DNA of 63,120 nt, the filler included, from Sphacelaria rigidula (lineage: Eukaryota), in assembly GCA_964200075.2 (NCBI GenBank). It is 10 parts of 10 records of this genome, joined end to end, with 100 filler letters (N's around TTAATTAATTAA, not from the genome) between each part and the next. Parts side by side here need not be neighbours in the genome. Positions count along the whole stretch, not along the records: positions 6,324 to 12,545 come from CAXNAA020021409.1; 9 more parts are not named here. The stretch is one strand, 5' to 3'. Made by a program: the position numbers and the translations under genes. The notes below the pieces were generated by a model. That model did not search any database and was not told the DNA's origin. It saw nothing but the letters and a program-made list of their open reading frames with translations. This document shows positions 1-63,120 of this stretch, in pieces. Every line of letters starts with the position of its first letter. Position 1 is the first letter of the stretch.

Positions 1-71
1 CGGGAATCAAACCCCCCTACTCAACCATCAGAAGGTTACGAGGTTACCAACTGAGCCACCGGGGCGGCCGG
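1..71 (-). mobile_element. tRNA-derived SINE head, truncated by the window/contig edge
   Basis: Reverse complement reads GCCCCGGTGGCTCAGTTGGTAACCTCGTAACCTTCTGATGGTTG...GGTTTGATTCCCG, with Pol III A box and B box. Matches copies at 16136, 35114 and 44050. Confidence 0.85.
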
Positions 72-535
72 ACGGTACTGTCTGTAGACCGTACATTGCA
101 GCAGCGTATTATACTGCCCTTTATATTATATCATGACGGATTTTTCAAATTTCAAAGCCATCAACTTCGCTTCCATACACGGATATGAACGATCGTGCCA
201 TTCTTTTTTTCGAAAGCAATCAAGATGCTTCTTTTTCAGGCGGATTGCACACTCCATATACTATGTACGCCCTTGGCGTGATGACGCACGGGAACGCGAA
301 GCGTGGTCGCCGCCTATCATCGTCGTACCATGGGGTCCGCAAGGCACTCGTACCGAGCAATACCATGCACACCACCGAACGCGGGACGTAATCACGTTCT
401 CAGCCTGCTACTTGTGTCGACGATCCAGTCTTCATGGCTTTTGAGATATGCAGTTGTGTTGGGCCGTAGGTCCTCCCTCTGTGGCACCTCGCTCGTGTGG
501 ACTACACCTATTTTGCGGATGATACCAACTAATGG

Positions 536-902
536 TATATATATGGAATTTTTCGAACTCACGAGCGTGAAGCATACTTCGTATCGAGGCGTCCACTAGA
601 TTTATTGCTGATTTTAGTGTGCAAGTTCCTCCGCACCCGCACCGTGAGATGACTGTTCGGGCCAACGCCAATGCTAGGGGCCCGGTTTGCGAATTCGTGC
701 TTTACTTTGTGCGGGGGGGGAGACATGCGTTCGCGACGGTTCGAACGGACGCGCAATCGCGGTGGTCCTGCAATGTTTCTGGCGGGCATGAACATTTCGA
801 GAGAGCATCCATTCTCACGAGGGCTTGGCAAAGGGAAGAATACTGAGATCCTCGAAAAAGACGGACGGAACCGGGGCGCAGCCCCGGGTCCCGTGTGGCT
901 TG
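536..902 (+). mobile_element. Non-autonomous Helitron-like element, ~370 bp
   Basis: Homologous to 12708-12960 and to the reverse complement of 14459-14840. TA-rich 5' end, 3' GC hairpin CCGGGGCGCAGCCCCGG, terminal CTTG followed by T. No TIR or TSD. Confidence 0.65.
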
Positions 903-1156
903 TTATTTATACAGTGATTCTTGTGCGCGACAATCGGCACACATTTGACTTGTTTTTTTTTGGCGCAACACTGTATAATATTCACATGTGCCGATAGCAT
1001 CGGCGATTCTTTAATCTATTTCGTTCAGACCGCGGCACTATACCTTCATTTTTTTTTCATGAACTTGATCCATTATTTTATTCACGTGTATATTTTCTCC
1101 TCTCTTTATTGTTGTTGTTGTTGTTGTTGTTGTTCGTCTCTCTGATGGGCTGGCAG

Positions 1157-1297
1157 TGCGCGATAAAATGTACCTACACGTACGACTCGAATCTGATCAA
1201 GTGCAACCAGCAGGCGTCTTCCACCACGAAGGGCACTTACGGAGCTAACCAAGACGCGTGTGCCAACCTGTCCTCTGGAGAGATGGACGAGTGCATG
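1157..1297 (+). CDS. Isolated internal exon, Cys-rich hypothetical protein (CAIKCTYTYDSNLIKCNQQ...DACANLSSGEMDECM)
   Basis: Pyrimidine/(TTG)n tract, CTGAT branch-like motif and CAG acceptor; 141-nt open phase-0 exon with GC-rich third positions; GTGAG donor at 1298. Confidence 0.6.
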
Positions 1298-1635
1298 GTG
1301 AGATAAAATTCTACTGTGGTGACGTCGAGGCTAATCCACGTGTCGATGTGAAGCTGTGTGCTCATGTATTCAGTGCGTGATCGCGGTAAATATGTTGGCA
1401 GTAAAACTCGAAAACGCGCCCGATATGATGATCGCGAGATCTCGGAAGTTATCTTGCAGTCATGATACCACGTGATCCAGGCCCCGCCGATTTGAATCGT
1501 TGATGTAGGCTGCAAGTTTCACTTGAATGCTTTGGTTATCCACGTACCAAACACACTTGTTCATCCAAACCAATTCATGATGTTTCCACCCACCCATATA
1601 TAAGCCCATACTGAGTTTGAGGGCGTGGAACCATT

Positions 1636-1895
1636 GCACGGTTAGGACAAATCATCACGACTCGAAATCACCAAATTCACGATTTCTTCGGCCTGATTGC
1701 CCAAAAGGAAGAAAAAAGCTGATCGCCGGTCCAAGGGAGTATCCAAGCAACTTTTGCCCCATTCCAAATGTCTGGGCTGCGTGGACCTGGGTTGCAACGC
1801 TGAAATAAAGCCCAGGGATTCATTCGTCACGAGCCGACTCATTATACTAGAACCAAGTAATTTCCAGATGAATCATTATTTGTCCGACCCTTGGG
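1636..1895 (+). repeat. Dispersed repeat family D (unclassified, probably a non-autonomous TE)
   Basis: Reverse-complement copies at ~35680-35941 and ~59270-59482, and a partial copy at ~3405-3560. Shared core ...TTCTTCGGCCTGATTGCCCAAAAGGAAG...GTTGCAACGCTGAAA. Confidence 0.75.
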
Positions 1896-4550
1896 CCATT
1901 GACAACCCCAACGTCGCTGTCCAGCTGAGCAGCTCCCCGCTGTGTGTCAGCGCGTCCCTGGTGACTACATGGCGTACAATCCACTGTACCCAGCCTTTGA
2001 GTCGTCGTGTCAAATGCGGGGGTCATGGCAGCTGTAAATCATTCCTCGTGTATTTGAAAGCACAATGCTTGTACCACTCCCACGAAAGACTGACGGCAGT
2101 ATCACGGGCGCTGTAGTTGAGTCTGGGTTCGTAGTGGTGTGCCAGTAGTGTGGACCACATACATGTTGATACTAGTCCTGTTACAGATGGGTTGAGTCTC
2201 GTTGGGGATCAGGCAGCTGCCATAGCAAGCTATTGGTGGGACGTGATCCTCGTCGGTTTTCATCTGGGGAACTGGAAATGCGGAATGTGAGGCACGTGGT
2301 TTCTAGATATATAATTTCCCCGGTGTGCGATTCAGGGTCGATTGGTCATGTTAGTCTCGGGTTTATGGGGTTGGCTGAAGGCAGTGTATATATTGATGGA
2401 CATGTACGCCCCTTCGTCCGCGAAGCTTATCCAAGTATTTTCTCTACATTATGTCTGATTTGATTGCTGCATCATTTGAAATTTCGTGAACAATGCGTAT
2501 ATGGTCATGGTATATACAAAGATCACAAGGTGCTATTATATCTCAGTACGTCGAAGCAAAGAAGCGACACTCGACCGCAATAAATCCCTCCGTATCATGG
2601 CCCGTCACCCCCCCCCATTCCTCGCTGTCACGTCTTCCCCAGGAAACGTGCTACGGAAGTGATCGGTTCAACGGATGGACTCCCGACAAAGAAGAAGGGA
2701 TAGTCGTAGAGGGCATGCAAAACGGAATCTGGCGGAAGCCGTTCAAGGCGAAGGAGACCATCTACGGTCGTCTGCGCGGGGATTTTGCTTCCTGATTTTT
2801 GTCCCCGTGTAAAATCTACGATATCTGCTACTGTGCTAGCCATCCACCTCACGTGTTGAACGTTTTCGAACATGTCTTTGATTTCGCGGTCTAATGGGCA
2901 TTTTTCTGGGTGACACTTTGAAAATCGGCGGAGGGGGCGCGGGCGCGGGCAGGGGGAGGGGGGGGGGCGACGTGACGGTCATCTCACTATTTTTTCTTGT
3001 CTCTATGCGGGTTCTGTCACGCAATTTATGGCGAAGCGTGTACCGATTTCGATGTTGATTCATCTTCCGAGTGGTTTGGTGTTTTATTCGTGCTGTGGTC
3101 TGTGGGTTGTTTTACTCTCTCACTGGCATCGTCGATGTTTTTTGTTTTTTTGTTTGCGGTCGTGCGTGGAGCTAGTTTGAGGAGCTCGTTCTATTTTTGG
3201 CTGTTTTGCGTCCCCTTTGCAGCAATCGTGGGGGAAAATAATAGTCTCCGTGTACTTGCGGGAGGGTGAAGGAGGGATGGTCGGTTGCAAAAGGCAGGGT
3301 CCTTATTTGAAGAACATGGCGAGGATCGGATGAATACTGATCCATCTGTGGATTACTTGCTGTTGGTGTGATCGATTCATACTGTGAATGAATTCTTGAT
3401 GCTGTTTTTCAGCGTTGCACCTCAGGTACGTGGAGCAGCGCAAAAATTGCTGTGAATACTTAGTCGAGCCGTGTGGTCAACGTTTTCTATTTCTTTCGAG
3501 TAATCAAGCCTCAGGAAGCGTACATTTGGCGATTCGAACCAGCCATGATTGGTCAGACTCGTGAAAGGTGATCGGGGCCTTGACAAAAAAATGAAAAATC
3601 CCCCCCCGCCCTCTCCCTCCCGTGAGAGAGTGAACTTCGCTTGGTGGTCACCCAAGAGTCTCGTGGTCCTGCATCAATGTTTCGACGCATTCGTCGCCTG
3701 CTTGACTTTGGGGGATTCTGTTACTCCGCCGCCCTGGCTGAGAGCCGGGACTCAAGGCCCGGAGCATCATTGTTGTCATTTTCCCTCGAAGAAGGGAAAA
3801 AAACTCACGCAGCACTTTCCCCGCAATGGAGCCTCGGTGTCCGGAGAGTCGGCTAGACCTCGGGGTAGGCGCCTCGAGCCTTCTTGAGAGCTTTGCTCAA
3901 GGCGAGTGTGGGCATCGAACTCACTGAAACCCCCCCTGTCTACCCTTGTGTGAGTCAAGCATGTCATCCCATGGTGTAACTGTAATGTGGAGGTGATGAG
4001 ACCTCGATACCGAGTTGACAAGAGCTCTTGTCCTCGTTCGTGTTCATGTGATTTGATGGTGTCCACCGCGTCAGCCTTCCTCCTTTTAATTGCCTTCTTG
4101 ATGTGTTCTTCGGGCAAAAGACGTCTGCAAAGAGGCGTTGAGCCTCTATCCACCGGCTACTAGTAGTCGTGAGGACGTCATTTCACTTTTTTTTCAACCG
4201 TATGTTGCGTCTGTTGGATGGCGATGCATGATGAGCTGTCTCCGCAAAAGCGCAGTTCGCGTGAGTTCGTGGACCACGTGTGCTTGCGAATCGCACACCA
4301 GTTTTTTGTGGCGTTTTGTTCTTCTGCTAGTCCAATTTTTGGTAACATTTCCTTCCTCGCGTTGATGAGGGCCAGGATTCGAGTTCGGCTTCTCGACAGC
4401 TTATTAGTGATCGCTTCTATTCTCTGTGGTGCGGATGTACCCACAAAATCCAGCAGCACATCATGTTTGAGCCTGTTTTGTACCTGCGGGAACTAAGTGT
4501 GCCAGCGAGGTACGGAGCGTGAGATCGAATGATGTTGACACATTAAATGA

Positions 4551-4920
4551 CCCCCACACAGGCAGCCATTTGGCTACCCCCCGGTATGCCACGGGAGGGG
4601 TGCGCGGCCCTCCAGAGGCAGAAGTCTTCGAAGGCCTTCAATTCCTCTGGAAGAAAACGAACACTTTCGACCTTGAGGGCTGCGCACCCCCCTGGAGGAA
4701 TTTGGGGATAGCAAAATGCCTTCGGAGAGATGCGCGGCCCTCCAGAGGCAAAAACAAACTTCCGGAGGCGTTGAATTTCTCTCGAAGAAACCTAAAAATC
4801 TCCACTGAAGGGCTACACACCCCTCCGGAAGCGCTCCATTCCTCTTGAGGGTGGAAAAGTGGACCGACCGCCCAGAGAAATTTCGGGAGTACAGTAGCCA
4901 AATGGCCGCGTGTGCGAGGG
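4551..4920. mobile_element. MITE family E with ~25-bp TIRs and internal CCTCCAGAGG subrepeats
   Basis: Ends CACACAGGCAGCCATTTGGCTAC ... GTAGCCAAATGGCCGCGTGTG. Second copy at 57994-58340. Confidence 0.8.
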
Positions 4921-6223
4921 ACCCGGACTTGGTCTTTATCTTCAAGCTAAACCTCGTACCCAAGGCAAAGAAAGCAGAAACACTCACCGAAGGTGTGAAG
5001 AAAGCAAAGAAGGAAATCAAGTAAACAAAACAGTGTCACTTGCGTACTACACACCACCTGACCTGGAAAATGAAATATTAGCTCCTGTTTGCGGCTGAGA
5101 ATTTCGCAACGCTCCATCAAACGAACTTTTGAGCTATATTCAAAGTCCGATTCCCACCCTGTGCCATGTCGGGATTTTTTTTTCAAAACGAACTGATCAT
5201 TCAGATTTTTGTGTTTTTGCGAGCAGATCACAATAACAGATCAAATGTATCGGGGTGGGTGTATCGTTCTAAATTAAGGATGTGCAGGATTTTTTTTACT
5301 AATATATAGGCGGCGCTCTGAACGATGACGGGAAAAAAATGGTATTTATCACGATTTCCCCGTTTTTGTACGATTTCACGGGGCGGTCGGGTAGGGTTCG
5401 CCCCAATCCCGGGTATTTTGAACCATCGTACTCCTACAGTAGTATTCAAACGCTAGACTAGTACTCAAACGCTAGGTAGGATAGACCATTGAATTCGTAC
5501 CCAAATTGATCAAAATTTGGGGGTAGAGCTCTGAAATCAGGCAACGTATTAAGGTCATAACTAAGTGCTACACCATACCCACCCGAGTACTACTGAGATT
5601 ACTCGCTCAACGTTTGGCGAAGTACTGAGATCGTACTCAACTTCTCGCGAAATTTGGTAGAGGAATGCGATGGTGCCTAACTTTACGAATATGTGGGGAG
5701 TTCCATTGAGATTGTGCCCGGTTCAATCAAGAAAACATGGATAGAGTAAACACTCCAGTAATATATCCGGATACTCCACGGTAAGACTTACCCCACCCAG
5801 CCTGCCCTTGTACGGTTTTCATGGATAAATTCATGCTTTTCACTTGTCTCTTTGCGGGAAAGTTCACGAACGACTGACCTCTCTTCTTTCGAGGTCGAGT
5901 ATCAAATTTTCTCCGAGGCGGACAGTAGGTGCTCCGAAATCAATAATGAATGCTTATTTCATGCAGACAGACAGCCCCGATACTGCATCCTAAATATCGG
6001 GACGGCAGGGCAGGTGTGATTTTGCGTCTTCCTTGCCGTAATGTGATGATGATTGGAGTGCTTGCAGTGCTGTGATGGATGGTCCAGGGTAGTGTGAATG
6101 CGAAATGTAGTAGGGGGATTCATACCGTTGAATGCGTGGAACTATCGGGGGGGGGGGGGGGGGGGGGGGGCGGCCCCCCCCTCTCCCTTGGCGCAAAGAA
6201 CAACAACAGGGAAAGGGGACATG

Positions 6224-6323
6224 NNNNNNNNNNNNNNNNNNNNNNNNNNNNNNNNNNNNNNNNNNNNTTAATTAATTAANNNNNNNNNNNNNNNNNNNNN
6301 NNNNNNNNNNNNNNNNNNNNNNN
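6224..6323. other. Artificial contig-joining linker (first of nine)
   Basis: 44 N + TTAATTAATTAA (stops in all six frames) + 44 N. Identical linkers at 12546-12645, 18868-18967, 25190-25289, 31512-31611, 37834-37933, 44156-44255, 50478-50577 and 56800-56899. A separate 10-N gap lies at 36270-36279. Confidence 0.99.
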
Positions 6324-6470
6324 GAAACGTGGGGTACTAAAAACAAGTAAAAAAGTAAAAGCTCCTGTGTTGACCTTCCTCCTGTGTGACCCCGGCTGAT
6401 GCGCCCACAAATACCGGAAGGTGTAGACCGGCATCCAGAATAAATGGGACGACAACACACACAACACACA
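6324..6470 (+). mobile_element. 3' half of the tRNA-derived SINE
   Basis: Matches 35350-35511 (CCTTCCTCCTGTGTGACCCCGGCTG...ATGGGAC plus CA/CAA-rich tail). Confidence 0.8.
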
Positions 6471-6829
6471 TATTATTCGGTGTGCTGGTTAGATTATTGG
6501 CATGCAGTGGCTGTTTATAGCGCGAACTTGAAAAAAAACAGACAAGTATGTACGCGACATTGGCATTGCTCCTGCTGTCGTCGTTGTCGTCTTCACATGA
6601 AGGACCACTTCGATCTCTTCTGTGCAGCAAATTCTAACATCCTTGCTGGGGATCTGATGATGCGGACGTCTTCCGTGGTCACCGCCTGTCTACCCAAAAC
6701 AAGGTATAAGAAAAACATGGGAAAATATAATAAAAATAGGGCCCAGAAAAATCAACATTATCGTTGATTGGCTCTCCTCAGATGTGTGTGAATTATATCA
6801 CTGCAATAACTATTGCTTGTGGCAGGGAT

Positions 6830-7210
6830 TGCACATGCACGCAGTGTGTGCAATCCCTACAGAGCGGTCAGTATAGTGCACAATCGCACACTACCATCGT
6901 GACAAGTGCATCAGTACACTGTATGGTAGGGTAAAGGGTATCTCTCGATTGCGTACATCTCTGCACATATTTCATTGATCTGAGCAAGTACAAGCTGGGT
7001 CGGCCAAAGAACCCACAGGGTCAAATGATCATACATTTTGAATTGCACTGGTTCTGGGCAAGCTGAGCATACTCTTGTAATCGGCTAGATATGGCGATCA
7101 CCCGGAGCCAACCCAGGTGAGGAATCCGCGAAGTTGATGTGAAATTCGCGCTTCCGTGTATGCATTTCTTTGTGACAGAGCCTTGTGTTGGCTCTTTCGA
7201 AAATTTCTCA
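6830..7210 (-). pseudogene. Possible decayed MULE transposase C-terminus
   Basis: Minus strand reads VCDCALY*PLCRDCTHCVH, a SWIM-like CxC...CxH motif with an internal stop. Otherwise weak. Confidence 0.25.
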
Positions 7211-7482
7211 CATGATGAACAGAATCACTGTAGCTCTCGGAGTGAACAGAAAAGTGGTGAAGGTCCCACTACGTTTGTCATTGTCGTTTGAGTGTTACAG
7301 CCGAAGCTCACATTACATCAAAGGTAACTTTGTATGCAGAGTGACCTTGGCGCAAAAATCTGAAAATATCGTCACGCAGAGGTTTTGACGATATTTGACC
7401 CGTAACTTGCAAGGAACTGGCGGACGAATCTATCGCAGCTTCGTTTTTTTGTTACTCGTCGACTTCCGCTCAAAATGTACTT

Positions 7483-7780
7483 GACAATGTTCCGTGAATT
7501 TGAGAGTCTAGGATAGGATTGAGAGTGAGATGCGATCAATCAATGAATGACCTAGTGTCAGTTCCGAAATGCCCTCTTGACCTTACATACGCTTTCTGTG
7601 GTGGCTTGCCACGAAAGCCTTGATACCCTTGAGTAGGATGTCGATGTGTAGCTATAAGCACACGACTGACTGTGTTACAGACAAAAAAAACCCCACAAAA
7701 TGAAAAAATGGCAAGTCAGAGCGAAGAATAGAACTCGTTGAAAATCAACGCAAGACTCTCAATATCACGAAATCATTGTT
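7483..7780. mobile_element. MITE family C, ~300 bp
   Basis: Imperfect TIRs ACAATGTTCCGTGAATTTGAGAG ... CTCTCAATATCACGAAATCATTGT. Colinear copy at 23250-23548 and a truncated copy at 63049-63120. Confidence 0.75.
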
Positions 7781-7976
7781 ATTCGTGGATAACATCAAGG
7801 TGCTCGTATCTCGGCGAAAAAAAGAAGTAGAAACGATTGTGTCGTGTATATGTGCTGGCCAGTTCCTTGAAAACCACGTGTGAAAACAATCAGGATGCAA
7901 CTCTGAAAAGTGAGCTCTGCTCGGCGGTTCTGGCGAATCCCCGCTTTCTTGGCCGGTTCATGTTGTAGCAGTCTAC

Positions 7977-8318
7977 TCATTCCTCCAGGGGCACCAACGA
8001 CGCACCCGGCCTACCTCCACACAACCATCGACAATCGGTGGTGATCTTGCAAAAACAGCGAGCACTGGAGGTACGAACCAATCCTAGACGTCCAAAAACA
8101 CCATGATCAGCGCCGGCACGACTGCCACCGCCGTCATTCCTCGCCCCTTTTTCATTAGTATGGGTGTCACTCCACCCGGGTGCGTTTTTGGCTCTCGGGC
8201 GATTGCATGCCGCCGCCCCCGAGGTGTCGGCTACTTTGGTGAGGAAGTGCATGGTCACCAGAATCCATGTCGACAGTGCCACGGAATACATGGCCACGAA
8301 ACAAATCAGAGGTGTGTC
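7977..8318 (-). CDS. EGF-like + 7TM (GPCR-like) protein, exon 3 (TM7, C-terminal tail, stop)
   Basis: AACAG| acceptor in phase 0, matching the exon 2 donor; DTPLICFVAMYSVALSTWILVTMHFL; TGA at 7979-7977. Confidence 0.72.
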   Translation of the reverse strand, partial: DTPLICFVAMYSVALSTWILVTMHFLTKVADTSGAAACNRPRAKNAPGWSDTHTNEKGARNDGGGSRAGADHGVFGRLGLVRTSSARCFCKITTDCRWLCGGRPGASLVPLEE

Positions 8319-8517
8319 CTGTTTTATTCGGAGAGCAAGACAGGGTGGGGGAAAGCGCTCAGTGAACAGTCAACGGTGGCTGTGGCAGGCACAGCTTGAG
8401 AATGCTGACCACGACTGATTGACTCTGGGACAGCTTGATTGTCACTTGTGGCAATAGGCAAGCTGCGTAATGTCACATCTGGTTGAATGCACTGCATACG
8501 TGGCGGCAGGATCTTAC

Positions 8518-9589
8518 CGACACGAGAGTTCCCGGTATAAGGGTCATGACGACAATCACCAGCACCACCACAAGAATTCCAACGGCGGATGTGGTGAGTA
8601 TCATCAGCTTCTTCTTTGTACCCGCGTAGACATTCTTCACTCGTTGCTCGGTGTTGAAAACACCGCCAGTGCTATCCGCATCATCCCTATCGTCGAATGA
8701 TGTGTACAGACGCTGGGCTGCTATCGCTAGGCGCCTGCGAGCATGACCAACTCTTCTGGGAATAACGCGCGTTGTCGGGTGGGAAGACGTGGAATTTCCC
8801 ACATATCTGCATATCCCCGCTGACGGCGTCCGTTTCCCCCTTAGTCTAGTATCCGTGTTCTTGCTGGGTTGAGCAACACTGGAACATCTGCTTCCGCCAG
8901 AATGTCCAGCGGCGGCTGTTGTCATTAGTTCTCCGAGATGGTGAAGTGATCCCTCGGGGGTCACGCGTAGGCTTTTCTCCTTTGCTTCTAATAAATCCAA
9001 AACTGGAAACTTTACTGTCGTTAGCGACATGCAATCCAGAGCTGTCATTCTATGGCTAGTATTGGGGCTGTTTAGAGTGCAGCTGCTTCCATTCCTTGTT
9101 GAGGTTGGCGCCTGCTGGCGCAGGTCTTCATGTGGCAGCGGTTGCTGTTGTCGCTTCCGCTGCTGCCACGAAGCACGGCGTTGGTGATCATCCGTCGGTG
9201 CCTGCGATGTATTCTCGCTCGTAGACCACAAGTGCGCGGTGCTTGGACGCTGTTGTGACAATAGCGCAGACGGTACTGACAGGGGTTCTGAACTCCCTCT
9301 CGGAAACGCAGGAGCAGAAGATACGATGGAAACTACACTTCCATGTCCTGCGAGCTCATATTTGCCCACTGTTTTTCTTGACTCACGTCTGAGAATATTG
9401 GGGCGGAAGGCTTCTGAAAATGAACCATCGGGTACTGGTTCTGGTACTCCCGTTCTCCGAGGATTTTTGAGGGAGCGTACCCTCTCCGCTTCTCCAATAA
9501 CGTTCTTCAGGGTCCCGTTGATGTATACGATTATCATAGCGACGAGGACAGCAGCCGGTACGATTGTGATTGACATCATCGCTCGCCCC
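8518..9589 (-). CDS. EGF-like + 7TM (GPCR-like) protein, exon 2 (TM5, long loop, TM6)
   Basis: AAG| acceptor in the phase matching exon 1 (CG+G = Arg); 1072 nt open; hydrophobic helices at both ends; ends TCG|GTAAGA. Confidence 0.78.
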
Positions 9590-10427
9590 CTTTGTTGTTC
9601 GTTATCGCCCAAAATATTTACAGCGATGAAGGGGGAGAGGGGGGGCATATGAGGCTCAGGACAGCATCCTCGGAATGGAACTCGCTTTCATGCCTTTCGT
9701 CAAATCCCCTCACGCAATAGTAGAACAAAATCTGGCATATATGGTACCTCTTCAAAGCATACTGTGTACCTTTTGTTACACCTTAAACCCCCCATCTTCC
9801 TTGGGACGAGTCTGCAGTTTTGAGGGATCATTTCATGTCTCCCCCGGTACGTGTCTGCATTCTTGGTGTCGCGGATTAGATTTCCACTTGCGCACCGCGT
9901 CTACTTCCGTCAAATGTGTCTTCTACTCACCCCCCGAGCTTTTCAACGACATAAATCAGATGCTCCTGGAGATAATGAAACGTACCTGCTGCAGATGGAA
10001 GGCTCAACTACGCCCAAGCCAATTTTGTGATTAACCGACCACACTACCGGGCGTTCTGTAGCGCTAATACCACGATATATAACACATGTTCTAGAGTCTA
10101 ATCATATAAGGTAGCTTGCGATGAAAATGAGTTCGTTACTGTTGTGTACGACACTGTCCGGTGCTATACACGTTCGCCACGAAAGACCGCAGATACGGGT
10201 AATCAACAAATACAAGTAACCGTACTAGGTGATCCACGCCTCTCCGTGGTAACTAATATCGATTGCATTCGGATACCGTCGGAAACTGCAGTAACAGCTT
10301 TGTCAGGTAACAACGCTTATACTTGCGACTGCGCACTACTGTGTCTGCAATTCATTGGTGTTGTTGAGGTTCGCTCAAACGAGGCACAAGAGATCTATGT
10401 GCGTTTCGCGATCCACGATCCACTCAC

Positions 10428-11254
10428 CGTGTAGCGTTGAACTTGCCGACCACCCCAATCAACATAATGTGCACCCAACACAACGCGACCATCACCGCAA
10501 TTATGACGCGATGCTCGCTGCCCCACGTCGTCACGAGCGTCGAAAGCGAGGTCTGCTTCATGAGCCTCACAGGCAAGGTAAACAACCACAGCCTCACGGA
10601 AACCAGCACACTAACGAAGCCGCAGCACACCGAGAACGTCAGCATAGGAAATAGTAGCGTCTGAAGTGACACCCCGGTGTTCCACCACGCGGCTGCGTGA
10701 TACATGAGTATTGTCGCTCCCCATGCGATGCTAATCCAGACAAATATGCGGATGTTTCGCACGCGGGAGATCAATCTGTAAGCTGTTCCTGCAGCCGCGA
10801 CTCCGCCACCGCCGCGGGCCCTGCCGCTGGCAACAAGATGGCCCGTGCGAGAAGCCGAAGCATCCCTCCATTGGCGAGACCGCCGGAAAGCAACGGTGAC
10901 ACACGCTGCAGCGAGCACGCAGCCAAATGCGTGACATACAGTACTTGCTGCTATGGACTCGCAGGCTGGACGTCCTAGGACGTCTACTGTAGAGTATCCT
11001 GGATCGCATCTGCACCGGAATGATGTTGATGATAACACCCCGCTGCCACTACTGCTGCTAGTAGTGTCGTTGCTGTCGTTTTCGCTTGCAGTGCACTCTC
11101 CCTCACCGCCGTACAGGGGATGTCTACATCCCCTCACACAGATCGACATCGAAGCGTGCGATAGGCCACATTCTCCTTCATTCAGTGGCGCGCTCGGACA
11201 GGTCATCTCTCTATTCCTAACGTGCGTACCCCCCAGTTTGTTGTTAATATCCAT
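10428..11254 (-). CDS. EGF-like + 7TM (GPCR-like) protein, exon 1 (EGF-like module, TM1-TM4)
   Basis: Open frame with CVRGC...GGEGEC...CRCDPGY...C followed by four hydrophobic helices; ends CG|GTGAGT. Start uncertain: ATG at 11254 chosen, but the frame stays open to 11509. Confidence 0.75.
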
Positions 11255-12707
11255 GTGCCGATTTTTTGCGGTGTAATTTTCGTGTGTTGGGCTCAGTATC
11301 AGTATTGCGCCAAAAAAAAAGTTCGGAACAGAATTCGACCTCTTTTTGCCCCAATATGTACGCACGCACTGTGCAACCCCAGATTCATCAATATGAGGTT
11401 GTTGTCTGCTGTCTAAATGATATGTGGTCGAAATTTCAGCGCGTAAAAGCACTGACAGCGCTTGCACGGCCGCAGGCGACACCAAGATGAGTATCGCGTA
11501 GAATGACATGATCCAGAGTGTGCCCTATACGGATCGGTGTCTGTTTGCCGGGGCAGGAGCCACCCAGCAGGTCATGATGTGGAAATGAGCGCATCTGCAT
11601 GTTAACATATGCATCCACTGACGTCTCACGCAGTCTGAGCGGCGGAGACGCCCGTTTTAAGGGCATATCGACGGTATTGCCCAAATTATGCGTTTCTGGG
11701 GGCGCGGCTTACGCACCCCCCACCACGTGCCGCCGTACCGGAAATATGGTGTTTATGTTGTGGTCTACCTCTATGCCAAGTTTCAGGCCAGTTCGTCCAG
11801 ACATGGTGGAGAAATCGACAAGCACAGTAACGCTCGACGTGTACTGAAAATACAGTACTGCATCGTCGAAAGATACATGAGGTGCGTACGAGCTGGGCCA
11901 GCCTGAAGACGGATTTATGCTCTAAAAGCAATATCTCATCGCCATAGACGAGTTGGGCCGTGATCCACATATCGTATAAATTGTCTAACCAAGGTGAAGA
12001 TGCCCATCTGCTCAAAAATTTGGGCCCATATTTTCTCGTTGATTAAACCCCATGTCTAGTGATTTGTGATGAAGCTCGGAGGCGTTGCAAGATATACGCT
12101 GTGCGGGTCTGCTCGTAGACCCTGAGTCCCGTGACGCGTTGTTACCGCGTTTGCTACTGTCGTTAGTTAGGATTGTTCAGCCGCGGCCACAGGCCGCGTT
12201 GAGCCACCTCAATCAGTTACTGCCCTTGCCGTGGTCTACCCTGGGCCATCACTACGCTCTGCTCTTATGGCTGCACTGCGGCTGTACTGAGTAAGAGAGC
12301 TGCTTGTAGATATAACATGACGCTATGAAACACGCGAGTTCTTCATCAACCGTCTGCACATAAATTATTGTAACCCTTTTAGGACCGGGCCTCCAGAACC
12401 ACCAATGAGGCTGGTCAGGAATGACGTGTCTGACGTCTAAACGAAACAGTGAAGTGTTGCTAAAAATCCCCGTATGTAACTGCAGGGTTATGACGAAGAC
12501 AGAAAGTTTCATCTGGTCTGTTTTCAGGTGCAGGGTGCGCATTAGNNNNNNNNNNNNNNNNNNNNNNNNNNNNNNNNNNNNNNNNNNNNTTAATTAATTA
12601 ANNNNNNNNNNNNNNNNNNNNNNNNNNNNNNNNNNNNNNNNNNNNTGAGACCGCGGACGTGTCCCGAGGAAGGGGAGGGGTTCAAAGTGTGAGGGAAAAA
12701 ACTAAAT

Positions 12708-12960
12708 GTATAGTATATATAAAATATTTCGAACTCACGAGCGTGCAGCATTCTTTGTAACGAGGCGTCCACGAGCTTCAGTGCTGATTTTAGTGTCCGA
12801 GTTCCTCCGCACCCGCCCCGAGAGATGACTCTTCGGGCCAATGCCAATGCTAGGGGTCTATTACCCGGATTTGTGCCAGAATTTGTGTAGGGGGGTACAC
12901 AAGCGTTCGCGACCGTTCGAACCGGCGCATGATCGCGGTGGTCCTGCAATGTTTCCGGCG
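12708..12960 (+). mobile_element. Helitron-like element, 3'-truncated copy
   Basis: Colinear with 536-785. Confidence 0.65.
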
Positions 12961-13119
12961 ATCTATACTGGAATGAGTGTGTTATGTCCGCACCCGCCCG
13001 CACACGACCTTCTCATCATGTGTATTTTTTGAAATTATACAGTAATAATAGTATGTTCAAAGTTTAAGATCTGTAGTAAGTGACATTTGGCGATGTGGGC
13101 ACAACATCTGCGTTTACTC

Positions 13120-13186
13120 TGTAGCCTAGCGGTGGAGATACTCTTGACAGAAGTGCCGGCGTGAGTTCGAATCCTGTGTTGGCTGC
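13120..13186 (+). repeat. Degenerate tRNA-like (SINE-type) head
   Basis: TAGCCTAGCGG (A-box-like) and GAGTTCGAATCC (B box). Partial repeats follow at ~13304 and ~13380. No intact cloverleaf. Confidence 0.4.
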
Positions 13187-14309
13187 TTGTTTTTGCTCGT
13201 CGGGCATCAGTAAAACACTGTTCCTTTACACCGGGAGTCCTCGGCATGTGAGTGTTTTCTGTAGGTGGAATATGAAATTCTAGATGTGCAAGACGTCGGT
13301 ATTGGCTCGAACCCTGTGTCGGCTGCATGATTCTTGCTCGTGGTGCGTGAGCAGAACGCTGTTCTTCACACCGGGAGTCGAGTTCGAGTCCTGGGTCGAG
13401 TATTTTTTCCGTGCTGGTGGTCCCGCATATGAACACAGTTTGTCTACACCGGGAGTCGATTCAGTCTTCCGTTGCAATCTTCGCGCACTTTCTCTCATCG
13501 TTCATACCCGCGGTCCGATTCCTCATCGTCTCGCAAATTTTGTTCCCATCTTCATATTATCCCTTCCCATTCCAATCATCCAACATCGTCTTCTCTGTAA
13601 ACAAGCACGATAACCTCGAAGGCATCGGTGCGAGCAGAGGGAATGCTACGACATATCGACCGTTGCCCTGTTTCTCAGTCGCGCCGCAATCGTTTTCCTA
13701 CGCACTTTTCCTCATCGTTCCACCCGCAATCCAGTACTCTGTACCGTCTTATTTCTTCCGTATGATTGATTGGTTGATTAAATGATTGTCGCACTTTAAC
13801 TGGCCACCTATGGGTCCAGCCGTGGTCGCGTCATAGACGTGCCCAAGACAAGCAAAAGTAAAATACTCGTTCAAGGAAACGATGGAGCAGAAAAAAGTCG
13901 AGCAGAACGACATAGTAGACTAGGACGTAAAAAATGTAATGGTTCTAAAGGAAAGGAAAAATCAGCAAAAGCAAAGCACAGAAAGAGATGGCCGACCTGA
14001 GAAAAAATAGGGAGCAGAAAAACAACGGAATCAAGTAATTAAAAAGAGGGAAAACCCTAAGGGATTCGGGGCAGCAGACTACAGTAGATACAGACACACA
14101 CCAGCGGGCACCGCAGCGCCACCGACTAAGGACATAAAATTGTAGTCGAGAATCGTTTCTCCCCAGAGCTTGGCAGGGCAAGAATACCGCGACCCTCCAA
14201 GGAGGCGGGGGGGACCGGGGCGCTCTAGTGCCTTAGATACCCGCCTTTGCTCGTCGTTCATACCCGCAATCCTGGAGGAGTTTACGTGTGTTTTTGTTTA
14301 TATGCAAGG

Positions 14310-14416
14310 TGAACATTTCGAAAGAGGATCTATTTTCACGAGGGCTTGGCAAGGCAAGAATACCGCGACCCTCCAAGAAGACGGACGGGACCGGGGCCCC
14401 GGTCCCGAACGGCTTG
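14310..14416 (+). mobile_element. Helitron-like 3' end fragment
   Basis: Matches 790-902 and ends hairpin + CTTG|T. A shorter similar 3' fragment at ~14165-14228 ends CTAG|T. Confidence 0.6.
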
Positions 14417-14458
14417 TTTATATGTATATTATATACAATATACAAGATCGTATATATA

Positions 14459-14840
14459 CAAGCCGCACGGGACCCGGGGCTGCGCCCCGGTCCCGTCCGT
14501 CGTTTTCGACGGTGTCGATATTCTTGCCTGGCCAAGCCCTCGTGAGAATAGATCCTCTCTCGAAATGTTTATGCCCGCCGGAAACATTGCAGGACCACCG
14601 CGATCGCGCGTCCGTTCGAACGGTCGCGAAGGCATGTGTACCCCCCTCACAAAGTAAAGCACGTATCCGCTAACCGGGCCCCTAGCATTGGCATTGTCCC
14701 GAACAGTTATCTCCCGGGGCAGGTGCGGAGGAACTTGCACACTCAAATCAGCAATAAATCTCGTGGACGCCTCGTTACAAAGTATGTATCACACTCGCGA
14801 GTTCGAAATATTCTATATATATATATATATACTATATAGA
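14459..14840 (-). mobile_element. Helitron-like element, full-length copy
   Basis: Minus strand starts TCTATATAG(TA)n and ends hairpin + CTTG|T. Colinear with 536-902. Confidence 0.7.
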
Positions 14841-16135
14841 GGCCTCTGCACCGAAGTTTTGGCGCAGCCCGCAGCTTCAAGCCAGGATGTCGGGTAGGAT
14901 GTGCCACAAAGGAAGTTTTCGGGCCGCTTCAAAGTCAGTACCACCGTTTACCCCCAACCGAGCGTCTGCGCGCGTGCCCAAAAAAACGCTGAAATTATGT
15001 GTGTGTTCGAGGGAGATGTGACTAAAGCCAATGGTGATAACCGTAGACCTTGTGCTAGATTTGTCATCTGTCGGTGTAAGAGCAGAATACGCCGCGGTCG
15101 TATCTATTCTGATAGTAGCTCAAATACTTCCGAGTTGTCGCGGCTGGCGCTACAGTGGTTATCGTAAGCTAACGCGTTGTCAAGGTCGCCTTGGCCGTAT
15201 GCATCTATCGGTATTTCCTGCATTTACGATCCTCAACAAGTGATCCCTGTCCGGAACTCCATTTGCGCAGCTGTTAAGTGCCTACTGATTATGTGCTGAT
15301 TCATGTGTGGAGCGAGGAACTTTCCCTCCACTCATACGGGCTACACTCTGCCTGCACGCCCCCTATGCATGAAAAATAGAGTCGATGTATTGTCCGCTGA
15401 CTTGCGTTCACATGAATTCACGTCATAACGAGCTTGATCTGACATAGCAAAGTTCGCCTGTTCCAGCGCCTCGTCTCAATCTCTCCGCGTATTGGCGTGA
15501 TCATGTTACCGATCGCGAATCCATCCCCGATGTTGAGCCAGTCCCATCTTCAGTGTTCGAAGGTTGCCATTTCGGCCCAGCAGGAGATACTGTCCTATGC
15601 GGGTCCAAACGAGCGAAACCTGTCAAGAGCTACAGATACGTCCGCTGTTATTGGTTCAGCGTGTTAAATTCCATCAATCCCTTCCCTGTTTTGATTTGTC
15701 ACTGGAAAAGCATGTGCTTTATTTGTTGCATCTATGCCGTACGCGGGTTTGCGCCTTGACATGCCTGTACTTGGTGTTCGTGCGCGCGCTGTAGGAGTGT
15801 AATCAAATGTATCTGGTCGATTGGCGACGGAGATATGCAGATGGCGGAGGTGCGCAGTGTGACGCGTATATGGGGCGGCTCACCTCATGCGACAAACCCA
15901 AAGGAAGGCTGAACGCGGATCGCCGTACATGATACTCGGTGCTGTGTGTCTATCCTGTGCTACCAATGACGCAGAGAAAACTCTGCATGTGACCCAGAAA
16001 TTGTACGTATGCGATGCTATGCTTTTCGCTGCAGCGCCTGAGTATACCGCGGACCCCGAAAGTGCGTTTTGCGAATTTCGAACTGCTGCCGATCATACTC
16101 GGTACTGTGTGTCTATTGCGTAATACCACTGTCGG

Positions 16136-16190
16136 GCCGGTCGCCCCGGTGGCTCAGTTGGTAACCTCGAAACCCTCTGAAGGTTGGATC
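16136..16190 (+). mobile_element. SINE head interrupted by an LTR element
   Basis: Matches the SINE head up to ...GGTTGGATC, then switches abruptly to the LTR-like terminus TGTAGCC. Confidence 0.75.
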
Positions 16191-16478
16191 TGTAGCCTCT
16201 GCCAGACGATCTGGACAAGAGGACTTTCAACGAGGGATTTCTCCAGTATCACTGGCCTCGTGCTGGACAAGTCCTTTCTTCTCACTTGTTGTTATAACGG
16301 AGTGGTACTCAACATACCACATCAAGAGTCAGACAGCAAGGGGCCACCCAGATAAGGGTCATCAATCCAGGATCCACTGTCCCCTGCTACTGCTCCAATC
16401 ATGCATGCGATAATACTGAAACCTACGGCTTGGTATCATTTGGCTACAGCACCCTCAAAGCGAGTTCAAGACAAACGA

Positions 16479-17047
16479 TGCTCCCGTGACGATTTCACAT
16501 GAAACAGTGCCGATTACTGTTAGCGTGCGTACACCGTGGGGGGCTGTGGAGTTGCAGCCCAATACTTCGACTGTCACGCCCGGTAGGGACAACGTGGTTC
16601 TATTTGGGATGGGGACGATGAAGGAGCTCGGGATTGATCTATACCCGCTGGCGTTGGACAGGTTACGCCCGCGTGCTGTACCGGTACAAACCAGCGTGGA
16701 AAATCCCAGCTATCTTGCTGCAAGGCGTGTGATCGTATCCATACGGTTATTCCAGAGTCCCGTAATTGGCGCTCTGGAATGGCCGTATGGATACGATCAC
16801 ACGCCTTGCAGCAAGATAGCTAGGGTTTTCCACGCCAGTTTGCACCGGCACAGCACGCGGACGTAACTTATCCAACGCCAGCGGGTATAGATCAATCCCG
16901 AGCTCCTTCATCGTCGCCATCCCAAATAGAACCACGTTGTCCCTACCGGGCATGGCAGCCAAAGTATTGGGCTGCAACTCCACAGCCCCCCACGGCGTAC
17001 GTACGCTAACAGTAGTCACCGTTTTGTGTGTAACCGTCACGGGAGCA
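16479..17047. repeat. Long inverted repeat (foldback) of the protease region
   Basis: Arms 16479-16757 and 16772-17047, 14-nt loop. Both strands encode a near-identical peptide (VRTPWGAVELQPNT...SYLAARRVIVSIR). Confidence 0.92.
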
Positions 17048-18514
17048 CCCGTGGTGGTCTGTGTCGTTTGCGGTCCGTTTTCGAACGGAATCTGAAGCTG
17101 AGCGCCACCAAACTGCGAAGACATCTGTTCTAGCGACCCCATACCGATCGACGTTAGCGCGGACTCAAAATTCAAAATAGCGCGGGCCATGAACGAACCT
17201 AAGGAACCAGGCAAGGATGAATCTGCGCGTAAACACTCAGCCTTGCGATCGACAGGTACCGCGCCTGCCGAAGAACCCTGGTCGGTCCCAAGAGTCACCC
17301 GACGCCAGAGCTGCCCTCCCGCAGTTGACATTGATAACTGAGATTCGTCGGTCCAACCAGACCAAGTCGCCGAATATGCAGACGGCGCTGTTACAGCCGT
17401 CGCAGCAGTAGGGAATGCACCAGTCACGGATCCTGCCTGGCCGAGGGGTTGCGAACTATTGGCTCTAGCACTCCCCACCGGTGTATTTGCATTTTCCACG
17501 TACCCTGTCCGCCCCGCTACGGACGAACGATAAGATCCAGAGTCACCACCTGATGACGTAGTGGGAGAAACAGCAGCGGAGGAACCACCATCCGCCGCCG
17601 ATTGCTTGCTACCGCGGCCGCCGCGCCCGCGTCCCTGGTTGGCACGGCCCCGTCCACCGTGACAACCGCCCCGAGATCCTGATCAGTCTCGCGCATTGCC
17701 CTGTGCAGCACCTTGAGCGCAAGGCTTGGGGCAATCCTTCGTCATATGTCCGGCGTCGCCGCAGTTGTAACAAGCGCGAGTGGACGACGTTCACGAAGAC
17801 GGCTGCTGTTTCTGTTGCTGTTGCTGTTTGCGGCGCCCACCACCTGCACTTGTTGCAAAATCGCGCTGGCTATGTGCTGCAATAAACTCCCACTGGTCGG
17901 CCGCCTCAAACATGCTTTTGAACACCACGGTCGGGTTTTGTTTTCAACCGCCAACATACATTAGTACGCTTCTAACATACGCCTTGAATTCTGGAGGCGA
18001 AATCCCGTCCACCAAAGCTATGGAAACCGACTCGACCGAGCCTGGCAACCACCTCCTGTCCTCCGCACGGTACGTGGCTCGCACCGTGAGGTTTTCTGCG
18101 AAAACCTTTTCGATCGCTGAAGTGATCATCATCGCACGATCCTTCACGGATTTTCCACCGCTATGTGGCATAGTAAGAACTCTGCGTACAGCCCGCGCAG
18201 TGTGATGCTTGCCGCCGGTTGTGGTGTACCCGGCATGCTGCTTCACAGCATCAAGCAATTCGTCGGGGGTCATAGCCCGACGGTCCTTGTACATTTCTTC
18301 GAAGCACCGTTGAAATACAGGCAGGGATGAGTTGTCCGATGCTCACTCTCTCATGCCGTATGACTTCTGTTGCATTGGCCGAATATACCCTCTTTATGTA
18401 GTTAAGATATTTGGCACAGAAATTTCTTGACGCCTCTTCAGTCCACACTTCGCCATACTTGGGCGACTCTAGTGGCTCACCTAACACCAGCGGCGCTGCC
18501 GCCGTGTGAGCCAT
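16772..18514 (-). pseudogene. Frameshifted gag + aspartic protease
   Basis: CCHC zinc knuckle CYNCGDAGHMTKDC at 17772-17731. Retropepsin-like AILNFESA (decayed AILDSGSA) and VVLFGMATMKELG. Broken over several ORFs. Confidence 0.8.
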
Positions 18515-19027
18515 GTCGACTAGAATTCAACACTTCACTGAGAGACTCTTGCCTGACTTGTGTGTCCTCCAGCCCGCGGAGCGTCCCCCACTGCTGTGCG
18601 CTTTAAGTTGGTTTCTCTGTCTGCGGGCTAAACTGGCTTCCAGCTGCAGCCCACTTTTCTCCTCAGCCAAACTCCTCTAACAGAGTGCCGGAAGAATAAT
18701 ATCTAGATATCGGAGCCTCTGCCAACCGATCTGGACGGGCATTTTCAACGAGAGACTCCTCCAGTATCACTGGCCTCGTGCTCGACAAGTCATATTTTCT
18801 CACTTGTTATCATCACGGAGTGATCCAGGGGCGGGGGGGGGGGCGTACTCATTTGTTGCTTGCCTTANNNNNNNNNNNNNNNNNNNNNNNNNNNNNNNNN
18901 NNNNNNNNNNNTTAATTAATTAANNNNNNNNNNNNNNNNNNNNNNNNNNNNNNNNNNNNNNNNNNNNTTTGCTAAAGGGGTGGTGGGTAAAAGGCCAAAA
19001 CACTACGGCAAAAAAAAAAAAAGTACG

Positions 19028-19061
<34 letters not shown>

Positions 19062-19452
19062 CCCCACATATTTCAGTGCCAATGTTATAATGCTCCCCTC
19101 CCAGATTCGGATGCCTTGGGTTAACGAAACGTCCAATATGAGAACAACTTGAGAGTCGTTTTCAGAGTGATGAATAAAGTAACGAAGAAATCGCAGACAT
19201 CGATCGTCTCTCTCGTTGTGTTTGTCCACCAACAACCTATGACCGGATAGTTGATTCTTCTGTGTTTTTTTGCGGGTTAATTTCCCTCCTTTTTTGTTCG
19301 TTTAATTTCTCTCTTTTTTTCGTCTTTCGTCTTTGTCTATGTCTGTCCAGGGGATCCTGAGTCGTGCTGTGTTCATGTATGTGAGTGTCTAATTTTTAAT
19401 TTAATGCAATCTCTCTCTTTTTTTCTTCTTTTTTTGTCTATCATCCATCCAG

Positions 19453-19905
19453 GTTACCCTAAGTGGTGCATTGGGGCAAAACAGCGGCAGCAGCAGCGGC
19501 CTAGGAGGAGGGGGAGGAGGAGGTGTGGGAAATGGTGGGGGTCCGTCATTGGGAAACGGCGGTGCCGGAGGCGTTGGCAGGCGACTGAACGGTAGCAACA
19601 AGCAATTCCAAATGAACGGATCCGGATCTTACAACAACAGCGGCGGTAGTGGAGGGTTCCTACAGAGAGTCACTAACAACCACACCAACAACAGCGGTCA
19701 AAGTTCAAGAAATGGCGGTGGGGGAAGTCATGGTACCTTCCGGAGTGGAGGCGGAGGCGGAGGCGGAGGGGGAGGGGGAGGTCGGAGGTCGGGTGGGGGG
19801 GGCGGAGGGCGGGGAGGCCCGAGGGGAAGAGGCGGCGGGAACAAGATTAATGTTTCTACGTTGGATCTTGATGCGCAATTGGATGCGCACATGGCTAAGC
19901 GGTAG
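19453..19905 (+). CDS. Last exon of an ALY/REF (THOC4/Yra1)- or Chtop-like RGG-rich RNA-binding protein
   Basis: Long pyrimidine tract and CCAG| acceptor; Gly/Arg-rich region; C-terminal STLDLDAQLDAHM motif typical of the FoP-duplication / UAP56-binding motif; TAG stop. Confidence 0.8.
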   Translation, partial: VTLSGALGQNSGSSSGLGGGGGGGVGNGGGPSLGNGGAGGVGRRLNGSNKQFQMNGSGSYNNSGGSGGFLQRVTNNHTNNSGQSSRNGGGGSHGTFRSGGGGGGGGGGGGRRSGGGGGGRGGPRGRGGGNKINVSTLDLDAQLDAHMAKR

Positions 19906-22854
19906 ACTGGTGTACGTATTTGTGTGTATGTGTATCTTACGGTAGTATTCACGTCCCGCCGGAAATCTACACAGAAGTCCGGTCGCAGATTTTTTTTTCT
20001 TTTTCTTCTTCGAATTTTCGATTTTTCGAGTCTTGTGGATGGGCGAATTTTGGTCGGGGGGGGCGGGGGGAGGTTACGTGCGCGTGTTGTTGTGGGCGCT
20101 GTTTTCCGTCCGTCCTTCAGTTCGACGTTTTGTCCTGTTTTTTTTTGTTTTTTTCTTTCAGGGTTGTACGATGGTTTGGTTGGATACGGGGGGTGGGCAG
20201 GGAGGGAAAAGGTTCGTTGCTGCTGAACTGAAGTCAATCAAGCGCTCACTGTTGTAACCCTTGAACTCCCCGCCCCACGGACTTGTGGCTCAGGGTTAAT
20301 GTCTGTAATTCGGACTGTAGGTGTGAACAGGTGCTCCCTGTACGAGGGTCAGTTCGTGAGCGAAACTCTTTCCGGTTTTGTCCCCCTGTTTCGATATCTG
20401 GGAGGTAATCCACGTCGCCCGGTCTCTTTCCGGGTGGAAGGGCTATTCTCTGGGAAGGCTTGATTTTCGCTGACGGACATTATCCATGGTGAAAATTTAC
20501 GTGAGTGCAAACGCACATCTTTCGTGCGTGCGCCCATATAACGATAAAAATCTGCAGGGTGTATAGATGCTGTTTTTTGTTCTATCTTCGGTCAGGACAA
20601 GGGGCATCTGTGCGCTCAAAGCGAGCGATAACGGTGCTCGCGATATGTTGCGCCAGGGATTGTACCGCGCTCGAAGGGGGCAGGGGTCGTCAGGAACGAC
20701 GTGTCGTCGCATTTGCTGTTCCTTACAGTCCGCTTGAGTCGTACATGGAATGTAAGCACGGTATTGTCGAGAAGAACTGTAGGCGGACGTGATGCGTCGA
20801 CTGCAAGGTGATCGAGTGATGATCGTTTCGTGTGCCGTGGTACGAGTATGCGAGTACAGCAGGTCGTGGTTCATGTTTCACTTCATTTGGCATCGCTCCA
20901 TGTACGCCGACGTGACGGCACTACTGCCACCATCACAAGCAGTGGTGGTAAGTGGCGGGGCTCAGCCTTTGCGTGAACTGTTGTAGCATGTTTTAGGGGA
21001 AAGGATGTCAACCACTGCTGGCGCTGCTGCTACCTGAATGGGGTAAGATGATATTTTTTTTTGCCCCCATATTTTTACTCGGGAAGACGTTGAAAAGGAG
21101 GCGTTTCTACGAATCCATGTTTCATTTTGTTTTTTTCCACGCTCTCTTTGTATTCAAGTACATGGAAGCGCAGGAGCACTGCTGCGTTTTACACATGGAC
21201 CACATCCACTTATGGGTACTCGCACGCTGTACGCTTTTTATCGTTCATTTAGAGAGTTGGGGGGGGGGGGACACAACCGAGTTCATTCGAAGGGATAATA
21301 ACAAACTTCTGTGCTTACTCTCTGTCGTCACTCAATATGCCACGATCGATTTGTCTTGTACAGTGATGCCCAGGTTGTGATGAGAGAGAGGTTGGGTCTC
21401 TATCGGCGAAAATAGAAAGGGTGTACCGTCTTGGTGACACGGGTCACCCACCCCTTGATCGATTGGCTTTCAGAAGCTGATCTCCGTGAAAACAAGATAC
21501 TTTCATGGGTACCTCTACGTCTTGAGCAGCCGTCGTCCCTGCTGCATGCTGCGGAAATCGGCGTTTCGCTTTCAAACGACAAGAGAAACGCCGAACCTGC
21601 CGCAGATCTTGAAATAATTACAATCCCGTCACGGTTATTTTTACACTGAAGAGTCGATTACCCTTTACAGATCGATTCCTAAAAAGAGTGATCCCAGCCA
21701 ACAGGGCAATCCTCGCGCTACTTGATGCATATCTGTGTAGGCAAGATGAGTCTTGAGCTCCCTTCTGTCTTTTGAGCAGCTATCGTATCCTGCCGCACGA
21801 GGAAAATGATGTGTTTCAGACGGAATCTGATATGTTGGACTGAATGTAAACCTACTTTCATACCGACGGGATGTTCCAGCTTGTGATTCGCAGATCAAGC
21901 TTCAAGCCCACCTGCTTTGGATTCAGTACGTTAAATACAGTGCCATCATAGGTCGCCTCCCCGGTACCTGCGGTTCATACATCCCTTCAGGACGTTTCGA
22001 AATGCCAGATACTCTCTACAGGCCGGGAGGTCCTCCGGGTCGCCCAAATATGTCACACGACCCCAAATGGGAATGACTGCGATTTTTGCACCCGAACAGC
22101 ACCCAGGGAAGGCACAACGGCTGCGCAGCCATCACGCAACTTCTTCAACTCTGTATAGATAGAAAACACTTTGTTCCCACCCCATCTCTGTACAGAACCG
22201 AACACAGCAGCCGTATAGCCGCTCAGGCAATGCCTATCGCAGATCAAACCGTCTTCGCAGGTTAAAACTCGCCACGGTACAGCGGCAACTGCAGGAGGAT
22301 AGAAGAAATGAAGGATGGGTACGGACATGAAGCGCACCTACAATGTCCCTGACCTTAGGTAACAATGGTGGCTAGGTCTACAGTGTGTGTCGAGACAAAA
22401 ATAGTGCAGCAGTTCGGGCAACCTCCGGAGATGATCAAACCGTCTTCGTAGAGTTCATCACCCCACCACTACGTCAGCTACAGCGCGGGAATGATGCGCC
22501 TGGGCACGAAGCGCCTTGAATGTGAAAGACACAACGTCCAACGAACACCATGATACATACGTTGGGTGTGACTTGCTTCTTCCGTGTGCAATGGAGCGAA
22601 GAGAACTCCTGTAGCAGTGGAACATCCCAACGGTTGGGCTATCGAATGAGAGCTCAACCCTTCTAGTACCCCTCGACCTCTTGCGATTTTGAGTCCCGCC
22701 ATTTTGGCGAGAAAATGGTAATAATGGAGTATGGAGCGTGTTGATATCCTCTTCTTGTAGATCGAAAAAGAAAAGACGCGATTGAAATCGTTTAGCAACC
22801 GCTGACCGGTAGTCTGAAGGTAGAACTACTGACACCATTGGGGCGGAGGAAACG

Positions 22855-22982
22855 TGTTGAGATACCGGTTGTCTGCTGGGCTAGTCAGCCAGCGAAGAGC
22901 TAGTTAGCCAGCGAAGAGCTAGTTAGCCAGCGAAGCCAGTGCTGGCTGACTAACTCAGCAGCAGTCAACCGGTATCTCAACA
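22855..22982. repeat. Hairpin enclosing a short tandem repeat, overlapping a tRNA-like head
   Basis: 17-bp perfect inverted repeat TGTTGAGATACCGGTTG/CAACCGGTATCTCAACA encloses three copies of GCTAGT(C/T)AGCCAGCGAAG. B box GTTCGAATCCC at ~22999. Confidence 0.75.
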
Positions 22983-23249
22983 AAAGCCAAGGTTTAGCGT
23001 TCGAATCCCTGTGCAGCTAAAAATATTCTCCGATGTCGCGCGGGTGCGGTCGAAAGGAAAGGGGAAGGCAGAAAACTTGACTTCGATATTGAGCACCGGG
23101 TGCGGTCGAAGTCTACCGGTTGAACTTAACAGCGTTGGTTACGGGGATAGCAACTCTGGGGTGTGAGTGCTCGGGGTCATGCGCTGGCTGTTTAGCTCAG
23201 AAGTTAACCGGTTTCTTGACAAAATGGTGCTTCAAAGCCCGCCACATCT

Positions 23250-23548
23250 AACAATGTTTTTGCGAGATTGAGAGTTGAGGATACGATTGAAGGTGAAGAG
23301 CGGTCAATTAGTGAATGAATCGTGTCAGCTCTAAAATGCCCCCTCACGAGGCTCAATGTGCTTTCTGTGGTAGCTTGCCACTGGGCCCTTGAAACCCCTG
23401 AGTAGGATATCGACGTGTAGCTGTAAGCACACGCCAGTTAAAGAGGCAACTAAGAGCACACATGGGATCGAAAACTGGCTACGCTAAAGGGAATGATCGA
23501 AGCCACTCTCAATCAGCGCTCCACTCTAAATGTCACGAAAACGTTGTT
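23250..23548. mobile_element. MITE family C copy
   Basis: Colinear with 7483-7780, same TIRs. Confidence 0.75.
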
Positions 23549-25289
23549 ATCGAGGTCTAATAATATAGCTTGACTTTTTTTCTCAGTAGTAGAGACGTGA
23601 GTAACTTCGATCTGTCTTTAAAAGCATGAGAACGTGAGTAGCGAAAAAGAGTATCTTCGGCTGACTTGGCTACACGACTGACGATCCGGTGCGGCAGGGG
23701 AGTGCATAGTCATGATCCAGTCCGCCGCGATGCCAAAATGTAGGCCGTGCGTGTACCGGGGGGAAGAGCTGTGTTTATTATCTCTTGATATCACGGATTC
23801 GGAGGGGGGTAAGTTTGGAGCGAGAAGAGAAAATGCAACAAAAGCAACGCCCGAGCATCTTGATAGGGCCTTCCCTGTCTACAATATCGCCATCCCCCAT
23901 GGAACTGCCAGGAGCCGTAGCAGGCGGCGGCTGCCTCAGCGGTGATAAAATATGCCAATCTATGTAGATAACAGGTGAAACCCTGGGGTGCGAACGGTGC
24001 CGCCTGCGCTGGTACCACCACCACTGCGCGCTTCATGGCGTAAGACAGATCGTGCTTGGCAAGTTTCGGAGCGGTTGCAGAGGTGCGAGTCACGACAGAA
24101 AATAGCTCTGGTCGCACTACTACAACTATTCTTGCCCTTGTCTCTCGTTTTTGTTCAGTTTGTTTATTTACATTGTTCAAAATGTTGAACAATTATTATA
24201 TTTATCTCTTTATAATCTTCGAGACGGCGAGAGTGTTCCTATATTCGGTAGCGTATGCGCTACAGTTGTCGCATACCGTAGTACCCGCACAGCAAATGTC
24301 ACGTTGCACCCAACCCACACGGTTGAGTACAAGACAAGGCTCTCGTACAGGAGCTGCCGCGCAGCTGTAATACAGATGAAAGCAGCGTGATCGAAAGGCT
24401 CGATATCCACTCGTCGTACAACTGCCGCGCAGTATCTACAGGAGAGTAATGCTATACGGAAGGGGTGCACGAATATTTTCTGAGCTAGGAATTGTTAGGA
24501 GTATTTTATCTCATCCAAAACAAGACTTATGAAATATGTGAGAGTGTACCAGGATTTATATCCCAATGTACTAGGGATGTCCCGAATAAAGTTGCAAACG
24601 GGGATGCCCTGACCCATATTCTTGTGCATCTACAATCGTTGAGAGCTCCTGAACCAGACAAGATTTTGCGCCAAAAGTGCACCCCTACCGTAGCATTGCT
24701 CAGGAGAATACAACAATGCAGGCCGTTTTTCCAGAAGGGAGATGGGTAGCTTATATCAGGAAGTGGAGGAGAGAAACGGGGTAAAACCATTGTGTACCGT
24801 AACGGATTCCCCAGCCCAACAACAAAACCCTTCCTAAAATATATAGGTGTATATACCGGTGTATCGCGAAGAACGTCCCCCCAAAAGTGGTGCTCCATCT
24901 CTTAGCCCCGATATCTTTGGTCAATACCCGTAGATATGAGAATGATCCACTCAAACATCTCACAGAGAGTAGGCCCTCTGTTGAAATCACCATCGATTTC
25001 ATTTATTAACCCTTAGACCGCGAACGTAGTCCATCTGGACTTTTTTTTCCCCCTCACACTTTGAATCCCCCCCCTTCCTCGGGATGAGTCCGTGGTCTCA
25101 AGGGAACAACCCATCTCTCCCCTGGCACGTGCCTTTCATTTTGATCTCGCGGATTGGGTCAGCACTTCCGCACCGCGTCAACTCACGTCNNNNNNNNNNN
25201 NNNNNNNNNNNNNNNNNNNNNNNNNNNNNNNNNTTAATTAATTAANNNNNNNNNNNNNNNNNNNNNNNNNNNNNNNNNNNNNNNNNNNN

Positions 25290-25556
25290 GAACCATGTCG
25301 CCGACCGGCTGCAAAAAAAGTAGTCGGCCCAAAAATGGCCGTTTTTTGCCCCTTTCCGAGGGGAAAAAAGCGTCGATTTTTTTTCTTTGAATTCTTCTTA
25401 ATCGCCCTCGCCTTCACAGGGGCTTGCTGCCAGGAAGTTCTATGCGATCAAAAAACAAACAAGAAAAATCGACACTTTTTTTCCCCTCGGAAGGGGGCGA
25501 AAAAAAGGCCATTTTTGGGCCGACTACTTTTTTGGAACCGTTCGGCGGCATGGTTC
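25290..25556. mobile_element. Foldback MITE with ~90-bp TIRs
   Basis: GAACCATGTCGCCGA...AAGTAGTCGGCCCAAAAATGGCC versus GGCCATTTTTGGGCCGACTACTT...CGGCGGCATGGTTC. Confidence 0.8.
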
Positions 25557-26056
25557 AAGCACAAGCTGCAAATTTCAAACACATTTAACGCAAAGAACAC
25601 CGTAGAGTTCATTATTAAAAAAAAAAAATCGGACATCGTTCAGGGCCCCTACAAATCTAGGTACCCTTACTTATGGGACAGAGGAAGTATATACTTGGGA
25701 AGAGACATGTCTTTCCACGCGAACAGCCGACACCATAGGGCGCTGGCATGACTATACCTATGACAGACGAAGCATTTCCATGCCTGAACTGCCGGCCGAC
25801 AGAAAGCCAAAAGATAGCTCGACACTATGCACGAGCCAGGAGTTCACATCTTGCGGGGGTATTGATTCATTATACGAGTACAGCAGTGGCCTCACTACAT
25901 TGCGGTCAAAATCACTCGGCACAAGTACGATCTCCTGTTGGTCGTACCACACCACCAAAGTACGGGGTCCCCGCATAATGCGGTCATGCCACGCTGGCGA
26001 TCCACCACAACTATGATTCCCATTGTGGTACATACATACCCTCTCCCCTGCCTCAC

Positions 26057-26242
26057 CGGACGGTAGATGACATCCCGCTCAGCCTCTATCTCGTCCTGCC
26101 TCGAGACCATGAGGCTGTCGAGGATGTTGGACTCGAAGGCGGGGTCATCAGGATCGCGCACGATGGTTCTTCGTCCTTCTTCCAGTTCGCTCACCGCGTT
26201 CTCTTTCTTGCCCTTGACCACCACGCCTTCCCGGATTTTTTC
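26057..26242 (-). CDS. Downstream exon, probably of the same hypothetical gene (EKIREGVVVKGKKENAVSELEEG...DVIYRP)
   Basis: GCAG| acceptor in phase 0, compatible with the 29592 donor; GC-rich third positions; CCG|GTGAG donor. Confidence 0.65.
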
Positions 26243-29200
26243 CTGCGCAAGTTTTTCACGTGATTATCCATTGTTGAAATTCACCTGGGTTCATGTCGCT
26301 TTTTTGTAAGGATACGCACGCGTCGAAGATTCGTCTGGTGTTCGCCTTTTTTCAACTACCGTCATTGCGAACATCATCTTATTTATCCACACGTGGACGC
26401 CTCATGAGCTACCTGAATACTACTTCTTATGGGTGTACTGATCCGGATCACGACCTAGTTTGATTGACCCCTGCTTTCGATTTTTCTTCCTACAGCAGTG
26501 CTGGACGCCGAGCACGCGGAGTAGCGCAAAGGTCACGCCTTGGCTTCTCGGACCCGGATGTCACGTATTTCGCGTTTCTATACAGGGGATCTCGGAGTCC
26601 TCTTCAACCAGTTGCTCCAGGTAGCTCATGAGCTGCCCGACATCTGTATATATCCAACTTGCTCATTGCTGGAACGAGCTTCTATACGGGAGGGCGTTCT
26701 TCGTTTTCGTGGGTCCGCACGTTGCCTGTCCCTGCCCCTCCCCCCCCTCCATTTTGCCTTTCAACCATGAGGCTGCGACCACCACTGCAGGCTGCCTTAG
26801 AACACCAATGGCACATGATGTTTCAGAATAGTTACTTATTTCAAAAGACAACACGCCTCTTCGCAATAACTCGGGGATGTTGAGCACCTATCTAGAAAGT
26901 AGTGCTGGAGAATCCCTGACCGGTTTCGAGCCACGAGTCGAGCGCATGTACAATATGTACGTCTTCTCTGAGTCGTTTTCGCGGGGCACATCCTATCGTC
27001 ATGCTTTACAAGTGATGTTCCCTAGCAGTCACTACTGCTGCCATAAATATCAACAAAGAGACTATGATATTCCTCCGCTTCCGCACTTTCAACCCTTCCG
27101 GGGCAGTGCTGGCACAGCTCCGGCATTTCTTGATCGTAGTACGCATGTCTCGTGGTCTCAATTGTGCTTCCTTTTGGTACTGATTGTACTGGTGGTGCTG
27201 ATGCTGCACCGTACGTGAATTTTCTCCTCTCTATTGGTCGAACACAACAATATTCAACAATCAGCGTGTTATTGCTCTTAACTACACACCGACTACTGCG
27301 CGCTCTCCCTAGATCTGCATGACCGCAGTGTTCGGCTACTCTCTGTATGATCTTCGTTAGGTAATTAGTATTCCTGATGAAGTGCTGCTGGATGAAGAAA
27401 TGAAAGGCACCATCAATGCGTCGATTCCTTTTCTTCAAGAACAGCATCGCTGAAGCAAGCGCCGAGGTGCCCTCGAAGGCAGCGTGCAAAACACCCACAG
27501 CAAAAGAGGAGGAGAATCATGAGTGCGATGTTGCCCACAGAAAGAACTGTCAAGTGGTCTGCTGTTGCTTGTTCAGTGTCTGTCTGTCTGTCTGTCTGTG
27601 CCATTATACCTCAACGACTCTCTCAGCCACGGTACCGACGATCTGATATCCAAACAATCAGAGCGGGGACCGTCAGATACAGAGGCACAGCCGAGAAAAG
27701 CGCTGAGCGAGAGAAAGAGCTGACTGCCGATGCAATTTGAGAAGACAGCGCTTCTTTGCTTACGCAGGAAAGGGTGTTCTCGCCTGTTGAATTACATATC
27801 TTCAACCCGTGGCTGCAGTATGGCGTAGTCGATCGGTACCGTTAAGGCTGTTGTCACCATCGCACAAGGTCGCGGGCCCAGACGGTACTTTGTACTTGTT
27901 TGTACCACATACTATTAATCCATGCAGTACCATGAAAACACCGTCAGGAGTTCCACGATACTTTATGCAGTACGTTTCTTGTCTATTGCAACTATTGACT
28001 ATATATTGTCCAAGGTGTGAAGTGGTGTATGTAAACGACATACACACTCTTCCTACTATGCTGTCGTATTCTCGACATCCTGCGCGCATGTCACATCGTC
28101 TCAACCGCACCTAACTTTCTTGGTATCTGTATTGCTGGTACAAGTACTGGTACTGTATCACACGTACAAGCGTTTTTTATCTGCTGCTGAGTGCAACGGT
28201 ACGAAACAATGAGCGTGTCATAGCTCTTCACTACACCCAGTGTACAGCACACTGTTACCTCGGCCGCCTAGTCTTCCACAACACTACAGTACGGTGTGGA
28301 ACCATCCGACAACACAAGAGGGGCCAGGCTGAGCGCATATACTATGCACGCGTCCTTCTATCTTTCGAGTGCTTGGTACGCAAATGGCCAATCACGGCTT
28401 GACTGCGAGGTGGGTATTTCTGCAGATGTTCTCTACAGTTCTCTGAAGGGGAACAAAAAGACCAAATTGGTCAATCAGAACCATCAAAGAGGTCAGTTCC
28501 CGCTGTATACGCCTTGTTCACGGCTTAGATTTTCCCCCAGAAACTTTTTAACACCCATGGTTGACCCTGTAAGCTATTCGATTGATCTAGGAATAGGAAC
28601 CCACCCAGCCATGACCCTTCCCTCGTCCCGCTGAAAAGCCCTGGATGTCCGCGGACTATCAGGCGACGAAAATGTTCCGAGACGAGGATCGCAAGCCGAA
28701 GCTCTTGAGATCATGGCGGCGCGTGCACTGCGCAAAGTTGATCGGGGGTTCTAGTGGGTCCAGCACCCAACCTTCCTTGAGCAAAGATTGCGAACGCTCT
28801 AGGCGCCTACCCCACATGACTGCCACAAGGCAGTCTGGCTGAGCCTCCGAGTAATCGGCATACGAACCCGCTTGCGGGTTAATTGTTGGGTCAGGTTTCC
28901 TGCTTTCTTTCAAGAAAAAAAAGAGGAGTATGTACTCATATATATCGTACACTATTGCATCGGGGTACACTGTATACCACCCCCTTAACAGCATATGTGG
29001 GTGACACAATTTCGAGTGTTATGCTGTGTTTTCAGTACCGATTCAGAACGGTAAAGCAGAATACAGTACGATACCGTACCGAGTATCGAGAAGGGGTTTT
29101 CTCCTGAGCAGGGTTGCGCGGCATGCCCTACTGTTCCAAGAACGAAGTGTGGTCGGTCGGTAAATTGTGCGTTGGCTTGAAACTTCGCGATAGGAGGCAA

Positions 29201-29591
29201 AATCATGTTTGGATATGATCGATGGGGTTCATCGCACAAGCCATGCTGTGAGCTCATCAGCCTCCTGCCTTCACGAACGTCGTACCTACGCCGTTATTCC
29301 TGTTAGGGTTGGGTGGGCGAAGGGAAAGCAGCTTATCGCTGACTCATTGGACACGGAAGTTCCGGTTCGAGTTTTCAAAACTTGAGAAAGGAAACAACGT
29401 GACACGCAAGCTGTTCTTGCTGCTTGTTGCAGTTTGCAAATTTACTTGTACCGTACTACTGTACAGTGAAACCGGGTACGACAGACAAACTTCCTCGACA
29501 CCCATCCAAAAGCGTCAAGCTATATCGCCCCCCCCCCCTCTCCCCTCTCTGTCCGTCTTCCATCCCCCAAATCCTCGAAGAAACAGCATAC

Positions 29592-30026
29592 CTGCTGGGC
29601 CTTATCTGAATCAGATTCAAAATCGTCCTTGCTCTTCTCCATCTTTTCGGTCAGGTCAGCACCTGACCCGACAATTCGCTCATAGCCGTCCCCCTTGGCA
29701 GTCACCCGGCGAAGTTTAGCTATCTTCTCCTTCAATTCTTCCTGCCGCTCGGAAACCATCATGACAGCAGCCACGCCCTGCCGCCGCTGCGGCCGCCAAA
29801 AAGCCCCGTTAAAATTGCACTCCCCACTGCAAAAGATACTATAAGATCTTAGCCTGCTGCTGGGTGCCGGCATCAAATGACCAAAAGCAAGCAAGCTGGC
29901 ATGACGTTGGCGTTGGAGCGGTCCTGTATCCAACTCAGCAAAATAAGCTTTGGGTGTCTTCAGTGCGCTCGAGCAGGATGTTCCCACAGCCAGGAGTAAA
30001 ATGCACAGCATGCTTTCATGGCCCAT
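29592..30026 (-). CDS. First exon of a hypothetical, probably plastid-targeted protein
   Basis: Signal-peptide-like MLCILLLAVGTSCSSA, an R/S-rich transit-like stretch ending AAVMM, then a charged coiled segment. CAG|GTATG donor in phase 0. Confidence 0.65.
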
Positions 30027-31081
30027 GGCTCGGCCGGTCGCGTCGGCATGAAGCGCGACACAATATACGACGCATGCGCCCTGGATGAGCAACTGTGACG
30101 GCTGTCTTCGATATTTGTCATTTTATTCAAACCCGCGGTCGGGAATATGTAAAACACTGCTCATAAGAGTGTTACCTTCGTCTCAAAGCTGCAGAAATAC
30201 AAAAAAAAACAAAATTGAATAAAATAACAATTTTAAAAATATTTAAACCTCGCAAACTACAAGAGGGTGTGTCTCATCGAAAAATGAAAATAGCATATAG
30301 ACACCATATCGTGGAACATGACTATAATGCGATCGAAACTGGATCTGGTGACTTGATCTGCGATGTCTCGTGCAGCTGCCGGGTTCCGCCACTTGTGTAT
30401 TCTAGTGTTCCTCGAGGAAGAGGGTACTTAGGATTCCATGCCATTTGTTATGGGTTTCTAGTCCATCCGTACGCAATTTGTTTCCGTGGGTCTGTCAGCT
30501 AAACCTTCTACGACCATAGACAGGTAAGATCTCCTCTAGCGCCGTACGTAGTGCAGAACCCACTTGTTGCTGTTGTATGCTAAACCATTGGAATCAAGTG
30601 TTTAAGTTTCACCTTTTTGCTGCTACTGTTTTGCTTTTGACAGGGCAGTGGCCGTCACAGGGATCCCACCTAGGATCTTTGAGGCGTGGATTGGTTATTG
30701 ATCGGGATATGTATCATTATACGACTTCCATCCTTTGTTGGCCCAGCTACCATGCCTCACAAATCACCAGACGATCCAGCCCTGCACAGTCGTCGCGGTA
30801 CGGCCAATGAACCGTGGCCTGCTGCAATCGTACGGACTAAAAAGATCGGGTCGCCTGAATACCATCGTTTTTTTGCCTGACTTCCAACTTGCGCCCGCTG
30901 CTGTTACTGTTGGCTGACTTGTGGGCATGGCTGCTGCTATAACTTGATTCGCGTTTACCCTTGCACAAACCATTGTAGTCTGAGCCGACAACTGTCCCCT
31001 GTTACACCTCATATCCGATCACGCGCCGTTCAGCTCTGCGGAATATCAAAACGCATACAACATATGTAAAAGCCAGGATCG

Positions 31082-31422
31082 ATGCGATCGGCTAAAGCAA
31101 CCGCCGCGAGAACCGACACCGCAACACCAGCTCCTAGCACCAAGGTTTCACGGACCGTCAAGAGAGACGGCAGCGCTGGCGGCCGCAAGAAGCCCGACAA
31201 ATCGCCAAGGCCACGAGAAGGGTTGTCACAGCCGCCGAGAATTGCCCCGCAGGAATTGGGGGCGCTGGGCCCAGCGGGGAGGGGGCACAAACAACGTAGT
31301 GGAAGGTCGTCGGGGTTGTCTTCGGATGAAGTATGTTTGAGAACTGGTGCGCCGGATGACTCTGTGGCAGAGGGGTCGATAGAGGAGGCACGACACAGGG
31401 CTTGCCTTTTGTTGCAGTTGAG
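31082..31422 (+). CDS. Possible first exon of a divergently transcribed hypothetical gene
   Basis: ATG-initiated, disordered basic ORF ending AG|GTGAGA. No recognisable domain. Confidence 0.4.
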
Positions 31423-31816
31423 GTGAGAAGTAGGAATAAAGGCGGATTAGCCCTTTGGGAACCCTCCCCTCCCGTCCCCGGGCCAGACGCCTCATTATGA
31501 GAAGCCCTGACNNNNNNNNNNNNNNNNNNNNNNNNNNNNNNNNNNNNNNNNNNNNTTAATTAATTAANNNNNNNNNNNNNNNNNNNNNNNNNNNNNNNNN
31601 NNNNNNNNNNNTTTTTTTTTTTTTCGTCTTCTCTTGAATTTCCTTCGCCTTCCTGATGCCGCTGTATTTGCCTCCCCCCCCCCCCCCCCTCCCCCAACAT
31701 ATTCGTACGTGTATTTTGAACCATCTTGAAGGTATTTTTATCGTCGTTTGTGTGTCCATTTGTTGTTGTTTTCCTTTCCTTCTGTTTGTTGCCTTCATTT
31801 TTTTTTTTTTTGAAAG

Positions 31817-31951
31817 CTGTCGATCGAGGAATATCTGATGAGGAGTCCGCACAAGAAGCTCTTGTACAATCCTCTCGCCGCGGAATTCGGTATCGAGAAC
31901 ATGGCCCAGATGAACAACTTCATCAGGAACGAGATGCCCCTCTTCAAGATG
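31817..31951 (+). CDS. Galactose-3-O-sulfotransferase-family protein, exon a
   Basis: T-tract and AAG| acceptor; LSIEEYLMRSPHKKLLYNPLAAEFG...PLFKM; |GTAAG donor; phase 0. Confidence 0.8.
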
Positions 31952-33307
31952 GTAAGATCAACACGGACGGGCTTGTGTAGGCCAGCAGGACATTTTGCTG
32001 TCGCGCGCGTCCCGGTGGGCTAAACTAGTAAAATGGCACAGTGTCTTGTTGACTTTTTAATTCATTTTTTATTTCACGTCTTAGTCCACTACCATGTCGT
32101 TCTGTTCGACTTTTTTCTGTTGCTTCTTTTTCTTCAGCGAGTGAGTGTTTCAGTTTTTGTTTAGTTTTGTCTTGGGTACGTCTATCATGTGACCACGGGT
32201 GGACCTCTGGGGGCCTGGGGGGTCAGTTAAAGCGCAACAATCAATCGAATCAATCGAGTGCATATTGGAAGCGGTTACGGAGGAGGTCTTGGAGTGCTTA
32301 TCCTGACTATTTTCGTTGTTTTTGTTTTTGTTCTTACAATTTTCTGATTTTCTCTCCTTTTCATACTTGAACCGCGAGTATGCTGTAGTCCGTCTGGATC
32401 ATGCATACTTCTTTTTTTTTTCATGTGGAATTGATATGCCGAGTCAATAGATTGCCTACACCTGCTGTCTAGGGGTTTAATACACGAGGGGGTGAATATG
32501 CAACATATCTCAACAAAATTTGACGGGGTTTCAGAGTGCTTGCTGATAAGGTCCGCGGCATCAAAATACCGGGCAAGTACAATGCCGGGGGAGAAAAAGT
32601 GTTTGATCAATTTTGATTGATTTAATTGTCGCACTTCAATTGATCTCCTAGGAACCCAGCCGTGGACATCGTGGTCATTGTCCACATGATGGACATACGC
32701 AGTACGCACCCAAAGGGTAAAAAACAAAATGAGAAGGGAAAGACTCGCAGAAGGGCGCTTGAGAAAGAGGGAGAACGAATATATATATATATATATATAT
32801 ATACATCTAAAGGCAGGGATGAAATGGACGCCCCTTGAGGGATCTCTTCGTATCATCATGGTGACTCGTCCCGACAGAAGTGAAGGTGTTATTACTTAAC
32901 TATGAAAGTGTAACGGATGGAAAAAAGAGAAGAAAAAGAAGAGTCTTCTTTTCGCGAGGTTTCTCCTCGCCGTTGTATTATTTCTTGCTTACTGTATTGA
33001 GAGGCGGGAGTCACATGTTTCTCATTGAGCACCCCTTCCCCCCGATGCGATGTCACTGGTCATATGCCTACGGCATGCAAAATCATGAGCACCCCCCCCA
33101 CCCATGCGAGACGTGAACGAAGGTGGCATGGAATCGTTTGATGCATTAGACAGTAGGGATAAAACGGTGGTGATACTAGGAGATAGATAGTGGCCACAGG
33201 CGGCGAACCAGGACGGCGATAAGATATGTAAAAGGTTTTTGTGCAGTGTATAGAAGAAACGTAATGAGCGCCGGAATGTTGGAGGCGTCTCTATTAGGAG
33301 TAGGAAC

Positions 33308-33385
33308 GGTGCTCCGTCTCGAAGGGGATGCACGGTCAATGGTCAAACGACTAAGGCAAGCAACAAACGAGAATGCCCCCCCTCC
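33308..33385 (-). repeat. Dispersed repeat family F (~80 bp, G-run + TACTCATTTGTTGCTTGCCTTAGTC...GAGACGGAGCA)
   Basis: Other copies at 18830-18867, 33695-33772 and 36280-36341 (+), and 43397-43470 (-). Confidence 0.8.
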
Positions 33386-33513
33386 CCCCCCTTCCCTCCC
33401 CGGGGTCTTATGACTACGGCATGCTTAATAATGGATACCACCCGACACCCCCGCCTCGTCTGTCCACTCTGTTTTGGCTCCACCTCTCCTTGGACTGGTG
33501 TGCGTGCTCGTAG

Positions 33514-33684
33514 GTGATGCTGACGGAGAGGTTTGACGAGGGGTTGGCGCTGCTCCAGAAAATGCTGAACTGGGACCCTATCGATATCACCTACTGCAAG
33601 ATGCTGCAGACCAAGAAGGGGGAGAAGCGATGGGACGGCAAGCCCCTGCAGGACGTACCCAAGATTCCCGACTTACCACCAGAG
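33514..33684 (+). CDS. Galactose-3-O-sulfotransferase-family protein, exon b
   Basis: VMLTERFDEGLALLQKMLNWDPIDITY matches the GAL3ST motif V(M/L)xxExFDESLxLLxxxLxWxxxDxxY. TAG| acceptor and |GTGAAG donor. Confidence 0.88.
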
Positions 33685-34347
33685 GTGAAGGGATGGGGGG
33701 GGGGGGCATACTCATTTGTTGCTCGCCTTAGTCGTTTGACCGTTGACCACGCATCTCTTTTGAGACGAAGCGGGGAATGGGGGGGCGTGGGAGAAAAAAA
33801 AGGAGAATATAAATTGTGGAGAATCTGGAATCAAAAGACTTGGTGACGTATACTTTCGTTGAATAAGGCGTTCGGGCTAGCAGGGAACCATTTTTTTACA
33901 TGAAGAAACCTGTCAAGAACAGAGTGTACGTATACTGTAGTGTACGTCACGTACTGTCCGACCAGAAGTGCTGTACACAATGGGAGGAAAATAAAGGCAA
34001 ACTTGCCGAAAATAGAACGTACACATGTAGGTGGTTTTCGGTTGTGTACTCCTACTGTTGTCAGTACTCCACAGGTTTCTCCGGTGTTGTTGCTCTTGCT
34101 GCTGCTTTTTTTGTTGCTGTTGACTTTTGGGTGTGAAGCATGTGATGTCTCCGTCGCCGTGAACGTGCATAACTCGCGATTTGCGCACCGCGTCAACCCC
34201 TTTTCGTAAGTACGTCTTTTCTTCATCGTCATTTTCCAGAGATCGAACACCATTTCACACCCTTCCCCGAGTTTGTGTATAGTAGTAGTACCGCAGTTGT
34301 TAATATGTAACACTCGCTCGTTTTTTTTTCTTCCCCATGTTCGGACC

Positions 34348-34458
34348 TTAACCCGTAGACCGCGATGCGGGTAGTCAATCTGGTTCATGCCTACTTGTTT
34401 CAAGTTAACTTGATGCCCATTCAACAGATATGACCTACTCTCGCAGTCTAAGGGTTGA
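34348..34458. mobile_element. Solo piggyBac-type MITE, ~100 bp, intronic
   Basis: TTAA-CCCGTAGACCGCG ... CGCAGTCTAAGGG-TTGA. Related copies at ~25006, ~32368-32480, 52276-52377, 56685-56794 and ~58503-58573. Confidence 0.8.
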
Positions 34459-34615
34459 AAGTATATATCCTATGGCGCCATGTACCCCTATTTCGTCCAC
34501 GTCCGGTCCCCTGCGATGTAACCTGTGTGAATTCACCTGGATCGCTATTTGTGGCCTCCTTTTTTTTCCGTGGGGGGGGGGGGGGGACTATGCACCCGTA
34601 TTTTTTTTGTAACAG

Positions 34616-34690
34616 GTCTTGGCGCAGATCAAAGCGAGGACGCAGCTGGACACGAGGCTGTACCAGGCGGGTATCCTCCTCTACCGAAAG
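34616..34690 (+). CDS. Galactose-3-O-sulfotransferase-family protein, exon c
   Basis: VLAQIKARTQLDTRLYQAGILLYRK carries the family's LDxxLY motif. CAG| acceptor and |GTGAG donor; phase 0. Confidence 0.85.
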
Positions 34691-35113
34691 GTGAGTTTGC
34701 GTGTGTGCGGGATTGGACAGATGGTTCCGTCAAAACCTCCCGTCTCGTCCCGTCCCGTCCCGTATTTCGTGTTTGTTTTATTCTATTTTCTGTGCTTTTC
34801 CCATTGTCGTAATATATCACCCTATCCTCGCGACGAGTCCGACGTGGGTAAGAGACGGGGAGATCAGAGAAGATCCCCAACACGGTGGAGTGGCCAAGTA
34901 TAGCCATATGTCATCATACTCGAAAGCAAGAAGGCGAAAGAAGTTACTGTTCGAGGGACGGCTGGGGGTGTTGATGGTGATGATGAGATGATGGACACGA
35001 TGCTATGCCAAAAGAGAAAAGCAAGTAGTTTTTCAATTAGAGTCCGCAGACAAAACGCGCGCAGGTTCTTCGGGCTGGTTGTATGCCTCGATTAAGGCCA
35101 TCTAACCTTACGA

Positions 35114-35511
35114 GCCGGTTGCCCCGGTGGCTCAGTTGGTAACCTCGAAACCTTCTGACCGTTGGATCGTGGGTTTTCGAATCTCGGTGCAGTCGCACGA
35201 TCTGGGATTTTTTCTCACACAAATCCCAACAGTGGAGAGCGACCATGTCGTGGGTACAACACAAAATGCGACTCAATGGTCGACGAGGGAAAGGGACTGC
35301 CGGACCCCTCTGGCGATCAAAAAGTAAAGGCAAGCACCGCAGGAGGAAGGAGGTGGAAAACTAAAACAAACAAACAAACAAACAAACAAACAAACAAACA
35401 AGTCCTGTGTTGGCCTTCCTCCTGTGTGACCCCGGCTGGTGCGCTCACACATACCGAAAGGTCTCGACCGGCGTCCAGAATAGATGGGACAACAAACACA
35501 ACAACACACAA
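35114..35511 (+). mobile_element. Full-length tRNA-derived SINE, ~400 bp, in a sulfotransferase intron
   Basis: A box TGGCTCAGTTGG, B-box-like TTCGAATC, unique body with internal (AAAC)n, CA/CAA-rich tail. At least five partial copies elsewhere in the window. Confidence 0.85.
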
Positions 35512-36495
35512 CCTTGCTTGACGGAGAGGCCCTCCGTCGCACGCGTTGTTAATCCTGACACAGACGAGTTTTGCCGTCCCCCAGTACAGACGTTCCTCGT
35601 GCTTTCATCGTCATGGAGGGGTTGATTAACATTCCCGCAAACCGCCGATTTCATCGAAGTTTTGCACGGTGTGTTTTGTGCAAGGGTCCGACAAATCAAT
35701 GATTCGTCTGGAAATTAATTAGTTTTAGTGTAATTGATTCGAATCGTACGAATCAATCCCTAGGCTTCGTTTTCAGTGTTGCATCGCAGGTACGCGCAGT
35801 CCAGACACGTGGACTGGCGCAAAAGTTGCGTGGACACCCCTTGGACCAGCGGTCAACTTTTTTTTCTTCCTTTTGGGCAATCAGGCCGAAGAAATCGTGG
35901 ATTTGATGATTCGAACCCGTAATGATTTGTCCTAACCGTGGATTTGTGCATGTGTTGTATTCCCAGCTATGTGGGACACAAGAGCTGTGTGCGTGCGTGC
36001 GTGCGTGCGTGTGTGTGATACCAAAAGCTGTGTGCATCCTTGATGTTGGGGCGACATAAGAGCTCTATTCCTGTGGTCCAGTTATCGTCAACGCACGGAG
36101 CCTCTTGTTGGCGAGCCAAGTAATAATACTGGTGGTTGTTGTTCTCCCTTTTATTATCGATTGTTAAAAGGTGGGGGGGGGGGGGGGGGGGGGGGGCTTC
36201 ATTTTTTTTTTCTGTTTAGTGTTTGTGTATTGTCAACATGCATAGAGGCCCGCGGGACGGGTCTCGGTANNNNNNNNNNCATTTGTTGCTTGCCTTAGTC
36301 ATTTGACCATTGACCACGCATCCCTTTCGAGACGGAGCACCGTATCAAATTTGTTAGTGTGTGTGTCTGTGCGTTTTCTCCCTAATATTTCGACGTGCAC
36401 GTGCACCTCCGTTCGTTCGTTGTTATGTTCTTCTGTCTCCCGCCTTTCAACGTCTTATGCCGTAATCTTGGGTGGTGGGGAAAAACAAAATGCAG

Positions 36496-36569
36496 TACAA
36501 GCTGGAGTTTGGACCGGGTGTGGAGCAACACTTCGAGACCTTCCAAAGTCTACAGCAAGTCATGCACAG
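36496..36569 (+). CDS. Galactose-3-O-sulfotransferase-family protein, exon d
   Basis: TGCAG| acceptor; YKLEFGPGVEQHFETFQSLQQVMH; |GTGAG donor; in phase with exon c. Confidence 0.7.
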
Positions 36570-38259
36570 GTGAGGAGCAATTCCGCGCTGTTCTCATACG
36601 TACTGAAGTGACGGCGTCGCAGGTATCTGTTTTATTTTATTTTATTCCCAAATATATGTATATATATTGTTTACAACATTTTCTACGCCGTGAGCACATC
36701 TAGAGAGAGCAGGTACCCGCAGAATCCCGGGTTGGCGTTTTTTTGTGTGTGTGGATTTTAATGGGGGGAAAGTGCGCCGCTGAAGAGAATGTCTTGGGGT
36801 GCGAAAGTCAAATTAATTTGCAGCCGACCGCGTACGTGATAACGGGCACTGTTTGTTTTCCTTGTTCCGTTTCGTTTCCTTTCGACTGGCTTTAGCTGCA
36901 ACTGCCACAAACGTGCACCCTTTTCTTTCACCCATTTTTTATTTCTGCTCACAACAAAATTTCTCTCTCCCCACATGTATGTACATGTATAGAAGGAATG
37001 TTGAAAAAAAGAATATTAGTAGAATTTCATCTTTTTATCATTCTTATAAAACACAGCAATAATAATTTGTATACAGGCTGGGCCGCCTAAGAAGCGGACT
37101 TTCCTTCAGCCGGCTCTAACTGATGATCTATCGCGAGTTGTGCCTACTATGACACCTCGTGGTAATCTGCAAATCAACGCGCGTCTTCACTTCACGTAGC
37201 ACTGCGATCTGACACGTTCCCATCAAACGAAATGCCAAACTGCAGTCAGCTGCGAAGTGTAGAGAGTTGAGGGTGGCATGTGTGGCGGAATTAGAGGAAA
37301 AAAACGGCTGAAATCGCATTTACGGTTAGTCAGTTGTGCCGCGACCGCAAAGTGATGATGATTGGGCTGCACTAGTTGTGGTTGTACAACAAGGCATGTC
37401 GTGCTGTAGGCGTGCAATGTCTGAGATGGCACGCAGACGAGACCTCCAGCGCGCCAAGGCGTCGCGCTTTTAGAAGACGTCAAAGTTACGGCTGAGGTTA
37501 TTGCACTCCAAAAGCAAGTGAACCGGTTCTCGGCAGAAAAACGCGATTTCACTGCTCAATTTGAAGTTGTTGTCCATGAAATTTTGACGCGGTATACATG
37601 AGGTATATGTGAAGCCCCTACCGTTTGCCCCCTCTTTTAAAAATCGTTTTCCTCGTATGTTATTGGTGATCTAAATTTCGAAACAGTTTTCTGGTGTAAA
37701 AGCGTCGACAACTCATTAAAAAAGGGAAAACATGTCAAGGGGAGATAATGGGAAGTTCAACTCTTTGGGAACCCTCCCTTCCGTCCCCGGGCCAGACGCC
37801 TCATTATGAGAAGCCCTGACAAAGAAGGAAATANNNNNNNNNNNNNNNNNNNNNNNNNNNNNNNNNNNNNNNNNNNNTTAATTAATTAANNNNNNNNNNN
37901 NNNNNNNNNNNNNNNNNNNNNNNNNNNNNNNNNTTCAACCCCATTTTCGAGAATCGGCTGTTATGTAGTGGTTGCAGTGCATATCTGCTGGGGTGGCACA
38001 CGCCTTTACGCGTGCCGGAAATCTGGGATTATGACATGTCATTTTGTATAAGCGTTTTTTCCCAGGAATGAGTACCCCACTTCATTCAGTTGTGTGTAAG
38101 TCAGTGTAAGTCTTGGTGTTAGGTTTTCGGTATGTGTGTGTGTGAGTGGGCAAAAATGGGTGAGTTAATTATATGAATGATACCTGGTCTCAACTGGCCA
38201 TGGCAGGCCTACAACTTCCCGCGACAACGCACCCGCTGCATGAGGCTTGCTATTACATA

Positions 38260-39610
38260 GGGCATGCCACAGAACGCACACCCACAACACAGCTCACACG
38301 CACACATGCACTGACGAACCACCACTAGCTAGCTGCCAAAGCAACAGCAGCAGTAGTACTGTAGTACGGAAACTGCCGTTGAACTTATCGCACACGCTTC
38401 ACGCGCCCAGCAGGCGACTGAACCATCACGTACTCGTGTGTGTTTGGATCAATTGTTGTGTTCGGATCAAATGTTTGTAGTGAATATATACTCCAGAGAC
38501 AATACAGTCAACTGAAGTACGCACTCTTGTGTGTCAAGGTCAATTGTTGTGTGCTTGGATCAAATGCTTCTAGCATTTAGTACAGAGAGTGCCGCGTAGA
38601 TTTGCCCCTAACCCCAGACAGTGAGTAGTAGTATAGTATTCAGCGTCAGAAGTTTTCAGAATTCGTAGTTGTCCTTTTTTCTTTGTCTGGAGTACCGTTC
38701 TTCACTACTACTTGAAAGTGCTAGCGCCGGTAAAGTTAGGGGGGAAGCGTAGGCCGCGCTCAAACTGCAGTGCTCACGTCGGTGTTTTTGGGGCGATACG
38801 GATTTGATACCCCATTTATCAGGAGGGTGTTATTCACCGTTTTTGGTCATATATAAGCAGTTTTCCCGCTCTTCAGCGACCAAACGATAAATATTCAGAT
38901 AAATTAATACGCTTGAAATTCTTCACAATAACGATCGAGATGGTTTTTTCCATCTATACTGCACAGACCTCAGTCTTACATTTTCTGCGGATGGCATATA
39001 TTCGGGGATTTTCCGCATAACATTTTCCATGAGCACTCGAAAGTGCTGGCGTCGATAGTTTTGGCAAAATAAGCAAACCGGGCTGAAATCACAATCGCCC
39101 AAGTTGTTGTGGGGGCGATACCGGGTAAAGACGCTGACTACTGTAGACAGTACCGTGGGCTATACAGATAATACTTTGCGGGACGGTGGCATTTACTGCT
39201 CTAAAAGCCGTGCTGTGAGCACAACTTTTACCATCAGGTTGACAGCAGATGGTTTGCTGATGTCACCATCGCAAGGGTTTTTTACGACTGCTCTTATTGT
39301 TCCCGACCACCAACACACCAACACAATGAACGCGGCGGAGGACAGAGGGACAACGGCGAACACACCCGGAATGTAAAATATGCCTTCAGTACAAACATTT
39401 GATCCGAACACAAAACAATTAATCCAAACACACAAGAGAACGTGATGATTCAGTTGCTTGCTAGGCACGTGAAGCGTGTGCGAGAAGTTCAACGGCGGCC
39501 TCCGTACTACAGTACTGCTGCTGCTGTTGCTTTTGCGGCTCGGTAGTGGCGGTTCGTCAGTGTATGTGTGCCTGTGAGCTGTGTTGTGGGTGCGCGCGCT
39601 GTGGCATGCC
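38260..39610. repeat. Inverted pair of ~220-bp repeats (family H) enclosing another repeat
   Basis: 38260-38480 is the reverse complement of ~39388-39610. Further partial copies at 39665-39734 and 40177-40320. Confidence 0.8.
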
Positions 39611-39736
39611 GCCTGCTCTGTTTTGGGTGGGTAGTAGGTTCAAAAATGGTGTGCCAGCTCTGTTGTGCGCGGGCGTGAAGCGTGTGCGATAAGTTCAACG
39701 GCGGTCTCCGTACTACAGTACTGCTGCTGCTGCTAA

Positions 39737-40176
39737 CACGGGATCTTACAAATTGGGGATGGATCATTTATTGGGGATGAGAAACCCGGAGAATTAAAAT
39801 CTTCGTATCCACACCAAAATTTTTTAATATGATTCCATTTCTCCACCTACTGATAGTTTTTGACAACTGCTACACGCCATTGAAATTTGGGTTTCGATCA
39901 CCCAAGTGTTGAGGTCCTAGGTGGACAACCAATTTCGGAACCATTTTGGCGTCCGTTCGGACACCCGGGAATCCCAAAAATTGGTTTTCCCCGTTGGACC
40001 CCAACATTTCGGTTATCGAAGTCCAAATTTCTTCGGCATGTAGCAGTTATCAATAGCTGTCAGTAGGTGAAGAAGTGGAACCATATTTCGAAGATTTGGT
40101 GTGGATACGAAGATGTTATTTCTCCGGGTTTCTCATCCCCAATAAATGATCCATCCCCAATTTGTGAGATCCTGTG
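39737..40176. mobile_element. Foldback MITE with ~200-bp arms, inserted in a family H copy
   Basis: CACGGGATCTTACAAATTGGGGATGGATCATTTATTGGGGATGAGAAACCCGGAGA pairs with the reverse complement at the right end. Confidence 0.88.
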
Positions 40177-41909
40177 TTTGCTGCTTTTGCGGCTACCTAG
40201 TGGTGGTTCGTCAGTACATGTGTGCGTGTGAGCTGTGTTGTGGGTGTGCGCGCTGCGGCATGCTCTACCTTGCGGGCGTGTTCTTCCGTAGTACAGCAGC
40301 AGCAGCAGCAGCAGCAGCTGGACACTATTAATTTCGCGACAAGAGAACGTGTTCAATTTCTAAAAAACACTGCAGGACTGCTGTGTTGTCTTGTGTTCAG
40401 TCTAGTACTCTGTACTCCATATACCACAGCAGAATTGTGTTGTGTTCAGTGTAGTAACCTGTACTCCAGATAATGTGGTCACGTTTTGAGCAGTTTTTGA
40501 AAAGTTCTCGAAACGTTTCGCTTGTTTTTCTGTCACAGAAATCCAAAGCCGAATCTGGAATAGCCCTAGACAACAACCAATTTGAAAATTGGAATGTGGG
40601 GGCGTGGGTAGCAAAGACGATTATCTTCGATGAAAGTCGACGCGGTGCGGGAGATCCGATGGCCATGATCCAATCCGCGATACCAGAACATGAGCCACTG
40701 ATGTGCGACGATCAATCAATCAATCGGGCAGGTAATGGGGGACCAATGGTTCGACTCTTTGATACTACGGACTCGTCCCAAGGAAGGGTAGCGGTTACAA
40801 GCATAGGGTACAAGAGTAATTAAGGGTATCGACGCCCCAAAGCACCCTCTTCTTGTACCCTAATCTATTTTACCCTACCCTACCCTACCCTACTCACCTT
40901 CGATGTCTAGGCCTTGAGAGTACCTAGCCCGCAAGCAGCGGCGTTCAACTATTTTCGTTATCAGATGTATTTGTATTTCCAGCACGCAAAACAGATTTGA
41001 CAAGGGCTTCTTTTCTCAACGAAGGACGAACGCACAACAAGCCACGAAAGACATGCAGCGCTTCAAACTAATCCCTTTCCGTCAAAAAAGCAAGTATCCA
41101 ATAAAGGCCGCCCACGCGGCCATCGGATTCTACCCGACGAGCAAAGCAATCAGCATGCAGTGTCCGCCGCGGGGATGCTACCGCATTTCCAATCGCATCG
41201 ACCAACATGGCCTCACCCACCAACACCGCCACGTCTTACACCTAAAAGCGCCGTAACGCTTCTGTATTCAGGCGGCAGATCTAGATATCCGGCTATCCGG
41301 CCACAATAGAGCACCTGCATTAATCGCTATAACCTGGCCGACAGAGCACCAAGTCGGAAGCCAGGAGAAAATAATTAGACGCGTGTATATTCGTACGTAC
41401 CTCTATACATTCAGCATACCCGCCGCCTACCGGAGCACTCACGTGTGGCGCCTGTCGAGTCATACTCCAGTCAAAATCAAGCCCCTGCAGATGGCGTGGG
41501 CCTACAAAGAATACTGCCACGTACCACAAACGCCACAAAACGATTCACGATTCACTATACATGCACAGCGGCGTACCAAGCACCGGACCTATTGCTCGGA
41601 ACAACTGCAACAATAACCAGCGCTTCCAACACACACGACGCAGAAATGCCTGCTCGTGTCCCTCAAGAAACACTTGAAACCACCCTTCTACCGCACAGGT
41701 TACACCATAGCGCAGGACGAGAAGGCGCTCCAGTATACCAACGAGCGGTCCTGAGCCACGTACTGTACTGCGGTTGAACACCCACTAGCACTGCAAATGC
41801 CACGCAGACATACATGGAGCAAAACCTACACCGAGAAGCGTAGCACGACGGGGATTAGCATACCCAAAGCACCTGCGTCTCTACAACTACCGAGTCTATC
41901 CAACAGAAC

Positions 41910-42101
41910 CTACAGGCCTATCCAATAAGATCGTCCGTTGGGATTATGGATGGGAGAGGGTGTCGGAGAAGCCAGCGCCCATTCGTACCACACCTTTGAA
42001 GATGTTGTACATCGCCAAAAATGCGCCTCTACCTTATCTCCCGGCTTGAGCACCACGGGGGTCCGGAGGGGAATATACAGCGGGAACCAGCTGAACATGC
42101 C
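41910..42101 (-). CDS. PRMT5: Protein arginine N-methyltransferase 5, last exon
   Basis: [12 protein letters not shown]...HFWR...KVWYEW...[13 protein letters not shown] is the conserved PRMT5 C-terminus. CAG| acceptor, phase 0. Confidence 0.97.
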
Positions 42102-43123
42102 CTGTAGTATCGTCATAATAACACAAATGATGACAAAAAGAAAACGCCCCGGTTCGTCAAAGATAAAACATGTCGAGTCAGTAAAGAAAATTAAATACGC
42201 TTCTCTGTTATTGATGTCGGTTAACTCCCACAACCGAGCACTTAAATACATCACAAGCAGGGTTCAATTCAAACAAAGATGTGGGTGGAAGCCGGCCTGT
42301 GGTGATCGTGATCATTCTTTGGGGTGCCTCGAGAGGGGAGCTGCGGGCAGCGGTAGCTTCGCTGTATTCGCGGGAGCAGCTACGTGAGCAGCAGAGAATG
42401 AGCAACGATACAAGTGCAGCTAATAAGCTTACGGCTGTCGTACATGTATCCCCTCCACGCAAGACGAGGTATATCTTGACAGAAACTCAGCACGATAGAG
42501 ATGACATGCCCCGTTGGCATCGATTCCGCTGACCCATGAGAACCGCGGTAATCCAAAGAGCCCATTCACCTAGGCGCCAACCATCGAGCATAAAACATCA
42601 CGTCAACATAACTTTACCACCAACCTACCCCAACCATCCACCCAACCCTCACCCTGACCCTATTAATAGAGCATGATAAGCGTTAGGTACTGCAATAGAG
42701 AGGTGAAACGAACCAAGGTTTGAACGACAGTCTCACGCCAAGGCCAACGACATGCAGACCATGAACCCTTGGGCACAGGGGGGTCCTCAGCAGAGACGCA
42801 GTGCCGCGGGAGGTACTCGGTGCAGTCATGATGTGAATATGATATCATCATCACGCACGGATTGTAAGGGTTGGAGTGGTAAAACATGTGAATCGGCGTT
42901 GTCGGGGGACGCGGGCAACTGAAGGCATGGCTTGAGCTCGACGACGTCCTTCTGGTACCTCAATGTGTGCCGCATTGGATGGAACATGTATCGGACGTCC
43001 CAGTTGCAATTTGTCCTGCGTGCTGCTTCTGTTAACCACTACATCCGAAAATACATTACAGCGCTTCATGTGCTATCTGACGTGACATCACTTCACATGT
43101 ACGTATTGTACAGCAAACCGCAC

Positions 43124-43213
43124 CTCTGAGAAGGTCTTGGGCACGATGCTGATGTAAATGTCCCCGTACAGGCGGGAGTCGAAGTATCCTGCAAAACCGT
43201 GCAGCGTGGAAGC
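43124..43213 (-). CDS. PRMT5: Protein arginine N-methyltransferase 5, penultimate exon
   Basis: ASTLHGFAGYFDSRLYGDIYISIVPKTFSE contains the HGFAGYF motif. GCAG| acceptor and |GTGCGG donor; phase 0. Confidence 0.96.
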
Positions 43214-44049
43214 CTGCACACACAGCGCCCACAGTACACATACAAAGCACACGACATCAAGTGCCAGGGCCAGCTGCATGGTGACAACAAACCATCCTGA
43301 CGTGAGATGCATGCAAATATTCACGCGAAACACCCTGCCAACATTCACCTCTCTGAGGCAGACGTTCATCCCATGGAGCCTCGCCCAGTCCCCCAATGCT
43401 CCGTCTCAAAAGGGATGCGTGGTTGGTGGTCAAACGACTAAGGCAAGCAACAAATGAGTACCCCCCCCCCAGCATACACGTCAAAACAACCTGAAATCTG
43501 CCGCCAACAAAATCGGGCACTGTGACACGCACCATGACTGTTTCATTACATAATTCTACATTTGTTGGAAAAGCCTCCTGTTATAAGTGCCGCCGTATCC
43601 CGAGTCAGGTCACACTGTTACACCGACTGCCCGAAGCGGGCTTCATAGCCCCAAATCCCGAGAGTTATATTTCCCTTCGTGAAACCTTCAACCCCTCCTC
43701 TTCCTCGGGACAAACCCGTGGCCTTGAAAAATCGACCCATCTCTATCTCTTCCCCGGAACACGCCTTGAATTTTGCTATCGAGGATTGGATAATGATTAT
43801 CGGCACTCCCGCATGGAATACACCTCTGTTCCTCACGTCCTCACGTTTTCGAGAACGGAAAATCGGGGTCATCTCAGAGAAAAAAAATAAAAACATTCGA
43901 GGTAAATCGGACCGGCGATCTTCCAACCTGACTAGTTTCACGTTTATAACTCAAATTACCGGAGCGCGGTGATGTTTACAGAAATGGTGAGTTCATGAAG
44001 AATCTGGTTGGATTTTTATCGTTGACAACGCGGGGGTATGATAGGCCTG

Positions 44050-44155
44050 TGCAACTCCCGGTGGTTCAGTTGGTAACCTCGTAACCTTCTGATGGTTGAA
44101 TTGTGGGGTTCGATTCCCGGAGCGATCTGGGATTCTTTCTTACACCATGCCCAAC
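44050..44155 (+). mobile_element. SINE 5' part at contig end
   Basis: A box and canonical B box GGTTCGATTCC, continuing into the SINE body (CGATCTGGGATT). Confidence 0.85.
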
Positions 44156-45514
44156 NNNNNNNNNNNNNNNNNNNNNNNNNNNNNNNNNNNNNNNNNNNNT
44201 TAATTAATTAANNNNNNNNNNNNNNNNNNNNNNNNNNNNNNNNNNNNNNNNNNNNCGATCGAGGGGCATTAGGCCGACAAGAAAGTCAGTGAGCACTATC
44301 GCTGAAAGTGTGGAGAAAGTACTGTTTTGGGCTCGAACCTCAATGAATTGATGAACATCATTTAATAGAATTGTCTGTTAAATCTCTCTCACGCAACCTC
44401 GCTGTGAAACGGGAGGGCAGTTGGAAGGCACGGGCGTGATCGACCGACCCTCCCGGAATGCAGCACCAGCACACACAAATAAAAATACCGACTATAATAG
44501 GAAGCTCCGTGAAATGTTTTCAGCACGCTTGCTTCATGTCACTTGTACGCGCAGATACGCCCACCACACCACCAGCTGTAGACTCTATATCACTACGGGT
44601 GAGAATGTCCGCATGCATGGAAACCAACTGAACGCGGCACAAATTACCGCATTCCACCTACGAACTGCCGTGCTTCTACGCCGCATCCCAGATGCTACAC
44701 TTCGAAGTAGCACCACCCCGCGCCCGGATGACATAATGTCCCGATACGCACAGAAAATGCGGAGACAATTCAAGTTGCTCTGTGCAGCTGAGACGTATGC
44801 CTACCAACAGATCTAGGCTATGGCGTAGACTCCTGCTGTAGATGGGGACATTGAGGGGAGGTGAAGGTCATTCACTGCAAATTTTGCTCTCTATCCCGAC
44901 AGGTGATTGGTGCGTCTTAGTATTGAACGATGGCTAGTTGCTAGTTGTACCTGTTGGCAGACTTTCGGCTTGCTGATATGCGCGCCGTATCAGTTTTTTT
45001 TAACGCGTGTCGCAAGGGCATATCGGAAGGAGGTTCTTTGTCCTGCAAACAAGAACATCTGTCCAAGCTTCTTTGGGAGAGGTATCCATCGCTGATTTAT
45101 TCGCCGTGCTGGGTGGATTTGATTCAGATTTCGTTGAGGACGTGGTGTCAGAGATACAGTAGTCAACGTGAGAAGTTTGCAGAATTCGTAACTTCTTATT
45201 TTCTCAAAGATTTTCCAAATTTGGTTCGCTTGCCACCGCTCATCACAGTGACTGTTGGATGCCAAAAAAGGGGGCATCTGGAGATATTTCAATCCTCTTG
45301 AGAAATATTAAAAGAAAACATCTGCGATCAATGTTGAGTGACTTACGGTCTTGACAGATATTCGGGGGTCCTGCGAAAGTGCAACCCCACATTCTGGATT
45401 TTTGCAATTTTCGGTGGACCGACTCGATCCCCATCACATACGTGAAGACTCAAAGAGGATTATGTTTTTGAAATTCCACCTATTCACTGCGCTATAGCCG
45501 GAAAACCATGTTTC

Positions 45515-46500
45515 TTGGACCATTTACAATCAATAACACCCTCCTGTTAAACGGAGTTCTTTACTCCGTATCGCTCCCACAACACCAAGTTGGGCATTAT
45601 GAATTGAGCGTGGTCTGCCTATTTCGCAAAACTATCAAGAGCCTGGATCCGTTTTTGAGGTTCAACATTGTAATGAGTTTCAACTCGAAAACAGTTTTTT
45701 CCCTGACCTAAAGTCATCAATCACCAATAATGAACTTCATATGGACGACCTCATGCCTCCCGACCTCCTTAAACCTATTTTCGGGCGTTGCCCGTCTTGC
45801 GTGCCCCCAAAGCGTATATGCGAAAGCACCAATTTCGGGCTATAAACGTCCCCTTTTTCGCCCCGATATCGAGGCGGAAAGGTGCTTTCGCACATATGCT
45901 TTGGGGGTACGGAAGACGGGCAACCCCTGATAATAGTTTTCAGGAGGTCGGGGGGCATGAGGTCGTCCATGTGAAATTCATTGGTCATGACTTTAGGTCA
46001 GGCAAAGCACTGTTTTCGAGTTGAAACTCATTAAAATGTTGAACCTCAAAAATTGATCCAGGCTGTTTATCGACGCTGGCACTTCAGAGTGCTCATGGAC
46101 AATGTGATGCGAAAAAGAACTCAAAAGAGGCCATCCGCAGAAAATGCGAGACTTGAGATCTGTGCAGTATGGGAGGGAAACACGATCTCGATCGTTATTG
46201 TGGAGAATTTTACACGTATCCATTTATCTGAATATTTACCGATTCGTCGCGGAAGAGCCTGAAAACTGCTTTTATTGGACCAAAAACGGTCAATAACACC
46301 CTCCTGATGAACGGGGTATCTAATCCGCATCGCCCTAAAAACACCAACTTGAGCACTGCAGTTTGAGCGCGGCCTACGCTTTCCCGCTAAATCTACCGGC
46401 ACTAGCACTTTCGAGTAGTAATTGAGAATAGTACTCGAAAAAATTCAAAAACTACCACAACTACGGATTTTGAAAACTTCTGATGCTGACTACTATATAC
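45515..46500. repeat. Dispersed element shared with 38620-39122 (opposite strand), interrupted by a foldback insertion
   Basis: 45568-45636 plus 46068-46500 align contiguously with the reverse complement of 38620-39122. Confidence 0.75.
45637..46067. mobile_element. Foldback MITE, ~430 bp, with apparent 4-bp TSD (TATC)
   Basis: ~195-bp inverted arms. TATC at 45633-45636 and 46068-46071; a single TATC at the empty paralogous site (39054-39057, minus strand). Confidence 0.82.
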
Positions 46501-47852
46501 AGCAGGTGTGCATCAGCATCATTGTGGTTTAGTGCTCTGTCCACTTCTTTGAGTCCATCGCGTCGTGTTCTCGGGTGGTGATTCCTTCAATAGGGAAACA
46601 CTGTGGAACATGACTACTGGAGTGTTTCGTATGACTGCCGGTATCCCAATGCGACTACGGCGGGGAGGCAGTACGCTTCCATATCATGGAAAGGGAATAT
46701 CTCTGAATGGTTACTCCCTTCTCAGGCCTCGTTCCCGGGTTAGAATTTTCCGCGGGGGCGTCCAAACCCACACGGTTGAACATGAGCTTTCAGGCCATTC
46801 GGTGAACAGGCAGCAACCCCATGTAAAAAATGACCCCTCGGCCCCTGGAAACCCTTGGATGTTCCTGGACGGTCAGCCGGTGAAACGGTTTAGAGGCGAG
46901 GGTCGCAGTCACGGGGTCGAAGCAGGTGCAATAGAAAGAACGAAACCCGATTCCAAATCAAGGGTAGGCCACACGACGTGTTGCATATTTTGCGTCAACA
47001 GCTCACCACGAAGTTCGAAAAAGTCGCTCGGCGCATCGATAATTCGCGTGAGCAGTGGTTGGAGGCAATTGTTCAGGATGCGAACAGTTCACTCACTGAA
47101 CCAGTGAGCGCTCACTGGTTCAGTGTGTAAACTGTTTGCAGGGAGAAAAACTACCAGCGATGGAGCCAAGTAGCGTGATCGTGCAACATAGACTCCGCAG
47201 TCACTTCTTCTCCCCCTTACGAATGTTGGTGGGGACAGAGGTCCTATCCCGGCGCTGATCGCTCGGCGGGCTCGACGGCATGACCCAGAGCGTGAGCAGC
47301 GCGCGGCGGTGGCGCAAGGTAAGGGGTCGTAGCAGAGCAACAAGCACAGACTGAAACGTTCTGCAGCATTCTTCGAAAACTGGTGCAACCGCATATATTG
47401 TCAGTTTTGCCTCATACCCAGCATCTTATCGGTACACCATATTTTCCCTTGTCACAACACACTCATGGTGTTCTCCCGATCACTGAGGTGTTGTCTGGTG
47501 GTATCTCGTGGCCGCTCCCAAAAAATATTCTGGTGGAAAGAATATCACATCAAGCCCGGGCCAGCTTGTCTGCATACACAAATTTAGACAGCAGTGGCCG
47601 TTGCACTGCTGGACCACAAAAAAGGACACATACAAAAAATTGAAGTTACGAATTGCCACGAGCGTCCAAGATCGGAAAAATGAAACGTGCGCATTCCAGG
47701 GCACTCACAATCAACACTTTCGCCCAACATCAACTCTCGTCAAATTTGAATCTTGGGATAATGGATTAACGGCTGGGTATTGGTGGACACGTTCGGGAGT
47801 TTTTCAGTATATTTGAGGCGAGCAGTAGGTATTGATGGCCGCGATTCAGAGC

Positions 47853-48312
47853 TTAACCCTTAGACCGCGAGGTGAGTCTTCTGTTGAATCGGCATCAATT
47901 TCAAGTGACACAAAGTATACATGACTAATCTCACGGTCTAACGGTTAACCATTAGACCGCGAGGTTAGTCTTGTGTTGTTGAATCGGCATCAGTTTCAAG
48001 TGAAAAAGAGTATGCATAATCCAAAATGACTAATCTCGCGGTCTAAGGGTTAACCCTTAGACCGCGAGATTAGTCTTCTGTTGAATCGGCATCGTTTTTA
48101 AGCGGGAAAAGTATGCGTGATCCAGAAAGACTAATCTCGCGGTCTAAGGGTTAACCCTTAGACCATAGATGCCGATTCAGCTGGTGACCTACCCTCGCGG
48201 TCTAAGGATACCCTTAGACCGCGAACGTAGTCCATCTGGACTGTGCATACGTTTTTGAAGTGAAATTGATGCCGATTTAACAGATGAACTACTCTCGCTG
48301 TCCAAGGGTTAA
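47853..48312. mobile_element. Tandem array of five piggyBac-type MITEs sharing TTAA sites
   Basis: TTAA at 47853, 47945, 48050, 48151 and 48309. Each unit is bounded by CCCTTAGACCGCG/CGCGGTCTAAGGG-like TIRs. Confidence 0.9.
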
Positions 48313-48435
48313 TGTGCCCGCCAGTACTCATTGATCCCCCGCACGAACAGCATGCCCTTTGCCACCCCATCAGCTGCCACGTACTCCGCCTCAGTACTGG
48401 ACAACGATACAATGCGCTGGGTCCTCGACACACCG
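48313..48435 (-). pseudogene. Ty1/copia RNase H fragment
   Basis: SRTQRIVSLSSTEAEYVA matches the copia RNase H motif SxKQxxVALSxxEAEYxA. Confidence 0.8.
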
Positions 48436-49639
48436 ATCACTGTAGTACTTTCAAGGATAAAACTCTCATGTCCCAGATCGTTTTCCCTCCAAACTGGCAC
48501 GGTGATGGACGCGATTCAGGTCATACTGTACTGTGATCACCAACGGGTATTGCTGCACGCTAATGAGAGCCTATTGCTCGCGACAAACACATTTGCGAAG
48601 TAGCCTTGTCTGCGATTGAGAGCCTATCGATGGACAGCGACGCCAGTCACGTGTGGCTGACGGTGACAAGTAATCAACACATTCTCGGGGCATTCGTAGG
48701 CCGCAATGTTTCATCATATATTATTCTCTAGTAAGCAGTAGTCTCTTACTGCTGTCCCCGGTGTCGTGTTACACAGACGATCTTGTTGTCGCACTATGGT
48801 ACCAGTACTACTCTCACAAAAAACTACGGAGCATTTTATAACGACACTGACTGTGATATCACGTGATACGTTTACTGATGACCACGTGTGTTTGGCGACC
48901 TTGCAAGATTGATCAGTGATGTTTAAGTCGTGTGCCTCATGTACTCCAGACAGGAGACTCCCTTGACAGTTGAAACCACACGAGCTTGCCGAGACATGAA
49001 TTCCCCGCTTCACGGATATAGTCTAGTTCCTCAGAAGCGCGATTTCGGACAGGTGTGGTTTGGACGCAAGTTTGTTGTTTCCTGCTTTTGAATCCGACGG
49101 GGTTGGGGGTGTGCGGGGTAATCGCAATCTCCTACGCTTGCTTTCCGGAACAACTCCCGTGCTCCCTCATCCCTCCTTGCCCATGTATGAACACAGCACT
49201 CACCACATGATGCTCTCTGGCAATACCTGCCGCGACCGTCTTGATATTCCTTCGCGAGCTGTCGTGCTTGATCGTGGCCAAATAGAAAGACCGTTGTTGA
49301 CTGTAGTTTCGTGAGGGCAAAGTATTTCGTGTTCGACGACGGTTCGTCGTCACCGCGAGCGGCGGTGATTTTTTTTAGCTGAACAACCCCTTTCACTTGC
49401 AGTTATCTTTCAATTATTTTGTACCTACTTGCACGCCACGCTAGGTGTACAGTCAAGACGGAAGTCAAGAGTACAAAGACAGGCAGTTCAGACAGACTTG
49501 TCAAATGCACACGGGGGTTACGAACGAATTGCTCTCATCTCAGTATAGGTACACTACGGTACCATCAGCCCGCACAACTGAGGCCCCGAAAGAAAAATAT
49601 GAGAACGAGATTGTGGCAATAACAATGATTATGACGGTT

Positions 49640-49692
49640 CACAACCTCATGACACAACCTCATAACACAACCTCATGACACAACCTCATGAC
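49640..49692. repeat. 13-bp minisatellite, four copies
   Basis: CACAACCTCAT(G/A)A repeated four times. Confidence 0.9.
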
Positions 49693-50935
49693 CTCTTTAT
49701 CACGTTGGTTCACGGGCTCAAAATCACGCAGGGAATTCGACGGGAAAGTTCTATGCGTACCCAAGGCGCACCCTGGTGAACCGCTGCTGCACCCAATGTA
49801 ATTTCACGTCACCACCACCCCAAGAACAGACGCGCGACAGAGCCATAGCAATCTTTAGATCACACGAAATGAGAGCGGTTCTGACAGCAAGCTGTAGTAT
49901 ATCTTTGGATGTATGTCCTTACCACGCGTGGCTCAAGTACACGCCGTACAATGTACAAACCAGTGATGGATATCTCTCTCAAAGCAGCTTATCCACACGT
50001 TGCTGTTCGTTCGTGCGCAGGTGTCATTTTCCAATTTACCCGTTCCACCCGCCATCGACCACTCGGGGGAAACTATCACGTTGTTCACCACCATCCCAAG
50101 AACGGGAGCCGAAGGAGTGAGGTAAGTTATCAGGGTATTATGATGACAACAATGGTGACGTATAGCGATGACAGGTATTCGTTCACTTCCACCCAGTATG
50201 AGTACACACAGGGATCACCCTCCGCAACATTTAGCGATATCTGTACAAGTCATTTTCCAGTATGCTCGATCGACACGCGATCATCAACGATGACTTGCAC
50301 TGCACATTTAGCAGGAAGCCGATAAAACTTACTACTACTCACCGGCCAACATAAAATTATGACATCGATCAACTCCGGGATAGTGCATACTTCGCAGGAG
50401 ATGAACTTCACTTTAAACAGCCGATCATCTATGTTGAGGATGGTGCTTTTCATGGAGGATGAGAACCCGGAGGATTGNNNNNNNNNNNNNNNNNNNNNNN
50501 NNNNNNNNNNNNNNNNNNNNNTTAATTAATTAANNNNNNNNNNNNNNNNNNNNNNNNNNNNNNNNNNNNNNNNNNNNAGCTATGCCACTTCAGCCCCATA
50601 TTTTGTATGAACCCCAAAATATAAAATCGGCTGTAATTACTCAAGTATTTTTTCGATTGATCACGCGAGAAAACTTCGATGGTGATTATACACTGCGTAC
50701 TTTTATGGCGGTATGACAACCAAAACAATAAGCACGGTTTGGTGCTGTACTGAACTGTAAAATGCCGGGCAGGACAGTACCATCTCGTGCTTATATACGT
50801 GCAGAGCAATACGCTGCAGAGTTAGCGTGGTATATGCACCACGGATGGCTAAACAAAGTGGATACCTGTAACTTTGGTTGCATTGGGTTGTCATACACCG
50901 TCAGCTTCCGTCTATACATCACGACGCCCGTTCTT

Positions 50936-51227
50936 CACGGGTGGCCACTGGGGTCTGTAACCTGGCCATTTTGGCACCTTATCCACGTTTGGTAAGATCC
51001 GCGGATTAGGTGGACAACTGAAGAGCATTCGCACAGCATGGACAGGTTGGAAACAAAGCATGTCCAGTCTACAGGGGAGTCACCCGCCTATAGACAGGGA
51101 CATGTTTTGTTTCGATCCTGTCCATGCTGTGAGAATGCTCTTCAGTTGTCTACCCAACCCGCGGACCTTGCCAGAGGTGGATAAGGTCCCAAAATGGCCA
51201 GGTTACAGACCCCAGTGGCCACCCGTG
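50936..51227. mobile_element. Foldback MITE, ~290 bp
   Basis: CACGGGTGGCCACTGGGGTCTGTAACCTGGCCATTTTGG is perfectly complementary to the right end; arms ~110 bp. Confidence 0.9.
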
Positions 51228-51835
51228 TTGCAGCATGCCCACATGCTCCCCGCTGTAGTCAGTCGAGCGTCAAGGGAGAGTGAGTAAGGTACAGTACAGA
51301 CAGAGCAGGACTATACGTATGTTTTCTGCTCCCAGTGCGACGTGAAAAGGACTTAAACAGTGTGCGCAGCTTTGTCTGCCTGCACTGTCCGTGGGTATGT
51401 ATGCAGTAAACCGCCGGTTATTGCCCGCACCCCATCCCGCGCATGGTTCCGGCACCGCGCGACTCCGCGACCATGGAAGACGATACTAAAGTTTACACTT
51501 CCACCAACAAGACATACACCATACCCAACTACTGCAGTGTGTATCTATACCCATGCACCCAACTCGTGCTCTTTGCTGCAGGGTTTTTGTGGTGGTAATA
51601 TATCTGGCAGGATGGTCCTTAAGGTGCTCTCGAAGCAGTTAGGACACAAGTACACCAGTGAAAATGTACGCGCTGGGGGACTCTGCACGGCATGTCCTCC
51701 GGAGTCGCAACAAATGCCTTGGAGGCCATAGGCGGTCCCTCCTCCAGACGAATGATGCTCATATTTCCCTCCGCTGTTCATATTCCCTCTAAGGGACGTT
51801 CACGAAACCACGTGCTCCAGAGCACCATAACTGTA

Positions 51836-52237
51836 CAAGTATCACTGCCCTTACCCTTCACCCCAATCCCGACCCAAAGCACACCGAGAACCCTCGGGGG
51901 AGGGCGGAACGTACATTCCCAAGGAAAAGTGCGGCCTTGGTAGACTCCAAATCGGCGCCTGTGGCCCCGACTTCAACGACAAACGCGTTTTGTACGCACG
52001 CAAGGAGAACACGGGACTGTCAGCCCCAATGAATCGCGCTCCTCGTAGTTCAAACTCAATTCGAGAAATATCAGCCACTCAAAAACGCAGCCCGATGCCA
52101 GTAAACTCTACTGCACAGACGCCGATTTGGGGTCTACCAAGGCCACACTTTCCCTGGGGAATGTACTTTCCGCCCTTGCCCGAGGATTCTCGGTATGCCT
52201 TGGGTTGGGATCAGGGTTATAGGGGTAGCGATACTTG
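51836..52237. mobile_element. Tc1/mariner-type MITE with TA TSD and ~130-bp TIRs
   Basis: TA|CAAGTATC ... GATACTTG|TA, with long imperfect inverted arms. Confidence 0.82.
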
Positions 52238-53092
52238 TATTGTGTCACCCATTCTCAAACGTAGCCTAACGACGTTTAACCCTTGGACCGCGGTGCGGGT
52301 AGTCCATCTGCATCACGCATACGTTTTTCAAGTGAATATTGATGCCGATTCAGCGGGTAACCTACCCTCGCGGTCTATCGGAGGGGACGTGAAGAAACAT
52401 TCGGAGATAATGATTGACGGGGAACATCATCGAATGTTATAAACTAACACTAACACCAACAATAGCCCTAGCCCTAACCCCTACTCAAGGCGTACGAGAC
52501 CCCCGGGCGAGGAGGGTGCATAGTTTCCCCGAGGCAAAGTGTGCGTTGGCCGACTTCGAATCGTCGCGGCGGGCGCCGATTTCGACAAAACCACGTTCCG
52601 GACGAGCTGGATCCACTGCTCACCTGCCCCGAAACATATTTATTTCAGAACTTTATCAATTCTAAAGTCGAGTAGTCATCCCTGTCAAACATTGTGTACG
52701 AGTGTTTCACCAGGTCTACTGTTCTAAGGGTCAACGGGCCTAGTATTATGCTAGAAGCTAACGTGTCGTGTAACAATTTGAAAGGTCAATGTCACGCCGT
52801 TCGGGAAAAAAATATCATTCTCAATCATAATATATTGAACTCTCAATCTCACCAAATTATAGTTGTATACTGTTTGTAGAGCGTACATTGTTCCCCGCAT
52901 ACACACATGGAGAGGAAACACGTTGGGCAAGCATGTACTGTTGGAAATTTCCATGTCCCCCCCTGCTAATAGAAAATGATTCATTTGCAGTATAGTGTAG
53001 CTTGACGAGCTCGTGTGAATTACATTGTTGTGGAAACATGGTGCAGTTGAGTTGTTTTGGTCCTCGTGAGCCAGCAAAGCATAGTAGTACTG

Positions 53093-53323
53093 CGTGTGTA
53101 TTGTCGCGTCAGATTTTCTCCTCGCCAGTCTACACCTTTCGGTATATATGAGCGCACCAGCCGGGGTCACACAGGAGGACGATCACCACAGGAGTTTTTT
53201 CTTTTTTGTTTATTTTTAGTTCTAAACCTTCTGCGGTGCTTGCCTATATTGTTTATCGCGAAAGGGGTTCAGCAGTCCTCTCCCCTCCTCAATCGCTGAG
53301 TCGAATTTTGTGTACCCACGACC
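53093..53323 (-). mobile_element. SINE body and 3' part, diverged copy
   Basis: Reverse complement aligns with ~35245-35500. Confidence 0.75.
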
Positions 53324-53689
53324 TACTTATGTGAATTGTTCTTGACAATACTTATATATATATTTCGTTGGGAAAACGTATGGGTCTGTAGGGGAGGAAT
53401 TTCATCCTTGACATGATGCATGTGCGGCGTTTTCGAAATATTTTTCGCATTTTTGCATGTAATACAACGGACGCCTTATTTCTGCGACTGTTTCCTACCG
53501 AACGCGTGACCTGCCCCCGGTGCTGCGAGCCATCTGTATGGCGAGGCAACTGCTTTCGAACCCAGGCGGATGTGCGCAAAAATGACGAAGCTCTAACCAC
53601 GACACCGCAAGAACCAAACCGAAAACCGCGACCGCGGCCTGGACGACGACGATGCAGCCGCCTGGGGGAATAAGCTGAAGCCAGAGCAG

Positions 53690-56560
53690 GGGTCAAACAC
53701 GCTTTGACATTTTGAGCTTTATTTGATTTCTTTGGGAGTTTGGATTTGATTTCGGAATGTTTTCGTTTTGAAGTCTGCAGCAACGTGCCATGCCAGACAT
53801 GTGGAACGTCCTGTGGTTCCATTTTCCGTCTGTTTGTTTGTCTTAGGTTTTGTTCCCACGAAGTACTACCGTATTTTGATTGTGATTTTTCACATGATTT
53901 CAATGATATTGAAATTATCGAGAAACAAAGTAATGGGGGGGGGGGATTTGATACCATGATCCTTTTTTCAATTAATTTAAAAAAAACAAAAATTATGTGA
54001 TGGGGAGATCCACAGCGGATTATTTTGAAAAAAAAATCATGTGATGGGATGATCCACGGCGGAATATTTTGAATAATTTGATTCGTCGCTCATGGATTTC
54101 GAGATGGAATTTGATATTTTATAATCCACGCTGGTATATTTTGGACAAATTGATTCGTCGGTTCTGGATTTGGGGCGAGACATCTTCGATTGTGGGAAGA
54201 ACATGGTGTGGATTCAATCTCGAGTAGACCTGAAATGGTCTTAATCTACGGTGTCACTAAGAATTTGACTATCCACCCGCCGTTCAACATGCGAAACTGA
54301 CTTTGCGTCAGAACACTCGAGAGAGTTGACTCTGGGATCATTGATGTTATGTTTTCGAGTAGTACCTGAAGAAGGTAACAATCCCTCGAAGTCAATATGT
54401 AATATTGAATCGGAGGGGGCGTTTTAATACGGAGTAATATATGTTATATTCTGTCCAGGGTGTGGTGTTTGCTCAAGGAACAATATCTATCCTGGTGAAT
54501 TTGGGGTGATTGTACTCTTCATGCAGTGTAACTTTGATTTGACTTCTTCGCATGCATGGACTTTGGGGTAAAGAGATTGATTTTTAGCAAAAGAGAAAAT
54601 ATTTCACGAGTTAGACAATGAGTTTGACGATTTTGGGAATTTATTGGGCCGGATGATGAACAACATTTGCATTAAAGATCAGTAAACCAAAATGAAGTGG
54701 ACTTATCAACCGCTATTTTTGTTTACAAGATTTTTAGTGTTTACAGAGTTTGGCTTTATGTTCCGAGTTGCTCCCTGATAGTACAAGTCGTTGTGAAATA
54801 CACGAGTGTACTGGTACATTAATTTTCTTTGGGTATTCTAGGGTCTGTGAAGTGAACGAGGTTCCGAGGAGATGTTTTTAGTTCCTGACATGAGGGGATT
54901 CAAGCTTGCAAGTATTTACTGGTGTAGATTATATCAACTATTATTCTAGGCACTTGATAGAAGGTCGACATCAGGGAGGCTAATGACGTTTCGAAAGTGG
55001 GTTTATCTTGCTTTTCTAGAATCCAGAATGGTACAAACAGGAGCAGGTTTTGTGTTCTTATCTTGGAACAGGTAGGAAAGCTATATATTTCTGTATTCGA
55101 GCATACCTCCACTTTTAGTGTTTTGATTTGAATTGATTCGACTTGAATTTAAATTTTGTTGTCAAAAACGAGGAGAAATGGTACACACGCCACTCCTGCA
55201 GGTTTTCATCTTCCAGTGTGTTTTTTGCGTATTATTTCGAGGAGGTATTTTCTGTTCGGTGGAATGAAATGACGGGTACGATTTGTGGTTGGGCATGCGT
55301 GCAGGTTTACCATGTAAACATCACTGTGAGTGTTGACTGTAGACATTTGCCTGATGTAGACCGTGTTGCAAACGGTATGTTGAACTGAATTTCACGTAGA
55401 CAGCAGCGTCTGATTGCTGTGCGAACAACGCGCTTTTAATAGATTCGAGTTTTGGAAGATTGTGTGTATTCCTCGAATGTCATCATGGTATTTGAGGAGT
55501 CTAAAACAAGTGTCCACCGTGCATTTATCTATGATTTTTGGTCGTCCTGAGGAAATTTTGGGAACTGGTGAATGATTGAGATTGATATTCATACATTTCA
55601 TTTTCTTGTGCTGACTGACGCAAATGGTTGCTGAAATGGAGCATGGGTCGGTTACAAAGTACTGAATATATTCAGGATTTATTTGAGCTTTCAGTTGCTA
55701 AAGTAGACAAGTTTGCGACGTCTGTGCGTGGCTGGAGAGGTTTGTTTCTGGACAGGATCGGGTTTAATTTTTCAGTTGTTTGTAATACATTATGGTGTTG
55801 GATTAACATTTGTAAGTACATGAAATATTTTGCCGTTTTCAGAATGAGGCACTATGTATTCAGGATAAACTATCAGTCGTACAGCCGTAAGCAGGGAGGC
55901 TCATCGAATATACTTACGCTCAAGGATTGTAACTGTAAACATGCCTCGATGCGAGGGAACTGGATATTGAAATTAGACCATGATGACGTACAGGGGAATA
56001 TCGAATAAGAGATTAGTACATTTGTTGAAGGTATACCCGACATGATGGTTGCAGTGGATATCTGAGGGGGGCACACGCTTTGTCCTTTGGCGAAGAGATG
56101 GGGTTATGACGTGTCATTTCATTTGAGGGATTTCCTCAAGAATACACTCCCCACCCTATTTAGTGTACAAAAGATATGTGTGGGTTTTGAGTATACGTGT
56201 GTCGAGTTCGAGGAAATATTTTGAGCGTGTTCTATGGGTTAATTTCATATATGATATCTGGTCTCGACTGGCCATGATCCACCTACAGGTTTCCCCGACG
56301 ATGCACCCCGTGCATGGGGCATCCTATTCAAACGAGCAAGTGTTGGCAAAGCGAGAAATTTTGTGTCTGATCCAGAACACGCGATTCGTAGTTATAGAGG
56401 CGTTCAAAGATGCACTGTTGTTAGGGTGGCATGGTGGCGTATGTGTACATACACGACTATTCCGGTACGATGCGCTGGTTCTGAAACTACTCAAAATTAG
56501 TTTCTCGAGGAATTCTGGTTTTCTGTACACCCTCTATAAACGCTATGAGATATATAACAG
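53690..56560 (-). pseudogene. Probable heavily decayed Ty3/gypsy-like pol (RT-RH-IN order)
   Basis: AT-rich block with many stops. Remnants on the minus strand: KYHDDI (~55490, YxDD-like), ELKT...IPK (~54880) and WNHRTFH...KAC (~53820-53695, HHCC-like). All motifs are weak. Confidence 0.3.
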
Positions 56561-56968
56561 CCGATCCTAATATTCGGGGTTGAAACCAAAATGAGGTTGA
56601 AGTCCCATTTCTCTATCGCAGGGAAGATACGAAAGAGTAACACAGAGCGAAAGTATCTCCCCCCCCCAAACTCCGCAGGGGGGCTTAACCGTCAGACCGC
56701 GAGAGTAGGTCACCTGCTGAATCGGCATCAATATTCACACGGAAAAAGTACACGTGGTCCAGACGGATTACCAACACCGCGGCCCAAGGGTGAAGCAACN
56801 NNNNNNNNNNNNNNNNNNNNNNNNNNNNNNNNNNNNNNNNNNNTTAATTAATTAANNNNNNNNNNNNNNNNNNNNNNNNNNNNNNNNNNNNNNNNNNNNC
56901 CCGCCCTTTCTTCTCCCTTTTTGCCCCCTCGCGCCCTTTCTGTCTTGTTCTTCGGGATGCGCGAGGAG

Positions 56969-56999
<31 letters not shown>

Positions 57000-57993
57000 T
57001 TGGGAAGGGGGGGGGGGGGTATTTTGGGCCATTCCTTCCACGAAATTCCACTTCAAATTATCGTTGAAAGAAGAAAACGGTTTTTCGGACGCGCTTCTCA
57101 TTGATGAATGACGGTGTTTATTGACACTGCTTGAGACCGTTTTTGCCCAACTACAAGCGCACCGCGAGTGTGATGGGTCGTCTGACACATCCATCAGCCC
57201 CTTTTTTCGTGCAATCAAACGCCCACTCCCCCCCTCCCCCCCCCTCCTCATCGCAGCATGACTCAGTACGGGATGGTGATGCTGCATGCCCGTGTATGGC
57301 GTTCAAAACTGCGGTAAGTTTTGTTTTGACAATCTCGCCGTGAAACGGGGGGGCGGTCGGAAATGCAAGGGCGTGATCGATCGGCCCTCCCGGTTTTCAG
57401 CAGCAGCGCACAAAACAAATACCATCTGTTAAAACGTTCAACACGATGAAAGAAACGGGTGTTCGACGGGTGGCTTAATTGTAATGATAATGTACACTCT
57501 TGGTCACAACCACACGATCTGTTGCCACGGGCAACAGCGTGCGTCATGATGCTGCACTCTGCTGTTGTACTGTATCTGCGCGGACTGCTGTATAGTGTGT
57601 TCTGAAAATCGCTCAGGTCGTTGCCATCTCTTGGAACTTTGCTGCTACCGAAGTCCCTGCACGTCTCTGAAGTACTTTTCACGTCGCATTGTAAGCAGAG
57701 AGAACTGATAGTCCTGGGCTGTCTGCACTGCACGTTGCCCGCTTCTCCTTTATATCCTCCTGCACGAAACACACGCACGCACTCAAGACACCCTGCTTGC
57801 AAGCAGGGCAGACAGTACAGACTGTCTATACTGTACACCAGTGACCATGTGCCGTTTCACGAATTTCATCGTATTTTTTAGATCGAAAGCTTGAAAACCC
57901 ATCTGGACCCAACCGCACCAAAGCGAGGAAGTTTCGCTCAGATCGATTCCACCGTCCCATTTTTCGATCGAAAACTAATGTACTAAGACAGGG

Positions 57994-58340
57994 CCTCACA
58001 CACGCGGCCATTTGGCTACCTACAAAATTCCTCCAGGCGCGTAAACTTTTCGAGCCTCCAGAGGAATTAAACGCCCCCGGAGGAGTGCGTGGCTTTCCAG
58101 AGGAAATTATTTGGTTTCCTCCCTCCAGAGGGGTTAAACGCCTGCGGAGGCTTATTTTTGCCTCTGGAGGGCCGCGCATACCCCCAATTTCCTCCGGAGG
58201 GGTTCGCGGCCCTCCGGATGCGTAGAGTTTGGTTTTCTACAGAGGGATTGAAGGCCTCCGGAGGTTTGCTTTCCCCCTGGAGGGCCGCGCATCCCTCCGG
58301 CGGCATTTTGGGGTGTAGCCAAATGGCCGCGTGTGTAGGG
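57994..58340. mobile_element. MITE family E copy
   Basis: CACACGCGGCCATTTGGCTAC ... GTAGCCAAATGGCCGCGTGTG perfect TIRs; homologous to 4551-4920. Confidence 0.85.
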
Positions 58341-58902
58341 CGAGCGTTTTTGCTAGTTTGTTCGAAAGTCAACCATAGATATACGACCAAAACTCTACGT
58401 CGCCTCCTGTTTTCCCCAGACTTCCCCGACTTTTCCAAGAAAAAACTTCCTCCCCGGAAAAACTGACAAATATTTTGAAACCAGGTCAAGGAATAGAGCA
58501 GTTTAACCTTCTTGACCGTGAGGTTAGTCCAACTGGATCATATACATACGTTTTCCACCTCTCGCTGTCTAAGGAAAACGACTGACGACATATTACGTGG
58601 AAAATTCAGCATTGACTTTTTTCGCTAGATATAGCTAATATATATATATATATATCTTGGAAGTTTCATCCGAAAATGCATGGAAATGATAAACATATAA
58701 TCCATGAGCATTGGCTATGGACAAACAAAGTAATGCCAACCCACGGCGCGTCTTACTCTCCGAGATGGTCCATGGTGTAACTGGTGAGGCTCCTGATGAC
58801 TTACGCTTACGAGCGCTACCGCGTGCGCACCGGACAGCTCTGCACAGTGTTGCGTTGCAGTCCGAACTATCTAGACTTCTTGAAACGTGAAGTTTCGACT
58901 GC

Positions 58903-59139
58903 TGCCGAGATAGCCCCGCCCCGAACCGGCCAAAAAAGTGCACGAAGGCGATGATCGTAAATGCCGTTAGAGCTGGTTTGGTGCTGCACGACGCGACTCA
59001 TGTGGGCACTATAGCTGATTTCGAACTGCTACACGCCTCCCGCGTGGGCGAAATTGCTGCAAACGAGTCCAGTAATGGGATCGCAGCCGGTTTGTCGGCC
59101 GGTCTCCGGTGCACTTTTTGTGGGGGGGCTATCTCGGCA
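58903..59139. mobile_element. Putative MITE, ~240 bp
   Basis: TGCCGAGATAGCCCC...AAAAAGTGCAC versus GTGCACTTTTT...GGGGCTATCTCGGCA. Single copy in this window. Confidence 0.55.
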
Positions 59140-61011
59140 TTAGTCTTTCGGAGAAAAAATCAAGCAAGCCGCTCCATGTTCGGAGAAGGCTGAGCGCCGG
59201 GTCTGAAAACGCCGAAAAGTTCAGACATTTTGAAAAAAAACAGAGTCGCCAACACTGGGCTTCGTGGAATAGAGCAAGGGTCAGAAATTACTTGATTGTA
59301 ATCTAATTGATTCGTACCGTGCGGGTCAATCCTTAAGCTTTATTTTCAGCGTTGCAACCAAGGTGCGCGCGGCCCAGGGACGTGGAATGGTACAAAAATC
59401 GCGTGGAGACATTTTTGACCAGCGGTCAACTTTTCCCCCTCTCTTTCGAGCAATCACGCCTGCAATATCGTCCGAACCGTGGAATAAAGGTCGACATCGG
59501 CTCGGAACGCTGGCGCTACAGACTATAGCTCTATCCGAGGCGTCTGGATGGCAAAAAAAACATGCCACTGTGCAGGTTGGAAGGGCAAAATGTATCCTTC
59601 CCCAATTCACGATCAAATTGGCACACTCTGCTTCGAGCCGGCAGTGCCGTAATGACTTCACGACGTCAACCATTCTTCGTCAGCGCTGGCATCCCCGTGA
59701 TTTATCCGTGACAAACTGTTCCAATTCGCGCTCTACAGTCACGGTTGGCCGGCCGATTGCACGCAAAGGCGCGGGCCAGATCTCGGTGAGAAGTGAGTTC
59801 CTTGTGAATGACACGCTCGCAAGTCCGTCGCCAGCTGCACAGGACGTCGGGATGTATCCTTGCCAATGCTACGGTATCGTAGACAGCACGATCCCCGCCG
59901 CTCTCTAAGCACCAGAGGTGGTGAGGTCATATCTCTGCTGATCTTGTTTTTTTGCGCTACACCAGAGTGACTGTATTGGAATTGAAAACTGCCCTCTGTC
60001 CCATCCTAAGATCGAGTGAAACGACAAGAAGTTTCGCGATCAGGTGACTATCCGTGAATGCTCACTAAGAATGTTGGCGTAGGAGCCGATTCCCCACACA
60101 CTTCAGGGTGATTCTGATGAAAAAATACAAGCTCAAACGCTCCCGTAGTGCTCAGTCTGTCGCGATCAGTTCGACTCAAGATCCGGCACTGTCTGTCAGG
60201 GAACATTGCCCTCTTCTGTGTTTGCAACGGGATAGCCCGTCTTCTCCAACAGCTTCGCAGCCGTCCTTTGCACAATACTCAGTTCTGTTCGACTCGGCTT
60301 CACGGCCACGTCTTGTGTGAAAACATGAAAGGCAGCAAGCTCATAAGTACCAGGAGGCGTGATCGATACTTGCTACCGGTGTTACTGCAAGCGTTGATCA
60401 AAGAGTTGAATCGAGGGACACAAATATGCTGGCAAGATCCGCCGCTTCCTTGCTTCCTGCCGGCCAGTGTGACGTCGCACTTTCTACGACTGTATTGAGA
60501 AAATGAAAAAAGTTCTGATTGAGTGTATATTCTTCATTTACAACAGTACATGTTTCGAATCCGCGCAGCGCATAAAACGCTTTGGGCCGCTGATACTACT
60601 TGGTGTTGGGTCAACACCTACCTGCGGCATCAAGCGATACATTGTGAAGTTTCAACATCAGGCACTACAGCAGTTCTACTACTGTTGCATCAACACCACC
60701 CTGCGACGTCAAGCTACACATATTTGAAGTTTCAACAGCATCATGAGGCACAAGGTGCGCTGCTGACTCTAGACGCCCAAGCTTTCAGCATACCGCATCC
60801 AAATTCTTGGATGGGAATTACCCTGACTCGTGTGCAAAATTGCAAAGTTCCAGGGCGTCAACATTTGCGGATGAATACGAATACATTATTGAACAACCAG
60901 GCTGTACCACACAACAAGCGTACAGTCAGTGCAGTGCAATACGAACACCACATATCGTAATGATGATCAACGACTCATGGCACAATGAACTACATGACAA
61001 CATTGCCCATC

Positions 61012-61613
61012 TCATTTGAAACTGACCCGACTAGTGGGGAGATTCGGCGAGCCCGCCCTGCTCCTTTCCCCCCTGGCCGCACCAGGTTCAATACCTTCAT
61101 CTACCCCATATTCGTACCCGCTTTCTACCCAACTGGTATTGTACGAGTGTATTTGTGATCCACCCGCCCAACACTCAAGTGGAACGTCGACTTTTGTATT
61201 TGTCGGCATCTCTGAAGGAATCACCTCGTTATCGTTGCCCTGTGCCATGCCAACTTGGACGTTGTTGTTTGCGTTGCTATTGTTGCTGGTGGTGGTGTTG
61301 GGGAGGTTGCCGTCATAATAGTTGCCCGCCGTTGATTCGCTGGTGTCCATGTCTGCGCACTCACGCCAACTGATGTGCATTCCGGAGCCCCCGCTGACTG
61401 GGGTGTGCCCCCCTACTGACGAATTTCTTCTCCCGTTGTCAGCACCTTTGGTCGAGAAGACGCGCGGTAGAGATGTCTGTGATATACGCAGTTGCGCGTA
61501 CAAATTTTTATTTCCTGTGTTTTTCGAAAACAGTGTCTGTCGGCGGCACAGCTGCTCTGACAAGGGCTGTACTTGTACTGCATCTACATGCTGTACCAGG
61601 AGCACCCGACTGC
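61012..61613 (-). CDS. Possible exon of a low-complexity hypothetical protein
   Basis: ~200 open codons, N/S/G-rich, preceded by a TGCAG acceptor. No recognisable domain. Confidence 0.35.
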
Positions 61614-63120
61614 CTGCACATATACGAGAAAACGCGGCTTGTCAGAACCGATCCGAATTTTTCGTTTTCGTCGAAACCGCCTCCGTACAGATTATCCAAG
61701 GAAAACAAAGGCTCATTTTTTGGTTTTCATATGTCTGAAACCATGAAATGATGAGCATCTCTAATCTACAATACTGTTGTTATAGAGTTATAGATATATT
61801 TCATCTATTGAGAGTGGTGGAATCTTTTAGTTGGGTGATCTAAACAGAAGAGTATTGTAACAGCCTTGATTATCTGAATGCAGTCAAATCGTCTGAGGCA
61901 ATCTTGTCCGAGGGGGTTGTCTGCCCAGAGTACCACGACTTGATATCTCTGCTGGTGCAATTCTCCCGGTGGTTCCGCCGGCAGATTGGTTGCTGGGTAG
62001 TTATCGAGCCCCTCTACCTGGGCGTCCAGTTGGTAGAGAGGCGTTTGGTGGCCGCACTGACGGGCGGAGCGAAACTCACGTGTCATTACTCCATAGGGCG
62101 GACTCCTGCGCCTATATGTGTTGGTTGTTGTGGCTGTTCAATCCGCTACAAGGAGGGAGAACGAGAAGTAGCTCGCTGTACCCACCTACTATACAGTATC
62201 ATTGCCAGCAATCATGCGAACGTTTGAACAAACCTACTCTGATACTCGATATCTACCTCTGGTAGTTCACCCAGAGCGGCATCGCGTTTTTGAACCTGTT
62301 GAGATCGGACTCCTAGGAACCAGGGGCGGGGCCGCTTCTTACGACGAACAAAAGGAAAGAGACCAAAGTTTCCTTCTAAGAGTTTCTGCGCACGTCGCTT
62401 TACGCCGTAGAAGAGAGCTATCAGTAGCCAGATTCTGACACCTTGGAATGCCTCGCTGTACTCTTTGGATGGTTCCACACACCTGCGCGCTTATTATACC
62501 CGACAGCGGTGGGCGAAGTATTTTTCTTGCCCAGTAAACTTGAATTTATCTCGGAGACCGGTCAAGTCCAGAACAAAGTTTATGACAGCCTACAGAGACC
62601 TCTTGTATGTCATAACCTTTAGTCCAGAAATGCTTCGGAAGTTGCTGGCGTTCTTCTGGACTTGAGGCCGCTCCTGATGGCAGAAGAATATACGCAACGA
62701 ACTCTGCAGAAAAAAGTGCCCTTTCCGAGCTTCTAGGTCGTTTTACGCCCTCAAAGAGAGCTAGAAGGATTTTGACACCTTGGAATGCCTCGCTGTGCTC
62801 GTCGAGACGGTTCCAGCACACCTGTGCGTTCTTCCGGTGGCCGCAGTTTTTTATTTGGCCGACCTTTCAACCTTGCATTCTTCCCCGAAACCTGTAACAG
62901 GTCATTTTTCTCGGCGATCGGTCACGTCCAGACAAATCTCGGAAATTTCCCGGACTTGACCGGTCTCCGAGAAAAATAGCCAGTCTCCGAGAAAAATGCA
63001 AGTTTAGGTAAGATAAACTCTACGGCCACCTGAAGGCGGACGCGCAGATAACAGTGTTTTCGTGAGATTGAGAGTAGATGATACGATTGAGAGTGGCTTT
63101 GGTCATTCGCTTTAAGTGAA

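Follow-up and report, generated by a model that had tools for sequence, protein, structure and literature searches.

The minus-strand locus at positions 7977 to 11254 of the Sphacelaria rigidula window (the whole 63,120-nt stretch of DNA that was analysed) is a real split gene, with more than one exon, for a membrane protein, and it belongs to an unnamed family that is known chiefly from brown algae and one close relative and has no match to a curated receptor family. On balance, we favor reading it as a real, spliced, weakly expressed member of this brown-algal/Chrysoparadoxa family whose product is probably a seven-helix receptor with an EGF-like cap, facing the cell surface or a lumen.

The original prediction had spliced three minus-strand reading frames into one gene, and the join is reproduced here: it is in phase and yields 2241 nt encoding 746 aa, with the terminal stop as the only one. 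As drawn, the first codon is an ATG at 11254. The pieces of this gene model are as follows:

10428..11254, minus strand: exon 1 as drawn, 827 nt, followed by GTGAGT; from translation
9590..10427, minus strand: proposed intron 1, 838 nt, GTGAGT ... AAG, the AAG ending at 9590
8518..9589, minus strand: exon 2, 1072 nt, followed by GTAAGA; TM5, the loop and TM6
8319..8517, minus strand: proposed intron 2, 199 nt, GTAAGA ... CAG, the CAG ending at 8319
7977..8318, minus strand: exon 3, 342 nt including the stop; TM7 and a cytoplasmic tail of 87 aa that includes a motif with Cys
7693..7976, minus strand: 3′ untranslated region, minimum extent, from colinear RNA-like contigs

Two of the open reading frames, at 404 and 366 aa, are longer than any frame found when the window sequence was shuffled by mononucleotides (20 of 20 shuffles; maximum 311 aa); the 404-aa frame is the window's longest and contains exon 2, whose GC content by codon position is weakly coding-like (GC3 0.50). 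An Rfam scan of the window gave no match, and no counterpart protein of the locus was found in the protein collections searched.

The family was delineated from exon 1. A phmmer search of 1.84 billion representatives returned 16 matches at E ≤ 1e-3 (best 4.3e-40), 14 of which were taken into the alignments; the two left out, P0007 and P0014, are tandem-repeat proteins that are similar only around the C-x-C-x2-G-Y core. Named relatives come solely from Ectocarpus sp. 13, 4, and 12 and from Chrysoparadoxa australica, as expected for the lineage-specific algal family that had been proposed; the remainder are unlabelled contigs, and no named haptophyte is among the phmmer matches. Judged by sequence matches to Ectocarpus (E 4e-40) and C. 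australica, exon 1 is clearly a genuine gene piece. A Chrysoparadoxa profile matches the exon-1 ORF alone in the whole window, covering the TM1–TM4 region (E 1.3e-13, HMM positions 3–220) and leaving TM5–TM7 undetected. Exon 3 belongs to the same family: residues 196–260 of the Ectocarpus model P0006 match 8318–8124 by tblastn (E 9e-7), and the Cys columns of the exon-3 tail align with P0006. In this model, parts resembling exon 1, the end of exon 2, and exon 3 follow one another in the same order as in the window gene, the end of exon 2 resembling the stretch that precedes the exon-3 homologue (pairwise E 0.008); comparison of exon 2 with P0004 gave no significant match (best E 0.25).

A word-index search with exon 1 among longer proteins gave no match, and the same kind of search with P0009, a full-length homologue about 28% identical to the exon-1 part of the window, returned its paralogue P0020 alone. 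Profile search with alignment A1 gave six matches, all family fragments, and a metagenome scan with the pattern of alignment A3 gave 66 pattern matches, 0 of them confirmed. Locus L001, from a metagenome scan with P0010, was rejected as a relative because its tblastn matches are short and weak (best E 5e-5, 16–57 residues). No description of an EGF-like seven-transmembrane family in brown algae or stramenopiles was found in the non-subscription literature searched.

Transcript evidence consists of assembled contigs from three runs of one study (X1–X3) that are putatively RNA and are referred to here as RNA-like. Such contigs are colinear across exon 3 and the 3′ end (7693–8318, 7803–8318, and 7843–8318), and in X1, X2, and X3 they end or depart from the window sequence precisely at the exon-3 acceptor, 8318. 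The P0006 match likewise starts there, with the first codon of exon 3; a contig of X4 is continuous over 7501–11451, straight through this position. The exon-1 donor at 10428 gains support from the alignment, in which the genomic ORF homologues P0005, P0015, and P0021 end right after the same F/L-x-x-x-R. These two of the four predicted splice sites thus have support, but it is missing for the two that bound exon 2, which the RNA-like contigs count against or do not show. The exon-2 acceptor would use the AG at 9591–9590, the first past a C/T-rich tract, but an X1 contig (9558–9993) runs unspliced across 9589/9590. For the donor at 8518, the joint from 8318 to 8518 was sought in the RNA-like contigs and none is listed, X1–X3 being uncovered at 8410–8600; past 8318, a further 72 letters of the X1 contig and 65 of the X2 contig found no place within 6500–12200, so that 8518 is not demonstrated as the partner of exon 3 in these contigs. 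The contigs therefore show the break at 8318 and neither full junction, and we infer the exon-2 boundaries as drawn.

RNA-like coverage of exon 2 comes from contigs over 8623–8773 and 9348–9542; since all runs are in the form of contigs, stretches of exons 1 and 2 that they leave uncovered carry no weight. Depth is very low and patchy across exons 1 and 2 (1–4) compared with exon 3 (8–15). This imbalance could be taken to mean that the locus does not work as a single gene but is either a decaying lineage-specific copy with residual transcription or a pair of transcription units, one for exon 1 and one for exons 2 and 3, the latter driven by a promoter in "intron 1" and starting at the Met-Met of TM5. 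The contig at 9558–9993 could then be the 5′ end of the shorter transcript, and the weakly coding-like codon positions of exon 2 point the same way. We consider this reading very unlikely, however, given that all three pieces are long open frames without an internal stop, that both boundaries are in phase, and that an Ectocarpus model holds the exon-1 and exon-3 homologues within one protein; 3′-biased libraries likewise yield higher 3′ coverage.

For the spliced model, the seven hydrophobic segments of the original prediction were all found, with 19-residue Kyte-Doolittle peaks of 1.98, 1.56, 2.26, 2.74, 2.55, 2.98, and 2.03. They and the elements between them map as follows:

10448..10942, minus strand: TM1–TM4 and intervening loops, from Kyte-Doolittle peaks, the Chrysoparadoxa profile, and four long helices in the AF2 model
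10547..10594, minus strand: the most conserved family motif, R-L-W-L-F-x-L-P-x-R-L-M...T-S, covering the cytoplasmic TM3 end and reaching into loop 2
9579-9520, minus strand: TM5, in exon 2
9519-8608, minus strand: Ser/Arg/Thr/Pro-rich loop of 304 aa, in exon 2
8607-8536, minus strand: TM6, in exon 2
8309-8241, minus strand: TM7, in exon 3

In the same model, Lys and Arg together number 11, 4, 46, and 13 in the inner loops and tail, whereas the outer loops have 0, 3, and 0. Given the exon-2 boundaries as drawn, this charge pattern and the seven peaks are consistent with the predicted N-out, C-in layout; the TM4–TM5 outer loop, with three Lys/Arg within 10 residues, runs against it. The window's own product would accordingly span the membrane seven times on this splicing. 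The loop between TM5 and TM6 is rich in Ser and Arg and has KKK ahead of TM6, as had been described, but its length is 304 aa and not ~320 aa; its commonest residues are Ser (37), Arg (32), and Thr (27). The corresponding loop is ~75 aa in the Ectocarpus models and ~10–15 aa in Chrysoparadoxa, and no homologue of the 304-aa loop was detectable in comparisons with family members. As far as these sequences go, the long loop is specific to the window's lineage and not a family trait. At the end of TM3, alignment A3 (7 sequences) has invariant columns at R221, L222, W223, L224, F225, P228, R230, L231, T235, and S236, which make the TM3/loop-2 motif a candidate effector-contact surface.

The helix count depends on exon 2, and it is conceivable, if unlikely, that the gene belongs to the same family with different exon-2 boundaries, such that TM5 and/or TM6 is omitted and the EGF-like cap sits on a protein with five or six membrane passes. 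In the Ectocarpus models P0004 and P0006, the end of TM4 leads straight into the loop, without the TM5 drawn here, and most of TM6 is missing as well from P0006, where half of it is joined to the exon-3 homologue; the unlisted 8318–8518 joint and the unspliced exon-2 acceptor fit the same picture. The Ectocarpus entries are, however, gene predictions, one of them partial, and both full-length members from Chrysoparadoxa possess seven membrane helices, TM5 following TM4 directly. In the window, moreover, TM5, the loop, and TM6 share the one 404-aa open frame, and the sole AG between TM5 and the loop segment similar to the beginning of the Ectocarpus loop would, as the DNA reads, give an out-of-frame join. 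Since any donor within 8319–12200 should have shown as a joint, the missing joint gives the five- or six-pass arrangement no advantage.

On the seven-helix reading, the polypeptide begins with an extracellular or lumenal cysteine-rich region:

10961..11140, minus strand: EGF-like six-cysteine module (residues 39–98 of the model as drawn), its Cys pattern conserved in alignment A2

As far as the Cys pattern goes, the prediction of a Cys-rich, EGF-like N terminus split by a Ser-rich insert holds for this module, in which the six cysteines and the C-x-C-x2-G-[YF] core are conserved among homologues (alignment A2) and a 17-residue Ser-rich insert, missing in P0004, P0009, and P0020, sits between Cys3 and Cys4. 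It does not hold for the two extra cysteines of the first 35 residues, a stretch that is unconserved and modelled as disordered (residues 1–31 have pLDDT <50 in the AF2 model). Matches to the Pfam models hEGF, cEGF, and EGF are sub-threshold (E 0.026–0.096; hEGF at E 0.026, scoring 15.4 bits where the cut-off is 29.3, and EGF on P0009 at E 0.027, scoring 15.2 where it is 21.5), and EGF chains of the PDB match weakly in a sequence-profile search (E 0.59–4.5). In predicted models, the module folds into two β-hairpins, with pLDDT 80–91 in the exon-1 model. The coding start is likely the ATG at 11149–11147 (Met36 of the model as drawn) and not that at 11254, because tblastn matches of homologues begin at 11149–11140, downstream of 11254, several homologues have a Met 1–4 residues ahead of the first conserved Cys, and the residues upstream are disordered in the model. 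An in-frame ATG farther upstream, at 11509, which is accompanied by a signal-peptide-like hydrophobic stretch, was not taken as the start because DNA depth there exceeds the local 73x by a factor of hundreds and neither homologues nor Pfam support it. No tandem repeats or self-BLAST matches were found around 11400–12540.

The fold was modelled on the full-length homologue P0009 and not on the spliced product of the window gene. For P0009, the AF2 model (pLDDT 70.9, pTM 0.66) shows a small β domain followed by seven membrane helices, and it adopts a predicted GPCR-type fold: every one of the 50 rows listed by Foldseek is a GPCR-fold chain, although the scores are weak (best E 6.8e-3, with 0 rows at E ≤ 1e-3; TM 0.34–0.49 by query). 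A VIA comparison of P0009 likewise lists GPCR-fold chains in 50 of 50 rows, the best by Z among the matches listed being the class A receptors TSHR (15.0), CB1 (14.9), and RXFP1 (14.9), and class B is not favored over class A, D, or T in the rows listed. With the separate P0009 model of the ESM Atlas, the top structural row is the adhesion GPCR ADGRF3 (7tm_2; TM 0.50), and a PDB sequence-profile search gave ADGRL2 at E 0.69 only. The GPCR-type architecture of the original prediction is thus upheld by superposition of the homologue model on GPCR chains but not by family assignment: the curated seven-transmembrane families (7tm_1/2/3, Frizzled, Dicty_CAR, and others) give no Pfam match at E ≤ 1 for P0001–P0003, P0004–P0006, or P0009. 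The motifs reported as missing are indeed missing, with no Pfam match to GPS or GAIN in the window pieces or homologues and no DRY or NPxxY on reading the translations, TM3 ending in V-R-L-W-L-F and TM7 lacking N-P-x-x-Y. Our verdict, which leans on predicted models, is that the gene would encode a receptor of GPCR fold that bears a single EGF-like module directly on TM1 and has no GAIN/GPS.

The EGF-TM7 adhesion GPCRs (the ADGRE/EMR-CD97 group) belong to class B2 and contain the GAIN/GPS autoproteolysis domain. The window family resembles them in having an outer EGF-type Cys-rich module followed by a seven-helix GPCR-fold core, but it has one EGF-like module only, no GAIN/GPS, and no match to 7tm_2 or GPS; the ~6–10 residues between the last conserved Cys and TM1 leave no room for a GAIN domain. 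Muscarinic receptors are class A GPCRs with a long third inner loop, and the window gene shares with class A both a long TM5–TM6 inner loop with basic residues before TM6 and the best Z fold matches, yet lacks a 7tm_1 match, DRY, and NPxxY. The motif at the end of TM3, R/E-L-W-...-L-P, differs in spacing from DRY...P.

A seven-helix protein with a GPCR-like fold need not signal through G proteins, and the product could instead serve in adhesion or anchoring or have an endomembrane or housekeeping role of the THH1/TOM1-3, GPR137, or PRRT3 type, families that are likewise seven-helix, GPCR-clan-like, and without classical motifs. The absence of DRY, NPxxY, and 7tm Pfam signatures would suit such a protein, and the language-model feature neighbors of P0009 include THH1_TOM1-3, GPR137_N, and PRRT3 clusters. 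Their scores (0.78–0.81) are, however, under the tool's 0.9 lead level, and PF06454 and PF27607 (THH1/TOM1-3, GPR137) give no Pfam match at E ≤ 1. An EGF-like cap is absent from the descriptions of these families, and in the excerpted account of GPR137, no extra domain is described (PMC12716839). A disulfide-type EGF-like cap combined with a long Ser/Thr/Arg-rich inner loop would better fit a regulated surface receptor, and we regard the nonsignaling alternative as distinctly unlikely. The nearest ESM Atlas neighbors, both of P0009 (0.94, 0.94, and 0.93) and of exon 1 (residues 36–275; 0.88, 0.81, and 0.80), are uncharacterised haptophyte and ciliate membrane-protein clusters, two of which have EGF_2 in 17% and 27% of their members; these are feature-space scores without alignment or E-value, and kinship with the clusters is a lead only.

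The receptor that we favor would thus expose one six-cysteine EGF-like module outside, with a seven-helix GPCR-type bundle starting ~6–10 residues past the last Cys and a cytoplasmic C terminus. A ligand or contact sensed by the EGF-like cap would cause the helix bundle to shift, and the cell interior would pick up the signal at the invariant TM3/loop-2 motif, R-L-W-L-F-x-L-P-x-R-L-M. Coupling to G proteins is conceivable; six Gα paralogues in Ectocarpus (PMC3879662) and GRK-like kinases in heterokonts (PMC3971589) appear in excerpts of the respective reports. The 304-aa Ser/Arg/Thr-rich third inner loop is probably a disordered, phosphorylation-regulated scaffold.

To our knowledge, the receptors by which brown algae perceive pheromones, partners, and surroundings are largely unknown. 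The ectocarpene receptor is described as unidentified and possibly a GPCR in the excerpted Ectocarpus report (PMC3879662). It is a speculative and rather doubtful proposition that the family constitutes an undescribed class of GPCR-fold receptors of brown algae and sister lineages, with an EGF-like module on TM1 and no GAIN, that signals via the lineage's own Gα set through R-L-W-L-F-x-L-P and uses the 304-aa loop as a regulatory scaffold; if true, it would provide a concrete candidate family for brown-algal receptors of pheromones, gamete contact, and cell-wall cues. Genes of this kind can be overlooked or wrongly spliced in genome annotations, as seen in the lack of a protein for this locus and in the differing helix content of the Ectocarpus models. 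The family is a specific set of genes for knockout, localisation, and G-protein coupling tests.

In terms of gene structure, the three minus-strand open reading frames proposed in the original prediction join in phase when spliced by script, giving 2241 nt that encode 746 aa and whose sole stop codon is terminal.

Exons of the gene as read
11254-10428, minus strand: exon 1, 827 nt; ATG at 11254; followed by GTGAGT
9589-8518, minus strand: exon 2, 1072 nt; preceding AAG ends at 9590; followed by GTAAGA
8318-7977, minus strand: exon 3, 342 nt with the stop; preceding CAG ends at 8319

The open frames of the gene are not fortuitous: at 404 aa and 366 aa, two of them are longer than any other frame of the window, and both exceed the longest shuffled frame in 20 of 20 shuffles (shuffle maximum 311). 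All seven predicted hydrophobic segments are present, with Kyte-Doolittle 19-residue peaks of 1.98, 1.56, 2.26, 2.74, 2.55, 2.98, and 2.03, and KKK directly precedes TM6 as described. The loop between TM5 and TM6 is Ser/Arg/Thr-rich and spans 304 aa, not the ~320 first estimated. The finding is real as an observation on the sequence, the interpretation first placed on it is partly right, and we lean towards regarding the full seven-helix, three-exon product as correct.

A phmmer search of 1.84 billion representatives with exon 1 returned 16 matches at E<=1e-3, led by P0004 (341 aa, 43% identity, E 4.3e-40), with P0005 (E 1e-26) and then P0006 (E 1.9e-13) behind it. Those with a named source are Ectocarpus gene models (sp. 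13, sp. 4, and sp. 12) and P0009 (364 aa) of Chrysoparadoxa australica; the remainder come from unlabelled contigs. P0020 (366 aa), also from Chrysoparadoxa, is a paralogue of P0009 (33% identity across 97% of its length), and a profile of these two proteins, run against the full set of 2526 stop-to-stop frames in the window, matched the exon-1 frame only (E 1.3e-13, profile positions 3-220). Two of the 16 matches, P0007 and P0014, were set aside because they are tandem-repeat proteins whose likeness is confined to a C-x-C-x2-G-Y core. In the protein collections searched, nothing exceeds 43% identity to exon 1 and no longer protein contains it, so the locus is without an annotated product in these collections. 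No Pfam family scored above threshold in the window pieces, P0004, P0005, P0006, or P0009; the sole signals were EGF-type models that stayed under their cut-offs (window E 0.026-0.096), and an EGF-like assignment of the Cys-rich N-terminus is plausible at these subthreshold scores. In ESM Atlas feature space, the neighbours come from haptophyte and ciliate clusters that are uncharacterised, with EGF_2 in some members; farther away lie clusters of THH1/TOM1-3, GPR137, and PRRT3; we treat kinship to any of these as leads only. A literature search, with subscription papers and preprint supplements outside its reach, returned no account of such an EGF-like 7TM family.

The AF2 model of P0009, built from a 14-sequence alignment (pLDDT 70.9, pTM 0.66), reveals a small beta domain followed by seven membrane helices and a few shorter helices.

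Membrane helices of P0009 (AF2 model)
H50-80, 115-140, 144-173, 195-219, 225-255, 267-293, 333-346

Foldseek comparison of this model with the PDB gave no match at E<=1e-3; among the matches listed (E 6.8e-3 to 7.1e-2, TM by query 0.34-0.49), 50 of 50 are GPCRs, with classes A, B, F, and T represented. The best structural match of the ESM Atlas model of P0009 (pTM 0.67) is an adhesion-GPCR 7TM region, with a TM of 0.50. Exon 1 of the window, modelled alone (pLDDT 66.9), has four long helices and, at pLDDT 80-91, EGF-like hairpins, and its structural matches are generic helical bundles only. Because the full-length model is of P0009 and not of the spliced product, the fold proposed for the window protein rests on homology.

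The distribution of Lys and Arg in the 746-aa product (11, 4, 46, and 13 for the proposed inner loops and tail, versus 0, 3, and 0 for the outer ones) fits an N-out, C-in topology. Both full-length Chrysoparadoxa members have the same helix layout with short loops. Counting against seven helices, helix 4 of Ectocarpus P0004 and P0006 runs into a loop without TM5, and P0006 retains only half of TM6, joined to its exon-3 homologue; both are predicted gene models, of which one is partial. The counterpart of the TM5-TM6 loop has a length of ~75 residues in the models from Ectocarpus and of ~10-15 in Chrysoparadoxa, so the giant loop is a trait of the window's lineage and not of the family.

The splice sites were examined against homologues and assembled sequencing contigs. 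The homologous genomic-contig ORFs P0005, P0015, and P0021 terminate immediately past an F/L-x-x-x-R that the window shares, matching what a conserved GTGA donor of exon 1 would produce. At exon 3, contigs of three runs from one study, guessed to be RNA (X1-X3), span 7843-8318, 7693-8318, and 7803-8318, and all three stop or diverge precisely at 8318; a further run (X4) has a contig that continues unbroken through 7501-11451, across introns as well as exons, the behaviour expected of genomic DNA. The match to Ectocarpus P0006 (residues 196-260, E 9e-7) also sets in with the opening codon of exon 3. The contigs support the acceptor at 8318 and leave the exon-2 boundaries unconfirmed. One X1 contig, 9558-9993 (436 nt, depth 4.1), runs colinearly through 404 nt of the proposed intron 1 and the beginning of exon 2, crossing the acceptor unspliced; possible sources are a retained intron, pre-mRNA, carried-over DNA, or a transcript that starts internally. 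Past 8318, 72 extra letters in the X1 contig and 65 in that of X2 were placed nowhere in 6500-12200 at 95% likeness; no joint to 8518 was listed, and no X1-X3 sequence was placed in 8410-8600. In favour of exon 2 are its single 404-aa open frame, in phase at both ends, an acceptor that is the first AG past a C/T-rich tract, and contig cover at 8623-8773 and 9348-9542. Its last 46 residues resemble the stretch of P0006 ahead of the exon-3 homologue (pairwise E 0.008), so in P0006 an exon-1 homologue is followed by one of the exon-2 end and then by one of exon 3, the order found in the window.

ATG 11149 (Met36) is a likelier start than 11254. Matches to homologues with the Cys-rich N-terminal domain start at 11149-11125, at or shortly past Met36; several homologues have a Met 1-4 residues ahead of the first conserved Cys; residues 1-31 fall below pLDDT 50 in the exon-1 model; and the two Cys ahead of Met36 are not conserved. 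The exon-1 frame remains open upstream to 11524 (minus strand), and at 11509-11255 (minus strand) an in-frame ATG at 11509 begins a hydrophobic, signal-peptide-like stretch, for which we found no Pfam match or homologue support. This ATG was not taken as the start because it sits in very high-copy repeat DNA. The repeat, at 11452-12200, adjoins the gene upstream and is extremely high-copy in the source organism (summed X4 contig depth ~56,000-369,000 versus ~73 over the gene; X1-X3 depth is high too); self-BLAST and a tandem-repeat check found no second copy in the window and no tandem arrangement. The unique contig stops at 11451.

Elsewhere, the window is gene-poor for its size. A Gly/Arg-rich 166-aa frame at 19405-19905 (plus strand) matches Pfam FoP_duplication, the C-terminal domain of Friend of PRMT1 (25.8 bits, cut-off 24.6; E 1.7e-5), and probably represents an exon from an adjacent gene. 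Seven more long frames (197-311 aa; 16747-17682 on the minus strand, the others 197-245 aa) gave no Pfam match at E<=0.01. The window also contains 18 paired 44-base N runs, 6322 bases apart (6224, 12546, 18868, and so on), which look like masking and not assembly gaps, and one 10-base N run at 36270-36279.

The hallmarks of named GPCR classes are missing: Pfam scans of the window pieces and homologues, and the translations, bear out the absence of GPS/GAIN, DRY, and NPxxY noted at first, and there is no 7tm Pfam match. Conservation in the family peaks at the cytoplasmic end of helix 3 and in loop 2, where R221, L222, W223, L224, F225, P228, R230, L231, T235, and S236 are invariant in a 7-sequence alignment; this motif may form the effector-contact surface. 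In the C-terminal tail (7977-8060, minus strand), Cys positions line up with those of the Ectocarpus P0006 tail, which suggests a conserved motif. Six G-alpha paralogues are described for Ectocarpus (PMC3879662), and GRK-like kinases and most pathway parts for heterokonts (PMC3971589); by these accounts G-protein machinery is present in the lineage, and coupling of the window protein to it is speculative. The protein is probably a receptor, in which one disulfide-type EGF-like module would sit ~6-10 residues above helix 1 with a GPCR-fold bundle beneath, and the 304-aa loop would serve as a regulatory or scaffold region, disordered and probably phosphorylated. In action the protein would resemble, and in fold it probably resembles, a GPCR whose extracellular cap is Cys-rich.
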